The notes under the pieces: model-generated | Seen by the model: the letters and a program-made list of their open reading frames with translations, nothing else | Databases searched by the model: none | Told to the model about the DNA's origin: nothing | Translations under genes and position numbers: made by a program | DNA from: a virus | Virus record (IMG/VR): IMGVR_UViG_3300042453_005121 | Location: 64,001-128,000 of that record | Direction: 5' to 3' (one strand) | DNA length: 64,000 nucleotides | In this document: positions 1 through 64,000 of the stretch, piece after piece | Numbering within the stretch: position 1 is the first letter of the stretch | Layout of the letters: each line of letters begins with the position of its first letter

Positions 1-629
1 ATTCCGTCGTTGACTATGAACGTGAGATGAGCCTTGCCTTCTGGGTCTCTCAATGAAAGTATGTTGTCGCCTTCTATCGCGCCGGAATTACCGCAGTGGC
101 CCATGGCTTTGGCTTCTTGCGAACAGTATCCCCTTCCGAGTGAAGCCCATTTCCATCCTTGCCACGGACCTTTGAGTTCTATGAAAGTTTCATATTCATC
201 CGAGGGCATCTCTGCCTTCCTCGCGGCGATGTCCTCGTGCCACATGTCCGAATCGGCCTTAAGTTGCATTGTCGTGTAGGATGCGTTGTTGAGTTTGCTC
301 TTGGTCTGCGGCCATGTTCCGAATATGAAGTCCCCGAACCTGTTCATTAACTGGTTTGCGTGATTGGCTACGAGCGTATCCATCCTGACCTTGTCGGAGA
401 TCGGTGCACCTTTTCTCGGAAGAGACGATTTCATTTCCTCTAGGGTGTTCTTTGTGAGAAAATTAACGAGATAATCCCCTTCCGGCCCTAGTTTCTTGAA
501 TTGCTCCATCTTTTGCAGATGATGCCTGACTGCATTTTTGATGTCGGGAATATTGGGATCATTTTTGGCCTTCAATAATTGGGCCACGGTCGCGTTCTCG
601 TGGAACAGCCACTCCATGAATGTCTTCAT
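1..629 (-). CDS. PcfJ-like domain protein with capsid-targeting-like N-terminus (runs off window start)
   Basis: Not in the ORF track. Open frame from ATG 629: MKTFMEWLFHE...WKWASLGRGYCSQEAKAMGHCGNSG...ILSLRDPEGKAHLTF. The E-x-x-A-M-G-H-C and SLRD motifs resemble PcfJ-like domains. Confidence 0.65.
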   Translation of the reverse strand, partial: MKTFMEWLFHENATVAQLLKAKNDPNIPDIKNAVRHHLQKMEQFKKLGPEGDYLVNFLTKNTLEEMKSSLPRKGAPISDKVRMDTLVANHANQLMNRFGDFIFGTWPQTKSKLNNASYTTMQLKADSDMWHEDIAARKAEMPSDEYETFIELKGPWQGWKWASLGRGYCSQEAKAMGHCGNSGAIEGDNILSLRDPEGKAHLTFIVNDG

Positions 630-660
630 GGGGATATTTAGATGGATACTAGTTTATTTC

Positions 661-969
661 ATGTTCCCATTCATGTTCCAAAATCCCCAGTCAATAGCCA
701 TAAAGAAGTATCTTTTTGAGATTCTCAAGGAGAGGTACGGAAGGAACGAAAGATTCATAGAGAGGATTTCTACGTTGATAGCCACCAAGGAAGATTATGA
801 TGGGTTCGGTTCGTTCATTACAGACATATATGAGACGGGCTTCCTAAAGGCGGTGAACGAATACAAGGATCAATTCCACAAGATGGGAATGAAAGTAAGT
901 GTTGTTCCTGAGGAAAGGCCCAAGGACCCGGGCAACAGGATATTCGGTCAATCGGAGAAGTCGGGCTGA
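661..969 (+). CDS. hypothetical protein
   Basis: Part of ORF 538..969. ATG 661 avoids overlap with the divergent gene. Confidence 0.6.
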   Translation: MFPFMFQNPQSIAIKKYLFEILKERYGRNERFIERISTLIATKEDYDGFGSFITDIYETGFLKAVNEYKDQFHKMGMKVSVVPEERPKDPGNRIFGQSEKSG

Positions 970-1595
970 TTGTCGGATGGAACGGCCCTGAATAGCCATC
1001 CTCCCTCGTCTATTTTTTTCTTCTCTGAGACCTTCCACCATCTGTATTCGTCGTATGGTACGCGGTCGTATGATTCTGTGTTTGAGTTATACACCTCGTA
1101 AGCAAATGGATATATGATGCTCTTCTCACTTATCTGTTCGTTTGGATCACTCGTCCAAAATTCTATTGAAAAGTCGGTGGCTTCGGTCATGACGGAAGGA
1201 AAAACCATCTTCTTTCCGTATGTGACTTTCATCCATGATTCGCCGTAAAATTTGTCGGTTTTCCTGTCCACCTTGGCCGGCAAGCAGTATGAAAGAACCT
1301 TGTGTTTGATGTGGGGCAATTCAAAATCGGGCTTGGATTCTTCGGGCTGCACTTCTTTGTATTCTTCTACGTGTGGTTCTTGGATCGGTTGCGGTTTTTT
1401 TGTGACCGGTGGCGGTTCGGCCACGGTTGTGGAGGTGCGTGACCATTCCGTAGGGCGTTGACCCCTAGTTATTGTTTCATCCCAATTGAAATTGTGGAAA
1501 ACCAACTTGGAGCGGTCCCAGTTGACCTGCTTTTTTACGAGAGGATTGGGGCCTTCTAGAATGTATGCCTTTCCGTCTTTGTTGAATATCGCCAT
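948..1595 (-). CDS. hypothetical phage protein
   Basis: 215-aa ORF with CTATATA motif upstream (1612-1618, minus strand). Confidence 0.7.
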   Translation of the reverse strand: MAIFNKDGKAYILEGPNPLVKKQVNWDRSKLVFHNFNWDETITRGQRPTEWSRTSTTVAEPPPVTKKPQPIQEPHVEEYKEVQPEESKPDFELPHIKHKVLSYCLPAKVDRKTDKFYGESWMKVTYGKKMVFPSVMTEATDFSIEFWTSDPNEQISEKSIIYPFAYEVYNSNTESYDRVPYDEYRWWKVSEKKKIDEGGWLFRAVPSDNQPDFSD

Positions 1596-1641
1596 TTCTA
1601 ACTCTTATTGATATATAGTTTGTTCCAGATAGGAGAGTAAA

Positions 1642-2043
1642 ATGACGTTGGTTGTACCGGACGAGGGCGAGAGAAGGCTTCTTAGTTATATAGTTAACAA
1701 GTCGTCGCCGACCAATCTCGTGCTTCATCTTTATGTGAACAACGTGAGTCTCGGAGCCGAGACTTTCACGGGCGCGAGTTTCACTGAAGCGAGTGCGTCT
1801 GGGTATGCGGCAGTGACCCTCACTGGTTCCAACTGGACCGTTGGTACGACCACAGGAGTTTCTTCTGCGACGTACAACAGCAGCATCACATTCACATTCA
1901 GCGTCGGCCAGAGCGTTTACGGCTATTACGTGACCGACACCTCGGGAAATATCCTGTGGGCCGAGGAGTTTCCTGGTGCCCCTTTCGCCCTTCCTGGGGG
2001 CGGCGGGGAGATATCGGTGACTCCGCGACTCCAATTGAACTGA
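1642..2043 (+). CDS. putative virion structural protein (Ser/Thr/Gly-rich, beta-rich)
   Basis: AGGAG RBS. Composition is typical of small tail/baseplate-associated proteins. Confidence 0.6.
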   Translation: MTLVVPDEGERRLLSYIVNKSSPTNLVLHLYVNNVSLGAETFTGASFTEASASGYAAVTLTGSNWTVGTTTGVSSATYNSSITFTFSVGQSVYGYYVTDTSGNILWAEEFPGAPFALPGGGGEISVTPRLQLN

Positions 2044-2639
2044 TGGGCGGCTTCGGACGTTGGTTGGAAGCCAGAGTCAGGGGTTCTGTGGCCGGTGAGG
2101 CGATGAAGAGAACTCTAGATTTCAAGGTCCAAGCAGAGTGGATTGAGTGGAAGGTGGAACCCAAGGGATGGATCACGGACAAGGGGACCAAGGATTCTTT
2201 TGATCTACAGGCCGCATTCTACAATCCAAAGGTCCCAAAGCCAGCCTTCTTTTATATTCGGGCCCACGCCATCCTTGATAAGCCAGACGCGGAGTACGAC
2301 TCCGTATCGGGGTCCGACGAAATGAAAATCAAGGCGTCGCTCTTCATTTTCAACGGCAAGACTGGATTGGGTGGAGTAAAAACTACCGGCGGTCCTGGGA
2401 GTATGCGCGCACTGTTGGACAGGGATGGACACATCAGACTCAGCGAGAGGGACGACGCGATAAACTTTCCCGGAGCACTATCGGAGTTTGACGGGCCTTC
2501 GTTGAAAACTCCGCTTCAACTCGCGGAGTGGATAAACAAAGTGATAGATCACACGGACATCGGAGGCGACGATGACGGAGAAGAAGAGCCCGAACCGCCG
2601 CTGGTCCCGGACGCCGGAGGAAGATTGATCGGAGTTTGA
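2043..2639 (+). CDS. hypothetical protein, capsid-targeting-like N-terminus (MGGFGRWLE)
   Basis: TGATG coupling with the upstream stop; acidic C-terminal tail. Confidence 0.6.
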   Translation: MGGFGRWLEARVRGSVAGEAMKRTLDFKVQAEWIEWKVEPKGWITDKGTKDSFDLQAAFYNPKVPKPAFFYIRAHAILDKPDAEYDSVSGSDEMKIKASLFIFNGKTGLGGVKTTGGPGSMRALLDRDGHIRLSERDDAINFPGALSEFDGPSLKTPLQLAEWINKVIDHTDIGGDDDGEEEPEPPLVPDAGGRLIGV

Positions 2640-2666
2640 TCTATATAATCAAGGAGGAGAAACAAT

Positions 2667-3218
2667 TTGCTCAAGAACCCGGATGGAACCCCGTACAAGC
2701 CCACTGGAAGTCTGGAGCAGTTTGATCCGGACAATCCGGAGCGCTGCCTGTGGAACGATTGGGATGCGGAGATCATGAAGATATACGGATCGCCCGTGTT
2801 CTACTACGAGGTGTTCATACAGACCGGTTCCCTAGACAAGTTGTACAGGGAGGACCGGGGCAAGATATGGTCCAATAATCCCATAACACTGTACGCCAGT
2901 TACGAGCCGGTGGTGGGGCAGAATTACCAGAGCGCGTTCGGCATAGACTCGCCGGATGAAATCATATTTGATTTTAACTACAGAGATGTCGTGAAGAGGA
3001 TAGGTCATCCCCCAAAGATAGGATCAAGGATTTTCACGCCCCACAGGAACGAGGACTGGGTGATCATCCAGCGGAATGTCGGCGAGCAAATGCTCTGGAG
3101 TCAGATGCGGATGCAGGTATTGTGCCAGCGTTTCCAGGAGAGCGTCACGACCGGCGAGGGCAAGGTCACGCAGAAGAAGCCGGATTTTGATTTGAACGAT
3201 TTGAACAACCGCTCATGA
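2667..3218 (+). CDS. neck/head-closure protein, T4 gp14-like
   Basis: E-I-M-K-I-Y-G-S-P-V-F-Y, LYREDRGK, AFGIDSPDEI and PKIGSRI patterns; strong AGGAGG RBS; neck/tail context. Confidence 0.65.
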   Translation: MLKNPDGTPYKPTGSLEQFDPDNPERCLWNDWDAEIMKIYGSPVFYYEVFIQTGSLDKLYREDRGKIWSNNPITLYASYEPVVGQNYQSAFGIDSPDEIIFDFNYRDVVKRIGHPPKIGSRIFTPHRNEDWVIIQRNVGEQMLWSQMRMQVLCQRFQESVTTGEGKVTQKKPDFDLNDLNNRS

Positions 3219-3362
3219 TTCCAGTCTGATGTTTTTGTTCTCGTGCACGTCCCAGAAAACGACCTTGGGAAACTTTGGTTTGGGAAGCGTCGTTCTTATT
3301 CCCTCTTTTATGAACGTTCTCTTCTTTGATCCGTTGTGCTTCTTTATGGGGAGATGTCTCAT
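3213..3362 (-). CDS. small basic hypothetical protein (49 aa, MRHLPIKKHNG...)
   Basis: Below the ORF-track cutoff. ATGA-coupled to the stop of 3359..4213. Confidence 0.45.
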   Translation of the reverse strand: MRHLPIKKHNGSKKRTFIKEGIRTTLPKPKFPKVVFWDVHENKNIRLES

Positions 3363-4213
3363 TTCTTTTTAGATGAGAACAGTCTTCGCGGTATTTTTGT
3401 CCTGATCTTTGGGGGTGGGGTGGAGGCTCTTTTTTCTATGGTCTTATCCACTCCTTCATATCCTTCCTTGGCATATGCCCCGGAAAGCACCTTGTATTTG
3501 TTGTCGAAGGAGAGGTGCTTGTGATCACGCCAGACGTGAGTTGCTATCTTGTGTCCGTAACTATTTATTTTTCTTTCTCTTCCTTCCCTCTCCGACCTCT
3601 CCTCTTCGGTGAATGGGATCATTTCCGCGTTGTTCTTTTGGGGCAGGAACAACACTTGTCCGTAGGGCTCGCCCTTTCTAAAGATGTGGAGCTCGCCCTC
3701 CCTTGGTGCCTTGAACACTACGAAGAATATTCTGGACCACCATCGTTGTATGTGTCCGGGAACGAGGCACGGAACCGTTCCTGTGTCGTCGGTGTAGAAC
3801 CTTGGGTGCGGTTCGGTGCGTAACACGTATCCTTCGGGCGGCTCCATGTCCAAGGCACTAGACATTCCGTAGTGACCCGGAGCGAAACTCATCATCGGCG
3901 GAGTGATCTTCTTTGGCTCGTCGCCGGTCTGCGTCGTTCCTTCTTCATTGATCATCCACGGTTCTTCAGAGAAGTCGCCTTCGAAAACAAGTTCCCCATT
4001 GATCCTTTTGACGCGGCACTCGCTATTGTATGGATATACGAGTTCATGGCCGTATGTGCTTCCTTCCACGAAAGGAGGACAGTGCCACGGCTGGGGCTCG
4101 GCACCGTTCTCGTGGTCGCGGTCCTTGCCGGACCAGCCCGGTATCTGAAGCCGTATGGGCCTGGGGGGCTGGCCGTTGTGCCACGTCCGGTATTTGACCT
4201 GAATTTTTTCCAT
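3359..4213 (-). CDS. DUF6065-like protein
   Basis: WHCPPFVEGSTYGHEL and FRKGEPYGQVLFLP motifs. Confidence 0.5.
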   Translation of the reverse strand: MEKIQVKYRTWHNGQPPRPIRLQIPGWSGKDRDHENGAEPQPWHCPPFVEGSTYGHELVYPYNSECRVKRINGELVFEGDFSEEPWMINEEGTTQTGDEPKKITPPMMSFAPGHYGMSSALDMEPPEGYVLRTEPHPRFYTDDTGTVPCLVPGHIQRWWSRIFFVVFKAPREGELHIFRKGEPYGQVLFLPQKNNAEMIPFTEEERSEREGRERKINSYGHKIATHVWRDHKHLSFDNKYKVLSGAYAKEGYEGVDKTIEKRASTPPPKIRTKIPRRLFSSKKK

Positions 4214-4244
4214 AATCAACTAGATATTGTATCGAGGTAAATGC

Positions 4245-5228
4245 ATGCCTGTCAATCCCGGCAACCACCAGGACAAGAAACTGAACGAGTGCGACTCAAT
4301 ACCGCCTGCGGAGACCAGCAGGAACAGGGAAGGGCCCTCTAGGGATTGTCCGGGTCCGGAGGGCCTCGGTCTAGGGTGGGTGGAGAGAGCCGCCAAGTCC
4401 AAGGTCGGCGTCGGAAGAGAGGCCCAGTGCGATCCCATGCAGACGGGTCAAATTGTAGAAGATGTAAACAATCCCGAACGCCAAGTTTTATACAGGTATT
4501 CAAAAAGTCTTCGCGGGTGCGACGAAGCAATGCTTGATCTTTTCAGCAATCTGGTTGTTCTGGACGAGGATGGAAAGGCCCACAAGGTACCGATCATATG
4601 GGGCACTCAGGAAAGGGCCGTGGCTTGGATACTTCAGGACAACGTACGCAAGGATGGAAGTCTGGTTGTGGAGCGTATAAGGCTTCCCATGATGACGATA
4701 TATTCTTCGGGAATTGAGTTTGACCAAAGCAGGTACACGTATCACAAGGCGTTGGACTTGATGAGGAGATTGGACCCCAAAGGAAGGCCGGGATTGCACG
4801 GCAGCGAGAAGTTTGAGAGAGACACGGTTTTCGGCGTGGCGCGAGGAATTCCCGTGAATAAATCATACACGCTCATAGCCTGGACCATGTACATGGAGGA
4901 CATAGATCAAATTTTGGAACAGGTCATGCTAAAATTTTCTCCAGTTGCATACATACGTGTGCGAGGAGTCAATTGGGAGACTTCGGTGTCCCTGGATTCT
5001 GTGGCAAACAACGTGGATTATGAGCCCGGCGATCAAAACCAAAGAATCATAAAATTTGAGTTTAATTTGACCGCAAGATCATACATACCACAACCAATGG
5101 TCCGTAACAAGTCGGTCTTGGGCACGAAAGTGGATATCCACAACAGTGTTGAGGAACAGGACATTACGGAGGTTTTGGCGAGGATAGAGGACAGCGTCAA
5201 AGACGTGGAAAGGCAACTTAATGATTGA
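4245..5228 (+). CDS. tail terminator / sheath stabiliser, T4 gp15-like
   Basis: KVPIIWGTQER, IRLPMMTIY, DIDQILEQVMLKFSP, IIKFEFNLTARSY; upstream of the sheath. Confidence 0.75.
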   Translation: MPVNPGNHQDKKLNECDSIPPAETSRNREGPSRDCPGPEGLGLGWVERAAKSKVGVGREAQCDPMQTGQIVEDVNNPERQVLYRYSKSLRGCDEAMLDLFSNLVVLDEDGKAHKVPIIWGTQERAVAWILQDNVRKDGSLVVERIRLPMMTIYSSGIEFDQSRYTYHKALDLMRRLDPKGRPGLHGSEKFERDTVFGVARGIPVNKSYTLIAWTMYMEDIDQILEQVMLKFSPVAYIRVRGVNWETSVSLDSVANNVDYEPGDQNQRIIKFEFNLTARSYIPQPMVRNKSVLGTKVDIHNSVEEQDITEVLARIEDSVKDVERQLND

Positions 5229-5445
5229 GATCAGAAACAAGACGAGAAGCCCGGTGCAGATACTGATCAGGTCAAGAAGGTCGCCCAGAGCGTTTACGAC
5301 GTTGAACGTTCCAGGCATAGGGGCTGGATGCAACACCTATATGCTGGAAGACGAGAGGAATACGGAATATGTGGAGAGGGCCGAGAAGATGGGCCTGATC
5401 TCAACGCGGCACTTAACAAAAAAAGAATTGAACAAGGGAGAATAA
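5221..5445 (+). CDS. small hypothetical protein preceding tail sheath
   Basis: 74-aa ORF tightly packed between the gp15-like gene and the sheath. Confidence 0.65.
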   Translation: MIEIRNKTRSPVQILIRSRRSPRAFTTLNVPGIGAGCNTYMLEDERNTEYVERAEKMGLISTRHLTKKELNKGE

Positions 5446-5449
5446 CGTC

Positions 5450-8260
5450 ATGGCAATCCTAAAGGGCTTTCCGCCCTCCAACTTGATTTCACCGTCGGTC
5501 CGCATCACGGAGAAGGACCTGAGCTTCATCGCTCCAGATCAGTCCTTCCATAGGGCGGGACTAGTGGGCTTCGCAAGCAAGGGCCCGATCAACATCCCGA
5601 CCGTGGTTTCTTCAAGAAGGCAGCTCAATACAATATTCGGATATCCGCATCCTGAGCAGGGCGATCCTTACCTCGTTTACGCAGCAGAGCAGTATCTGCT
5701 TGTGGCGAGTGAACTATACGTGGTTCGCGTTGCAGACACCGACGCTGTGAGCTGGGAGCGTGCCAAGACCGCTCAGGTTGAGGTTCCTTCGGCTGGCGGC
5801 GAGGTTTCAATTCTTTCAAGCGTCGCTGGCCCCTATAATCTGGGAAGCGATATGTATTTCCGTTGGAAACTCAACGGAATTCTTGCTTCTAAGACGCTGG
5901 TTGCCTTGTCTGATGCGAATCATCCAGATCCGGTCGTCCAAAGTTCGGGGTACAGTGCTCCGCAACTCGCCGAAGACCTCAATCTCCAACTTGATCCCTC
6001 AATCGACGGAATTGAGTTCTTTGCGACAGATGAGCAAATCACGCTGGTAGAGGACGAGATACAATCAACGAGCCAGACCGATACGGACGCAAATTTCATA
6101 TTGAACAAGGGTTCCGTAACCGTTGTGGTTAGTTCTTCTTCGTCCACATCATCCAACGGCAATACGATTGTTGCGGGATCAGTTGGAGGAACTGTTGTGA
6201 TCGGGGGAGTCGTTGTACAGAGATTCACAGTTTCTGAAGACGGCGAGTTCAAATTTACTTCACTTGTAAACAATCCTTCCGTCAAGGCCGTGTCCGGAGT
6301 GATAAACAACTCGACGGGCGTTATAACCCTAACTTACAACACGAACCTTTCAGCCGCTCCGGTTGGAGCCAGTGTTCCTTATAACGGCATAAGCGTTAGT
6401 TACGAGTACCTGACTAGCCACACGAACAATAGGCTGGGCGTGAGGACTACATTCTCTTTCGGTCCAAGAGCCAGCCTAGAGTTGGTTTCGGTTGCCGATT
6501 CGTTGTATGGACCCACCTCTGTTGATCCGGGCAGCGAGGTTCACGTAGGTCCGACCGGGCTTGGTTCCGGAATGACCGTGGCTCAAATGACGGGCAGTGC
6601 AGAAGACACATTTGACTTCACGACTCTGACTAATCACGACCTTCAGGTGGTTGTGGACGGAACCGACAACGTTCTGATTGACAATGTCGTTCAGGTCGTA
6701 AGTCTTTACGACTTGGCCGCAGATACTTCAGCTTCGGCATCTGACGTCGTGGACGCGATCAACGCAGAAATAAACGCCGGAAATGTTCCCGGAGGATTTG
6801 AGGCGGTTGCTGTTGGTGATTTTGTGTCTCTCCGCACGCTTCACGCAGGAGCAGACGCCAGACTTCTCGTCAAGGACGAGAGTGCGGCTTTTGAACTCCT
6901 TGGATTTGACGCTCCGCTGGTGGACCCGACTGATGCCGGTTCCGATGCGGGCGACTACGTTACCGCCGAGGGTTCTTCTCCGGACGGCATAAGCAGCGAT
7001 TCGGCCGTTTCAACGTACGGCCTCGTGAGGGGCGACACCAACAGGTTCGGGGACGTGTCAGTCACAGTGACCGCCGACTCGCCGGGCATAGATGGAAACG
7101 GAACGCAAGTTGTGATCAAGAACAACATCCGAGAGGGCAATTTTTCCCTCGAGGTGTTCAGCAATGGTGTGCAGGTTGAGGCTTGGGGAAACCTGAGCAA
7201 GGACGAGACCAGCAGATTCTACGTGGAAACCTTCCTGAGCCTCGTTTCGGATTACGTCAAGGCCTTGGACAACACCTCTAATCCATCACCTCCGCTTGAC
7301 GGAGTGTACAGCCTCGTTGGCGGCAATGACGGCATACCCGCCGATCCGGACGATCAGGACCTTCTGCTCATCGGAAGCAATGTCGGATACACCGGCATGT
7401 ACGCTCTGAGCGAGCCGGAACAAATTGACATTGACCTGATAGCCGTTCCGGGCCACAGCAGCACCGGTGTGGTGATGGCTTTGATTGATCTTTGTCAGAA
7501 TTACAGAATGGACTGCATGGCGATTGTGGATGCTCCGTTCGGACTCACGGTCAAGGAGATCGTGCAGTGGCAGAACGGTGCTCATCCGCTCAACAACACG
7601 CGGTTTGATTCCGACTTCGCTGCCCTTTACTGGCCGTGGGTCAAGATTCGCGACACGTTCAACAACGTTGACGTTTGGGTTCCGCCGTCTGGCTCGATCA
7701 TGGCCGTGTACGCGAGAAACGACTCGCTGGCGGCTCCGTGGTTCGCTCCGGCCGGCGTGAATCGTGGCGTGGTGCCGGGCATAACCGACGTGTTCAGTCG
7801 TCCGACCCTGGAAGAGAGGGACTACATGTATGGCAACAGGAACGCGGTCAATCCGATCGTTCAATACGCCGACTTCCAGGACTTCGTTGTCTGGGGTCAA
7901 AAGACGCTGCAGCGCAAGCCGACGGCTCTGGATCGCGTGAACGTGAGGCGACTGATGTTCGTCATAGAGAAAAGAATCAGGCGTGCCTCTAGGGAACTCC
8001 TGTTCGAGCCGCACGACGATATATTCCGCGACAAGTTCGTGGATATAGCGACGAGAATATTGCGAGAGGTTCAGGTTGGTAGAGGACTCACGGCCTTCAT
8101 TATCAAGGCCGACGAAGAGTTGAACACGCCTGACGTGATTGACAGGAATGAGTTCAGGGCCAGAATCGGCGTTCAGCCGACAAGGGCGGTTGAATTCATG
8201 TTCATCGAGTTCAGCATCCACAGGACTGGAAGCTTCGAGGCTGGTTCAGACACCTTCTGA
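5450..8260 (+). CDS. tail sheath protein (gp18-like) with inserted domains
   Basis: N-terminal SPSVRITEKDLS and GLVGFASKGP; C-terminal ALYWPW, WFAPAG, VWGQKTL, DRVNVRRL, PTRAVEFMFIEF. Confidence 0.95.
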   Translation: MAILKGFPPSNLISPSVRITEKDLSFIAPDQSFHRAGLVGFASKGPINIPTVVSSRRQLNTIFGYPHPEQGDPYLVYAAEQYLLVASELYVVRVADTDAVSWERAKTAQVEVPSAGGEVSILSSVAGPYNLGSDMYFRWKLNGILASKTLVALSDANHPDPVVQSSGYSAPQLAEDLNLQLDPSIDGIEFFATDEQITLVEDEIQSTSQTDTDANFILNKGSVTVVVSSSSSTSSNGNTIVAGSVGGTVVIGGVVVQRFTVSEDGEFKFTSLVNNPSVKAVSGVINNSTGVITLTYNTNLSAAPVGASVPYNGISVSYEYLTSHTNNRLGVRTTFSFGPRASLELVSVADSLYGPTSVDPGSEVHVGPTGLGSGMTVAQMTGSAEDTFDFTTLTNHDLQVVVDGTDNVLIDNVVQVVSLYDLAADTSASASDVVDAINAEINAGNVPGGFEAVAVGDFVSLRTLHAGADARLLVKDESAAFELLGFDAPLVDPTDAGSDAGDYVTAEGSSPDGISSDSAVSTYGLVRGDTNRFGDVSVTVTADSPGIDGNGTQVVIKNNIREGNFSLEVFSNGVQVEAWGNLSKDETSRFYVETFLSLVSDYVKALDNTSNPSPPLDGVYSLVGGNDGIPADPDDQDLLLIGSNVGYTGMYALSEPEQIDIDLIAVPGHSSTGVVMALIDLCQNYRMDCMAIVDAPFGLTVKEIVQWQNGAHPLNNTRFDSDFAALYWPWVKIRDTFNNVDVWVPPSGSIMAVYARNDSLAAPWFAPAGVNRGVVPGITDVFSRPTLEERDYMYGNRNAVNPIVQYADFQDFVVWGQKTLQRKPTALDRVNVRRLMFVIEKRIRRASRELLFEPHDDIFRDKFVDIATRILREVQVGRGLTAFIIKADEELNTPDVIDRNEFRARIGVQPTRAVEFMFIEFSIHRTGSFEAGSDTF

Positions 8261-8295
8261 TAAACAAGAGAAACAATAAATAGGAGAACAAGAAA

Positions 8296-8850
8296 ATGCC
8301 GATTAACATGGGTTTGGGTAGGATAGGTCAGCCGGACATCATCCATAAGAGGAAGTTTCGGTGGACCTTCGAAGTGACCAGAAGTGGTCGTGGTGGCGTG
8401 CCGACAAGTTTCGTCAAAATGGCGGCCAGGCCAAATCTCAGCATAGAAGAAACCGAAATCAATTTCCTCAACGGTAAGACCTATATTCCCGGTAAGGGCA
8501 CATGGGAGACCATCACGGTCACTTATTACGACGTGACAGGAAATGACAACGTTCCTCTTTGGAGCTGGATCGCCGACGTTTATGACTACACCAATCCGGT
8601 TACGCTGACGCAGAGTTCAAAGAGAGAGTGCTATACCGGAAGCGGCATATGCACCCTGTATGATGGTTGCGGCAATCCCCTTGAAAAATGGGAGTTGCAG
8701 GACTGCTGGCCCCAGGCGGTCAACTTCGGAGAACTGGATTACGCTTCGTCCGAGGAAGTGACCATAGAGGTCACGATACGCTACTCGGGCGTCAGGTACC
8801 AGAACCTTTGCGGCAACAATCCTGATTCGCAGTGCTGCGGTTGCAGTTGA
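8296..8850 (+). CDS. tail tube protein (gp19-like)
   Basis: RKFRW, ARPNLSIEE, PGKGTWETITVTYYD, WELQDCWP, FGELDY; follows the sheath. Confidence 0.9.
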   Translation: MPINMGLGRIGQPDIIHKRKFRWTFEVTRSGRGGVPTSFVKMAARPNLSIEETEINFLNGKTYIPGKGTWETITVTYYDVTGNDNVPLWSWIADVYDYTNPVTLTQSSKRECYTGSGICTLYDGCGNPLEKWELQDCWPQAVNFGELDYASSEEVTIEVTIRYSGVRYQNLCGNNPDSQCCGCS

Positions 8851-8875
8851 GTTGTTTTTGATCACATATCACACG

Positions 8876-8907
8876 ATGGGGCCGGGCAAACCGGCCCCAT
8901 TTTTTTT
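8876..8907 (+). terminator. Rho-independent terminator
   Basis: ATGGGGCCGG-GCAAA-CCGGCCCCAT 10-bp stem followed by a T-run. Confidence 0.85.
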
Positions 8908-8939
8908 GCATCGGACTCAATTATGGCGGAGGAATGATA

Positions 8940-9458
8940 ATGGGAAGAAACATGGGTCTCGGCAAGATAGGATCAGACAGCATTTGTATGATGCGCAAGT
9001 TCCGTTGGCTATTCAAGATAGACGGAGTGTGCGATGACGGGACCAGTGCTCTACCTCCAGACAAGGGGGCCAGACCCAGCCTTAATTTCAAAGAGATAGA
9101 GGCACAACACCTCAATGAGACGATTTATTTCGCTGGAAAACCCGACTGGAAACCGGTGACATTGACGTTGTTTGACCTTAAGGGAAACGGCAACCCAATA
9201 TTCAAATGGCTCAAGGAGCAGTACGAGCCTTGCCAAGACAAAGGCACTTGGAAACGCCCGGCTGGAACTGCTTGGAAAAAGAAAGCAAGACTTGAGATGT
9301 ACGACGGATGCGGAAACGTTATGGAACGATGGATATTTATGAACGTGTGGCCCAATAACATAGAATGGGGCGATCTGGACATGAGCAACAACGATTACGT
9401 GACCGTGGAACTGACGCTCCGGTACGACCGGGCTTGGACCGAGGATTGCTCCGGTTGA
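8940..9458 (+). CDS. second tail tube-like protein (paralogue)
   Basis: NMGLGKIG, RKFRW, ARPSLNFKE, GKPDWKPVTLT, YDGCG, WPNNIEWGDLD; GGAGG RBS. Confidence 0.85.
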   Translation: MGRNMGLGKIGSDSICMMRKFRWLFKIDGVCDDGTSALPPDKGARPSLNFKEIEAQHLNETIYFAGKPDWKPVTLTLFDLKGNGNPIFKWLKEQYEPCQDKGTWKRPAGTAWKKKARLEMYDGCGNVMERWIFMNVWPNNIEWGDLDMSNNDYVTVELTLRYDRAWTEDCSG

Positions 9459-9686
9459 TCACTCCATATCCTTCTTCAACAACTCTCTCATCTCCGCGAG
9501 TTTGTCTTCCAACTGCTTTGCTTTCAGCTTGAGTCTTCTGCATGCTCCGCTTTTGTTGAGCCTGCCTTTTTTTGTATAGACCTTCTTTTCGTCGTCCAGA
9601 AGGGCCTGTACTATGTCTCCATATCCATTTTCTATAAGTTTCTTTATTAGTTCTTGTCTTTCAAGATATTCTATTCCGCTGCTCAT
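9459..9686 (-). CDS. small helix-turn-helix-like protein
   Basis: LNKSGACRRLKLKAKQLEDKL resembles an HTH; has its own sigma70-type promoter. Confidence 0.6.
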   Translation of the reverse strand: MSSGIEYLERQELIKKLIENGYGDIVQALLDDEKKVYTKKGRLNKSGACRRLKLKAKQLEDKLAEMRELLKKDME

Positions 9687-9718
9687 TAAAAGTTGTCCTT
9701 TTTCTATCGCTTGCTTGC

Positions 9719-9747
9719 ATTGTAAATGAATTTATTAATATTATCAA
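9719..9747 (-). promoter_or_regulatory. sigma70-type promoter TTGATA-17-TACAAT
   Basis: Near-consensus hexamers with a 17-nt spacer upstream of 9459..9686. Confidence 0.65.
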
Positions 9748-9753
9748 CATCAA

Positions 9754-10284
9754 TTAATTTTGATTGTCAAACATGGGCTTTCCATTCTTGAATGAAGAAT
9801 TACCCTCAAGCATTTGTATATGGTTTAGGTACTTCTTTTTTAGTTCATTGTAATTCCTTGCAGTCCTATAGAGTTGCCTGAAATGATTCAATATACACGT
9901 GGTCATGTAGTTGAATGCCTTGCCCTTTCGGGAATCAAATCGGTCTATTTTGTCAAAGCATATCATCACACCTTCCTGAACGGCGTCATCCGTGTCTATG
10001 AGTTGAAATTTGGCATACCTGACTATGTTCTCCGAAAGGGTGAAGAAGGCCACCGCCAGCTTGCTTTTTGATTCGTCGTGGTCTTGGGACGCAAGGGCGA
10101 GGAGAGACTCTTTTTCTTTCAATCTTGATTTGTCATTGGACGCGGGCACTTTTCTTATTTTCTTGCGAGATATGGTTTCGGATATCTCGCTCATCAAAAT
10201 ATCAAGCCTCACCTTGCTTTTCTTTGAATCTTGGAACTGATTTATTATTTTCTCAAAAACCTTGTTGTTCAGATACTCGTTCAC
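9754..10284 (-). CDS. late-transcription sigma factor, T4 gp55-like (region 2 only)
   Basis: MNEYLNNK N-terminus; DDAVQEGVMICFDKIDRFDSRKGKAFNYMTTCILNHFRQ. Confidence 0.8.
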   Translation of the reverse strand: MNEYLNNKVFEKIINQFQDSKKSKVRLDILMSEISETISRKKIRKVPASNDKSRLKEKESLLALASQDHDESKSKLAVAFFTLSENIVRYAKFQLIDTDDAVQEGVMICFDKIDRFDSRKGKAFNYMTTCILNHFRQLYRTARNYNELKKKYLNHIQMLEGNSSFKNGKPMFDNQN

Positions 10285-11151
10285 TTAAACCGCCTTTTTG
10301 TTTTCGTTCTTCCATGAACGTATTCTTTCCTCGGCTTCGGCCTTTGACTCGTCAAACCATTTCTTGGCGGTTTCGTAGTAGGCCGGAGCGTACAGCATTC
10401 CGAGGCTGATGCTTCTGGAATGGTCTATATTTTCATCTTTGTTTCTTTGGAAGTTTTTTTCTCTTCCTATTATTTTAGTTCTTATTTCGTTTTGTCTCAG
10501 TATCAAATTTCCCAATATTTCTGTGTCGGGCCAATTGGGTCTGTCGGGGTGGGGCTCCTGATTTTCCAATCCATATATAGCCGTGAGCCTCCTCATGCTC
10601 CATCCGAATCCGATTTGATCAAGAGTTCGCAGGTGATACATGGTGGCCGTATGGCTGATCATTCCTCTCCAATCGTCGTGCTGTCTGGGGCTCATCTCGT
10701 AGCCCACGACTGGGTATTTTTCGGGCTCATCGCCACAGATTGACAGTAGATTTTCCAAGAAGTTTCTGCGCATCAGAAAAACATCAGAATGGGTCGCGAA
10801 CATGTATTTGGTGCGACAAAGGCTCTGGGCTAGGTCCATGGCCATGCACACGGTATCGGAGGGATGGAGGGTTCCGTTTACCCTTATGGAATGGACCTCC
10901 AAATCTTCGTCGTGCATTGACATGATCTTTTTCAGATTTTCGGCACGACTTCCTGTGTCTACGACGATTATGTAGGGTCTTACCGTCTGGAGCCTTAATA
11001 TTTCCACGCACAACTTCAGCGAATCATGCGTGTCTATCACCGGTATGACCGCGGTTACGTCGTATTCCCACGGTTTTTTTCGGCATTCGCCCCGCCATGG
11101 CGCATCATTTACGTCCCTGTTCCTTAGTGGGGCCAATTTTTTGAAACTCAT
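10285..11151 (-). CDS. GT-A fold glycosyltransferase (GT2-like)
   Basis: VTAVIPV, IIVVDTGS, ATHSDVF. Confidence 0.75.
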   Translation of the reverse strand: MSFKKLAPLRNRDVNDAPWRGECRKKPWEYDVTAVIPVIDTHDSLKLCVEILRLQTVRPYIIVVDTGSRAENLKKIMSMHDEDLEVHSIRVNGTLHPSDTVCMAMDLAQSLCRTKYMFATHSDVFLMRRNFLENLLSICGDEPEKYPVVGYEMSPRQHDDWRGMISHTATMYHLRTLDQIGFGWSMRRLTAIYGLENQEPHPDRPNWPDTEILGNLILRQNEIRTKIIGREKNFQRNKDENIDHSRSISLGMLYAPAYYETAKKWFDESKAEAEERIRSWKNENKKAV

Positions 11152-11196
11152 CGCTCATCTATACTAGCGTGGTTTTTAACTTTTGAAGGAGAAATC

Positions 11197-11415
11197 ATGG
11201 ATTTAAAGCACACTACGATAACGGTTGACGGAAGATGCCTAGACCTTTTGATGACAGATGATGAAATAGCGACATGCTTCGAGCGTTCGTTGGCTGAGCA
11301 CAATCAGAAATACATGGACCAGAACAAGTGTTGTGCTTGTTGGCCCGTGAACAAGCCGCCGGAATGTCCTTTCTGGAGAAGGATTCTCGGTATATGCCAG
11401 AATTGCGATCAATAG
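11197..11415 (+). CDS. small Cys-rich hypothetical protein
   Basis: AAGGAG RBS; CCAC and CxxC clusters. Confidence 0.6.
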   Translation: MDLKHTTITVDGRCLDLLMTDDEIATCFERSLAEHNQKYMDQNKCCACWPVNKPPECPFWRRILGICQNCDQ

Positions 11416-11594
11416 AATGGGATGATTGTCTGAGGGCTTTTTCTTTGATAATAGAGAATCCTATGGCGGAGAAGGGATACTCAGATTTGAAGAATTTCTA
11501 TTTGAAATTTGGAATGAATCAAAACGCCGAAACTATTGGGTTTTTGACAAAGAATAGATTCTATGATCACGATCCAGATTTTGGTTCGAAATGA
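11394..11594 (+). CDS. hypothetical protein
   Basis: Fills the gap between neighbours; ATG 11394. Confidence 0.45.
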   Translation: MPELRSIEWDDCLRAFSLIIENPMAEKGYSDLKNFYLKFGMNQNAETIGFLTKNRFYDHDPDFGSK

Positions 11595-12498
11595 CGAGAA
11601 TACGATACGGGCGGCACTTGAATCGCTTGGGTCCTTGGATGCCAGGATTGTGGTCGGAGATTTGGGCAGCAGAGACGGCACTTTGAGCATATGCAGGTCC
11701 TTCGGTGCAGATGTCGTAAAGCCCAGATGGGACAACGACTATTCAAAAATAAGAAATGAATTGGCTTCGGACGGACTCAACATGTACCTAGATCCTTGGG
11801 AGGTGCTCGCCAAGGGTCACGAACTCATCGCCGGCATAGAGGCCAATTCTGCCGTTTATGTGGTGAGAAATGGAATGGTTTCCAAGGAAATACGCCTGTG
11901 GGCGGGTTCGTCTTTTGTGAATCCCGTTTACGAAACGATAGTGGACAAGGACGCCCAATGCTTTCCGGGGATAGCGGTGATCGGAGGACCCGGACCAGAC
12001 TTGAGGGAGGAAAGATCGCGTATCGTCGCAGATTGGATGCAAAGAAATCCGACTTCTCCCGAGCCTTACTATTACACAGCGATTTCAAGGCTTGAGAACA
12101 GGAAGTACGAGGATTTCTGCGCTTTCGCGAGGCAGTATCTCGCCATGGAAAAAAACGCGGGCGCCACGGCGGTGATGCTTTATTACCACATCGCCCAGAT
12201 AGAACTTCACACCGGCGACTTGGGCTCCGCAGTGAATCAACTTCTTAGGTGCCTTTCTCTTCATCCGGACATGGCCGAGTTCTGGTGTTTGCTCGGGGAC
12301 ATGCTTTACAAGGTCCAGAAGTACGAGAATGCCGCCGCAATGTATGAAAACGCGATGATTTTGGGAAAAAGAAGGAGAGGAGACGATCCTTATCCGGTGG
12401 ATGTGGCCAAATACGGAGTGTATCCTTCCAAGATGATACAAAACATAAAAAATTTGCTTGATGACACGGGATTAATTATCTCAAAATCAGACGCCTAG
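11563..12498 (+). CDS. GT2-like glycosyltransferase with C-terminal TPR repeats
   Basis: ITIQILVRNDE, IVVGDLGSRDGT, WDNDYSKIRN; TPR-like AEFWCLLGDMLY...A..MYENA. Confidence 0.75.
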   Translation: MITIQILVRNDENTIRAALESLGSLDARIVVGDLGSRDGTLSICRSFGADVVKPRWDNDYSKIRNELASDGLNMYLDPWEVLAKGHELIAGIEANSAVYVVRNGMVSKEIRLWAGSSFVNPVYETIVDKDAQCFPGIAVIGGPGPDLREERSRIVADWMQRNPTSPEPYYYTAISRLENRKYEDFCAFARQYLAMEKNAGATAVMLYYHIAQIELHTGDLGSAVNQLLRCLSLHPDMAEFWCLLGDMLYKVQKYENAAAMYENAMILGKRRRGDDPYPVDVAKYGVYPSKMIQNIKNLLDDTGLIISKSDA

Positions 12499-12536
12499 AT
12501 ACTTGTAGGGACTTTTGTTTCGACAAGGAGGGATCG

Positions 12537-12794
12537 TTGGCAAGATTCAAGGTTCTTGTTAAATACGGGCATTCGTCTGAGGAGATTTGGGAGATAGAAG
12601 CCGAGAACAGGTCTCTGGCGGGGTTGCGGTGCGAGGAAATCAAAGAGGAAAACCGCAAACTCGTGGAGAAGTGCGAGAAGAACGGAGTTTTCGTGGGAAA
12701 GAAAATAAAGGAATGCGTGCTGTGCAGAATGGAACTTAAGGACGACCTTCAGGTGTGTAACGGAATATTGAACGGACTAGAAAACTATGTCTAG
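12537..12794 (+). CDS. hypothetical protein
   Basis: AAGGAGG RBS before TTG. Confidence 0.55.
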   Translation: MARFKVLVKYGHSSEEIWEIEAENRSLAGLRCEEIKEENRKLVEKCEKNGVFVGKKIKECVLCRMELKDDLQVCNGILNGLENYV

Positions 12795-13166
12795 ATCGTT
12801 GACTACCACGGTAACCTGATCCTCCCACCTGGCCACGTCCAATTGTTTTCGTCCGGGTCCGAGTTTACTTAATCTCTTTTCCAGTTCGTCCACATGACAA
12901 TTGATCACGGACCAATTGTTCTCGGCCAACTTCCTGAGTTCGTCGTCGTGATCGGGAACTTCCAATTCAGGATAGTACTTGCCGATTTGCTCCCTGCATT
13001 CCTTGACTATTTTCCTGTAGAGCGGGACGTGACACGCACATCCGGGATTGTTCAAGAATTCGTCTATTTCCTTGTCCATATCCTTTGGTAGGGTCATTCT
13101 GAACCTGGAGTCCTTGAGTGCCCTCTTCACGTCGTTAAGCGTTATCTTTTTTGATTCTTTGCTCAT
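12777..13166 (-). CDS. hypothetical protein
   Basis: Member of a coupled minus-strand operon. Confidence 0.65.
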   Translation of the reverse strand: MSKESKKITLNDVKRALKDSRFRMTLPKDMDKEIDEFLNNPGCACHVPLYRKIVKECREQIGKYYPELEVPDHDDELRKLAENNWSVINCHVDELEKRLSKLGPGRKQLDVARWEDQVTVVVNDLDIVF

Positions 13167-13447
13167 TGTTCTTCCCTCTTAAATTCCTTTTGAAATTTTA
13201 TGTTCTCTTCTATCCATTTTCTGCTCTCTTCCTTGAGTCTCTCCCCTTCTTTTTTCCTATTCTGTTCTTCCTGTGGGTCTGATGTCTTTCGAGGTACGAC
13301 TGCTCGGCCACATCTTGGACATCTGAACTTGCGGGGGCCCATGGAGTCGTTCTTCAATTCATGAAGAGCAACGTCAGAAAGGTCGGAAACAAGTTTCCAA
13401 CTGCAGGACTGGCACAAAAGTATGTGTTTGTCAGGCATCTTCTTCAA
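13163..13447 (-). CDS. zinc-ribbon protein
   Basis: CQSC...CPRCG. Confidence 0.6.
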   Translation of the reverse strand: MKKMPDKHILLCQSCSWKLVSDLSDVALHELKNDSMGPRKFRCPRCGRAVVPRKTSDPQEEQNRKKEGERLKEESRKWIEENIKFQKEFKREEQ

Positions 13448-13763
13448 CGCTTATGATGCTCTTGGCCTCTAGATAGTTCATGTACGTAGCCGAGAAGGTG
13501 GCCAAGAAACTTCCCGCCATGCCGCACAGGAACACTACCTCTGGCTTGTGGCTGACAAGAATGTAGCCGCAGAGAAATCCGACCCACGTGCCCGAGCACT
13601 GATAGCATGACACGAGTTTGTCCAACCACTTGGGCATTCTTTTCTCTATGAAGTTCCTTACGGGCTGCATTATTGTGGCGGGGTCCACAATTATATTGGT
13701 GAGTCCTATCACCGAAATACAGAATAAAAGCAGGGAAAAGGGCGGTATGTCCGACATCGTCAT
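13431..13763 (-). CDS. DUF1360-like membrane protein
   Basis: Hydrophobic helices with LVSCYQCSGTW (CxxCxxxW). Confidence 0.6.
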   Translation of the reverse strand: MTMSDIPPFSLLLFCISVIGLTNIIVDPATIMQPVRNFIEKRMPKWLDKLVSCYQCSGTWVGFLCGYILVSHKPEVVFLCGMAGSFLATFSATYMNYLEAKSIISVEEDA

Positions 13764-14119
13764 CTCCAAAATGTTATGTGTATGTCTTCCTTGGTGCGGT
13801 AACAGCTGAATCCCGTATAAATCTCAGCGTCTTCCAAGTCAGGTTCTTCGCTCACCTTGAAAGATTTGTTGGCGACAAGGTGTCTGTCTATCTTATCAAT
13901 AGTCACTTGAGTTCCGAAGTACTCGGAGAGTGAATCTTCGTGGGTTTCCTTGGCGTTTCTGAGGAAGTCCAGAACGGATTTCCTGCCCAGTGCTCTGAGC
14001 ATGGGCGTCATCATACTCATCCTCCACTGGTCGCGGAGGTGTATCAGTTCTGGCATTTTCTTCCATACTTCCTTGTTTTCAAATACCAGTTCTTCGACGT
14101 TTTGAATGTTTATTCTCAT
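13760..14119 (-). CDS. hypothetical protein
   Basis: 119-aa ORF, ATGA-coupled to the next gene. Confidence 0.6.
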   Translation of the reverse strand: MRINIQNVEELVFENKEVWKKMPELIHLRDQWRMSMMTPMLRALGRKSVLDFLRNAKETHEDSLSEYFGTQVTIDKIDRHLVANKSFKVSEEPDLEDAEIYTGFSCYRTKEDIHITFWR

Positions 14120-14208
14120 GGGTTTTGAATTAGATTAGATCGCATCCAAGTTTTTTAAATGGAAATACTATTGTACTTGAGGCATCAAAAAATCCAAAAG
14201 GAGATCAA

Positions 14209-15297
14209 ATGGCAGATGAGACTTTCAGGCCGCAGAAGAGGCCGGTTTCGCAGGAAGACGTGCAGGACAATGGACAGAATGCTTCGGAGCAACTCGCGAG
14301 CATGGCGGCGTTCCGCCAGAGGGCCGCGGAAGAGGGCGGCGAAGAATTCGCGAATCCCGAGGGTGAATCCGGGGTCAAGATAACGGGTAAGGTTCCGGAG
14401 GGGTTCAAGAAAGCTCTCGCCCAGAACAAGATGCAAAAAAACAACCAAACCAGACCTGCCGAAATGCGGGTGACCGGGAGCAGCAAGTTAGAAGAGCTGA
14501 TCGCCGGTATCGGCGCCAAGGGCAGCATGGTGTACGAAAGGGTGGAATTGCCTTCCAAGGGAAAGTTTTACAACGGCGAGGACGGACCGTCGGACGGAAT
14601 CGTGCACCTGCGTCCCATGACGGGAGAGGAAGAGGAGATTCTCGCCACTCCTAGGTTCGTGCGCAAGGGACAAGCCATCAATATGATCTTCAACAGATGT
14701 ATGAAGGAGAACTTTGACAGTTCTAACTTCCTGACACAGGACAGGACCTACATGCTGATTTATCTGCGTGGTATTTCCTACACGCCCGATTACGACGTTG
14801 AGGTCAGGGACCCAGAGAGCGATCAGACGTTCGCCACGACGATAAACCTCAATGATCTTTATGTGGATTATTGCGGATCGGATTTCGGAGCGGATAATCT
14901 GACGGACGTTCTGCCCACGACCGGATATAATTTCCGGTACAGGTTGGCGGTCGGAAGGGACGAACAGGATATTCAGGAGTATCGTGAGCGTAGGGCGAAG
15001 AACTTTGACCTGAGCGGTCAGGCTGACGACACGCTACTCTACAGAACGGCACACCTCATAGAGGAAATAGAGGGTCTGGGCGACAAGACTGAAATACAGA
15101 CATTGCTCAAGAAACTCCCGATCCAGGACGTGGCATACCTAAGGACCGTGGTGAATGAGCCTCCGTTCGGGGTGGACACGAAGATCAGCATCACCAACCC
15201 ATACACGCTCAGGGACTTTGAGATTGAGCTTCCGTTGGAGTCAAATTTTTTCTTCCCACGGGCAAAAAGGAAGAAGACGTCGAAAACTCAAGCCTAG
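14209..15297 (+). CDS. baseplate hub / tail assembly chaperone (T4 gp26-like family)
   Basis: VELPSKGKFY, LRPMTGEEEEIL, DRTYMLIYLRGISY, C-terminal LESNFFFP; AAGGAG RBS. Confidence 0.65.
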   Translation: MADETFRPQKRPVSQEDVQDNGQNASEQLASMAAFRQRAAEEGGEEFANPEGESGVKITGKVPEGFKKALAQNKMQKNNQTRPAEMRVTGSSKLEELIAGIGAKGSMVYERVELPSKGKFYNGEDGPSDGIVHLRPMTGEEEEILATPRFVRKGQAINMIFNRCMKENFDSSNFLTQDRTYMLIYLRGISYTPDYDVEVRDPESDQTFATTINLNDLYVDYCGSDFGADNLTDVLPTTGYNFRYRLAVGRDEQDIQEYRERRAKNFDLSGQADDTLLYRTAHLIEEIEGLGDKTEIQTLLKKLPIQDVAYLRTVVNEPPFGVDTKISITNPYTLRDFEIELPLESNFFFPRAKRKKTSKTQA

Positions 15298-15299
15298 AG

Positions 15300-15482
15300 T
15301 TGTGGAAGAATCTCATGGAGGAGATGTTCTTCTTCATGTACCACCTCAGGCAGAACAGAGAGTCGTTCCTTGCTTTGCCCATAAATGAGAGAAAATGGAT
15401 CATCAGCAGGTTCATAGAACAGAAGGACAAAGAGAATAAGGCAATGGAGGATGCCAGGAGAAAGGCGAAGAGTAAGAAGTAA
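15300..15482 (+). CDS. small gp51-like tail/baseplate assembly protein, possibly a frameshift extension of 14209..15297
   Basis: EEMFFFMYHL...LPINERKWIISRF. The frame is open from 15228, in the -1 frame of the upstream gene. Confidence 0.6.
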   Translation: MWKNLMEEMFFFMYHLRQNRESFLALPINERKWIISRFIEQKDKENKAMEDARRKAKSKK

Positions 15483-15484
15483 CC

Positions 15485-16234
15485 ATGTCGCAGAAAGAAA
15501 GAAACCAGAATCCTGTCGTCGGGGACGTGCTCAACCTGCGTTTGTTCACCTACAACGCCAACCAAAGGCAGGCGGTGGACGACGTGGAAAAGGTAGAGAT
15601 ATACAGGCTGGACCCTACGTGTGTCACGGAGGACAATAAGGAGGGAAGGAGCCTTGTGGCCACCGTGGATGGTGGCGATGTTGAAATTGTCTCGGACCCT
15701 TTCGGAGGCCACTACAAGGTGTCCGTGGAACTGGAGTCGGAGTCCTACACCATAGGCAAGTATGTTGATGTCTGGAGTGTGAGGTTCAGTGCAAATCAAT
15801 CAGGCTCAATAACAAACGGATTTCGCATTCTTCCTGAGTTGTGGTATGCGGACTCCATGCCCGTGGTCTATGACTTCAGTTTTGGATTCAGGCCTAACAG
15901 GGTGAGGAAAGGGGAGCGGAGATGGCTCACAATTGACGTGATCCCGAACGTGCCCGGAGCGTCCGACATGGAGAGGTACTACTCCAACCTTGCTCTCGCG
16001 AGTCCGGTGAAGATATTTGTTGAGAAACTCTGTGGGGACTGCGTACCCAAGGAGAAAGACCTCCGAATGGTTGTGGAAGGAGGGGATGTGGAGCATCGGC
16101 ATGACTCCGAGGGCTATTTCTTTCTGGACACAGGGGAACTCGAGATGGATTGTGGAATTTATAATGTGTGGTTTGAGTTGGAGTTCGGAGAAAACAAGTT
16201 TATCTCCGACAACCTCCAGTTGCAGGTCTTCTGA
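15485..16234 (+). CDS. hypothetical protein, probably structural
   Basis: 249-aa beta-rich ORF in the tail-assembly operon. Confidence 0.65.
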   Translation: MSQKERNQNPVVGDVLNLRLFTYNANQRQAVDDVEKVEIYRLDPTCVTEDNKEGRSLVATVDGGDVEIVSDPFGGHYKVSVELESESYTIGKYVDVWSVRFSANQSGSITNGFRILPELWYADSMPVVYDFSFGFRPNRVRKGERRWLTIDVIPNVPGASDMERYYSNLALASPVKIFVEKLCGDCVPKEKDLRMVVEGGDVEHRHDSEGYFFLDTGELEMDCGIYNVWFELEFGENKFISDNLQLQVF

Positions 16235-16313
16235 ATACCTTTCTTCAGCAAATTTCCCATATTGCCCTCCGTGCATGCGGACGAATTCTCTCTGAGTCCA
16301 AGAGCGATACGCC

Positions 16314-16389
16314 AAAAATAGCGGAAAAAACCGAGTTTGCTAAAAATTTGCTTCGGTGCGGTTGACATTACGCACGGGCGACGTACAAC
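16314..16389 (+). promoter_or_regulatory. sigma70-type early promoter (TTGACA 16362-16367, TACAAC 16384-16389) with upstream A-tracts
   Basis: Perfect -35 box; A5-6 tracts at 16314, 16325 and 16342; precedes an AAGGAG RBS. Confidence 0.55.
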
Positions 16390-16431
16390 CTTTTAGTAGA
16401 CCGAGTTCGCCTGTTCGCAAGGAGAAGCAAA

Positions 16432-17445
16432 ATGAATACGTCGGTGGACCTGAAGTCCCAGCGTCAGTCAATCCTCTCGCAACTTGAGGAGATGGGCTTT
16501 TCTTCGGAAGACATAACCGGAAAGCGGCACTTCATCCCAAAGCCTGCGGAGGTTGCGAGCGAGAGGAAGGCCGTTGAAGACAACGAGTCCAGTGCCCTGC
16601 AGAACCAACGGCTTTATGTCGCCCAAGCGAGAAAGAGCGGCAAGCCTTGGTTCCACCATCCGAAGCAAAAGCACCAGTACAGCGAATTTGTTCTGGTCAC
16701 GCCCGAAATGGCCAAAAGCCTTTTGGAGCACAACCGCAATCCACGGAAAAAGATCATGCAGGCCGTGGTTGATCGTTATCGCTCCGACATGGCTGCCGGA
16801 GAATGGAATGACAACAGTTCTGCGGTTGCCATTGACTACAACGGCCACATGCACAACGGTCAGCACCGCATTTCCGCGATCGTCCAACTTGGAAAGCCTC
16901 AGAGGCTCTGGTTTACCTTCCAGACGCTCGTGAGTGCGAGAGAAGACGAGGATATGGGGGCACCTAGGAAGCCAGCGGTGCAGATTGAGCAGAAACTGCA
17001 CAACAGGATCGGAAACAAGCTTCCGGCCGTATGCAGGTCTGCCATGCGAGGGGTTTCGGGCTCCACAAAGAGGATTTCTTCGGCCCAGTTGGCTGACTTT
17101 GCTGAACTTTACGGAGCCGAGATTGAGTGGCTTGAGCGGACTTGTCCGACGTACCGGAGCGACATTCTTGGGGCATTCCTCAAGTCCGTGCTCTGGTACG
17201 GGGCAGATAGGATGGAGCCGTTCCTGAAGCGTTTCGGCGATGTTTTGTTTGATAGCAAAGAGGACCCGGCTAGGCTCCTCCACGCAGTCGCGAAAGGAAG
17301 CGGCGGCAAGACGCGGATGAACCTCTACAAAAAGGCCCTCGCCGCGATTCATTACAACATAACGGGCAAGCGGGTCTCAAAGCTCGTTGAACGAGAGGTT
17401 GATATTTTTGAATGGGAGACCGGTTGGAAGGTTCCCTCACGCTGA
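16432..17445 (+). CDS. ParB/Srx-like N-terminal domain protein
   Basis: VTPEMAKSLL, Y-x-x-D-M-x-x-G-E-W, NGQHRISAI (DGQHR-type motif). Confidence 0.7.
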   Translation: MNTSVDLKSQRQSILSQLEEMGFSSEDITGKRHFIPKPAEVASERKAVEDNESSALQNQRLYVAQARKSGKPWFHHPKQKHQYSEFVLVTPEMAKSLLEHNRNPRKKIMQAVVDRYRSDMAAGEWNDNSSAVAIDYNGHMHNGQHRISAIVQLGKPQRLWFTFQTLVSAREDEDMGAPRKPAVQIEQKLHNRIGNKLPAVCRSAMRGVSGSTKRISSAQLADFAELYGAEIEWLERTCPTYRSDILGAFLKSVLWYGADRMEPFLKRFGDVLFDSKEDPARLLHAVAKGSGGKTRMNLYKKALAAIHYNITGKRVSKLVEREVDIFEWETGWKVPSR

Positions 17446-17458
17446 ACTGGAGGACAAG

Positions 17459-19222
17459 ATGTCAGAAGCCCAAGAATTCCGGATATCCTTTGAAAACTTG
17501 TTCAGGCGGGCCGAAAAGAAAATAGCCGGACCCACCGTAGATCTCCTCCGGGTGATCCTGAAAAACGCCTGCCTGGACGAGGGCGAATGGGTGCTCAAAG
17601 ACTCCCGCAGGATCAAAAAGAAGGGTCGGGGAAAGTTCCATGCCATAAGGGTGGAATCTAGGTCTGGGGCTAAATCCGTCAGGGTGTGGTGCAAGCCCAG
17701 GGGCAACGATTCCTGTTTTGAATATTCGTTAGTTCCTCCTCATGAAATATCTGCCGAGGAGGTTTTCAAGATACTCGAAAGAGCCAATCCGGTTTCCTTG
17801 GAGGTTCCGGAGTCGCCCGCATTGCCCGGTGCTTTCCTGAGTCACGTCATTGACGTGCCGCCACACATCAACCCCCCGGAAAAAGTCAAGGTTTTTGAAG
17901 TCTCAGAAAACAGTTTCCAAGATGTTTCTGGGGAGGTTCCCATGGGCGAATCTCAAACTAAAGGAGCCGGGCACAATGTTATCCCCGGCATCGTGATGGC
18001 GATTGATTCGGACGAGGTTTTTGTCGCTTTGCCCAACGGCAACGCCGGCATTATAAAAAAGAGCGATTACGATCTCAAACAGCACATTACAAGGCACGAT
18101 CTGGCAGAAGAAGGCAGGGCGATTAGGGTCAGCATAAGTGGCTCGACCGCCAAAACCGGCCAGCCATTCAGGCTGGAGCTTGACGCCCGATACCTTGAGG
18201 ACGGACAATCTTCCGGCTGGACGGTTTCTGACCAGCAGATATTGGGGGAAATATGCGAGGAGTTCAATACGCCCGCAGAGAGAATCCAGGCGTGGAAAGA
18301 AAGGGCAGGGGGTGTTCCGAGGGGGGAGACGGCAGAAAGGCCGCCAGAGGCCCTCACAGAGGCCCCAGAGGGCTCATTTGCCTTCTCCATGGTTCTGGAC
18401 GAGCCTTGTTTGTTGTCAGATCAGGAGGTTATGGACAAGGCCTTAGTCGCCATGAGTTCGGCGGTCGATGAAAGCGGATACATCAAGAAGAACGACGCCT
18501 CCAATTCCATCATAGAAAAACTCGGGATCAGGAATTTTGTAGAGAACGTCAGTGGCGGCACCTACACTTCGGTGGAGGGTGCAATGAGGGCACTCACGAT
18601 GGCTCTTACAAACCGGGGACACTACATCCAAAGGATTCACTATCCTTCCGGCTTCAACGTCAGAGGCTATAAATTGACAGCCAAGGCCGAGAGGAGAATA
18701 AAGGCCCTCAAGGAAAAGTACATGGCAGAGGAGGGGCGGCCTACAACCAAGCTGGGGTCGGTCGGGACCACGGAGTTGCAGGACGCCGAAAACAAACCAA
18801 ATGCCAGCTCGGACGAGCTTCATTCGGAAGGCATGACTGCCCCAGAAATCAAAGCGGAACTTGAGCGATTTGATTCGAATGCTCTGGACCGTCTCCAATC
18901 GCTCATATCCGAGTGCAAGGAGGCCGAAAATCACATCAAGGAGGTTGACTCCGTAATCGCAAATCTTGAGTCCGAGATATCGGACCTCAAGATAGATTTA
19001 GAGGCCCTTGATCTGGCCGAGAAGGAAAGAGTAAGGCAGATGGAGGAATTGACTCGCGATATTGGGCGGATCAGATCCAAGAAGGAGCCGATCATCAAAT
19101 CCATAGAACAGAAGGTCCGCGATAGGGAAGAATGGGAAAGGGAGAAGGCCCCGGTCTTGTCCAAAAAATCAAAAGTTGAGATAGAAATTTTCGGCGTCAC
19201 TGGGCACAGGCGGGCGAACTGA
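17459..19222 (+). CDS. multidomain protein with S1-like OB fold and C-terminal coiled coil
   Basis: GGAGG RBS. GIVMAIDSDEVFVALPNGNAGIIKKSD resembles an S1 repeat; heptad-rich C-terminus. Confidence 0.6.
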   Translation: MSEAQEFRISFENLFRRAEKKIAGPTVDLLRVILKNACLDEGEWVLKDSRRIKKKGRGKFHAIRVESRSGAKSVRVWCKPRGNDSCFEYSLVPPHEISAEEVFKILERANPVSLEVPESPALPGAFLSHVIDVPPHINPPEKVKVFEVSENSFQDVSGEVPMGESQTKGAGHNVIPGIVMAIDSDEVFVALPNGNAGIIKKSDYDLKQHITRHDLAEEGRAIRVSISGSTAKTGQPFRLELDARYLEDGQSSGWTVSDQQILGEICEEFNTPAERIQAWKERAGGVPRGETAERPPEALTEAPEGSFAFSMVLDEPCLLSDQEVMDKALVAMSSAVDESGYIKKNDASNSIIEKLGIRNFVENVSGGTYTSVEGAMRALTMALTNRGHYIQRIHYPSGFNVRGYKLTAKAERRIKALKEKYMAEEGRPTTKLGSVGTTELQDAENKPNASSDELHSEGMTAPEIKAELERFDSNALDRLQSLISECKEAENHIKEVDSVIANLESEISDLKIDLEALDLAEKERVRQMEELTRDIGRIRSKKEPIIKSIEQKVRDREEWEREKAPVLSKKSKVEIEIFGVTGHRRAN

Positions 19223-19763
19223 AGAAGAAATCGTCCTCAAACTTCATAAGGTCGTCATAAAGGACGACCTTCCAGTCCCTGTATTTCATCTGGTAGGCGA
19301 ACGAATCCACGAGGTCCGACTCCCTCAGAAAGGCGAGTCTGGGCTTGCGATCCTTTTTCCAGAGCAGCATTGGTTTTCTCTGGCACCTGGTCGAGTCATC
19401 GGTGACCTGCCGGAGAAACTCATCCAACTCTGCGTGGCCTCCCTCAAAGGCCGATACTAGGTCAATGTCGTTATATCCACCTTTGCTCTCTAAAACAAAA
19501 TTGAAGTTGTCGGGACAAACTATATCACCAGAATAGATGTTTTTGGCGGTATGCGACAGGTGCACGTTCTGTGCTCCCCAGCGGTTTCCGCTGCCCACCG
19601 ATCGCGAAAATTTTCCCCACGTCGGGTTGGAAGAAAGGATGCTGGCGAATCGCAGATTCAGGTTTTTTACAAGTTCAAGTTCTACTCTTTTGCCCTTGAT
19701 TCCTGATTTTATCTTTTTCGGCTTCTTTTGAAATATATCATCCACATCAAGTTCTTCATCCAT
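19197..19763 (-). CDS. Holliday junction resolvase (PD-(D/E)xK, Hjc-like)
   Basis: KGKRVELEL...SGN...GDIVCP...FVLESKGG...PMLLWKKDR. Confidence 0.75.
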   Translation of the reverse strand: MDEELDVDDIFQKKPKKIKSGIKGKRVELELVKNLNLRFASILSSNPTWGKFSRSVGSGNRWGAQNVHLSHTAKNIYSGDIVCPDNFNFVLESKGGYNDIDLVSAFEGGHAELDEFLRQVTDDSTRCQRKPMLLWKKDRKPRLAFLRESDLVDSFAYQMKYRDWKVVLYDDLMKFEDDFFFSSPACAQ

Positions 19764-19780
19764 CAAAATATATAGGAATA

Positions 19781-20062
19781 ATGAAATCAATAATCCTGAT
19801 GACTACATTTTTGATGATTTTCCTTGTGTGGGAATCCAAGCAACCCGTGGCGGTCAAAAAGAACGAACCAGACCTGAGGACGAGGGTCAAAGAGATAGAG
19901 TTTCAAAAGGCGGAAGAGATATATCTCTACCACCGTAGCAGATGCGAACAACTCAGAGAGGTCCACCAGCCAAATCACAAAGACATGATGGAAGCCGAGT
20001 TGAAATTGAAACTCAGCCGTCTTGATCTGGAGCTTGCCTCAATAAACAAAGAGTTGGACTGA
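19781..20062 (+). CDS. hypothetical protein with N-terminal hydrophobic anchor/signal
   Basis: MKSIILMTTFLMIFLVW followed by a helical region. Confidence 0.55.
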   Translation: MKSIILMTTFLMIFLVWESKQPVAVKKNEPDLRTRVKEIEFQKAEEIYLYHRSRCEQLREVHQPNHKDMMEAELKLKLSRLDLELASINKELD

Positions 20063-20088
20063 GGCCCGAAGCGTCCATGCCCCGAACC

Positions 20089-20457
20089 TCAATTTTCGTC
20101 TTCAGGCTCTTCTTCAGAAGGCCCTATGTCATTGACCGGGGCCTCGCCAGAAATAGATTCCATTTGCTGCTGGACGGCTTTCAGGACGTCCTTCAATTCG
20201 CCTTTCTCTTCTATGGCCTTCATTATTGCAACTCCACATTTCTGAAGGACGGTCAAGTTTGACCGTTCGCTGTCAGGCCAATGAGTGTGGATCGTGCGCC
20301 TGATCTGGTTGACTATGGTCTCGGCATTGCTTACCAGATGACGAGGACCCATATCCTCGGCATTGTCATTGAGGTCTTGGAGGGCACTCAGTATGTCTGA
20401 GACCCTCTGGGCAAAGAATGCTTTGCTTTCGTCAAGTATGAATTCCTTGAATTGCAT
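20089..20457 (-). CDS. hypothetical protein, capsid-targeting-like N-terminus (MQFKEFILDE)
   Basis: CTAGATA 5 nt before ATG 20457; acidic tail. Confidence 0.65.
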   Translation of the reverse strand: MQFKEFILDESKAFFAQRVSDILSALQDLNDNAEDMGPRHLVSNAETIVNQIRRTIHTHWPDSERSNLTVLQKCGVAIMKAIEEKGELKDVLKAVQQQMESISGEAPVNDIGPSEEEPEDEN

Positions 20458-20474
20458 GCGCTTATCTAGGGCCT

Positions 20475-20825
20475 TCAGGCGATATTCCATGACGCTCCGG
20501 GTCTTTTATTGATTTTTTTGGAAGGACGAACCCCTTTGCATGCTTTCTCTACGGCGGCCACAGACAGTTTTGCCTGCCTGAGTGTCTCGGAAGCCCCCGA
20601 ATCGTACAATTCTTTGGGTGTATGAATATTTTGTGGCGAATATTCAACTTCCAAGTCTTCCTTGACACTTCCGTCCTTGCCGTAAATCTGATTGCTCGTC
20701 TTGGGTGCGAAATAGCATGTGAAACACATGATGGGATATGTCCTTCCGTCCACGAACGGAGAATTCTTGTGGGCCGTCGTGTACAAATCCAGTTTCTGAT
20801 GACAGAGAGGACATGTCTTTTTCAT
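20475..20825 (-). CDS. zinc-finger hypothetical protein
   Basis: CPLC...CFTC; ATGA-coupled to the SET gene. Confidence 0.6.
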   Translation of the reverse strand: MKKTCPLCHQKLDLYTTAHKNSPFVDGRTYPIMCFTCYFAPKTSNQIYGKDGSVKEDLEVEYSPQNIHTPKELYDSGASETLRQAKLSVAAVEKACKGVRPSKKINKRPGASWNIA

Positions 20826-21205
20826 AGTTTCACTTTTTGGATGTCGCGCGACACAAACCAATCGGGCCCGTAATTAACGGTCAACTGCTGTCCTGGTTCT
20901 ATGTCCTTTATGGCCATTACGGCCATGAGCCTATCGTGGTAATTCATTGAGAACACGCAGTTGTTGTCATCGCTGTGATTGTACAGCATGATCCAACCGA
21001 GCACCACGGCCAACTGGCCTTCCCAAGCCACGACATAGTTCATGAGATTGTGGTCAATTTCACCGGAGGGCATGAAGACCACCGCCGGGGCTATCTCGAC
21101 AAAAGTCTGATTTTTTATTGATTCTTTTGTGAAGACGCAGTGGCCCAAGTCTTCTGTCCACCCCATGAAGAGGCGACTGTCAATGAACGGGGTGTATTCG
21201 TTCAT
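20822..21205 (-). CDS. SET-domain protein (putative lysine methyltransferase)
   Basis: GHCVFTKESI, YNHSDDNNC, AIKDIEPGQQLTVNYG (SET NHS and ELxxxY motifs). Confidence 0.85.
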   Translation of the reverse strand: MNEYTPFIDSRLFMGWTEDLGHCVFTKESIKNQTFVEIAPAVVFMPSGEIDHNLMNYVVAWEGQLAVVLGWIMLYNHSDDNNCVFSMNYHDRLMAVMAIKDIEPGQQLTVNYGPDWFVSRDIQKVKL

Positions 21206-21636
21206 CTTCCTGTCGATCCGAATCCGCCTTCGCCGCGTTGAGTTGAAGAGAGTTCGTTCACTTCTACAAAATCAAAGTTGTAGTGTTTTTCAATAATCAT
21301 CTGGGCTATTTTATCACCCTGTCTGATGTTGAACGTCTCTTCCTTGTCGGTGTTGAAAAGTATGACTCTGATCTCGCCTCGGTAGGAGGAATCCACGACT
21401 CCGGCAAGAACGTCAATCCCGTATTTGAGCGCCAGTCCGCTTCTAGGGGCAACGCGACCATAATAGCCCTCCGGTATTTCCATGGAGATGCCGGTGGATA
21501 CCACGACCCTTGACAACGGCGGTATGGACTTTTCTTCTGCGCTCATCAAATCCATTCCTGCGTCGGTTGGATTTGCCCTCGTGAGCGGATTCTTGCAGGC
21601 GGATGGTGTTCTTGTGTAATTGATCTGCATTTTCAA
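21202..21636 (-). CDS. dut: trimeric dUTPase
   Basis: AGMDL, PRSGLA, GVVDSSYRGE, KIAQ, RGEGGFGSTG. Confidence 0.97.
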   Translation of the reverse strand: MKMQINYTRTPSACKNPLTRANPTDAGMDLMSAEEKSIPPLSRVVVSTGISMEIPEGYYGRVAPRSGLALKYGIDVLAGVVDSSYRGEIRVILFNTDKEETFNIRQGDKIAQMIIEKHYNFDFVEVNELSSTQRGEGGFGSTGR

Positions 21637-23282
21637 GCCTCACACGAGGAGCAAGTGAGGATTGAACGGGCCAATTCCTGTGCCGGGTTGGCAGACCTCT
21701 GGTAATAGAAGGTCTTAATCCCCATCTCCCAACCCTCTATGAGTAGGCTGTTGACGTCCTTCGGCGACGCAGAGGGAGGGATCGTCAGGTTCAGCGACTG
21801 GGACTGGTCTATATACTTCTGTCTCTGGGCGGCTTGGATGACGATCTCCTTCTGACTAATCTCTCCGAAGGTCTTGAAAACGTCCTTTTCCTCCTTTGAG
21901 AGGAAGTCAAGGTGCTGAACTGATCCTCCCTTAATGAGGATGCTCTTCCACGTATCGTCATCGTTCCTCTCGTGTTTCTTGAGGATTTCTTTGAGATAGG
22001 GATTCTTGTAGGTGAACTTCCCCTTGGCGAGGTTCTTTACGAAGTAGTTGCTGTTGAGCGGTTCAATGCTCGGGCTGACTTGGCCGAGTATGAAGCTGCT
22101 CGAGGTCGTCGGGGCTACAGCGAGGGTCGTTACGTTCCGCCGCCCGTACCCTTTGAGCAATTCGGGCTCGCCGTATTCCTTCGCCATCTCCTCTGTGGTA
22201 TTGTCGGACCTCTCCCTTATCGTCTTCCATATCTCGGAATTGAGAAGCTTCGCCTGCATGCTCTCAAACGCGATCATCTTGCTCTGGAGGTAGGAGTGCC
22301 AGCCGAGGACGCCGAGGCCGAGGGCCCGCTGTTTAATGGCGAAGTTTCTGGCGGCCTCCATGTATTTCACGCCTTCTGTCTTCCTTATGAACTCCTCGCA
22401 CACGGCATCAAGGAATCTCACCATGGTCTCTACGGCATCGGTTTCCTTGATTTCGTCCCAATGTAGGAGATTAAGGCTGGACAAGACACAAACGAATGAA
22501 TTGTTTTCGTCTGAAAAAAGCTGAATCTCGCTGCAGAGGTTTGAGGCCTTTATCTTGAGTTTGTTGTCCTTGTAGACCTTCGGAGCATTCTTGTTGGTCG
22601 TATCAACAAACATGATGTATGGATAGCCGGTTTCAAACCTCTTCTGGATGACTTTGGCCCATATTTTCCTCTTGTCCTTGTCGCCTTCTACGAGTTCCTT
22701 CATGAACTTATCGGTCACAGTCACGCCGATGCTCATATTCTGAATACTGTGTCCTTCGCTCCTGATCTGAAGGAATTCCTCTATGTCCGAGTGCTCTATG
22801 GGCATGTAGGCGGCGAAAGACCCTCTTCTTGCACTGCCCTGACTGATCACCTCGGCGACCTTGTCGAATATCTCCATGAAGTGGACGGCGCCGCTGCTCT
22901 CCCCACCCACGCTGATCTTGGTGCCTCGAGGGCGGAGGTCTCCGAAGAAACCACTCGTGCCTCCCCCCATCTTACTCATGATTCCTACCTCGGCAGACTT
23001 TGTCAGTATGGCCTCCATGTTGTCGGAAATGAAACTTCCGAAGCAACTGACGGGCAGGCCTCGCTTGTTGCCGAAGTTGGTCCAAACCGGCGTTGCTAGG
23101 GAATAGAATCCCCTGCTCATGTAGTTTTCAAACTTGTCGGCAAAACCCTTGATCTTGAGTATCTTCTCGGCGTTTTCTGCTATCTGCCTGATTCTCTGCT
23201 CTGGCGTCGTGTCCGGCTCCAAATAGCCTCTCTCAAGAAAGAGACGGCTGTGGGAGTTTAGCCAGTAATATTCTTTGGTCAT
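21633..23282 (-). CDS. nrdA: ribonucleotide reductase class I alpha subunit (no ATP cone)
   Basis: PVSCF, GGGTS, QGSARRG, SNLCSEI, APTTSSS, KTFYY, C-terminal CSSCEA. Confidence 0.95.
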   Translation of the reverse strand: MTKEYYWLNSHSRLFLERGYLEPDTTPEQRIRQIAENAEKILKIKGFADKFENYMSRGFYSLATPVWTNFGNKRGLPVSCFGSFISDNMEAILTKSAEVGIMSKMGGGTSGFFGDLRPRGTKISVGGESSGAVHFMEIFDKVAEVISQGSARRGSFAAYMPIEHSDIEEFLQIRSEGHSIQNMSIGVTVTDKFMKELVEGDKDKRKIWAKVIQKRFETGYPYIMFVDTTNKNAPKVYKDNKLKIKASNLCSEIQLFSDENNSFVCVLSSLNLLHWDEIKETDAVETMVRFLDAVCEEFIRKTEGVKYMEAARNFAIKQRALGLGVLGWHSYLQSKMIAFESMQAKLLNSEIWKTIRERSDNTTEEMAKEYGEPELLKGYGRRNVTTLAVAPTTSSSFILGQVSPSIEPLNSNYFVKNLAKGKFTYKNPYLKEILKKHERNDDDTWKSILIKGGSVQHLDFLSKEEKDVFKTFGEISQKEIVIQAAQRQKYIDQSQSLNLTIPPSASPKDVNSLLIEGWEMGIKTFYYQRSANPAQELARSILTCSSCEA

Positions 23283-23324
23283 TTTTGTCTTTCTGGGTTG
23301 GTTTTCTACTAGAGTACAGGCGGA

Positions 23325-24296
23325 TCAAAACAACTCTTCGGCGGCGAAACTTTTTGAACGCTTTGAATACTCCACAGGTCTTGAATGAAAAAAATCTGAT
23401 TGATTATTTCCCAAAACCTGCTCGTCAAACCACGTTGTTTTTGAGATTAATTCTTTGTTTACGTCAAATATTTTCTTGAATCCTATTTCTTTGAGAGACT
23501 CGTTCATTCTGTTTTTGACAAATTCCTTGAGAATTTCAGAATTAAGTTTCTCCTCGCCGTACCCATTGACAATCCACTCTATGATTTGGAGTTCATATTT
23601 GACTGCCTCGTTGGCCTCGTGAATGATCTTCTCCTTGAGTTCTTCATCAAAGAGTTCGGGGTGCTCCTTCTTGATCACGTTGATTATTTTCATCCCGATC
23701 ATCGCGTGGAGATTTTCTTCTCGGCTCGTGTATTCAACTTGCTTGTTCGTGTCTTTGAGAACATTCTTGTACCTTCCGAACCAGCTTATTGTATAGAACT
23801 GGGAGAAGAGGGCGATGTTTTCCACGAAAAGCGTGAAGAGTATCAGCGAGTAAATGAACTGTTTCTTGTTGTCCGCATGGAACTTGTGAAGATGCTTCCT
23901 GAGGTAGTTGACCCTACCCTTTATGATATCCAATTCTAGTATTTCGTCAAACGCATCATCTATGCCGAGCACTTCAAGAAGACGTTCGTAGGCGTCGCCG
24001 TGGATGACCTCCGTGTTCGCCATGACGTATCCCATGTCGTTGATGCTCGGGTGGGGGAGGTTGTCGCCGAGTTTGGCCCAAAACTTCTTTACGCTGATCT
24101 CTAGTTGTCCGATCGTAGCGAGAGCACGGGTCATTATCTGCTGCTCCTGCTCTGTGAGAGACACCCTGAAGTCTTGAATGTCGCTTGAGAAACTGAATTC
24201 CTTGTCGGTCCAGAAACCATTGTGCATGGCCTCTATGAAATCTTGGGTCCACGGATATCGGTCAGGCTTCCTGCTAATCTGTTCTTCAAAAATCAT
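23325..24296 (-). CDS. nrdB: ribonucleotide reductase class I beta subunit
   Basis: FWTDKE, EVIHGDAY, VENIALFSQF, REENLH, DFFHSRPVEYSK. Confidence 0.95.
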   Translation of the reverse strand: MIFEEQISRKPDRYPWTQDFIEAMHNGFWTDKEFSFSSDIQDFRVSLTEQEQQIMTRALATIGQLEISVKKFWAKLGDNLPHPSINDMGYVMANTEVIHGDAYERLLEVLGIDDAFDEILELDIIKGRVNYLRKHLHKFHADNKKQFIYSLILFTLFVENIALFSQFYTISWFGRYKNVLKDTNKQVEYTSREENLHAMIGMKIINVIKKEHPELFDEELKEKIIHEANEAVKYELQIIEWIVNGYGEEKLNSEILKEFVKNRMNESLKEIGFKKIFDVNKELISKTTWFDEQVLGNNQSDFFHSRPVEYSKRSKSFAAEELF

Positions 24297-24367
24297 TTTT
24301 TGTTTTCCTTATTGTAATAAACGACGAGGTATCTAAGATTGTTAATCAAAATTTTGCATCCGATTGA

Positions 24368-25222
24368 TTAATAATAATTTTTTCTGCTACTTATGGCCGT
24401 GGAAACAAGTTCCCAAGCTCTTCTGCACGCATTTTCAAATGTGAATTTTTCAGAACAAAATTTCAAAAGTCTAGCGGCCATGTCGTTCAGCAATTCTTGA
24501 TTGTTGTCCGCCCACTCGTATTTTTCAAATATATCGCCCATGTCGTGTCTCACCGGCACATGTAGATTTTGCTCCAAAATGAGCGTGTCGCTCCAGGCCA
24601 GAATTGGTCGTTCTGCTATAAACAGTGGCCTGTTGCAGAAAGGCAGCATTTTCAATCTCCCACTACATCCTGTTCCAGAAAGGTCAATAAGATATTTGTA
24701 GCCGCAGAAGTCTTTCATGGGAGTGAATTTAGTGGGGGTTCTGCCGTGGTTCGTCCACCACATTGAATCTCCAGCGAATTTGTCGGGATGAGTCTTGCAG
24801 AGTTCCACGTATTTGATTCTCTGGGGGACTCCTTGCAGGTTGCCCTTCCAGAACATTCTTTGATCCTTGATGTTCTTCGGATCATTGTTTTCAACTATTT
24901 CGCGAATGAAACTATCAAAATTCACGAGGCCTATGTGCCACCAGTTTCCGAATATGTAATCAGGAAACAACTTTTGGTCTCTACCGAAAGAAGAAGTGTC
25001 AAACTCAATGAAATTAGACGCGTTCTCTTTTGGACTATCCTTAGTGGGTCCGTCGGCCGTATTTATTCTTATGGTATAAGTCTGGTTCAATTCGCCCGAC
25101 TCTTGGAGCATCTCAAAAACCCTGGTCATTATTTTGAGAAGACCTGCGTTTCTGCACTCCCACATAGACTTGGTCATGAAGGAAAGGCTGTCGGGCGATA
25201 TTGAAAATTCAACGTAGTTCAT
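24368..25222 (-). CDS. glycosyltransferase family 90 (CAP10-like)
   Basis: FPDY, MFWKG, YKYLIDLSGTGCSGRLKML, HVPVRHDMGD. Confidence 0.75.
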   Translation of the reverse strand: MNYVEFSISPDSLSFMTKSMWECRNAGLLKIMTRVFEMLQESGELNQTYTIRINTADGPTKDSPKENASNFIEFDTSSFGRDQKLFPDYIFGNWWHIGLVNFDSFIREIVENNDPKNIKDQRMFWKGNLQGVPQRIKYVELCKTHPDKFAGDSMWWTNHGRTPTKFTPMKDFCGYKYLIDLSGTGCSGRLKMLPFCNRPLFIAERPILAWSDTLILEQNLHVPVRHDMGDIFEKYEWADNNQELLNDMAARLLKFCSEKFTFENACRRAWELVSTAISSRKNYY

Positions 25223-27228
25223 TTCTTGTCCTTCATGGTTGTGAATCCTTTTCTCTTTTCAAGACTTATCAATTCACACCCATCCAGCATTTCAAGTAGA
25301 TTTTGATCGTGCGTTGTTATGAACACTTGTCTATCTTTAGCAAGCTCCGAGATCATATTGTATACCCCAACCACCCCAATTTGGTCAATGTTGGTTGTGA
25401 CCTCGTCCAAGAAAACTAGACTTGGACACATGCCTGAATTCAACATCATGACGTGAGCGAACGCTTGGGACACGGCCAAGTTCAATCTTCTTCTTTCTCC
25501 GCCGCTCATCGCATAATAAACGAATGGGTCGCCATCACTAGGGCTTCGTTGTATCTTCTCCTCCAGCTCATTGTCGAATTCCAATTTTATTTTACCATCT
25601 ATCAAAAACTGAAGCCAGTAGGAGACCCTAGAATTTAATGCCGGTATGATTCCTTCTATCACGAACTTTCTTATTCCTGTGTCGCCGAAAGCGGTTGTCC
25701 AGAACTCGTAATAGGGAAGTTCCTTTTCAAGCGAATCCAGCTCTAGTCCTTTGTTCTCAAATTCCTCCAACTTGGATTTGATCTCCGAAGAAAGGGAATC
25801 AATCATTGGCCTGAAAGGGGTCTGACCCTCCAATTCTGATTTCTTTGACTCGGCCTGCTCCTTCAATCCATCAATCTGCTGTTCAAGGAGTTTGTTCTTA
25901 ACATCATCAGATTGGGGCTTTTCAATCTTGTTGAGTTCCGAGAGTTCTTTTCTTTTTTCCGAAAGTTCTCTTGAAGTCTTGAGCATATTGTTCTTGGCAG
26001 AATCCAGGCCGACCGATATCTTGGACAGAGTCTCGTTCAAATCCTTAAGCCGGCTCTCTGATTTTATTTTTTCGGCTCGCTCCGAATCGCACTTCTCCTT
26101 CGTCTCCTTCGTCTTGGCGAGCAGTTGTTTTGTGTATTTTCCGTAATTATCTTTTGAGACAGTGCCAAAGCATAGTTTGCATGTGGCGCCTTCGTTCTTT
26201 TCAAGTCTGGAGATTTCTTTTTCATCGTCAGAAATCTGGACTTCCAGGCCCTTTATCAAAGACTCAGACTTAGATATCAATATTTGAAGTTCATTCTGCT
26301 TTTGTTTGTTTGAAGAAAACTTCTCTTGAGCCAGATCAAGAATCTCCTGTATCTTTATCTGTTTGCCTTCTGATTCTGGTATTTCGTTATTGAGTTCGGC
26401 TATTCTTTCTTGGGCTGATCTATATCTTGAGGACTCCGCTCCGTCCGAGGTAGATTCAAGTTGTGATTTTATTTCTTTAATTCTAGCGATTAGGTCCTTG
26501 AGTTCTCCCTTTCTCTGTTCTGTCCATTTTTCCTCTTGTTCAATCGCCATCTTGAGTCTTGAACGCGAAACTTCCAACTCTTGTCTGGCGGTTTCGTGGG
26601 ATTGTTGGGCGAGTTTTATGGCATCCTTTTTGTCTTTCCTGAGGTTTTTTGCCCTTTCGGCGAAGTTCTTGTATTTGTCCAAGGAAAGAAGATTTTCAAC
26701 TATCTCTCGCTTGCTCGCCGCATCGCATTCAAGAAAGCTGCCAGTGTTGTTATCGGTGAATACGACAACGTTCACGAAAGTTTCGTAGTTGAGGCCGAGT
26801 TTATCTTCGAGTAACTTTTGAGTCGCCGGCTGTCCTCCGAGGCTTATTTCAGTGCTGTCGTCCCACGTCCCTTCTGCGCTCTCCCATAATCTCAGGGAAT
26901 CGGGCTTTCTGGTTCTTACCGCCCTGAAGTTCCCCCACCTTACCTCCGTCTTGAGACCCTTTCCGATTTGATTATTTATAACGTCCTTGTGATTGACTTT
27001 TTTGGGGTGTTTTATAGTCTTGCCGAAAAGGGTGTAGACTATGATTTCTGGGATGCTGCTTTTTCCAACTCCGTTGCTTGCGACCCTTGAGTCGCTGTCC
27101 ACGACGTCAAAATTGCTTCCCCTGACGAGGACTATGTTCCCGTAATTGGAGAAATCCAACTCAAAGCCTTCGGGGCCGAAGCAAAGAAAATTCTGGGCTT
27201 GGACGTACTTGATGTCAAGACTTTTCAC
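25219..27228 (-). CDS. sbcC: SbcC/Rad50/gp46-like recombination ATPase
   Basis: NFLCF, SNGVGKSS Walker A, CKLC hook, MSGGERRR signature, VFLDE, ITTH. Confidence 0.93.
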   Translation of the reverse strand: MKSLDIKYVQAQNFLCFGPEGFELDFSNYGNIVLVRGSNFDVVDSDSRVASNGVGKSSIPEIIVYTLFGKTIKHPKKVNHKDVINNQIGKGLKTEVRWGNFRAVRTRKPDSLRLWESAEGTWDDSTEISLGGQPATQKLLEDKLGLNYETFVNVVVFTDNNTGSFLECDAASKREIVENLLSLDKYKNFAERAKNLRKDKKDAIKLAQQSHETARQELEVSRSRLKMAIEQEEKWTEQRKGELKDLIARIKEIKSQLESTSDGAESSRYRSAQERIAELNNEIPESEGKQIKIQEILDLAQEKFSSNKQKQNELQILISKSESLIKGLEVQISDDEKEISRLEKNEGATCKLCFGTVSKDNYGKYTKQLLAKTKETKEKCDSERAEKIKSESRLKDLNETLSKISVGLDSAKNNMLKTSRELSEKRKELSELNKIEKPQSDDVKNKLLEQQIDGLKEQAESKKSELEGQTPFRPMIDSLSSEIKSKLEEFENKGLELDSLEKELPYYEFWTTAFGDTGIRKFVIEGIIPALNSRVSYWLQFLIDGKIKLEFDNELEEKIQRSPSDGDPFVYYAMSGGERRRLNLAVSQAFAHVMMLNSGMCPSLVFLDEVTTNIDQIGVVGVYNMISELAKDRQVFITTHDQNLLEMLDGCELISLEKRKGFTTMKDKK

Positions 27229-28310
27229 GATTCAACTCTCTGGCATATTTCTGAGCCTATCTTGATGAGGAATTTTTTGTCTAAACCCTCTACGTTAGCC
27301 TGCTCCACATAACGCTCCAGCATCTCTTCCTCCTTGTAGAGTATGGCTTTTGCGTCCTTGATCATATGATCTTCTTTTTTTTGCGATTGCTTGATTTCAA
27401 GCGTGGCGACCTTGGAACCTTCGGTGAGCCGTTGGCGGATGTCGGACATCTGCTTGTCTGCTAGGTCACTGACTTCAAGCCGAACGAACTGTCCTTCAAG
27501 TTCATGGTCGGAAATTTCATCCTCGTTCAAGATATAGTGCTTCGGACTAAAGGTGTTTTTGACGTATTCTTTTTCGTCAGATTCCGTGTCATATATGATT
27601 AGATGCTTGTCTTGGAAGGCCTCTCCGAAGCTCAATTGCAGTGGCGATCCGACGTATTCCACCTTCTCGTTCAATTTCTGGGCTGCGTGATAGTGACCCA
27701 GAAAAACTCTATCCCAAGAATCAAATATCTCGGGGCCGACCCTGACCATGTCTCCATCGTGCTCTATCGCCACATCACTGGTGGTGTTGTATCGCACGTT
27801 CCATATCGCGCCGTCAACGGACACATGGCCTCCGAGTATCTTTTGATTCTTTGGATTTTTGCTATTCCACTCTTGATCTATCTTTTTCAAATCCTCAATT
27901 GGATTATGTGTGTAAGGAAGCATTGCAAAAAAGAATTTTTCTTCCTTGTCAGATAGAACTTCTACGGAAGGCGAGTTCACAATTCTGACCCCCGGAAGAT
28001 TTCTGAGCGGGTTGACGCTTGAGACATCCAATTTTTGGTAGTGCCACAGGTCGTGGTTTCCAAGCAAAAGAGTCAGATTTAATTCGTTTCCGCAGAGGTG
28101 TTCTTCAAATATTTCAAAAGTCTTTTGGTAGGTCAACACGTCTATTTTTTGGCGATCATGAAAGAGATCCCCCAAAAAGACTATATTTTTGATCTTTTTT
28201 TCCAATGCGGTCCTGAACGTCCAGTCAAGGGTTTGGATACAATGATCAAGCCGTTCGGCCGATTTCTTGTGAGGGTGGATGTGAATGTCGCTGAAAATGA
28301 TTATTTTCAT
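27225..28310 (-). CDS. sbcD: SbcD/Mre11/gp47-like nuclease
   Basis: SDIH, GDLFH, GNHD, LGHYH, YVGSP. Confidence 0.93.
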   Translation of the reverse strand: MKIIIFSDIHIHPHKKSAERLDHCIQTLDWTFRTALEKKIKNIVFLGDLFHDRQKIDVLTYQKTFEIFEEHLCGNELNLTLLLGNHDLWHYQKLDVSSVNPLRNLPGVRIVNSPSVEVLSDKEEKFFFAMLPYTHNPIEDLKKIDQEWNSKNPKNQKILGGHVSVDGAIWNVRYNTTSDVAIEHDGDMVRVGPEIFDSWDRVFLGHYHAAQKLNEKVEYVGSPLQLSFGEAFQDKHLIIYDTESDEKEYVKNTFSPKHYILNEDEISDHELEGQFVRLEVSDLADKQMSDIRQRLTEGSKVATLEIKQSQKKEDHMIKDAKAILYKEEEMLERYVEQANVEGLDKKFLIKIGSEICQRVES

Positions 28311-28391
28311 GGATTTTAGCATGATCTTACCAAGACACGCCCAAGCAGTCCATAGATGTTCGTATCAATATTTTAGAATTGAACAATAAAT

Positions 28392-29150
28392 ATGAATATC
28401 ATGAAACTAGTCATAAATTCAAATGTGAATTACGAAAAACCACTTCGCAAATTGTTTTTGTCCTTGCGTGGAGCGGGATTCAGGGATTACAAGAACATAA
28501 TCGTTGTGAGGGGCCAATCAGAGTCTGACGAGGAGCCCAAAAAGGTCAAAATTTCCAAGGTTGTGAAATTGGGCATTCGTGATGAACTGACGTTAATCAA
28601 CATGCGTTTGAATAACTTTGACTACACTGGGTATCATGCCCTGAATGTTTATAAAGAACACCCCCTCGTGAGTTCAGACTGGTATATGTACATTTTGGAC
28701 ACCGTTACGGTGAACAGCCTATTCGTGTCGTTCATCAATTCGGCATGCCCTGATCCGGATGAGTTGATGATCACCATGCGTCCTCATTCAAACATATGTG
28801 CATTTGGCAGTGAGGTGATAAAGAACTACGGAAACAATTTCGGCACGCCGTTGACAAAGGACGAGGCAATAAGACTTGAGTTTGATTCGCCGATAGAAAA
28901 AAACGTAGCGAGCATATCAAGGTTCGGAAGAATAACTCAGATGAATACGAGATATTTGGTAGGAGAGGCCGACATATATGGAACGGGACATCCAAGAAAA
29001 AATCTTTATTACCCAGACTTCGGATTGAGCAAATGGATATTCTGGGGGAGGACTGGTGATATCTTGGGAGACGTCCAAGAGAACAAAGTGTGGACGAGCG
29101 ACGAGATCGCCAGATTCAAAAAAGAAAACAAGCCCGAATCATTTTTTTAA
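28392..29150 (+). CDS. hypothetical protein, possibly GT-A-like
   Basis: LVINSN, WYMYILDT; lies among glycosylation genes. Confidence 0.5.
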   Translation: MNIMKLVINSNVNYEKPLRKLFLSLRGAGFRDYKNIIVVRGQSESDEEPKKVKISKVVKLGIRDELTLINMRLNNFDYTGYHALNVYKEHPLVSSDWYMYILDTVTVNSLFVSFINSACPDPDELMITMRPHSNICAFGSEVIKNYGNNFGTPLTKDEAIRLEFDSPIEKNVASISRFGRITQMNTRYLVGEADIYGTGHPRKNLYYPDFGLSKWIFWGRTGDILGDVQENKVWTSDEIARFKKENKPESFF

Positions 29151-29453
29151 CGATTTGCTCAAAGCGGTCCAGACGTCAGAACTTTTTATCTTTTGAACCG
29201 TCGTTCCGCCTGGTTGCGGCGAACTGGGATCGCCTGGGGCCGATGGCGCTCCTATGGAAGGTCCTCCCATGGGCGGTCCTCCCAAGCCCATAGGCGGACC
29301 ACCGCCCCCTAAGCCTGGCGGAGGGCCGCTGCCAAATCCGGGGATGCTCGGCCCTCCCGGAGGTGGGCCTGGTGGGGGTGGTGGCTTTCCTCCACTTGGT
29401 GGAGGAGCCGGTGGAGTCGCTTCTAATATAAGGAATTGGTGAAAAGTAAGCAC
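29139..29453 (-). CDS. Pro/Gly-rich low-complexity protein, capsid-targeting-like N-terminus (MLTFHQFLILE)
   Basis: CTATATA 4 nt before GTG; polyproline/GGPP repeats. Confidence 0.6.
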   Translation of the reverse strand: MLTFHQFLILEATPPAPPPSGGKPPPPPGPPPGGPSIPGFGSGPPPGLGGGGPPMGLGGPPMGGPSIGAPSAPGDPSSPQPGGTTVQKIKSSDVWTALSKSLKK

Positions 29454-29506
29454 GAATTATATAGCCCAGATAATAGATATATTTGTATGCAACAAGGAGT
29501 GTTTAA

Positions 29507-29677
29507 ATGGACGCAAAGGATTTGATGACCTTTATTGTTACCCTTTTCGTTCCGCCTCTCGGGGTGGCTCTGAAATCGGGATTCGGAACTCATTTTTGGG
29601 TGAATCTGGCTCTTACGGTGTTCGGTTTTTACATTGCGGGGATGGTTCACGGCGTTTACGTCGTGCTCAAGGACTAA
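29507..29677 (+). CDS. YqaE/Pmp3 (UPF0057) small membrane protein
   Basis: Not in the ORF track. AAGGAG RBS; MDAKDLMTFIVTLFVPPLGVALKSGFGTHFWVNLALTVFGFYIAGMVHGVYVVLKD, with the family PPLGV, NxxLT and GxxH motifs. Confidence 0.85.
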   Translation: MDAKDLMTFIVTLFVPPLGVALKSGFGTHFWVNLALTVFGFYIAGMVHGVYVVLKD

Positions 29678-30264
29678 AAATTAATTTGCGGAATCCTTGA
29701 TATCACCAAATTCCAGTTCGTCGAAACCCATTTCTTGAATGTTTCTTCGGCCTTTTTGGGGCCGACCTCATCGGTTTTGCCTTTGGTCTGAAACTCTATC
29801 TCGTGGGTTGTTTCGTGTATTATGGTGCTAGCTATTTCCAGAACGGCTTCTTTTGTGTCGCCAAACTCCCTGACTATCTTTTGTACGTTCACGTGAATCA
29901 CGTCACTAGGGGCGAGCTGTCTTTCATCTATATCTGGAATGTATTGTTTTATAACTGAATTTGGTATTCTTTGTAAGTTTTGCTGTTGTGCAGCGGAATG
30001 GCCGAATTTGAACCTTATTTTATTAGAAGCGGCAGGACCTATGATTTTTTTGTTTTCTGAAGAGTTGTATAGCCCATAAACTCCGGAATATAGGGGTGCA
30101 ATGGTACTTATGTTGTTCAAAAGCTTCTGTCCTGTTGATTTGGAGTACAACTGGACCAGTTTTATTGCATACTTTGCCTTGTCGTACAACTGGTCTATTC
30201 TGCTTTCCACATTTTCTGTTCCGAGGGTGGAATTCTCCCCGAGCCATGATTTGAAATGTCCCAT
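29674..30264 (-). CDS. zincin-like HExxH protein, capsid-targeting-like N-terminus (MGHFKSWLGE)
   Basis: STIIHETTHEIE...DE; ATATATA 6 nt before ATG. Confidence 0.65.
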   Translation of the reverse strand: MGHFKSWLGENSTLGTENVESRIDQLYDKAKYAIKLVQLYSKSTGQKLLNNISTIAPLYSGVYGLYNSSENKKIIGPAASNKIRFKFGHSAAQQQNLQRIPNSVIKQYIPDIDERQLAPSDVIHVNVQKIVREFGDTKEAVLEIASTIIHETTHEIEFQTKGKTDEVGPKKAEETFKKWVSTNWNLVISRIPQINF

Positions 30265-30292
30265 TTGAATTATATATAATCGGGAGAAAAAA

Positions 30293-30499
30293 ATGGACAT
30301 TTCGTATTTTTCAATGTGGCTTTTTCCTTTGTTGTTTATTTTTTCTTTGGTTGCTATTTTTTTGCACAACAAACGAAAATCCGAGACTTTGCAGTCTCAA
30401 TTCGTAGTCACAGGTTGCCTTCTAATGATTTTTTATACCGTGTGTTTTCTTTCTGGAATATGCACGATTCTTAATTTCTTATGGCGATGGGTATTATGA
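30293..30499 (+). CDS. small two-TM membrane protein
   Basis: GGGAG RBS; two hydrophobic segments. Confidence 0.55.
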   Translation: MDISYFSMWLFPLLFIFSLVAIFLHNKRKSETLQSQFVVTGCLLMIFYTVCFLSGICTILNFLWRWVL

Positions 30500-31209
30500 A
30501 AAATTTGAATCTTCTCATACGCGGGCATATAAGAAATTCTTTTGATGATGACAAATTCATCAATCTTATACGTGCGTTCTCAGAAAGCTACAAACTAGAT
30601 ATATTCATACACACTTGGAACATAGTCCAGAACAACATAAGTTGGCGTCACGTTCCCGAAATAAAAAATGACGTCAGTGAGGAACATATTCGTTTGTACT
30701 TTAAGGAGTTTGAAAAAAACATAAAGTCAATCCAGATAGATGACGACAGCAAGATAGAACATCGCGGAAATACTTCGGGAAACATAGGTTTTACTCCGTG
30801 TCCCGTTCTTGCGTGGAAAAATATGTATTATGGTAAAATGCGTCTAGTGGATAGAGTGGCAGAAAAAGTTAATGGAAACGAAGTGGCAGTACAGACTAGA
30901 TTTGATCTCCTTTCAAATAGTTTCAGTCCAGAAGTGCATGATGTAATAAGATTTTTGAAGGAAAATTATGATTCAATAGCTGAAGGCGACAACCAAGAAA
31001 AATTAAGGTTCATATGGATGCATCCATTCATAGGTATTGACAACATATACATGGCTTCAATAAGAAACATGCAGAAATTCGTAAGATACATGTATTTTGA
31101 CATGGACAGAATACTAGAATTTCACAAAGAAACACGTCATCAAGAACACATAAGCTTTCACGAAAGGTTTTCGCCGTTCATAAATACACATCATAGTCTA
31201 GGCGAATGA
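30496..31209 (+). CDS. hypothetical protein of a family common in viral glycosylation loci
   Basis: LLIRGHIR, DIFIHTW, TRFDL pattern. Confidence 0.55.
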   Translation: MKNLNLLIRGHIRNSFDDDKFINLIRAFSESYKLDIFIHTWNIVQNNISWRHVPEIKNDVSEEHIRLYFKEFEKNIKSIQIDDDSKIEHRGNTSGNIGFTPCPVLAWKNMYYGKMRLVDRVAEKVNGNEVAVQTRFDLLSNSFSPEVHDVIRFLKENYDSIAEGDNQEKLRFIWMHPFIGIDNIYMASIRNMQKFVRYMYFDMDRILEFHKETRHQEHISFHERFSPFINTHHSLGE

Positions 31210-32104
31210 TCCTGTGGGTGGCTTTTGAACCGCCACCGAGGAATGGACCGGAATATTCGTTATCGTTCTTTTTGTAAAGTACGCATGTTGGTTTGCCAAC
31301 ATCATCATAAAAAGTTATTGAATCTCCAGAGGCAGACCAGAACGTCTCGTTGTGATGATGGTACATTCCGATCTTGCCGTCCTCTCTCAATTTTATGGTT
31401 CCATAGTGCCTATTGCCGTCGGAACCACCCCAGAAACTGTAACAGTTGTGGGGTCTTTTGGATTCGGATTTGTCCATATTGAAGATGTAATACCATAGTC
31501 TTTCGCAATAGTGTCCGCACTCAGGATTGATTGTGGCAAGTTCTTTTTGTATGAGATTTATGTATCTTGAAATATTTGATTCAAGAATAAGTTTCACAGA
31601 TACTCCGAAGCAGCCGTTCCAGAATATGGGCAAAGATGTTGACATTCCGGCCCTCACGTGTTTTTCGCACCATTCTTTGACGTTGCAATTTGCCGAACTT
31701 GTTTCTCCCGCCCAACTGGGACATCTTCCCGCATTCAAGAAGTCGTAGGGATTTGACATCCTGTAGTTGTACGTGTAGTCAAGATTTTCTTCGGCCACAG
31801 CATCAATCCACCTCATTATGTTTTCTGCGTCCATTCCGTGTGGACTTCCTTGTACAAAAAAAATGAAATCCGAAGATTCTTTGGACTTCAACTCGTCCCA
31901 ACGATTGACGCAGTGCCAGATGTACGTGTGAGATTCCCTTCCGACGTTCGTCAGATAAGAATGACACGTTTTTTCCATTGAAGAGAGATCGGGCTCTTGT
32001 TCGCTTTTTGTGTAGACAAATACATTTCCCAAAAGATTGTGTTTCAATCTCCGGACCCAGTCAATATTTTCTTTGTAGTGGGCGACTACCACGTCAAATT
32101 TCAT
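31178..32104 (-). CDS. DUF3431-like protein (putative glycosyltransferase-related)
   Basis: VVVAHYKENIDW, NVGRESHTYIWH, FFVQGSP, GCFGVS, GHYCERLWYYIF. Confidence 0.75.
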   Translation of the reverse strand: MKFDVVVAHYKENIDWVRRLKHNLLGNVFVYTKSEQEPDLSSMEKTCHSYLTNVGRESHTYIWHCVNRWDELKSKESSDFIFFVQGSPHGMDAENIMRWIDAVAEENLDYTYNYRMSNPYDFLNAGRCPSWAGETSSANCNVKEWCEKHVRAGMSTSLPIFWNGCFGVSVKLILESNISRYINLIQKELATINPECGHYCERLWYYIFNMDKSESKRPHNCYSFWGGSDGNRHYGTIKLREDGKIGMYHHHNETFWSASGDSITFYDDVGKPTCVLYKKNDNEYSGPFLGGGSKATHRIIRLDYDVYL

Positions 32105-32145
32105 GATGAAAACCCGCCTGATTTTGTTTGATGACTATAATATAG

Positions 32146-32174
32146 TTGAAAAAAGAGCCGTTTTTTGCTATGAT
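32146..32174 (+). promoter_or_regulatory. sigma70-type promoter TTGAAA-17-TATGAT (extended -10), leaderless
   Basis: ATG 32181 lies 6 nt after the -10 box. Confidence 0.65.
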
Positions 32175-32180
32175 GAAAGT

Positions 32181-34628
32181 ATGAAGGAAACCGTTCTCCG
32201 AATACAGAATTGCTATTCTTGGCTTTATTGCGATAAGTCAGATGTTTTGAGCGTACTTCACGAGAACATGCGGTTCAGAGAGAGGGGCTACTTCCACAGC
32301 CGTCTCTACAAACAGAAGCTCTGGGACGGGTACACCGAGTTCTTCAGCAAAAAGACGGGAAGGTTCCTCACCGGCCTGCTGCCTGAAGTGAAGGCAGCAC
32401 TCACTCACATAGGCGAGGAGTACAGGATTCTTGATGAGCGGGGCGAATTTGATTTCAAATTCAATGAAATTGACGAGGATTTCCTCGGCAATGGCATAAA
32501 ACTATACGATTACCAGGTTGACTTGACAAATGCGCTGATAAAGCACAAGAGGGGCGTCATATGTGCGCCCACTGCGGCCGGTAAAGCACAGCCGCTTGAT
32601 TCTCTGGTGGCGACTCCGGATGGATTTGTCCGTATGGGGGACATAAAAGCAGGCGACTTTGTATTGACTCCCAAAGGCAAGAAGACCAAAGTTTTGGGAG
32701 TTTTTCCCCAAGGATTGAAGAAAGTTTACAAAATGCAATTCTCCAACGGAGACAGCGTGGAATGCTGTGGTGAGCATCTCTGGAAGGTGAATGCCACATA
32801 TGATCAGTGGATGGGCAAGGTATTAAATACCAACGAGATACGGAGAAGGGTCAAATGTCCGAACGGAGCAAACAGATACAACATTGAGACGCCAAAAAAC
32901 ATCAGCTTCAGAAAAAGAAAAGTCACATTAGATCCTTATTTCATGGGTCTTCTCCTTGGAGATGGTTCATTTAGGTGTCCGGGGGCGGTCACGATATCAA
33001 GTTCCGATGAAGAAATCATAGAATATGTGTCCTCATCTTTGTCGGACGGATACAGTCTGTTTTCGTGTGGCAAATTTGACTACAGAATTTCTTGTGGAAG
33101 AAGGGGCAAAGGAACTCCCAAGAACCCCTATGTGGAGTCCATAAAGAAAATGAGACTTTATGGACTCCACTCATGGAACAAATTCATACCCAAGGAGTAC
33201 ATGATCAATGATTTCAATACAAGACTTGCTGTGCTTCAAGGACTAATGGACACGGATGGTTATATTGATAAAAAAGGCGGAATTTCATTTGTCAGTACTT
33301 CAAAGAAATTGACCGATGACTTGGCTTGGATTGTAAGAAGTCTTGGGGGAATTCCATATGTGTCAAAGACAATAAAGAGCTACACGTATAAGTCTGTGAA
33401 AAAACAAGGGAGGCTTGCGTTTTTGGTGAACTTCTCTTTGCCTGAGGGGATTTGTCCATTTAGACTTTCTCGCAAAAAAAACAGATTCAAGACAAAAAGA
33501 AGGCAACTCAAGAATAGAACCATCTGCGGCGTCAAATATGTCGGCAAGAAAGAATGCCAATGCATATTGGTAGAGGATGAGGATCACCTCTATATCACCG
33601 ACAACTTTGTGGTTACCCACAACACCAACATAATGGTCTCCATTCTCAAGGCCTTGCCTAGCGGATGCCCAACGCTCGTGCTTGCCAACAAGAAGAGCCT
33701 TGTGGAGCAGAACTACGAGGAGATCGTCAAGTGGGGGTTTCAGAATGTAGGAAGGCTCTATGGCAAATATAAGGATCCCGGCGTCATAACCTGTGCCACT
33801 GTTCAGTCGCTACACAAGATGGAACCTCTCCTTGACAAGGTCAAGGTTCTGGTTGTCGATGAGATACACGAGAACATGAGCAAGGAGCCCAAGAAGTACT
33901 TCAACAAGATGAAGAGTTGCTCGGTCAGGGCAGCCGTGAGCGCTACTCCCTTCAAGTTCGGCGGAAAAGACCTATGCCAAAAGTGGCTCGTGAAGGGCTA
34001 CTTCGGACCCTCCCTCAAGTCCAAGAGTGCCGGAGGGGTTCTCACGACAAGCCATCTGCAGGAACGGGGGATGCTCTCAAAGAGCAGGTGCATTTTCTAC
34101 CCGGTGAGGGAGCCGGATCTCAAATATGAGATATACATGGATGCGGTGACGCGTGGAATAGCCGAGAACTGGCATTTCCACGAGATGATTAAGAACCTCG
34201 TCTCAAGGCTTGAGGGAAGGACGCTGATCCTTGTGGAGAGGATAGCCCAGGGGGACTCGCTTGCCTCTTTGATTCCGGGATCATTGTGGGTCCAAGGCAA
34301 AGACGACCTAGAGACAAGGAAAATGGTAATAGACAAGCTCAAGACCTCTAAAGAGCGGGTGGTTTCTATAGGAACACAGCAAATTTTCACGGCAGGAATC
34401 AATGTGATGACTCACAATGTCATAAACGCTGCTGGCGGTCAAGCCGACCACCACATCATACAGAGAGTGGGAAGAGGATTGAGAACGGCCGACGACAAGG
34501 ACATCCTGAATTACTACGACTTCGTGTTTCATAATAACGACTATCTTCTGGAGCACAGCAAGAAAAGGATCAAAATACTAAAGAAAGAAGGGCATGAAAT
34601 AATAATAAAAGACGATATTGACTTCTAG
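32181..34628 (+). CDS. uvsW: SF2 DNA helicase (UvsW-like) containing an intein
   Basis: WDG motif, LYDYQ, APTAAGK|T Walker A (interrupted), VVDEIH, SATP, TAGIN, QRVGRGLR. Confidence 0.88.
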   Translation: MKETVLRIQNCYSWLYCDKSDVLSVLHENMRFRERGYFHSRLYKQKLWDGYTEFFSKKTGRFLTGLLPEVKAALTHIGEEYRILDERGEFDFKFNEIDEDFLGNGIKLYDYQVDLTNALIKHKRGVICAPTAAGKAQPLDSLVATPDGFVRMGDIKAGDFVLTPKGKKTKVLGVFPQGLKKVYKMQFSNGDSVECCGEHLWKVNATYDQWMGKVLNTNEIRRRVKCPNGANRYNIETPKNISFRKRKVTLDPYFMGLLLGDGSFRCPGAVTISSSDEEIIEYVSSSLSDGYSLFSCGKFDYRISCGRRGKGTPKNPYVESIKKMRLYGLHSWNKFIPKEYMINDFNTRLAVLQGLMDTDGYIDKKGGISFVSTSKKLTDDLAWIVRSLGGIPYVSKTIKSYTYKSVKKQGRLAFLVNFSLPEGICPFRLSRKKNRFKTKRRQLKNRTICGVKYVGKKECQCILVEDEDHLYITDNFVVTHNTNIMVSILKALPSGCPTLVLANKKSLVEQNYEEIVKWGFQNVGRLYGKYKDPGVITCATVQSLHKMEPLLDKVKVLVVDEIHENMSKEPKKYFNKMKSCSVRAAVSATPFKFGGKDLCQKWLVKGYFGPSLKSKSAGGVLTTSHLQERGMLSKSRCIFYPVREPDLKYEIYMDAVTRGIAENWHFHEMIKNLVSRLEGRTLILVERIAQGDSLASLIPGSLWVQGKDDLETRKMVIDKLKTSKERVVSIGTQQIFTAGINVMTHNVINAAGGQADHHIIQRVGRGLRTADDKDILNYYDFVFHNNDYLLEHSKKRIKILKKEGHEIIIKDDIDF
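32586..33623 (+). mobile_element. class-3 intein with LAGLIDADG homing endonuclease (346 aa)
   Basis: Starts AQPLDSLV after GK and ends VVTHN before Thr. Block B CCGEHLW, block F ECQCILV; LAGLIDADG motifs FMGLLLGDG and VLQGLMDTDG. Confidence 0.92.
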
Positions 34629-34894
34629 TTGTCTCCTATATCTTTTATCAGTTCGGAAATCTTTATTCCGTCGCTTATTTTTTTGACTATTGATCCGTAA
34701 CTTCCCATGCCGTCATTGGTTTTTTTCACCACGCCGAGGTTCTTCAGATTCTTGATTATATCCGGTCCGAAATCCTTTGTGTTTTTGCCGAGTAGGTAGT
34801 TTCTCTCATCAGACGTAAGTTCACCTCCGGAGTTCAGTACTCCTAGGATGGCGTCGGAAACCTCTTTTCTTTCCATCCATGTCAAAAAACGCAT
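34625..34894 (-). CDS. hypothetical protein, capsid-targeting-like N-terminus (MRFLTWMERKE)
   Basis: GGAGG upstream; divergent from 34926. Confidence 0.6.
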   Translation of the reverse strand: MRFLTWMERKEVSDAILGVLNSGGELTSDERNYLLGKNTKDFGPDIIKNLKNLGVVKKTNDGMGSYGSIVKKISDGIKISELIKDIGDN

Positions 34895-34925
34895 GAAACA
34901 TGACCTCCAGAACTATATATCCATC

Positions 34926-35726
34926 ATGGGAACTTTCAAAGAATGGCTTATAAACGAGAAGTCCGACATCTTCGGATTTGAAAAACCTAGAGGGAAACAA
35001 ACGCCCGAAGACTCGTATGACGGGCCAATAATACCCATAAAGCCAGAAATTTTGATAGAGACCATGATGAAAGAGACCCTGCGGGGCCAAGAGCCGTTCT
35101 CGGCCTTTGCTGATCAAATTCAATGGGGAAGAACTACAGGAGCCATGAGGATGGTCATAAGTCCTCTTGGGTCGTTCAAGAGCATAATAAGAAAGATGCA
35201 ACTTGATTTGGAAGGAAAAGAAACATGGGTTTGCAAGTCAATAATTCCCTACAAAGATTTGATGCACGCCAACAAGAAGTTTGACGAGAACTTCGCCATG
35301 GACCTTTTTGAAAAGATTGAACAGATAGGATCACTTCAAATAGACACTCCCCAAGCCGAATACAAGGGACTCAGGAATTTGACTGTATCTTTGGCCTCGC
35401 GCTGTAGGAGAAAAGACATCATGCCGGAGATATTCATATTCTCTGGAGTCAAGGAGATCAAAAAGGACGAGAATTATCTTATTGAGTTTGATTTGCGAGG
35501 ACAGGGAGTTGAAGCCCCCGGATCGGCAAGAGTAGAGCGTTTCGTCATAGACATGAGCTACAATCCCAAGACCGGAATGATCAAGAGTTTCGGACATGAC
35601 ATACAGTCCCCCACGAGGGGTCACGTTTGGTATCCTCAGCCTTCGGAGTGGGAAGAACTTTTCTCTAATGGACAAGATGCCAAGGAAATAGTAGAGACAA
35701 TAGGAGCGGCATTGAGCACGTATTGA
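34926..35726 (+). CDS. hypothetical protein, capsid-targeting-like N-terminus (MGTFKEWLINE)
   Basis: CTATATA 6 nt before ATG. Confidence 0.7.
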   Translation: MGTFKEWLINEKSDIFGFEKPRGKQTPEDSYDGPIIPIKPEILIETMMKETLRGQEPFSAFADQIQWGRTTGAMRMVISPLGSFKSIIRKMQLDLEGKETWVCKSIIPYKDLMHANKKFDENFAMDLFEKIEQIGSLQIDTPQAEYKGLRNLTVSLASRCRRKDIMPEIFIFSGVKEIKKDENYLIEFDLRGQGVEAPGSARVERFVIDMSYNPKTGMIKSFGHDIQSPTRGHVWYPQPSEWEELFSNGQDAKEIVETIGAALSTY

Positions 35727-35728
35727 AT

Positions 35729-35890
35729 ATGGGATTCAGACAATGGCTTGAAGTGATGGGATCGGTCGGAGCAATAGTATCTTGCAAGGATTTGAAGAAT
35801 CCTAATTTTCAAATACAAGGGGCACTTTCAAATCTTGGGTGCGTGAAGAAAGAAAAGACGGCGAAGATGCGATTCGGAGGAAAGAAGTGA
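35729..35890 (+). CDS. small protein (53 aa), capsid-targeting-like N-terminus (MGFRQWLE)
   Basis: Not in the ORF track. Starts 2 nt after the previous stop and is GTGA-coupled to the next gene. Confidence 0.55.
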   Translation: MGFRQWLEVMGSVGAIVSCKDLKNPNFQIQGALSNLGCVKKEKTAKMRFGGKK

Positions 35891-36411
35891 AAAAAGACAC
35901 GTCCAACCAAACGAACTTAAAAAATGCTATAGTGGACATAGCAAAAAGCCTAGAGTCTGTATTCAAGAAGTACAGCAGACAAACTCGATCCAAGGCGTGG
36001 GAAAAAGTTACAGGAAAAGATGGAGAGAAGGAGATGAAGAAGATAATCAATGATCCATCAAGGCCGATAAATACATTCCAAAAATTGGCCACCCAAAAGG
36101 AGTCAAGCCAAATCGGAATCAAGGTGTGGTTGGACGACGTTCGTCCCGTTCCGGAAGGATTTGATTTGTGGGTTAAAAATTCCAAAGAGGCAATTGAAGC
36201 TTTGAAAAAAGGAGGAGTTTCTTTGATATCCTTGGATCACGATCTCGGAGAAGAGTCCGGTACGGGCTATGACGTGGCCAAGTTCATAGAAGAGATGGCT
36301 TTCAGAGGCGATATGAGTCCTATGGAAATAAGGGTTCATTCTGCAAACCCGGTCGGAGCAATGAATATGATGAGATGCGTGAAAAACGCCAGAAAGTTCT
36401 GGGCTGTTTAG
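35887..36411 (+). CDS. cyclic-phosphate-processing receiver-like domain protein
   Basis: VWLDDVRPVP, SLDHDLG, TGYDVA, HSANPVG. Confidence 0.8.
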   Translation: MKKDTSNQTNLKNAIVDIAKSLESVFKKYSRQTRSKAWEKVTGKDGEKEMKKIINDPSRPINTFQKLATQKESSQIGIKVWLDDVRPVPEGFDLWVKNSKEAIEALKKGGVSLISLDHDLGEESGTGYDVAKFIEEMAFRGDMSPMEIRVHSANPVGAMNMMRCVKNARKFWAV

Positions 36412-37667
36412 ATTTCAACCAGACCGGGAAATCTCTGGCCGTTTTCGTCCTTCAGCGCCACAAGGTAGGCATAGACGACTGGGATGTTATTGTCCTTCCA
36501 CCATTTGCTCGGATATCCCGTCTCCAGCCTGTAGTTCTGGAATCTTGTCTTGGTGTTTCTGATGTATCTCGCTTGATTGCGTCGGGTGTAGTACCAGAAA
36601 CTGTTTTGGTTCCAGAATGAAACATGGGTGGGGTCTTGAAAAGCTCCCCTTCCGTCGGTGGAAGGAACTTCTATGAATGCCCATCCGCCATGAGCAAGAA
36701 CCCTGTGGATTTCGCTCATGGTTCGAATTGGATCCTTGAGATGCTCTATTACGTGGCTGGCGTTGACCACATAGCAGGAATTGTCTTCCATGGGTATGCC
36801 CTCGTTAAGATCGCACTTTATTTCTCCGTCCTGTTGATCTATGGTCGTGTATCCAGGTCTTCCGTCTATGCCGCCCCCTATGTCTATCATTTTCAATCCT
36901 TTGATCTGGGCGTCTCTCTCGGCGAGTTTCTGTGCCCATTTGTTCCGCATCTGCAGGGTGTTTTTTTGTATTTCGGCGCTTCTTTCCAACCATGTATTTT
37001 TGCCGTATATCCTGTAGACGTACAGAGGCTCATTCACATGCAGAAATTTGGTTTCCAAGTAGGTTTTAATCATTAGGTCCTGATCATCTAGGACATGGAG
37101 ATTTGGATCATGACCTCCTATTTTTTTGTAAATTGATTTTCTCCAAGACCTGACGTGGTCGGGAGAATACCATATGAATGACAATGAATGACTTGTGGGT
37201 TGAAACGATCTTGGCACCCACAATTCTTTTTCTCTGAACTTGAATTTATAATGTTTCCAACCATTGTCTGAGGAATACGGGATGAATTTATCTTCGTGGT
37301 GAAATTTTGCATTGTCGGAGAATACGAATCCGACATCATTGTTCTTTTCATATTTCTCACTCAATACTTGGAGACAATTCTCCAGAAGTATGTCGTCATG
37401 GTCCACCTCAACAAGCACGTCCCCGACGCCTAATGAAAATGCCTTGTTCTTGTGGTAGCCCACATTTTCATTTTTTGAATTGTCGGTGTATATTTTTACT
37501 CTTTCGTCATACTTTAAAAAAGAAAGGTGGTCCAACGAAGCAGACCCATTGATCCATATAACCCACTCCCAATTGCTATAAGTTTGATTTTTTATTGAAT
37601 CATACAATTCAATTATATAGTCGGTGTTCTTGTGTGTGGGGGTTATTAGTGAAAATTTTATACTCAC
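36408..37667 (-). CDS. GT2 glycosyltransferase fused to class I SAM methyltransferase
   Basis: FSLITPTH, VEVDHDD, DDQDL; then IDIGGG, HVIEHL, RVLAHGG, QDPTH. Confidence 0.85.
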   Translation of the reverse strand: MSIKFSLITPTHKNTDYIIELYDSIKNQTYSNWEWVIWINGSASLDHLSFLKYDERVKIYTDNSKNENVGYHKNKAFSLGVGDVLVEVDHDDILLENCLQVLSEKYEKNNDVGFVFSDNAKFHHEDKFIPYSSDNGWKHYKFKFREKELWVPRSFQPTSHSLSFIWYSPDHVRSWRKSIYKKIGGHDPNLHVLDDQDLMIKTYLETKFLHVNEPLYVYRIYGKNTWLERSAEIQKNTLQMRNKWAQKLAERDAQIKGLKMIDIGGGIDGRPGYTTIDQQDGEIKCDLNEGIPMEDNSCYVVNASHVIEHLKDPIRTMSEIHRVLAHGGWAFIEVPSTDGRGAFQDPTHVSFWNQNSFWYYTRRNQARYIRNTKTRFQNYRLETGYPSKWWKDNNIPVVYAYLVALKDENGQRFPGLVEI

Positions 37668-37720
37668 ATAAACATTATAGCATAGACAAAATCATTTGTG
37701 AACCATGTATTCAAAGTACT

Positions 37721-39760
37721 TCAATCGGATATTACGGTTATGGTTTCGTAAGTCACCATTAATTGTCCACCTTGACAAGAAACATCGGTAACCACCTGTA
37801 TTGTTGTGGTGTTTCCAGGTGGTCCTTGATCACCTTGTATGCCCTGTGCTCCATCGCCCTGATGGCCTTGGTCGCCCTGATGGCCTTGGTCGCCCTGATG
37901 GCCTTGGTCGCCCTGATGGCCTTGGTCGCCTTGATCGCCTTGATGGCCTTGATCGCCTTGGTCGCCTTGATGTCCTTGGTCTCCACTTGAACCTTGGTCT
38001 CCACTTGAACCTTGGTCGCCTTGATGGCCTTGGTCGCCTTGATGGCCTTGGTCGCCTTGATGTCCTTGGTCGCCTTGATGTCCTTGGTCGCCTTGATGGC
38101 CTTGGTCGCCTTGATGGCCTTGGTCGCCTTGATGTCCTTGGTCGCCTTGATGTCCTTGGTCGCCTTGATGTCCTTGGTCGCCTTGATGGCCTTGGTCGCC
38201 TTGATGGCCTTGGTCGCCTTGATGGCCTTGGTCGCCCTGATATCCTGTTCCTTGGTCTCCCTGTGGACCCTCCGATCCTTGTGGGCCTAATTGGCCTTCA
38301 ATCCCAGGAATGCCTTGATGCCCTTGTTCACCCTTATATCCTTGGTCACCTTGTGATCCTTGATCACCTTGTGAGCCTTGATCACCCTGTGAACCTTGGT
38401 CTCCACTTGAACCTTGTTCGCCTTGTGAACCTTGTTCGCCTTGTGGACCTTGCTCGCCTTGTGAACCTTGAGCTCCGTCTGGTGGTCCTTGGGGACCTAT
38501 ATCGCCTTGGTCACCTTGATGTCCTTGGTCACCTTGATGGCCTTGATCTCCCTGATAGCCTTGATCTCCCTGATAGCCTTGATCTCCCTGATGGCCTTGA
38601 TCGCCTTGGTCACCTTGTGAGCCTTGGTCACCTTGTGAGCCTTGGTCACCTTGTGAGCCTTGGTCACCTTGTGAACCTTGGTCACCTTGCGAACCTTGAG
38701 CTCCGTCTGGTGGTCCTTGGGGACCTATATCACCTTGATGTCCTTGGTCACCCTGTGAACCTTGGTCACCCTGTGAACCTTGGTCACCCTGTGAACCTTG
38801 GTCACCCTGTGAACCTTGGTCACCCTGTGAACCTTGGTCACCTTGTGAACCTTGGTCACCTTGTGAACCTTGGTCACCTTGTGAACCTTGGTCACCTTGT
38901 GAACCTTGGTCACCTTGTGAACCTTGGTCACCTTGTGAACCTTGGTCACCTTGTGAACCTTGGTCACCCTGATGTCCTTGGTCACCCTGATGTCCTTGAT
39001 CGCCCTGATGTCCTTGATCGCCCTGATGTCCTTGGTCACCCTGTGAACCTTGGTCACCCTGTGAACCTTGGTCACCCTGTGAACCTTGGTCACCCTGTGA
39101 ACCTTGGTCACCCTGATGTCCTTGGTCACCCTGATGTCCTTGGTCACCCTGATGTCCTTGATCGCCCTGATGTCCTTGATCGCCCTGATGTCCTTGGTCG
39201 CCCTGATGTCCTTGATCGCCCTGATGTCCTTGGTCACCTTGATGTCCTTGATCGCCCTGATATCCTTGATCGCCCTGATATCCTTGATCGCCCTGATATC
39301 CTTGGTCACCCTGATGTCCTTGATCGCCCTGATGTCCTTGATCGCCCTGATGTCCTTGATCGCCCTGATATCCTTGATCGCCCTGATATCCTTGGTCACC
39401 TTGATATCCTTGATCGCCCTGATATCCTTGGTCACCTTGATGTCCTTGGTCGCCTTGATGGCCTGCTCCCTGATATCCTTGGTCACCTTGATGTCCTTGG
39501 TCACCTTGATGTCCTTGGTCACCTTGATGTCCTTGGTCACCTTGATGTCCTTGGTCACCCTGTGAACCTTGGTCACCCTGTGAACCTTGGTCACCCTGTG
39601 AACCTTGGTCGCCCTGATGTCCTTGGTCGCCCTGATGTCCTTGGTCGCCCTGATGTCCTTGGTCGCCCTGATGTCCTTGATGGCCCTGATGGCCCTGATG
39701 TCCTTGAGGGGCTGGGGGTAATAATTCAATTATTTCGGTTACCGTAACGCAGTTAGCCAT
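37721..39760 (-). CDS. collagen-like fibre protein
   Basis: Near-continuous Gly-X-Gln triplets; AAGGA RBS and CTAGATA upstream. Confidence 0.9.
37820..39706 (-). repeat. 18-nt tandem repeat array encoding G-D-Q-G-[H/S/Y]-Q
   Basis: Units such as CCTTGGTCACCCTGTGAA and CCTTGGTCGCCTTGATGG repeat over about 1.9 kb. Confidence 0.95.
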
Positions 39761-39777
39761 ATGATTCCTTATCTAGT

Positions 39778-44810
<5,033 letters not shown>

Positions 44811-44814
<4 letters not shown>

Positions 44815-46019
44815 TTTTCAACTACGAATCTGAATTTGAAAGGAAATTTTCTGTCAAGGAATTGCTTGTCCACATCCCTTAGGGGCGAATAAGAAACAAT
44901 TTCTACAAATTCGGCTGAACACCTGACCTGCTTTATGTTGCTGATTCTCAGGTGGTCTAAAGCCTCCTTGACGTCCAGTATCGATCTTCCTTTCAAGGAA
45001 AAAGGCCTGTTCTCAAGAAATTCAAATTCTCTGTACAATCGTCCGCATTCGCACCTCTGATATGTATCTGTAATTCGGCAAAAATCTCCATTCCAGTATC
45101 TGACAAATGGGCTGGGAAGATTGAAATAATCGGTGGAAACTAATTTTTCCTCCACATCCTCGCACCACGACAAGTTGTCCATGAGATGGTAGTTTCTGTG
45201 TCTGCAGGTGAAGAAAGAAGCCCCACCATCCCAGCAGCGCATGTGATCGCAGATGTCATCTACATGACCTTCAAAAAGGAAGGCGGCATCTTCCGACATT
45301 ATTTTTTCATTGCTATTACTTAGAAGATGACAAACTTTTGATTTGAATTTTTGCTCTCTAATGTAATGACACATTGAATTTATTGAAGGACCAGGAGAAA
45401 ATATCACGTCAATTTCATTTTTTAATACGTGATCAAAAAATCCATTGAAAAATTCCTTTTTTTGATCTTGGAACATTTTGAAATTCACATAATGGGTTGT
45501 TGCCTTTCTTTTAATTCCATGGTGTTCCATGAAGTTATCTGAATCAGACCTGACAGTTATGGCTTTGTCTTTTTCATATCTTGATGTGTTGAAAAAATAC
45601 AAAACATTGGGATTTTCTTTTATTTCAAACTCATCCATTATGAGATCGTAATGGTTGGTGGCCTCTATAAAATAAAGAAGAGGATCCCATCTGAGGTACG
45701 AGAATGGAAGGCCAGTTGTACTTCCACTTGTCGCCATGGACTGGGATTCGCTCAATACGGAATTAACGTACCACGATGATTTGTCTGTAAGGTCTGACTT
45801 AGACTTGATCTCAGAAAAATTCTTGTAGATGGGACTGTTCTGCATTGCCCATAGTTGTATGTTTTTTCTGAGTATTGAAGTTACTTCTCTGACGATCTCT
45901 TCGTCCTCATAGAGAAGTCCTAAGCAAAATGGCTTGTATTCGTGTATAACCTGTTTGTTCGGGACGTCCGAAGACCTCCACTTTAGCACAAAATTCTTCA
46001 GGTCCTGTGTATTCCGCAT
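44811..46019 (-). CDS. phenylacetate-CoA ligase / F390-synthetase-like adenylate-forming protein
   Basis: ATSGSTTGLP P-loop; PFVRYWNGD...CECGR. Confidence 0.75.
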
Positions 46020-46681
46020 CCTTCTCTTATGTAGAAATTAAGCGTCACCTTTTTGGTGTGGGCCCATTCCACATAATCCCATCTGGAAACCAGGTCCCAG
46101 TCATTGCATTTGGTGACTTTTCTCCAACCGCCATACTTGTTGATTAGGTGCCTCTTGTGAAGTATTTCACTGGTGTCTATGTGGCCTGGTTTTGGAGCAT
46201 GGGGGTGCATTCTTATTCCGACTATGTTCATTTCGCTGTCGTACAATCTTGTTCCCGTATACGCCATGTCGGCGTCGTTTTCCCTAAGAGCTTTGTACAG
46301 AGATTCAAGATGATCTGGCTCAAACCAATTGTCGTCGTCCAGATATGCTATAAGATTATGACTACTGTTCATTATCGCAAAGTTTCTCGGACCCCATCCC
46401 GCCGCTCCGCAGTTGACCGGAAGGTTATGAAAATTAAACCTCTTGTCTTCTATTTCCACTTCCTTGCAATACTTTATAGTCTCCGTACATGAGTAACACT
46501 CCTTGCACGTGTTTTTGTCAAATGCGTGGCGACAACCATCCTTGACTACCATACACTCAAAATTTTCATAGGTTTGATTTCTGAGTGATTCTACGGCTCT
46601 TTCCACCCATTTTATTTTGGAGTGATATGTCGGAAGACAAACCAGTATTTTCTCGTTAGACACTCCTTGTCCTATTTTCAT
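45998..46681 (-). CDS. GT2 glycosyltransferase
   Basis: VCLPTY, SLRNQTY, RNFAI, IAYLDDDN, DWDL; AAGGAGG RBS. Confidence 0.88.
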   Translation of the reverse strand: MKIGQGVSNEKILVCLPTYHSKIKWVERAVESLRNQTYENFECMVVKDGCRHAFDKNTCKECYSCTETIKYCKEVEIEDKRFNFHNLPVNCGAAGWGPRNFAIMNSSHNLIAYLDDDNWFEPDHLESLYKALRENDADMAYTGTRLYDSEMNIVGIRMHPHAPKPGHIDTSEILHKRHLINKYGGWRKVTKCNDWDLVSRWDYVEWAHTKKVTLNFYIREGCGIHRT

Positions 46682-46792
46682 CTGCCTCCTTGCGGGTCGC
46701 CGTGCGGCGGAACGCGCATTATTATTTATTCACCGAATCGGATAGGAACAAAGTTCCGGGAAAAAAATAAAACCAAAATCATATATAAATGA

Positions 46793-47557
46793 ATGCGAGC
46801 GACATTGATGGCTCTATTTTCAATGTTGATTTTCACATCCTCTTATGCCGGGACAATAGACCCTTCTACCCCGGATGAAAAGTACAGGATTTACGGAGAA
46901 GAGCACGGATGCGTTGTGAGATTGAAGGGCAGATGCTTTTGCAAGAAAGAAAAGGGCAAAGAGCATGATTTTGTGGCTTCTGCGGTTGTTATCAAGCCGC
47001 ACTGGGTAATAACGGCGGCTCACGTTGTCAAAGAGACAAAAAATGTTGTCGTTAACGTCGGCAAAAAGAACTACGAAATAAAGAAAATCATAGTGAAAGA
47101 TGGGTACGACGAAGATATCATAGGCCTAAATGACATAGCCGTCGCGTATTCGGAAGAAGATTTCGGATTGGACTTTTATCCCGAACTTTACAGCGAAAAG
47201 GATGAAGTCGGCAAGGTTGCGAGTATTTGCGGATATGGTTTGACGGGTACCTTTTCCAGCGGTGCCGTTAGGTCCGATGACAACAAAAGGGCAGGATCTA
47301 ACATCGTGGACAGAATAGACAGGAACTGTCTTGTCTGCACTAATATGGGCGGAAAGAAAACTAAATTGGAATTTCTGATAGCCAGCGGAGATTCGGGCGG
47401 AGGTCTGTTTATTGACCAGAAGCTTGCGGGAATAAATTCATTCGTCATGTCTGATGATGAAGGCCCCAACTCCGACTATGGTGACGAATGCGCTCACACA
47501 AGGATATCTCAGTATTTAGATTGGATTCTGGAACAGACCGGCTCAGCAGAAAGATAG
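46793..47557 (+). CDS. trypsin-like serine protease with signal peptide
   Basis: ITAAHV, NDIAV and GDSGG catalytic triad; hydrophobic N-terminus. Confidence 0.9.
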   Translation: MRATLMALFSMLIFTSSYAGTIDPSTPDEKYRIYGEEHGCVVRLKGRCFCKKEKGKEHDFVASAVVIKPHWVITAAHVVKETKNVVVNVGKKNYEIKKIIVKDGYDEDIIGLNDIAVAYSEEDFGLDFYPELYSEKDEVGKVASICGYGLTGTFSSGAVRSDDNKRAGSNIVDRIDRNCLVCTNMGGKKTKLEFLIASGDSGGGLFIDQKLAGINSFVMSDDEGPNSDYGDECAHTRISQYLDWILEQTGSAER

Positions 47558-47937
47558 ATTGATTTGGGATTTGATCCAAGTACCATTTTTAAATAAGGAC
47601 AGGCCCAAACGAGCATTTTTTCAAATTTCAAACCCTCTCCAAATATCTCATAAATCCAACCATCCATAAATACTTTAAGCAATTCGGCCCGAGCATCACA
47701 ACCACGATACCATTCGTATTCGGTCCTTAATTCAAAATCTCCAACAATGCCCTTGGCTTCGGAACCACGAAGCAGTATTTCATCCACACCAGAAACATCC
47801 GGAGGCAAATTCATCCTTGTGATCGGAGATGGAGATAGATCGTAAGTCCATCCATTATAATTTACATAAAGACGAGAGTCTTTTCTTGTTATTTTTGTGT
47901 ACTCTGGCCTTGATTTATCTGGATTGAATATACTCAA
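47509..47937 (-). CDS. hypothetical protein
   Basis: Coupled to the epimerase gene; W-x-C-P-Y motif. Confidence 0.55.
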   Translation of the reverse strand: MSIFNPDKSRPEYTKITRKDSRLYVNYNGWTYDLSPSPITRMNLPPDVSGVDEILLRGSEAKGIVGDFELRTEYEWYRGCDARAELLKVFMDGWIYEIFGEGLKFEKMLVWACPYLKMVLGSNPKSIYLSAEPVCSRIQSKY

Positions 47938-48833
47938 GACAAACTCTTCAAATAATCATCCAGATTCACCTTGGGTTCCCACCCCAAAATCCTTCTGGAT
48001 TTGGATATGTCGGCGAGGGTTTCTCTCATTTCGCCGGGTCTTTGTGGTATGAATTCAATGTTGTCGGACATGGTTTTGGCTATTTCCAAAACCGAGTTAT
48101 TCTTTCCAGTTCCGACATTGAAGACGGTGCCGAAATACTCATCGTCAATATCCTTTGTGGACGCCAACACATTTGCCTCCACAACATCGGAAACATTCGT
48201 GAAATCACGACGCTGCAGTCCGTCTCCCACAACTGTCAGTGGTTGTCCATTTGCCCTTTGTCTCTTGAAAATGCCGATGACGGGAGCGTATTGTCCCTTG
48301 GTTGGTTCTCCATTTCCGTAAATGTTGAAGTATCTGAAAATGATAGTTTTCAGACCAAACAAGGAAGTGTACATTGAGCACAATTTTTCCCCCGAAACCT
48401 TGGATACGGAATAGGGATTGAGAGGATCGTCCGGCTGAGATTCTTTATTGGGAACAGGGTTGTTTCCGTAAGCGGAAGAGGTCGATGAATACATCAATCT
48501 TTTTATGCCGTTGATTCTGCTGCATTGGAGGATGTTCGCCGTACCGAGAGAATTTGTCCTAACGGCCTTAACTGGATTCTCTATGGTCGGTCCAATTCTA
48601 GATTCTGCCGCCAAATGAAAGACATAGTCCACTCCTTTGAACAAAGGCGAAATTGAATTCATTTCTGCTATGTCAATTTTATGATTTGAGCAGGACGGAT
48701 TCCAGTTGAATGTGTCCGTGGAGTTGGAGGATTCGTCGTCAATGCAAATCACTTCATGCCCCGTAAGCAACAATCTGTCTATAAGATTTGACCCTATGAA
48801 ACCCGCCCCGCCCGTAACCAGACTCTTTGTCAT
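47934..48833 (-). CDS. NAD-dependent nucleotide-sugar epimerase/dehydratase
   Basis: VTGGAGFIGS, HLAA, STSSAYG, YSVSK, FRYFNIYG, GDGLQRRDF. Confidence 0.95.
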   Translation of the reverse strand: MTKSLVTGGAGFIGSNLIDRLLLTGHEVICIDDESSNSTDTFNWNPSCSNHKIDIAEMNSISPLFKGVDYVFHLAAESRIGPTIENPVKAVRTNSLGTANILQCSRINGIKRLMYSSTSSAYGNNPVPNKESQPDDPLNPYSVSKVSGEKLCSMYTSLFGLKTIIFRYFNIYGNGEPTKGQYAPVIGIFKRQRANGQPLTVVGDGLQRRDFTNVSDVVEANVLASTKDIDDEYFGTVFNVGTGKNNSVLEIAKTMSDNIEFIPQRPGEMRETLADISKSRRILGWEPKVNLDDYLKSLS

Positions 48834-48834
48834 G

Positions 48835-49515
48835 TTAAATTCTTTCGTTTGAAAATTCCTGAGTGAAAAATTGCTCCACGAATGGAGTTATCGCAGACCT
48901 GTAATATATCTTGTCGAAATCAAATGGAATGTCGTCTCCGTAAATTTTTTTGACCCAAGGAGAAAGAAGCAGGTAGAAATATGATATTTCTCCGTTCGCA
49001 CTCCACCTCTCAAGATTTTTTTTGTTCGCCGAGAAGGAATCGTAGTCCAATAAATTTTTGGATTCCATGAAAAATCGTGTATTTTTGAGTTCAGTTATGA
49101 CCTTTGATTCTTTGGTTGAAACTCCGATCTGATCAGATGTGAGAGCCTTGTTCAATTTCTTTCGGTACATTTTCTGCCATATTTTCCATCTCTTCCATGC
49201 CTTTTCGCCGACCAAGCAGTGGGGTTCTATCAACGCATGAATGTCTCCCTCTTTTATTGATTTCAATATTTGAATTTGCGACCGCACATATGTTCTGAGG
49301 TCCTTGTCTTCCAGAACTCCCTTCATTTCCCGGGCGAGTTTGTAGCAATATTTGAAAAGAGTTGATTTTCTAGGGTCGGTGTTTTTCTTGAGTTTCGCGA
49401 AAGATTCCTTTGGAATCTCTCTCCGACATTCTTCCTCCCAGATTATGGCGATCTTGAAGGCTTTCGCCTCCATATCGTTCATCTTGTATTTGATGATCGG
49501 TTCAAGTTCGCTCAT
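48835..49515 (-). CDS. hypothetical protein, possibly T4 gp59-like helicase loader
   Basis: Similar size and pattern to gp59 (FKYCYKL, AWKRWKIW, GEISYFYLLL); weak resemblance only. Confidence 0.45.
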   Translation of the reverse strand: MSELEPIIKYKMNDMEAKAFKIAIIWEEECRREIPKESFAKLKKNTDPRKSTLFKYCYKLAREMKGVLEDKDLRTYVRSQIQILKSIKEGDIHALIEPHCLVGEKAWKRWKIWQKMYRKKLNKALTSDQIGVSTKESKVITELKNTRFFMESKNLLDYDSFSANKKNLERWSANGEISYFYLLLSPWVKKIYGDDIPFDFDKIYYRSAITPFVEQFFTQEFSNERI

Positions 49516-49626
49516 TTTCCCGTATTGCAAAATGCTCATGTGTAGGTATGATCTGTTTCCGGAAACTTGAACTAATATAACCTGAAACCTGAAAACGAAC
49601 AACTGTAGAACATTTGCGGTGAGATG

Positions 49627-49903
49627 CTGCTTGATTTTTCGGGGGGACCCGAACCATGCCAGTTAGAAACTCCTGGTAGTCGTCCTAAGCGTTGTGTCGA
49701 GAGGCACATGAGGTAAACCAATAACAAAGGGCTGTATCAGTCTCGCGAAAGACTTTTTGGCTAGGCGAAAGCCGTGCGTTTTTCCCGTGAAACCCGACAG
49801 TAGTTTGATCTGTCAAGGGGCCTGGGTCACGGTCCATAATGGACAAAAAATCAATAAAGTCGTATAAGCGGATATGAAGGACGGGAAGTAGGCGGTCAAG
49901 CAG
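49627..49903 (+). ncRNA. putative large structured non-coding RNA (unassigned family)
   Basis: Intergenic, no ORF. Closing helix 49627-36/49894-903, inner helix 49680-86/49878-84, three GNRA-capped hairpins and further stems. Confidence 0.6.
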
Positions 49904-49951
49904 AAAAGACGGAATGTCCGAACTGAGGACTGAACTCGTCTGAGATTTTCG

Positions 49952-50020
49952 GTTATCTAGAGTATATTCTAGATAACTATAATCTTAAGATTAGTAGGGT
50001 CCAAAGGGAAGGACCCCCTT
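49952..50020. repeat. cluster of palindromes/inverted repeats (origin-like or regulatory)
   Basis: GTTATCTAGA-6nt-TCTAGATAAC (49952-77), perfect TAATCTTAAGATTA (49980-93), GGGTCC-8nt-GGACCC (49997-50016). Confidence 0.75.
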
Positions 50021-50045
50021 CTATAAACACATAATTGGATAATGC

Positions 50046-50249
50046 ATGAACACAGATCATTTGGTCCCAAAAAGTCCTAGTAAAAGCAATAAAGATGGTA
50101 GAACTACCGACAAGAAACTCAAACGGTATCTCAGGAGGATATCCGATAGAAAAGGAATATCTTACAAGGAGGCAATTTTAAAGTTTTATGGGGTTGAATC
50201 ATTGAAAAAACTAGATGAACGACTGGTTCATTCTCTTTTCAAAGATTGA
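50046..50249 (+). CDS. small basic hypothetical protein
   Basis: 67 aa, Lys/Arg-rich, between the structured region and the polymerase. Confidence 0.55.
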   Translation: MNTDHLVPKSPSKSNKDGRTTDKKLKRYLRRISDRKGISYKEAILKFYGVESLKKLDERLVHSLFKD

Positions 50250-50287
50250 GATGGATTGTTCTAGAAAAACATGTAGAATGATTTTCA

Positions 50288-51598
50288 ATGACCGATTTTG
50301 TTGAATTCCTGCCGCGTCTCAAGGGCAAGGACGTATACTTCAGCCTGAACAAGGAAAATCCGGACTGGAACGAGTCGGTTGGCGTTGAGCTTTCCTTTCG
50401 TCACGGCGGAGAGTCGCTGACGTTGTCCTTGGATGACGTGGATCAGTCTTCTTACCTCGCCTCTTCTCTTCATCATGTTCTGGACGGCGGAAACGCGCTG
50501 ATCTCTTGGTGCGCCAAGGATGTTTTTTCTTTTTTGAAGGGCCGCACCGGAATCGGATTGGAGCTGAAAGGGAAAATTTATGATCTTTCCGTCATATCTT
50601 CGTATCTCGGAATGGAGGCGGACAAGCCAAAGACGTTCAGGGAGGCTGTTGCTCTCCTGAAGTCCTGTTTGTCCGATCCCGGCTGGGAGCAATTCAAGTC
50701 TTTTTATTTCGGAGTATATGAACCACTTTTTTCTGAGGTTCTTCCCGAAATAGAGACGTGCTGTCTCGTGGACAACAAGAGAAGGAGTTGCGTCTACGCC
50801 ACCTACGTGATTGAAGGTCAGGTGAACGGAAGACTCAGGACCGTCAAGACAGGGCGGAATTCTTACAATCCTCATTCAATGGGTCCTGACGACAAGCGTG
50901 ATATCAGGCCACAGGACTACGACGACGTTTTTTTGTATTTTGACTACCGAAACATGGAGGTCAACGTCCTTCAATGGCTGTCGGGAGACGGGGATTTGGC
51001 AAGAGTGCTGGAGTCCGGTTCTGATCCATACAAGGAGATATGGCGGATCATCACCCGGCAGGAGCCCACAGAAGGCCACAGAAAGATATGTAAGGACATA
51101 TTCCTGCCCGTGGTATTCGGTCAAGGCAAATCTTCCTTGGCGGCCAAATTGAAAATTTCGGAAGAAATTGCTTCCAGACTCATACATAGCCTTGGTAAGA
51201 CATTTCCCGTTGCCTTTGACTGGGTCAACTCCCAGTCAACCAATGGCAACAACACGGCGACTGACGCCTTCGGCCGCAAAAGGACTTTTGACGGCCGGGA
51301 GCAGTACAAAGTTAAAAACTTTTGTATCCAGTCCCCAGCGAGCATGATCTGTTTGAGAAAACTTGTGCGTCTTCACGAGGCTCTGGCCTCTAGGGCGAGC
51401 ATATGTTTTCACGTACATGATGGATATTACGTCCTTTGCAAGAAAAGCGAAATCAATTCAATTGCGGAACTCGGAATCAGAACTCTCGAGGAGGACGATT
51501 CCATGTTTCCGGGTCTCGCAATGCGTGTCTCCTGCAGGGCGGGAGACAGGTTGGATGACATGCGTTCTATAACACTAACAAAAAGGGTTTCAATATGA
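50288..51598 (+). CDS. polA: minimal family-A DNA polymerase (no thumb, vestigial 3'-5' exonuclease, no 5'-3' exonuclease)
   Basis: NGRL motif, motif A FDYRNMEV, motif B RKICKDIFLPVVFG, FGRKR, NFCIQSPAS, motif C HVHDG. Confidence 0.85.
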   Translation: MTDFVEFLPRLKGKDVYFSLNKENPDWNESVGVELSFRHGGESLTLSLDDVDQSSYLASSLHHVLDGGNALISWCAKDVFSFLKGRTGIGLELKGKIYDLSVISSYLGMEADKPKTFREAVALLKSCLSDPGWEQFKSFYFGVYEPLFSEVLPEIETCCLVDNKRRSCVYATYVIEGQVNGRLRTVKTGRNSYNPHSMGPDDKRDIRPQDYDDVFLYFDYRNMEVNVLQWLSGDGDLARVLESGSDPYKEIWRIITRQEPTEGHRKICKDIFLPVVFGQGKSSLAAKLKISEEIASRLIHSLGKTFPVAFDWVNSQSTNGNNTATDAFGRKRTFDGREQYKVKNFCIQSPASMICLRKLVRLHEALASRASICFHVHDGYYVLCKKSEINSIAELGIRTLEEDDSMFPGLAMRVSCRAGDRLDDMRSITLTKRVSI

Positions 51599-52149
51599 AG
51601 ATACACGATTCTTTCCCCGTGACAGAGGAGGAGTACCTCCTTCTAGACAGCAAGTTCGGCGAACTTTGCGAGTATCAGGCTTGGCAACTCATAAAGAAGA
51701 ACACGAGAAACAACCACACCGACAATCAAGAGGACATAGCCCAGGACATGCGGATAGCTTTGTTGCGGGCGGCGTCCTACTACAAGCGGCAGTGCTACAT
51801 AGAAGCCTGCATTGATTTGTGCAAGAAGCATGCGAAAGACCCAGTCATAAAGTCTGTTGTGAAGCAACTCGCCAACCTGTGGAAGAACAAGACCAGACAC
51901 GGAGCCAATAAGCAGAAATTTGGACCTCACCAAGAAAAGATGCTTGACAAGATCGTGAGGGTTCTGCTTCCCATCAAGGAACGGCCCGACAAGAAGGCCT
52001 CGCTCAGGATAGACACCAAGTTCACGACTTATTGCAAGGCCATAACATGGAATGCGCAGAAGTCGCTCGGCAAGAGGATAACGAGGGAGAAGGGCATACG
52101 GACCGGAATGGTTTCTTTGTCCGAATATGATTATCTGGGCGGTAATTGA
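51595..52149 (+). CDS. sigma70 region-2-like protein with internal insertion
   Basis: EDIAQDMRIALLRA ... KFTTYCKAITWN ... MVSLSE; ATGA-coupled to the polymerase gene. Confidence 0.6.
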   Translation: MKIHDSFPVTEEEYLLLDSKFGELCEYQAWQLIKKNTRNNHTDNQEDIAQDMRIALLRAASYYKRQCYIEACIDLCKKHAKDPVIKSVVKQLANLWKNKTRHGANKQKFGPHQEKMLDKIVRVLLPIKERPDKKASLRIDTKFTTYCKAITWNAQKSLGKRITREKGIRTGMVSLSEYDYLGGN

Positions 52150-52185
52150 TATATAACTGATGGCTTTTGACCAAGGAGGTCAACC

Positions 52186-52578
52186 ATGCAGAGACGGATT
52201 TTTTTGGTGGTCGGCGGAGTTTTGGCCGCCGAGTGCATTGCCGGTGAACCGACGAAGGCCATTGCTTTGGATATTAATTCCTACGAGAGCGCAGTTAGAT
52301 TTGCCAAGGATTCTGGCGGCCGGGCATATGTGCTCTTCGTCGGAAGCCGGTGCGATTGGTGCGAACGTCAGAAAGAGATTATGGAGGATAGTAGGGTCAT
52401 AGACGCATTGAAGCCTTTCTTTGTCGCTTATGTGAATGTTTCGGAGAACAAGGATGTTTCAAGGTTTCATAAGGTGAGGGTGGTTCCCACGCATATGATT
52501 TTGGATCAGGAGGGCGAGGTCGTGAAAAGATTTCAAGGTTATCAGGACGCGAAAGAATTTTTGGAGTGGATCGGCTAA
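52186..52578 (+). CDS. thioredoxin-fold protein with signal-like N-terminus
   Basis: CDWC active site, VVPT cis-Pro loop; AAGGAGG RBS. Confidence 0.85.
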   Translation: MQRRIFLVVGGVLAAECIAGEPTKAIALDINSYESAVRFAKDSGGRAYVLFVGSRCDWCERQKEIMEDSRVIDALKPFFVAYVNVSENKDVSRFHKVRVVPTHMILDQEGEVVKRFQGYQDAKEFLEWIG

Positions 52579-52853
52579 TCCCAGTGTTCGTTTCCGTTTT
52601 CGTCAAAGTAATGCAGAATCCATCCGGAAGTTGAATAGTATTTTCTGTCAACCTTGATTTTGCCGCTGTGTATTTTTCTATGGCAACTTGAGCAAGCCAC
52701 GACCGTGTTGAGTTCAACGTACTCGCCGCCTTGTTCTCCGGGGACGATCCGATGCACGTCCAGAGTGCAGTATTCATCCGTGCCGCAGAATTTGCACCTC
52801 TTGTCGGTCTTCTTCTTGTTTGCCTTGTTGATCAACTTTTTCTTTCTCGGCAT
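52575..52853 (-). CDS. HNH endonuclease
   Basis: CKFCG...LDVHRIVP...GG...N...CSSCHRKIH. Confidence 0.85.
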   Translation of the reverse strand: MPRKKKLINKANKKKTDKRCKFCGTDEYCTLDVHRIVPGEQGGEYVELNTVVACSSCHRKIHSGKIKVDRKYYSTSGWILHYFDENGNEHWD

Positions 52854-52913
52854 CCAATAAACTAGCGTTGTCTTCATAATAAGAATATTGTATATTGAAC
52901 CGGGAGCCATAAC

Positions 52914-53948
52914 ATGAGAATTGAAAACGACATAAAACTTGACTATTCCGACGTGCTCATATGTCCCAAGCGATCCGAGTCGCCAAGTCGCAGGAATGTG
53001 GTTCTAGAGCGAAGGTTCAAATTTTTGAATTCGCGTGCGGAGTGGGAGGGGGTTCCCATTGTCGCGGCCAATATGGCGAACGTGGGCACATTTGGAATGG
53101 CCAAGGCCCTCGCGGGATTCAATATGCCGGCTTGTCTTCACAAGCATTATGAAATTGATCGTTTGGTTAAATTTTTTTCCGAAAACACTGCCTTTTATGC
53201 GATGGGCATCAAGGATGAAGATTTGACAAAGTTTCATGAATTTGTCAGATCGTTCGGACGTAATCCGGATATGATATGTCTTGATGTGGCAAACGGATAC
53301 ACGAGGCATTTCGTGGATCACTGCAAGAAAATCAGAGACAAATGTCCCGGATCAATATTGATGGCCGGGAATGTCTGTACCCCCGAGATGGTCCAAGAAC
53401 TTCTTCTTGCTGGCGGCGTGGATATTGTGAAGATAGGCATAGGTCCGGGATCGGCGTGTACGACAAGAGTTGTCACGGGCGTAGGATTCCCGCAATTTTC
53501 TAGCACGATAGAGTGTTCGGATGCCGCCCACGGTCTCAAGGGTCATATAGTAGCCGACGGTGGCTGCACGACTCCTGGAGACGTCGCCAAGGCCTTCGGT
53601 GCGGGGGCTGATTTTGTTATGCTCGGAGGCATGTTTGCCGGTCACGATGAATGTGAGGCGGATTGGGAGTATGATTCTGCCGGAGAAAAAACATTCATGC
53701 GGTTCTACGGAATGAGCAGCAGGGAAGCCATGGAGAAATTCAATGGGGGCGTTGCCGGATACCGGGCTGCCGAAGGCAGGTCTGCCAAGGTTCCGTATCG
53801 CGGACCTGTGGAGTCTACGGTTCAAGAAATACTCGGAGGTCTGAGGAGTGCCTGTACTTACGTGGGTACTGAAAGCCTCAAGGACTTCAGCAAGTGCTGC
53901 AAATTCGTCAGGGTCAACAACACTCACAACAGAATATTTGAGAACTGA
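52914..53948 (+). CDS. guaC: GMP reductase
   Basis: MRIENDIKLDYSDVLI, AANM, CLDVANGY, GIGPGSACTTR, ADGGC, FYGMSS, GGLRSACTYVG. Confidence 0.95.
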   Translation: MRIENDIKLDYSDVLICPKRSESPSRRNVVLERRFKFLNSRAEWEGVPIVAANMANVGTFGMAKALAGFNMPACLHKHYEIDRLVKFFSENTAFYAMGIKDEDLTKFHEFVRSFGRNPDMICLDVANGYTRHFVDHCKKIRDKCPGSILMAGNVCTPEMVQELLLAGGVDIVKIGIGPGSACTTRVVTGVGFPQFSSTIECSDAAHGLKGHIVADGGCTTPGDVAKAFGAGADFVMLGGMFAGHDECEADWEYDSAGEKTFMRFYGMSSREAMEKFNGGVAGYRAAEGRSAKVPYRGPVESTVQEILGGLRSACTYVGTESLKDFSKCCKFVRVNNTHNRIFEN

Positions 53949-53975
53949 TCGCCGCTCCCTCAATTAGGATCGTAC

Positions 53976-55583
53976 ATGGAAGAAATTGAAATTGAAGAGG
54001 GCGATCTTACTCCCGAAGAGCGGTCTGAACTGGACAGGCTCACCAAGGAGGCCGAGTCCTCCGAGAAGTACAAGTGGGATGAGGAGTTCCAGCGCACCAT
54101 AGTTGGACTTCTGCTGAATGACAGGTGGTTTGCGACCCAGTGCAGGGACCTCATCCTGCCTTCTTATTTTCTTGATGAGCGACACCAGATCGTGTGCAAG
54201 GTTCTGTTTGACCACATGGAGTCCTACAACACGATCCCGACCCGCGTGCAGGTGATGCAGGGCGTTAAGGACAGGGTGTCCCACAAGAGCGACAATGTAA
54301 TTTTGGAGTACGTGGCCGAGGCCGAACTGATATATAAGAAATTTGTGCCGGGCCTCGACAGTCGAGAGTATTTTCTGGACAAGATCGTCAACTTCGCAAA
54401 GTTGATGGGACTCAAGACCGCGTTTGATCAGTCGCTCGGCCTCATAAAGCGCGATCCCGAGAGCGAGTCGACCTGGACCAAGATACAAGACATCCTGAAG
54501 ACGGCCTTGCTAGTTGATCGCAATTTTGAGGAGGGGTTGAATTACTTTGACACCTTTGAAGAGCGGTATGCGAGGATGCAGCAGGAGGAGCAGGCGAGGG
54601 AGAGGTTCACCAGTGGATTTGAGGCCATAGACGACGCTCTCCTCGGGGGAGGATGCCACAGGGGCGAGATATATTCATGGATAGGACTCAGTGGCAGCGG
54701 CAAGTCGCTTGCTCTCGTGGGGGCCGCCCTCAAGAACGTGACTCAACTCGGAAAGAAGGTTCTTTATATATCCTTGGAGATGGGTGAGGATTCCATAGCC
54801 GAGAGATTTGACGCTCAGATCGCGGGTGTGGACATCAATAAACTTCAGGAGATGAAGGATAGGGTCAAGGCGGCATTTGATGATTTTACCCATGACAAAG
54901 ACGACCGCAGGATGCTCGTCATCAAGCAGTTCCCTGCGGGAAGCATGACTGTGGCCACCCTCAAAGCCTACATGCAGCAACTTCAGATGATGGGCTTCAC
55001 GCCCGACTTGCTCGTCATAGACTACATCGGTGAAATGAAAGATTATCCGGGCATCCCCACGTACGAGTCCAGATATAGGATTGTGCGAGATTTAAGAGGC
55101 TTGGCGACCGAAGACAATATCTGCATATTCACGGCCATGCAGCCCAACAAGGACGCGAGAGAGGCGCAGAAGAAGGACGGCTTGGGTGACGGCGTCATAG
55201 ACGACACAAATCTCGCCGACTCCTACGGCCAGATCAGGCCCTTGGACGGGTGTTGGAGCATCAACCAGATGCAGGCCGAGAAGGAGGCCGGCATCGCGAG
55301 AATATTCGTGATCAAGCACCGTCACGGAAAGAGCAGGTTTACCTGTTGGGCGAGGTTCAACAAAGAAACCCTGCAGATGAAGCAGATCAGCGAGTTGGAA
55401 TACAACAAAATATGGCGTGAATACTCTTTCAAGAAGACCGACAGGGCTGCCGACGTAGACGCCCAAGCGGACATGCTCGCTGCCAAATTGAAGAAGAGCA
55501 AGAAAAAATTCAGCGATGACATGGGATACGACGATCCCGATTCGCCCGACGTACAACCAACCTTGGAGAATAATGATGAATGA
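53976..55583 (+). CDS. dnaB: replicative DNA helicase (DnaB/gp41-like)
   Basis: GLSGSGKS, YISLEM, VIKQFP, VIDY, TAMQPN, LADSYG, IKHRHG. Confidence 0.9.
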   Translation: MEEIEIEEGDLTPEERSELDRLTKEAESSEKYKWDEEFQRTIVGLLLNDRWFATQCRDLILPSYFLDERHQIVCKVLFDHMESYNTIPTRVQVMQGVKDRVSHKSDNVILEYVAEAELIYKKFVPGLDSREYFLDKIVNFAKLMGLKTAFDQSLGLIKRDPESESTWTKIQDILKTALLVDRNFEEGLNYFDTFEERYARMQQEEQARERFTSGFEAIDDALLGGGCHRGEIYSWIGLSGSGKSLALVGAALKNVTQLGKKVLYISLEMGEDSIAERFDAQIAGVDINKLQEMKDRVKAAFDDFTHDKDDRRMLVIKQFPAGSMTVATLKAYMQQLQMMGFTPDLLVIDYIGEMKDYPGIPTYESRYRIVRDLRGLATEDNICIFTAMQPNKDAREAQKKDGLGDGVIDDTNLADSYGQIRPLDGCWSINQMQAEKEAGIARIFVIKHRHGKSRFTCWARFNKETLQMKQISELEYNKIWREYSFKKTDRAADVDAQADMLAAKLKKSKKKFSDDMGYDDPDSPDVQPTLENNDE

Positions 55584-56100
55584 ATTGAACAAACTGATTC
55601 CTCAGTCCGACATTGACGCGATGAACCCCCACGCCCAGACCACCATCAAGATCGGTGGTCAGGAGGTGGTGTTGGACAACTCGAGACTGGCCTTCAACGA
55701 GGTCAGCCTCAATAATTTCATGGAGAATCTCGCACTTTGGTACGACTACTTCAGCCAGAAACTCGCCGAGGCCGAGGCCATACTCTCCTACAAGGAGTAC
55801 GAGTACGACGTTCTCTTCTCGGCTGCGTACGAGAGGAGCAAGGAAGGAGGCTGCACCGACAAGCTCGCCGAGGCCAACGCCAAGAAGGAGCCCAACGTGT
55901 GCGATGCAAAGAAGGAGATCATTGGTGCCAAGCACAAGGTCACCCTGCTCAAGCAGCACCTGAAGTCATGGGACAAGGCCCACGAGAACGCGATGAGCCG
56001 GGGGCACATGATCAGGAAAGAGATGGACAAGCTCAACACGGACATAGTGTTCAAGAGCAGGGACGATCAGGTTTCCGGCATAGTCGGCCGGCACGGCTGA
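55573..56100 (+). CDS. UvsY-like recombination mediator (helical)
   Basis: All-helical pattern in a helicase/SSB/RecA neighbourhood. Confidence 0.5.
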   Translation: MMNELNKLIPQSDIDAMNPHAQTTIKIGGQEVVLDNSRLAFNEVSLNNFMENLALWYDYFSQKLAEAEAILSYKEYEYDVLFSAAYERSKEGGCTDKLAEANAKKEPNVCDAKKEIIGAKHKVTLLKQHLKSWDKAHENAMSRGHMIRKEMDKLNTDIVFKSRDDQVSGIVGRHG

Positions 56101-56684
56101 TGAACTACTTAGTAGACCCCCAGAACATAACGAAGTTTGACTGCGACGAGCAGGAACTTCAGTTGTTGATTCTTTTCTGGATATGTGCGGCGGGCAAGAA
56201 GGCGACCACTGCGGCCGCGAACCTTTGTCGAATTCTTGAGCGTGGCCGTTCCTTGTTCGGGGTTGAAGAACCGTTTGAGATCATAAGCAGATTCGGTCCG
56301 GACTTGGCGGAGACCATGAGGACCCACGGCATCGGATGCTACAACAACAAAAGTAGGTCCATGCTGGACCTCGTAGACAAGGGGCTTGATCTTTCCTCCT
56401 GTTCTGTGGCTGATCTGGAGCACGTCGTCGGCATCGGTCCAAAGACGGCCAGGTGCTTCGTCATGCACAGCAGGAGGAACGTGAGGCACGCCGGTCTGGA
56501 CACGCACGTCTTGAAGTACATGAGAGAAAGGGGCCTTGAGGTACCCAAGTCAACACCCACGGGACGTAAGTATCTGGAGATAGAGAAAAAATTCATTGAG
56601 ATGGCGGATTCGTCCGGGAAAACTATTGCTGAATTTGACCTAGAGATATGGAGGAGATACAGCTCAAAATCAAGGAGTGAATAG
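56100..56684 (+). CDS. HhH DNA glycosylase/AP lyase (Ogg-like)
   Basis: HhH VVGIGPKTARCF, catalytic LDTHV, YLEIEKKF...EFDLEIW. Confidence 0.8.
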   Translation: MNYLVDPQNITKFDCDEQELQLLILFWICAAGKKATTAAANLCRILERGRSLFGVEEPFEIISRFGPDLAETMRTHGIGCYNNKSRSMLDLVDKGLDLSSCSVADLEHVVGIGPKTARCFVMHSRRNVRHAGLDTHVLKYMRERGLEVPKSTPTGRKYLEIEKKFIEMADSSGKTIAEFDLEIWRRYSSKSRSE

Positions 56685-56711
56685 TATCTCATCCGGTCAC
56701 TAGATTATTTT

Positions 56712-57332
56712 ATGTTGGAAGAGATCGCCGACAACATACGGCAGAAACTTAAAAACCAGCACGTTCCTCCAAGGATACTCTTGGACAGGTTCAGGCTGAT
56801 AGACGAAAACTCGCGCAGGAGCGGACAATATCTTGATCCGAACTACCTGCCGTTTTATTACCATCTATCCAAATTCGTCCATCCCAAAGAAATCCTGCAC
56901 GTCGGCTTGGACCTCGGACTTCCGAGTTGCTGTTTCCTTCTCGGATCAAAGTCCGTCACGGGGGTTCTTGGTTTTCAAAGAAAATCTAAATTTTTCTATT
57001 CTCCGAGGATCGCCGTCTCCAACATGAGGGACGTTAAGGGGAAGAGATTGAACGTGGGATTCCATTACGGATCAATTTTAGACGACGACATGCAGAAAAA
57101 AATGTCCGGAGGCGTGGACCTCGTTCTTATAACGGAAAGGTGCTCGCACGATCAAATTTCCGAGACTCTTGAAGTTTGTTGGGAAAGAACGAGACTGGAC
57201 GGGTTCTTGGTGGTAGATCACATATCGGGCAAGGACGGCTTCGGAGACGTGTGTAGAAACTTTTGCAAATCAAAAAACGCACCCTTTATAGATTTGGCCA
57301 CTAGATACGGCACTATGATCATACGAAAGTGA
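56712..57332 (+). CDS. class I SAM methyltransferase-like protein (degenerate)
   Basis: PKEILHVGLDLG, VDLVLI, DGFLVVDH. Confidence 0.55.
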   Translation: MLEEIADNIRQKLKNQHVPPRILLDRFRLIDENSRRSGQYLDPNYLPFYYHLSKFVHPKEILHVGLDLGLPSCCFLLGSKSVTGVLGFQRKSKFFYSPRIAVSNMRDVKGKRLNVGFHYGSILDDDMQKKMSGGVDLVLITERCSHDQISETLEVCWERTRLDGFLVVDHISGKDGFGDVCRNFCKSKNAPFIDLATRYGTMIIRK

Positions 57333-57444
57333 GGGGGCGAACGAGTTCCATCACATGATCACTCCTAATGTGGTGACGAAACAGGTTGAAGCCGCTCTCA
57401 ATGCTTGATGTCAAGAAAGATCAATCCTCTTACTATTTTATTTC

Positions 57445-58158
57445 ATGGGATATGAAATAGTGTTTCATTACAAGGAGGCTTCTTCTCCCGGTGTCTACGG
57501 GGACGAATTGAAGACCAAGAATTGCAAGATAGGGAAGGTCACCGAGGACGTGGGTTTGGAGGTTCTCGCGGCCAAGATCATGAGCCAGTTGGCCAGAAGG
57601 AATATACTTATCACCGACGTTGAAATATATGAATTCGCCAAGAAGAAGTTGAACTACAGGGAGACTTCCGACGGCATAGTTCTGAAAAACAAAAAATTCA
57701 GTTTTGACTCGGGCACGGTCCTCACGACCGATGAATTTTCCGAGGACGAAGATTTCAAGCCGATTCCGTCTCCATCCAGGGACTTGGCCGACCAATCGTG
57801 CCCGGTGACGAGGACTCAATCGCCGCGACCGCACAAGAGGGCCATTCGTCACGAGTTGTTTGAACCCGAGCCGCTCGCCCTCCACAAGGCCCAGCAGAAG
57901 GGGCTCAAGTTCACGGTCGGCAAGAAATATCCCATTTATTCCGAATCGTCCATGGGCACCTCGGTGATCTACAAGACCACTGACGACAAGGGGCGGGACG
58001 TGGACGTCAGTTCCGAATATTTCATGGCTATGGGGGCCGGACTCCTGCAGCAGGACGATGGCCCGAAGTACGTGGGGGCGGAGAATCAGAAGGAAGAGAT
58101 AAATCTTTGGCGGAACTACGAACAGACCGACATGCCCGATATAAGAGGAAGGAATTAA
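57445..58158 (+). CDS. hypothetical phage protein
   Basis: 237-aa ORF; SH3-like FTVGKKYPI...TDDKG near the C-terminus. Confidence 0.65.
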   Translation: MGYEIVFHYKEASSPGVYGDELKTKNCKIGKVTEDVGLEVLAAKIMSQLARRNILITDVEIYEFAKKKLNYRETSDGIVLKNKKFSFDSGTVLTTDEFSEDEDFKPIPSPSRDLADQSCPVTRTQSPRPHKRAIRHELFEPEPLALHKAQQKGLKFTVGKKYPIYSESSMGTSVIYKTTDDKGRDVDVSSEYFMAMGAGLLQQDDGPKYVGAENQKEEINLWRNYEQTDMPDIRGRN

Positions 58159-58159
58159 A

Positions 58160-58585
58160 ATGGCTACAAAAAGACAGCAGGAGAGAAAGAAGAAGGCAAG
58201 GGAGCAGAAGGCCAAGGCGAGGGTTGAGGCTAGGAGGCACAAGTTGGCCTTGGTGAGGAAGGACGAGCGCAGATCGGTCGTTTTGAATCACAAGTTCAGA
58301 GACAAGATCAAGCCGATCGTCAATGATCCGGAGGCCAAGAAGAGACTTGAGGAGGCTGAGAATCGCCGTAATATAAAGAAGCTTGAAAACAACGCCGAGA
58401 TATTAAAAGCTCTTGAAGAGGAGTACATGAGGGAAATGGAGCGGAAAAAGACCCTGAATCAGAACCTAGAGGCTGAAGGACATCTGACACTGGAAGACAA
58501 ACTCGGGGCCTTGGAGGGTAAGGCGAGGGCCTCCATGGAAGGCGAGGAGCGGGAGACCGGCCGCATTGATCTGACCCAAAGTTGA
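58160..58585 (+). CDS. basic coiled-coil hypothetical protein
   Basis: AGGAAGGA RBS; charged helical sequence. Confidence 0.65.
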   Translation: MATKRQQERKKKAREQKAKARVEARRHKLALVRKDERRSVVLNHKFRDKIKPIVNDPEAKKRLEEAENRRNIKKLENNAEILKALEEEYMREMERKKTLNQNLEAEGHLTLEDKLGALEGKARASMEGEERETGRIDLTQS

Positions 58586-58614
58586 TTTGTTCTAAAAAAA
58601 TCTGCTAAAGCCTA

Positions 58615-58643
58615 TTGACTTCTTATACGATATAACCTATAAC
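58615..58643 (+). promoter_or_regulatory. sigma70-type promoter TTGACT-17-TATAAC for the SSB gene
   Basis: Near-consensus hexamers with a 17-nt spacer. Confidence 0.65.
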
Positions 58644-58706
58644 ATGAACATGCGACGCAGATGCGACGCTTGAACTTGAGATAACCTTTAACAACGGAGA
58701 ACTAAC

Positions 58707-59636
58707 ATGGGACTTGATCTTGGCTCGCTTCAGAATGACTATAAGACGCTCAAATCCACAGAGGGATCGGGCGGTTCCTTCCTTGAGAATTTTGTCAGAA
58801 TGCCCGAGGGCAAGGGAAGCGTCGTGATGCGTCTTCTTCCCCCCGCTCCCAAGGGCTCCTTCGGCCGCGACGACAACCCCTTCTACCTCGTCACCGCCCT
58901 TCACAGGGTGAACGGCAAGAGCCTCCACGACATCCGCGACTATGTGGGTGGCAAGTGGGTCGGCAAGAACCCGATCGTGGAGTACATGAGGCTCCTTTGG
59001 AAGGAGAGCGAGCAGTCCGCTCCCGCCGAGGCCGAGCAGAAGCGGAACCTCTACAGGCAGATCAAGCCGATTGAGAGGTATTACTACAACGTGATCGTCC
59101 GCGAGGAGAGGTCCGAGGACGGCACCGTCAAGAAGAACGTTGGTCCCAAGATTCTTTCAGTCGGCAAGACCGTCCATGAGATCATTCTTCGTGGCATTCT
59201 TGGCGACAAGGAGATGAACCAGCCCCAGTTGGGCGACGTTACGGAATTCAAGACAGGTTACGACTTCAAGCTCGTGAAAACGATCCGCAAGTCGGGAGAG
59301 CAGAGTTTCCCCAATTACGAGGGTTCGCACTTCCTCGAGCAGTCGCCCGCCGGTGATCCCGACGAGTGCAAGCGCTGGATGACGAGCCTCCACGACCTCA
59401 AGGCCCTCAGGGTCCTTAAGACCTACGAGGAACTTGAGCACGAGTTGCTTGTCCATCTGGGACTCAAGCAGGACGCGGGCGGTTTTGATCCGTCTAAGTA
59501 CTCGTCCAAGCCCGCCGTTGCTGAACAGGCTCCCGCCAAGCCCGCAGTGGCCGCCGTCAAGGTTGAGTCCGATGATTCGGACGACGACGAGATCGCCGAC
59601 AAAGATTTTCTGGAAGAGTTGAGAAAGCTCGGTTGA
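58707..59636 (+). CDS. single-stranded DNA-binding protein (gp32-like)
   Basis: MRLLPP, RYYYNVIVRE, GPKILSVGK, GYDFKLVK, FPNYEGSHF, acidic C-terminal tail. Confidence 0.88.
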   Translation: MGLDLGSLQNDYKTLKSTEGSGGSFLENFVRMPEGKGSVVMRLLPPAPKGSFGRDDNPFYLVTALHRVNGKSLHDIRDYVGGKWVGKNPIVEYMRLLWKESEQSAPAEAEQKRNLYRQIKPIERYYYNVIVREERSEDGTVKKNVGPKILSVGKTVHEIILRGILGDKEMNQPQLGDVTEFKTGYDFKLVKTIRKSGEQSFPNYEGSHFLEQSPAGDPDECKRWMTSLHDLKALRVLKTYEELEHELLVHLGLKQDAGGFDPSKYSSKPAVAEQAPAKPAVAAVKVESDDSDDDEIADKDFLEELRKLG

Positions 59637-59648
59637 TTTGATAAGAGC

Positions 59649-59684
59649 GACCTCTCCCGGGGCAATCGGGCCCCGGGAGAGGTC
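59649..59684 (+). terminator. 15-bp GC-rich hairpin between SSB and RecA genes
   Basis: GACCTCTCCCGGGGC / GCCCCGGGAGAGGTC with a weak U-tail (TAATTT). Confidence 0.65.
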
Positions 59685-59721
59685 TAATTTAATCGTCGCA
59701 CATCAAAAAAAGGAACAAATA

Positions 59722-60915
59722 ATGGCCAAGGCGAAATCAAAGAATGAGGATTCGGTCCTGGATGAAATCCTCAATTCCACCGGAGGCGAGACACTCCGCC
59801 ATGCCGGTCAAGTACCGTATTATGTGGACACCGGCAATCTAGCGATCAACTTCGCCTGTAGCGGAAAGTTTATGAAGGGCGGATTCCCCGGCGGCAGGAT
59901 CATAGAGGCCTTTGGCCCCGAGGCGTCCGGAAAGTCGCTTCTTGGTTATTGTTTCCTGGGAGCGATACAAAAGCAGGGTGGAATCGCCGTGCTCCTTGAT
60001 TGCGAGAGGTCAAGCGGCAGCGATTTCGCGGAGCGGTGTGGTCACGTTGATCCCGACAAGCTACTTGTTTTTGACCCCGTGACGCTCCAGCAGGTGGAGA
60101 AGAAGATTCTTGCCGTCGTCAAGGCGATCCGGGCCAAGTTCCCCAAGAAGCCCATCGGGATCGTCTGGGACAGCATCGGCGTCAACCCGACCGACAGGGA
60201 ATGGAGCGAGGTGGAACTCCCTGAGAATGCCACCAAGGCCCAGATTGACGCCGTGGGTAATGAGCGCCCCGGCGAGAGGGCCAAGTTCGCCAATAAGATT
60301 CTCCGCAGCCTCAATCCTTTTCTCAACGACAACGACGCCACCCTGTATGTGATCAATCAGGTTAGGAAGAAGATCGGCGTAATTTACGGCAACGACGAGA
60401 CCACCAGCGGTGGCGGCGAGGCCCTTAAGTTCTACGCCTCGCTCAGGTTCAGGACAGGAGCTCCCAAGGCCTTCCAAGACAAGAACACCAAGCTCTCCCT
60501 CGGGGTCAACATGACCATCGTCAATAAGAAAAACAGGCACTTCACGCCCGGCGTGAAGATTGAGAATGTGCCTCTTTTCTTTGAATCGGGCATTAATCCG
60601 CTCGGGGGTCTTATGGATGCCCTTTTGATGGCCAAGAGGGTGGAGCCCGCCAAGGGGGCCGGAAAATACACGGTGCTTTCCCCGTGGAACGGGGGCGACG
60701 AAGAAGCGGTTTTCCAGCAGTCCAAGTCCTCTCCTTTTGACGCGGACATTCTCATGAAATATCCGCTTCTGGTGGACGCCGAAAGTTCCGACGAGGTGAA
60801 GGAATACATCAAGGAGTGGTCGGACGCCATAGCACTGACCACCAGCGACAGCGTCGAGCAGATCGCGACCGAACAGGACGTCGGTCACCTCCTCGGGAGC
60901 AAGGGAGATGATTAA
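59722..60915 (+). CDS. recA: RecA/UvsX recombinase
   Basis: GGFPGGRIIEAFGPEASGKS, WDSIG, INQVRKKIG, GGEALKFYASLR. Confidence 0.95.
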   Translation: MAKAKSKNEDSVLDEILNSTGGETLRHAGQVPYYVDTGNLAINFACSGKFMKGGFPGGRIIEAFGPEASGKSLLGYCFLGAIQKQGGIAVLLDCERSSGSDFAERCGHVDPDKLLVFDPVTLQQVEKKILAVVKAIRAKFPKKPIGIVWDSIGVNPTDREWSEVELPENATKAQIDAVGNERPGERAKFANKILRSLNPFLNDNDATLYVINQVRKKIGVIYGNDETTSGGGEALKFYASLRFRTGAPKAFQDKNTKLSLGVNMTIVNKKNRHFTPGVKIENVPLFFESGINPLGGLMDALLMAKRVEPAKGAGKYTVLSPWNGGDEEAVFQQSKSSPFDADILMKYPLLVDAESSDEVKEYIKEWSDAIALTTSDSVEQIATEQDVGHLLGSKGDD

Positions 60916-61123
60916 GATCAAGATTGATTTGAGCGACGACCAGGTTGATCAGATAGTGTTGGAAGAGATCAGAAGGCACTCCGAACTTCTGAAATCCAAT
61001 ATTGCTTCTCTCAAAAGAAAGAGAAGGCGCGAGAAGTACGAGCAGGAAGATTTGGACAGGTTCATTGAAGTGCATGCCGCGATGAAGGTTATCATCGGCT
61101 ACTACGGCAGCCACATCAGTTGA
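60908..61123 (+). CDS. hypothetical protein
   Basis: Overlaps the recA stop; GGGAG RBS. Confidence 0.55.
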   Translation: MIKIKIDLSDDQVDQIVLEEIRRHSELLKSNIASLKRKRRREKYEQEDLDRFIEVHAAMKVIIGYYGSHIS

Positions 61124-61352
61124 TCTTCTTGGCTTCTAAAATTTTGAACTCAACCCTGCGACCTTTGTAGTTCTTGTCGCAGAGGGCCGGAACGAGTTTG
61201 GCAAGGTCAAGGACCTCGGTTTTATTTATGTCGGCCTTGACCACGAACATTTTCGCGCTGAACGCCCGGCAGTATTCCTTCAACTGTTTGTGATTGCTCA
61301 CGAGCGTGAAGAATCTTTTTTTGTCGCTCGTCTCCAGCAGCAGACATTTCAT
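61116..61352 (-). CDS. hypothetical protein
   Basis: AGGAG RBS upstream of ATG. Confidence 0.55.
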   Translation of the reverse strand: MKCLLLETSDKKRFFTLVSNHKQLKEYCRAFSAKMFVVKADINKTEVLDLAKLVPALCDKNYKGRRVEFKILEAKKIN

Positions 61353-61498
61353 TTGTTTTCTCCTATTTTGTTGATCATATCATTTTTTGATGTGATCGTC
61401 AAGGAATTTTTCCAAATTACATTCATGTTTTTGGATTTTGGACAAAGCATCTCATTTATTGTCGTTGTCAAGGATAAATAAAGGTCAGAGGGAATGGC

Positions 61499-61948
61499 AT
61501 GTCAAAATTTGATCGTAAGGTTGAAATCATGCGGAATATGGCCATTGATCTCGTGCCTTACAATTTTCCCATGGGCCCGGTTGAGCTTGAATACCACATT
61601 TCGCCGTTGAAAAAAACCGAGGTGGAGGTTGACGGCTACACGGTCGTTTTTCATCTGAACAGGGCTTCCTACAAGGACCATTATTTAGAGACTTTTCAAG
61701 TCTACAACAAATATGCACCCTTTCTGCCTTTTTGTCTCGTGACCAAACTCGCCAAAAAGGTACTGGGAGGACATTTTCTTTCGCTTGTGGAATTCTATCA
61801 GGATGACCACAAAATTTATTGCTGGAGCGTGTGTCTTGATGACCGCGGCAGGCCGATTTCTTCTCCCATAAAAGAACAATCCAAGCCTAGGGTGTTTGAA
61901 GGATTTGAATACATGTACATGACCCCGGAGCAACTAAATTTGTATTGA
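61499..61948 (+). CDS. hypothetical protein
   Basis: 149-aa ORF; TAAATA and GAGGG upstream. Confidence 0.65.
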   Translation: MSKFDRKVEIMRNMAIDLVPYNFPMGPVELEYHISPLKKTEVEVDGYTVVFHLNRASYKDHYLETFQVYNKYAPFLPFCLVTKLAKKVLGGHFLSLVEFYQDDHKIYCWSVCLDDRGRPISSPIKEQSKPRVFEGFEYMYMTPEQLNLY

Positions 61949-61988
61949 TTTGATTGGAATCTTTTCTTGATGATACGGAGGGCAACCT

Positions 61989-62294
61989 ATGAAGATCGCG
62001 AGCAAGAGCAAGGTTCAACAAATTTTCATGGAGCATCTCATGAGGGATGGGGCCGTGGAACTGGCCCTTCCTAATGGAATGGTTCTTGAGGTGGGCGTCA
62101 CTCAAGAAAACAGATACGGGGATCTGGAGATAATGCCGGACTACTGCTGGGTCATAGCATCCCAGAAGAACAGATCGGTCAGCATAGATCGCTACAATCT
62201 CGGCCTTCGTTATTCCGGAGACAGGGAGATTGTTTGCGAGCACTCCACCATGTCTCCGGACGGAACGAACATAAAGATATTGGACGTCATCTGA
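61989..62294 (+). CDS. hypothetical protein
   Basis: GGAGG RBS. Confidence 0.6.
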   Translation: MKIASKSKVQQIFMEHLMRDGAVELALPNGMVLEVGVTQENRYGDLEIMPDYCWVIASQKNRSVSIDRYNLGLRYSGDREIVCEHSTMSPDGTNIKILDVI

Positions 62295-62302
62295 AACTGA
62301 TA

Positions 62303-62331
62303 TTGACCAGTCTCAATTTGTCTAATAAAAT
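62303..62331 (+). promoter_or_regulatory. sigma70-type promoter TTGACC-17-TAAAAT
   Basis: Near-consensus hexamers with a 17-nt spacer. Confidence 0.65.
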
Positions 62332-62388
62332 ATACCCAGTTCTACGGACTGTTGTTGTCCGTGATTTCGTTGATTCATGGAGTTTTTT

Positions 62389-62661
62389 ATGGCAAAGGCC
62401 GTTAAGTTGGGAAAGTCCGAAGCAGGTTTGATAAAGCAGTATTGTTCTCGTGTTTCCGACGAGGATTTGATGAATCTCGCTCAACTCCTCCCACAGACCA
62501 TCGCGTTTGACAGGTCCGTGGCGTGTGCCATCGTCCAGAAGGACAAGGAAGTTGACAGGTGGCTGTCGCAGGCGTCTGGTTCCGAGGATTTTTTCGCGAA
62601 GATTGACGGAATAGGCGAGCACGCCGTTGCCGAATTGGAAGTCAGGGCGAAGAAGAAATAG
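62389..62661 (+). CDS. hypothetical protein
   Basis: GGAG RBS 6 nt before ATG. Confidence 0.6.
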   Translation: MAKAVKLGKSEAGLIKQYCSRVSDEDLMNLAQLLPQTIAFDRSVACAIVQKDKEVDRWLSQASGSEDFFAKIDGIGEHAVAELEVRAKKK

Positions 62662-62678
62662 GTTCGGGGGGGAAGGGA

Positions 62679-62717
62679 GACCCGCCGCCGGTTTTTGCCG
62701 GCGGCGGGTCGTTTTTT
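62679..62717 (+). terminator. 13-bp GC-rich hairpin with T-run (terminator or RBS-structuring hairpin)
   Basis: GACCCGCCGCCGG-TTTTTG-CCGGCGGCGGGTC-GTTTTTT. Confidence 0.7.
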
Positions 62718-64000
62718 ATGTCAATAATACATCTGAAAGATCAGCCGGAACTCGTGTCCACGTCCTCTTTTGAGTACGGGCAGTATCCGTTTGAGCAATT
62801 CAACCAGGTGCAGAGCAGGGTCTTTGAGGTCCATGGCAACAATTGCAATTGCGTGATCGCGGCTCCTACGGGCGTGGGCAAGACTATATGTGCCGAGATG
62901 TTCATGGCCCACGAGGTCAAATCCAGAGGCGGAAAAGCCATATATCTCGCTCCGCTAAGGGCTTTGGCCAAGGAGAAGATTGACGATTGGACGTCTGATA
63001 ATTCAATCTTTGCTGGCTGCAAGATTTCCATCTGCACGGGCGACTACAGGCTCACCGAGGCCCGTCACAAGGAGATGGAAGAGGCCGACATCATCATCAT
63101 GACATCGGAGATGCTCAACTCCAGATGCAGGAACATGCAGTCCGAGAAGAATGATTTTCTTAAGGATTGCGGAACCATCGTCGTGGACGAGTCCCATTTG
63201 CTGACTGTTCCCGGACGTGGAGATCACCTTGAGGTGGGGCTGATGAAGTTCTCTAGGATTGCACGCGACCCCCGGATCGTATTTCTTTCGGCGACGATGC
63301 CCAACGTGGATCAAATTGCAAGTTGGGTCGGATGCAGCATTGTCCGCAAGGACACTTATCTGATCACGTCCGACTACAGGCCGTGTCCTCTGGATATACA
63401 TTACGAAGAATACGAGTCTTCCGGAACCTACGACATGACCGAGGAGTACAAGGTCTCCAAGGTCGTTGACCTCGTCAAAGAGTACAAGGGGGACAAATTT
63501 CTGGTTTTCGTGCACGCCAAGGCCACCGGCGAGAGGGTGCGAAAGGCCTTGGAGGAAAGAAATGTCAAGTGCGAATTCCACAGCGCCGATTTGGAAAAGG
63601 AAAAAAGGCACGATGTGGAAAAAAGGTTCAAGCATGGCGATCTGAGAGTCTTGATCGCTACGAGCACGGTTGCTTGGGGGTGTAATTTACCCGCTCGCCG
63701 AGTTGTAATAGCGGGCGTACACCGGGGCATGACGGAAGTAGAGACCTACGACATATTCCAGATGGCGGGCCGCGCGGGTCGGCCGGGTTTTGATCCGAGG
63801 GGCGACGTGCACATCCTCCTTCCGGAAGGCAATTCCGATCATCACATTGATCGTCTCTCGCGTCCAAAGAACATTGAATCTCAATTGTTGAGCCACGCCG
63901 GCAGGATAGACGATCCGCACTATAAGACTTTGGCCTTTCACATCGTCAGCGAGATTCACCACGGCGAAATATCAACAAAGGACGACGTACACCATTGGTA
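62718..64000 (+). CDS. Ski2/Hel308-like SF2 helicase (runs off window end)
   Basis: Not in the ORF track. FNQVQ, APTGVGKT, YLAPLRALA, VVDESH, SATMPN, ATSTVAWGCNLPA, QMAGRAGRPGFD. Confidence 0.92.
   Translation, partial: MSIIHLKDQPELVSTSSFEYGQYPFEQFNQVQSRVFEVHGNNCNCVIAAPTGVGKTICAEMFMAHEVKSRGGKAIYLAPLRALAKEKIDDWTSDNSIFAGCKISICTGDYRLTEARHKEMEEADIIIMTSEMLNSRCRNMQSEKNDFLKDCGTIVVDESHLLTVPGRGDHLEVGLMKFSRIARDPRIVFLSATMPNVDQIASWVGCSIVRKDTYLITSDYRPCPLDIHYEEYESSGTYDMTEEYKVSKVVDLVKEYKGDKFLVFVHAKATGERVRKALEERNVKCEFHSADLEKEKRHDVEKRFKHGDLRVLIATSTVAWGCNLPARRVVIAGVHRGMTEVETYDIFQMAGRAGRPGFDPRGDVHILLPEGNSDHHIDRLSRPKNIESQLLSHAGRIDDPHYKTLAFHIVSEIHHGEISTKDDVHHW

Follow-up and report, generated by a model that had tools for sequence, protein, structure and literature searches.

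The window, a stretch of 64 kb of viral DNA, contains a gap (49516/49540-50045) in which no credible open reading frame was found under table 11, table 4 or with TAG read as glutamine. The original prediction had ranked it as the largest ORF-free gap; it is indeed free of ORFs, but shares the first two ranks within the window with one other stretch. Upstream lies a divergent gene (48835-49515, minus strand) that is syntenic in all relatives. The name 'gp59-like' once given to it is unsupported: the protein had no match in Pfam, among PDB sequences or in the atlas, and a fold search yielded AAA+ lid domains as best match (Z 5.8), with gp59 not among the matches. Three genes follow the gap on the plus strand. 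The first (50046-50249) codes for a basic protein of 67 amino acids with the core RRxLRRIxxRKGISYKEAILKFY, for which no match in Pfam or PHROG was obtained. The second (50288-51598) codes for a family-A DNA polymerase of 436 amino acids (Pfam DNA_pol_A, 7.7e-22). The Pfam match is confined to profile positions 145-378, leaving positions 1-144 unmatched. Palm and fingers are present, and the motifs A, B and C (DYxxxE, RKxxKxxxxxxxFG, HD) align to Klentaq. The AlphaFold model (pLDDT 90; Z 32 to Klentaq) has residues 7-215 spanning Taq 299-606, about 100 residues fewer, the gap being N-terminal of motif A; the long thumb helices were not found in it, and residues 157-211 form no long helix. Alignment, model and Pfam coverage thus bear out the earlier description of the enzyme as thumb-less. 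A text search of the 2023 reclassification of the family (PMC10201439) did not locate a thumb-less form among its 19 subfamilies. The third gene (51595-52149) codes for a very conserved protein of 184 amino acids, which is 87-89 % identical between loci where the polymerase is 55-62 % identical and has 744 relatives at E<=1e-10. Its only family signal is a weak match to Sigma70_r2 (E=0.1 in two of 14 members) together with an atlas lead, and a PDB profile search gave no match; the protein is possibly sigma-like. The divergent junction lies within a replication module, to which the polymerase and a DnaB-like helicase belong.

Positions 49627-50017 of the plus strand encode a large, highly structured RNA of about 390 nt, which represents a new family. 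The family is present in at least 22 huge-phage contigs, directly 5' of the genes for the 67-aa basic protein, the thumb-less polymerase and the sigma-like protein. A covariance model (R1) was built from nine syntenic copies and then retrieved 22 distinct copies, eight of which were discovered only once the model existed. All 22 occupy one identical syntenic position; the RNA is single-copy and was never encountered outside the 67-aa/polymerase operon. The window itself matches R1 with 219 bits. Over the 22 sequences 91.5 % of the pairing cells can pair, in comparison to 70.8 % in shuffles and at most 47 % in slid controls, and compensatory changes on both sides were observed for 57 of 69 pairs. 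The structure is kept next to homologous polymerases. Since G-U cells exceed A-C cells in the modelled pairs by 72 to 11, the plus strand is the RNA strand. Covariation and G-U excess together uphold the proposal of a large structured RNA on this strand. The fold of the single sequence barely surpasses shuffles (z = -1.8 on the plus strand, -1.35 on the minus strand), therefore the evidence has to be comparative. None of the 4227 models of Rfam 15 matched the RNA in the window, either at the gathering threshold or at E<=10, and no match covered the RNA in five homologous loci; the original prediction likewise had not recognised it as RNase P, tmRNA, SRP, 6S or a group I/II intron. Neither the window nor five relatives without the RNA yielded a tRNA or tmRNA in ARAGORN. 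The core motif was not found in about 185,000 prokaryote genomes, and no account of the RNA was found in the literature. L011 and seven pattern matches in genome contigs were rejected as chance matches.

P1 closes an architecture for which 13 helices were modelled and which contains a near-invariant three-way junction. P1 (49627-36/49894-903) delimits a core domain from 49627 to 49903, and all nine of its modelled pairs change on both sides. Inside it, hairpin P2 (TTCGGG/CCCGAA, 49638-49653; 6/6 pairs covary) is followed by hairpin P3 (TGCCAG/CTGGTA, 49657-49678; 3/4 modelled pairs) and by helix P4 (TCGTCCT/AGGACGG, 49680-86/49878-84; 6/7 pairs), which surrounds the inner domains and has variants such as GUCC/GGAC, GUUCC/GGAAC and UCCCU/AGGGG. 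Helix Pa (AGC(G)/(G)GCU, 49688-49733; both sides change in 4/4 pairs) encloses the GNRA hairpin P5 (TGTGTC/GGCACA, 49693-98/49703-08), with changes on both sides in all six pairs; members of lower GC content have a longer hairpin in place of P5. Two long-range helices follow, Pb (UCGC/GCGG, 49743-46/49868-71; 5/5 pairs covary) with the variants GCUUGA/UCAAGC, GCCUGU/ACAGGY and UUUUCGG/CCGAAAA, and P7 (GACUUU/AAAGUC, 49751-56/49856-61; 6/6 pairs covary) with the variants GACUUUU/AAAAGUC, GGUCUUUUG/CAAAAGAUC and AACCUUUUG/CAAAAGGUU. The GNRA hairpin P8 (GGC-GAAA-GCC) forms with its outer extension 7 bp (49760-49777), and its five modelled pairs covary. The near-invariant core (49785-49832) consists of P9 (CCGUG/CACGG), P9b (ACCC/GGGU) and the hairpin P10 (GACAG/CUGUC; 4/5 pairs covary). 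A run of 18 nt in it is identical in the higher-GC members; in distant members P9 covaries to CCAUG/CAUGG, and in L064 to CCACG/CGUGG. For the hairpin P11 (UCC/GGA, 49833-49843) 94.6 % of the cells pair, the changes being solely from U-A to U-G. The helices of the original prediction all lie within one base of their proposed positions and most of them covary; the exception is the local hairpin AGTCT/AGACT, which is not conserved and whose place is taken by Pb and P7. Of the three GNRA loops proposed, those of P5 and P8 hold in the higher-GC members only, and the loop of P2 varies in sequence among homologues. Judged by eye, the upstream GAAACUUCAAC motif did not pair consistently with the P10 loop, and an alternative pairing TTGATTTTT/AAAAATCAA showed no conservation among homologues.

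From the core a junction strand J (AAGGGGCCU, 49815-49823) forms a pseudoknot with a 3' element outside the P1-closed domain: nucleotides 49817-49823 pair with 50010-50017, A50013 being bulged. The partner of J lies 160-230 nt downstream, and nine covarying versions of the pseudoknot occur across the 22 sequences. The MAFFT alignment covers the nested helices and could not keep the pseudoknot in fixed columns, therefore its counts were obtained with scripts. In 12 of 14 transcripts scanned, the 3' element was the top-ranked duplex partner of J. The element (49997-50025) consists of the hairpin GGGTCC/GGACCC, the motif AGGGAAGGACCCCC (50005-18) and a U-rich tail, CUUCUAUAAA. Its position is constant: the first gene of the operon, for the 67-aa protein, follows immediately, with its start codon 13-45 nt further downstream. 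The pseudoknot 3' strand and the local hairpin use common nucleotides and are comparable in energy, with -7 to -15.5 kcal/mol for the pseudoknot duplex versus -4 to -16 kcal/mol for the hairpin. At least four U within 8 nt after the C run were counted in 11 of 14 members. A terminator is not universal: the U-rich tail is missing from L027 and L030, and L027 and L029 have a weak local hairpin. The pseudoknot does not extend to the Shine-Dalgarno sequences, which are not sequestered. Between P1 and the 3' element a variable, A+T-rich linker (49904-49996) carries a hairpin (49952-61/49968-77), retained by homologues with differing sequence (by eye, uncounted), and a palindrome (49980-93). The three palindromes noticed earlier downstream of the fold are all present, and the last one (49997-50016) overlaps the conserved element that pairs with the core. 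Downstream of the 3' element, ahead of the start codon, there is a TATAAA-like box.

Upstream of the RNA, a consensus scan yielded a candidate conserved sigma-70-type promoter, TTGCAA-N16-TATGAT (49525-49552, plus strand), of which both hexamers recur with 16-17 nt spacing at the equivalent site in L022-L026. It is followed on the same strand by a ATAACCTGAAAC box (49577-49588), whose ATAACCT is kept in higher-GC homologues; the 150-kb record has just three occurrences of the pattern ATAACC[TC]N[AT]AAC, all intergenic and on the plus strand.

The occurrence of the RNA follows that of the 67-aa gene rather than that of the polymerase. All 19 RNA-bearing loci that were tested have the gene for the 67-aa protein, and all 13 relatives without the RNA lack it. 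No RNA copy was detectable in L004, L033-L035 and L063, which include a 343-kb record and carry the same short polymerase, and covariance-model searches of L032 and L033 singly scored at most 11 bits. In RNA-lacking relatives, ORF-free regions of 400-750 nt lie upstream of the polymerase, some headed by consensus promoters.

The reading we favour, at a little less than an even chance, is a 5' leader that regulates in cis through competition between the pseudoknot and a local hairpin, which is often terminator-like. Action in cis is suggested by the pseudoknot, whose distal strand lies immediately 5' of the following gene, and the locus presents a conserved, covarying candidate sensor domain on the same strand, upstream of the adjoining gene and in fixed synteny. 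Transcription from a promoter near 49525-49552 would produce the RNA as 5' leader of the operon for the 67-aa protein, the polymerase and the sigma-like protein, and the RNA would act on this operon in cis. Pseudoknot and local hairpin, the latter terminator-like in most members, would be competing pairings, and entry of transcription or translation into the operon would therefore depend on the state of the folded core. Candidate effectors are the strictly co-occurring 67-aa basic protein, which may be autoregulatory, or a small molecule. As far as sequences can tell, the position of the 3' element before the first gene, the co-occurrence of RNA and 67-aa gene and the conserved promoter suggest a leader, and so do the ORF-free regions, some with promoters, at the equivalent site in RNA-lacking relatives. 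Against the leader stand the non-universal terminator, the Shine-Dalgarno sequences outside the pseudoknot and the length of the linker, 95 nt being long for an expression platform. The TATAAA-like box could be a separate promoter, which would make the RNA an independent transcript, and RNAs of this size and complexity are commoner among ribozymes or ribonucleoprotein RNAs than among known riboswitches.

About half as probable is a stable trans-acting or ribonucleoprotein RNA with the 67-aa protein as partner, the pseudoknot as fixed architecture and the U-rich tail as 3' end. The strict co-occurrence with the 67-aa gene would be expected of such a pair, the many helices and near-invariant core are typical of large functional RNAs, and in most members a hairpin with U-rich tail closes the conserved region. 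However, if the hairpin serves as terminator, it and the pseudoknot cannot hold the 3' strand simultaneously, an independent strong terminator is lacking, and the RNA is single-copy and was never encountered outside its operon.

An origin transcript, forming an R-loop and extended as a primer by the short polymerase in the manner of ColE1 RNA II or T4 oriF/oriG, is improbable. The divergent junction within a replication module with polymerase and DnaB-like helicase is in its favour, as are the A+T-rich linker and the covariation, which by itself does not distinguish RNA-RNA pairing from a pairing of J to the displaced non-template DNA strand. The likeness to these primers extends to a long folded transcript beside replication genes and a G run whose pairing partner, a C run, follows about 200 nt further on. 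The rG run of ColE1 has its dC partner on the template strand (PMC4412123), whereas the C run of the present RNA (50014-50018) is on the plus, i.e., non-template, strand. Moreover, no origin signal was found, the GC skew being uninformative and without a turning point at the locus, the RNA is missing from relatives that have the same replication genes, the gp59 assignment is unsupported, and 13 conserved helices would be superfluous for a primer. The RNA-primed origin put forward originally therefore receives no support. Slightly more improbable is a ribozyme, e.g., one that cleaves itself to process the operon mRNA: catalytic RNAs typically have large folds with a pseudoknot and, as here, a near-invariant core at a junction, but the ribozyme families of Rfam gave no match even at E 10 and a conserved candidate cleavage site was not identified. 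The least probable reading, with hardly any weight left, is the second original proposal, that the RNA serves the polymerase as processivity element in place of the thumb, as template or as primer; RNA and polymerase gene are neighbours and the enzyme does lack its thumb, but L004, L033-L035 and L063 possess the same short polymerase without the RNA, which follows the 67-aa gene instead.

Among known regulatory RNAs, the AdoCbl riboswitch with its L5-L13 kissing loop and the ZTP/pfl riboswitch with a pseudoknot across a variable linker use distal pairing to connect aptamer and expression platform. The present RNA resembles both in its P1-closed covarying domain, its variable linker and a distal element, paired to the core, that overlaps with a local hairpin immediately 5' of a gene; it differs in its larger size (~390 nt, 13 helices), the lack of an Rfam riboswitch match and a terminator that is not universal. 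The autoregulatory mRNA operators of T4 genes 32 and 43 are likewise structured elements, with a pseudoknot or a hairpin, that precede a replication gene, and the present phages may share a T4-like late transcription. Those operators are tens of nucleotides long, in contrast to ~390 nt here, and the first gene behind the present RNA encodes a small basic protein, not the polymerase. GOLLD and ROOL are comparable as large, complex covarying folds in phage genomes; the present RNA is smaller than these, has no Rfam match and is fixed upstream of one operon, whereas GOLLD and ROOL are located near tRNAs.

New large RNAs of complex fold are rare, and most of the known ones are ribozymes, riboswitches or ribonucleoprotein scaffolds. 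That the present family constitutes a new class among the large functional RNAs, confined to huge phages, as an outsized riboswitch, a ribozyme or the subunit of a ribonucleoprotein, is a tentative proposal, with a chance of somewhat under one in three. If true, the riboswitch version would be of unprecedented size and would sense a replication-related metabolite; in the ribonucleoprotein version a particle with the 67-aa basic protein would control the switch to replication and late transcription. The RNA has strong comparative support, a well-defined pseudoknot and a fixed partner gene, and it lies ahead of the genes for the polymerase and for a candidate late-transcription factor; it therefore offers a tractable experimental entry to replication timing in huge phages.

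The gap upstream of the family-A polymerase contained no open reading frame with translation table 11, table 4 or TAG read as Q. It had been predicted to be the largest ORF-free stretch of the window; it is free of ORFs, and is one of the two largest such stretches rather than the sole largest. The 150.8-kb source record, of which the window presents bases 64001-128000, was only 28 % complete according to CheckV, thus a huge phage is indicated. The gene order around the gap starts with an NAD-dependent sugar epimerase (- strand) and a divergent gene for a 226-234-aa protein (48835-49515, - strand). After the gap follow, on the + strand, the genes of a 67-aa basic protein (50046-50249), the polymerase (436 aa, 50288-51598) and a 184-aa protein (51595-52149). 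Thioredoxin-like, GMP-reductase/IMPDH-like and DnaB-like helicase genes come next, in that order. The thioredoxin-like protein (52186-52578) has a hydrophobic, signal-like N-terminus (MQRRIFLVVGGVLAAECIAG).

The helices listed in the original prediction were located, with positions within one base. The fold of the single sequence barely exceeded shuffled sequences (z -1.8) and is therefore no proof by itself. IMG/VR relatives of the polymerase kept the gene order and a gap of equal length; three aligned gaps shared an identical run of 18 nt, GGGCCTGGGTCACGGTCC, while the proteins on either side were just 57-62 % identical. After pattern scans of viral and metagenome collections, a covariance model (R1) was built from nine sequences. 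R1 recovered the full-length RNA in the lower-GC relatives L027-L031 with E values of 1e-18 to 1e-26. Relatives of the 184-aa protein led to nine further loci; eight carried the RNA, one of them on a 633-kb contig. All 22 distinct copies lie between the divergent gene and the gene of the small basic protein. The phage's own 150.8-kb record holds a single copy, and a search of about 185,000 prokaryote genomes for the core motif yielded chance matches only.

The + strand encodes a conserved RNA fold, as had been proposed. Across the 22 sequences, 91.5 % of the cells held standard pairs (shuffles 70.8 %, slid controls 37-47 %) and 57 of 69 pairs had changes on both sides; none of 500 shuffles matched any measure. 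The alignment was fitted to the model; both the slid controls and the eight sequences found later speak against circularity. G-U pairs exceeded A-C pairs by 72 to 11 cells, thus the + strand is the RNA. The helices are arranged as P1 [ P2, P3, P4 [ Pa[P5], Pb [ P7 [ P8, P9-P9b-P10, P11 ] ] ] ]. P9 seemed invariant in close relatives and covaried in distant ones (CCGUG/CACGG, CCAUG/CAUGG, CCACG/CGUGG). The proposed hairpin AGTCT/AGACT was not kept in the homologues, where its place is taken by Pb and P7, both long-range helices.

A long-range pseudoknot is new in this analysis. The junction strand AAGGGGCCU (49815-23, between P10 and P9b) is complementary to AGGGAAGGACCCCC (50005-18), a 3' element 160-230 nt downstream, therefore the RNA spans at least 49627-50017 (391 nt). 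Nine covarying versions were observed: GGGGCCU/AGGCCCC, GGGCCU/AGGCCC, GGGGCGU(A)/(U)ACGCCCC, GGGGUAUA/UAUACCCC, GGGUUUU/AAGGCCC, GGGGUAU/AUACCCC, GGGCAUA/UAUGCCC, GAGGUCU/AGACCUC and UCCGGGCC/GGCCCGGA. When 14 transcripts of about 530 nt were scanned for duplexes with the junction strand, the 3' element came first in 12 and seventh of about 480 windows in the remaining two. The pairing (-7 to -15.5 kcal/mol) overlaps a local hairpin of the 3' element (-4 to -16 kcal/mol) directly upstream of the first gene. A U-rich tail (at least 4 U in 8 nt) follows in 11 of 14 members, and the element ends 13-45 nt ahead of the small protein's start codon. The RNA and this gene strictly co-occur: an HMM from the protein core RRxIRRLAxRKGISYxEAIxxFY...NKNLxYSL picked up the gene in all 19 tested loci that carry the RNA and in 0 of 13 relatives that lack the RNA.

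The 184-aa protein, which has SLSEYDYLGGN as its C-terminus, was 87-89 % identical, versus 55-62 % for its neighbours, and 744 relatives were detected at E ≤ 1e-10. It could not be placed in a family; the only hints of a sigma identity were a Sigma70_r2 match (E = 0.1) and a lead in the atlas. The label gp59-like for the divergent gene is unsupported: Pfam, the atlas and the PDB sequences gave nothing in its favour, nor did a fold search, which reached Z 5.8 at best. The polymerase model (pLDDT 90) superimposed on Klentaq with Z 32 across 391 residues, with motifs A, B and C aligned. Residues 7-215 correspond to Taq 299-606 and are about 100 residues shorter; the model has no long helix within residues 157-211, thus the thumb is absent, in line with the original prediction. 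A reclassification of family-A polymerases in 2023 described 'broken thumb' groups, not a thumb-less one (PMC10201439). Direct reading of the exonuclease-like N-terminal domain revealed no Exo I DxE motif, and the 150-kb fragment encodes no second polymerase of family A or B. Many huge-phage contigs encode an orthologue of the thumb-less polymerase, with lengths of 421-453 aa. The short polymerase is also present in relatives without the RNA, and a function of the RNA as polymerase cofactor appears very improbable.

We infer that the RNA acts as a switch in cis. Transcription would start at a conserved candidate promoter, TTGCAA-N16-TATGAT, and the pseudoknot would serve as anti-terminator or structural lock, with either a ligand or the small basic protein as its controlling factor. 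A cis-acting switch also fits with relatives lacking the RNA and the 67-aa gene, in which the polymerase is preceded by other ORF-free regions of 400-750 nt (L032:3025-3413, L034:1826-2430, L035:3100-3670, L004:3194-3929, L063:1500-2213), some of which begin with consensus TTGACA-N17-TATAAT promoters. These regions had no Rfam, tRNA or tmRNA match and may be additional classes of RNA at this position. Weak points of the switch are that the terminator is not universal among members and the SD is not sequestered; a TATAAA-like box, which could be a separate promoter, also counts against it. An RNA-primed origin, as originally considered, is unlikely: in ColE1 an rG run pairs with a dC run of the template strand (PMC4412123), whereas the C run here lies on the non-template strand, and the GC skew was flat.

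The box ATAACC[TC]N[AT]AAC has only three copies in the 150-kb record (49577-49588, 58632-58643, 58681-58692), all intergenic on the + strand upstream of + strand genes and one inside a promoter-like site TTGACT-N17-TATAAC; a role as a promoter or operator specific to the phage is possible. The lower-GC relative L028 has a tRNA gene (8020-8092) downstream of the replication module.

ARAGORN detected nothing in the window, and the Rfam 15 covariance search of the gap gave no hit, either with gathering scores or with a cut-off of E ≤ 10, in agreement with the original prediction, which did not recognise the RNA as RNase P, tmRNA, SRP, 6S or a group I/II intron. A description of this RNA was not found in the literature. 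The RNA is classed as a new family of a kind already known, a structured leader or ncRNA, with a real chance that it presents a new functional class.
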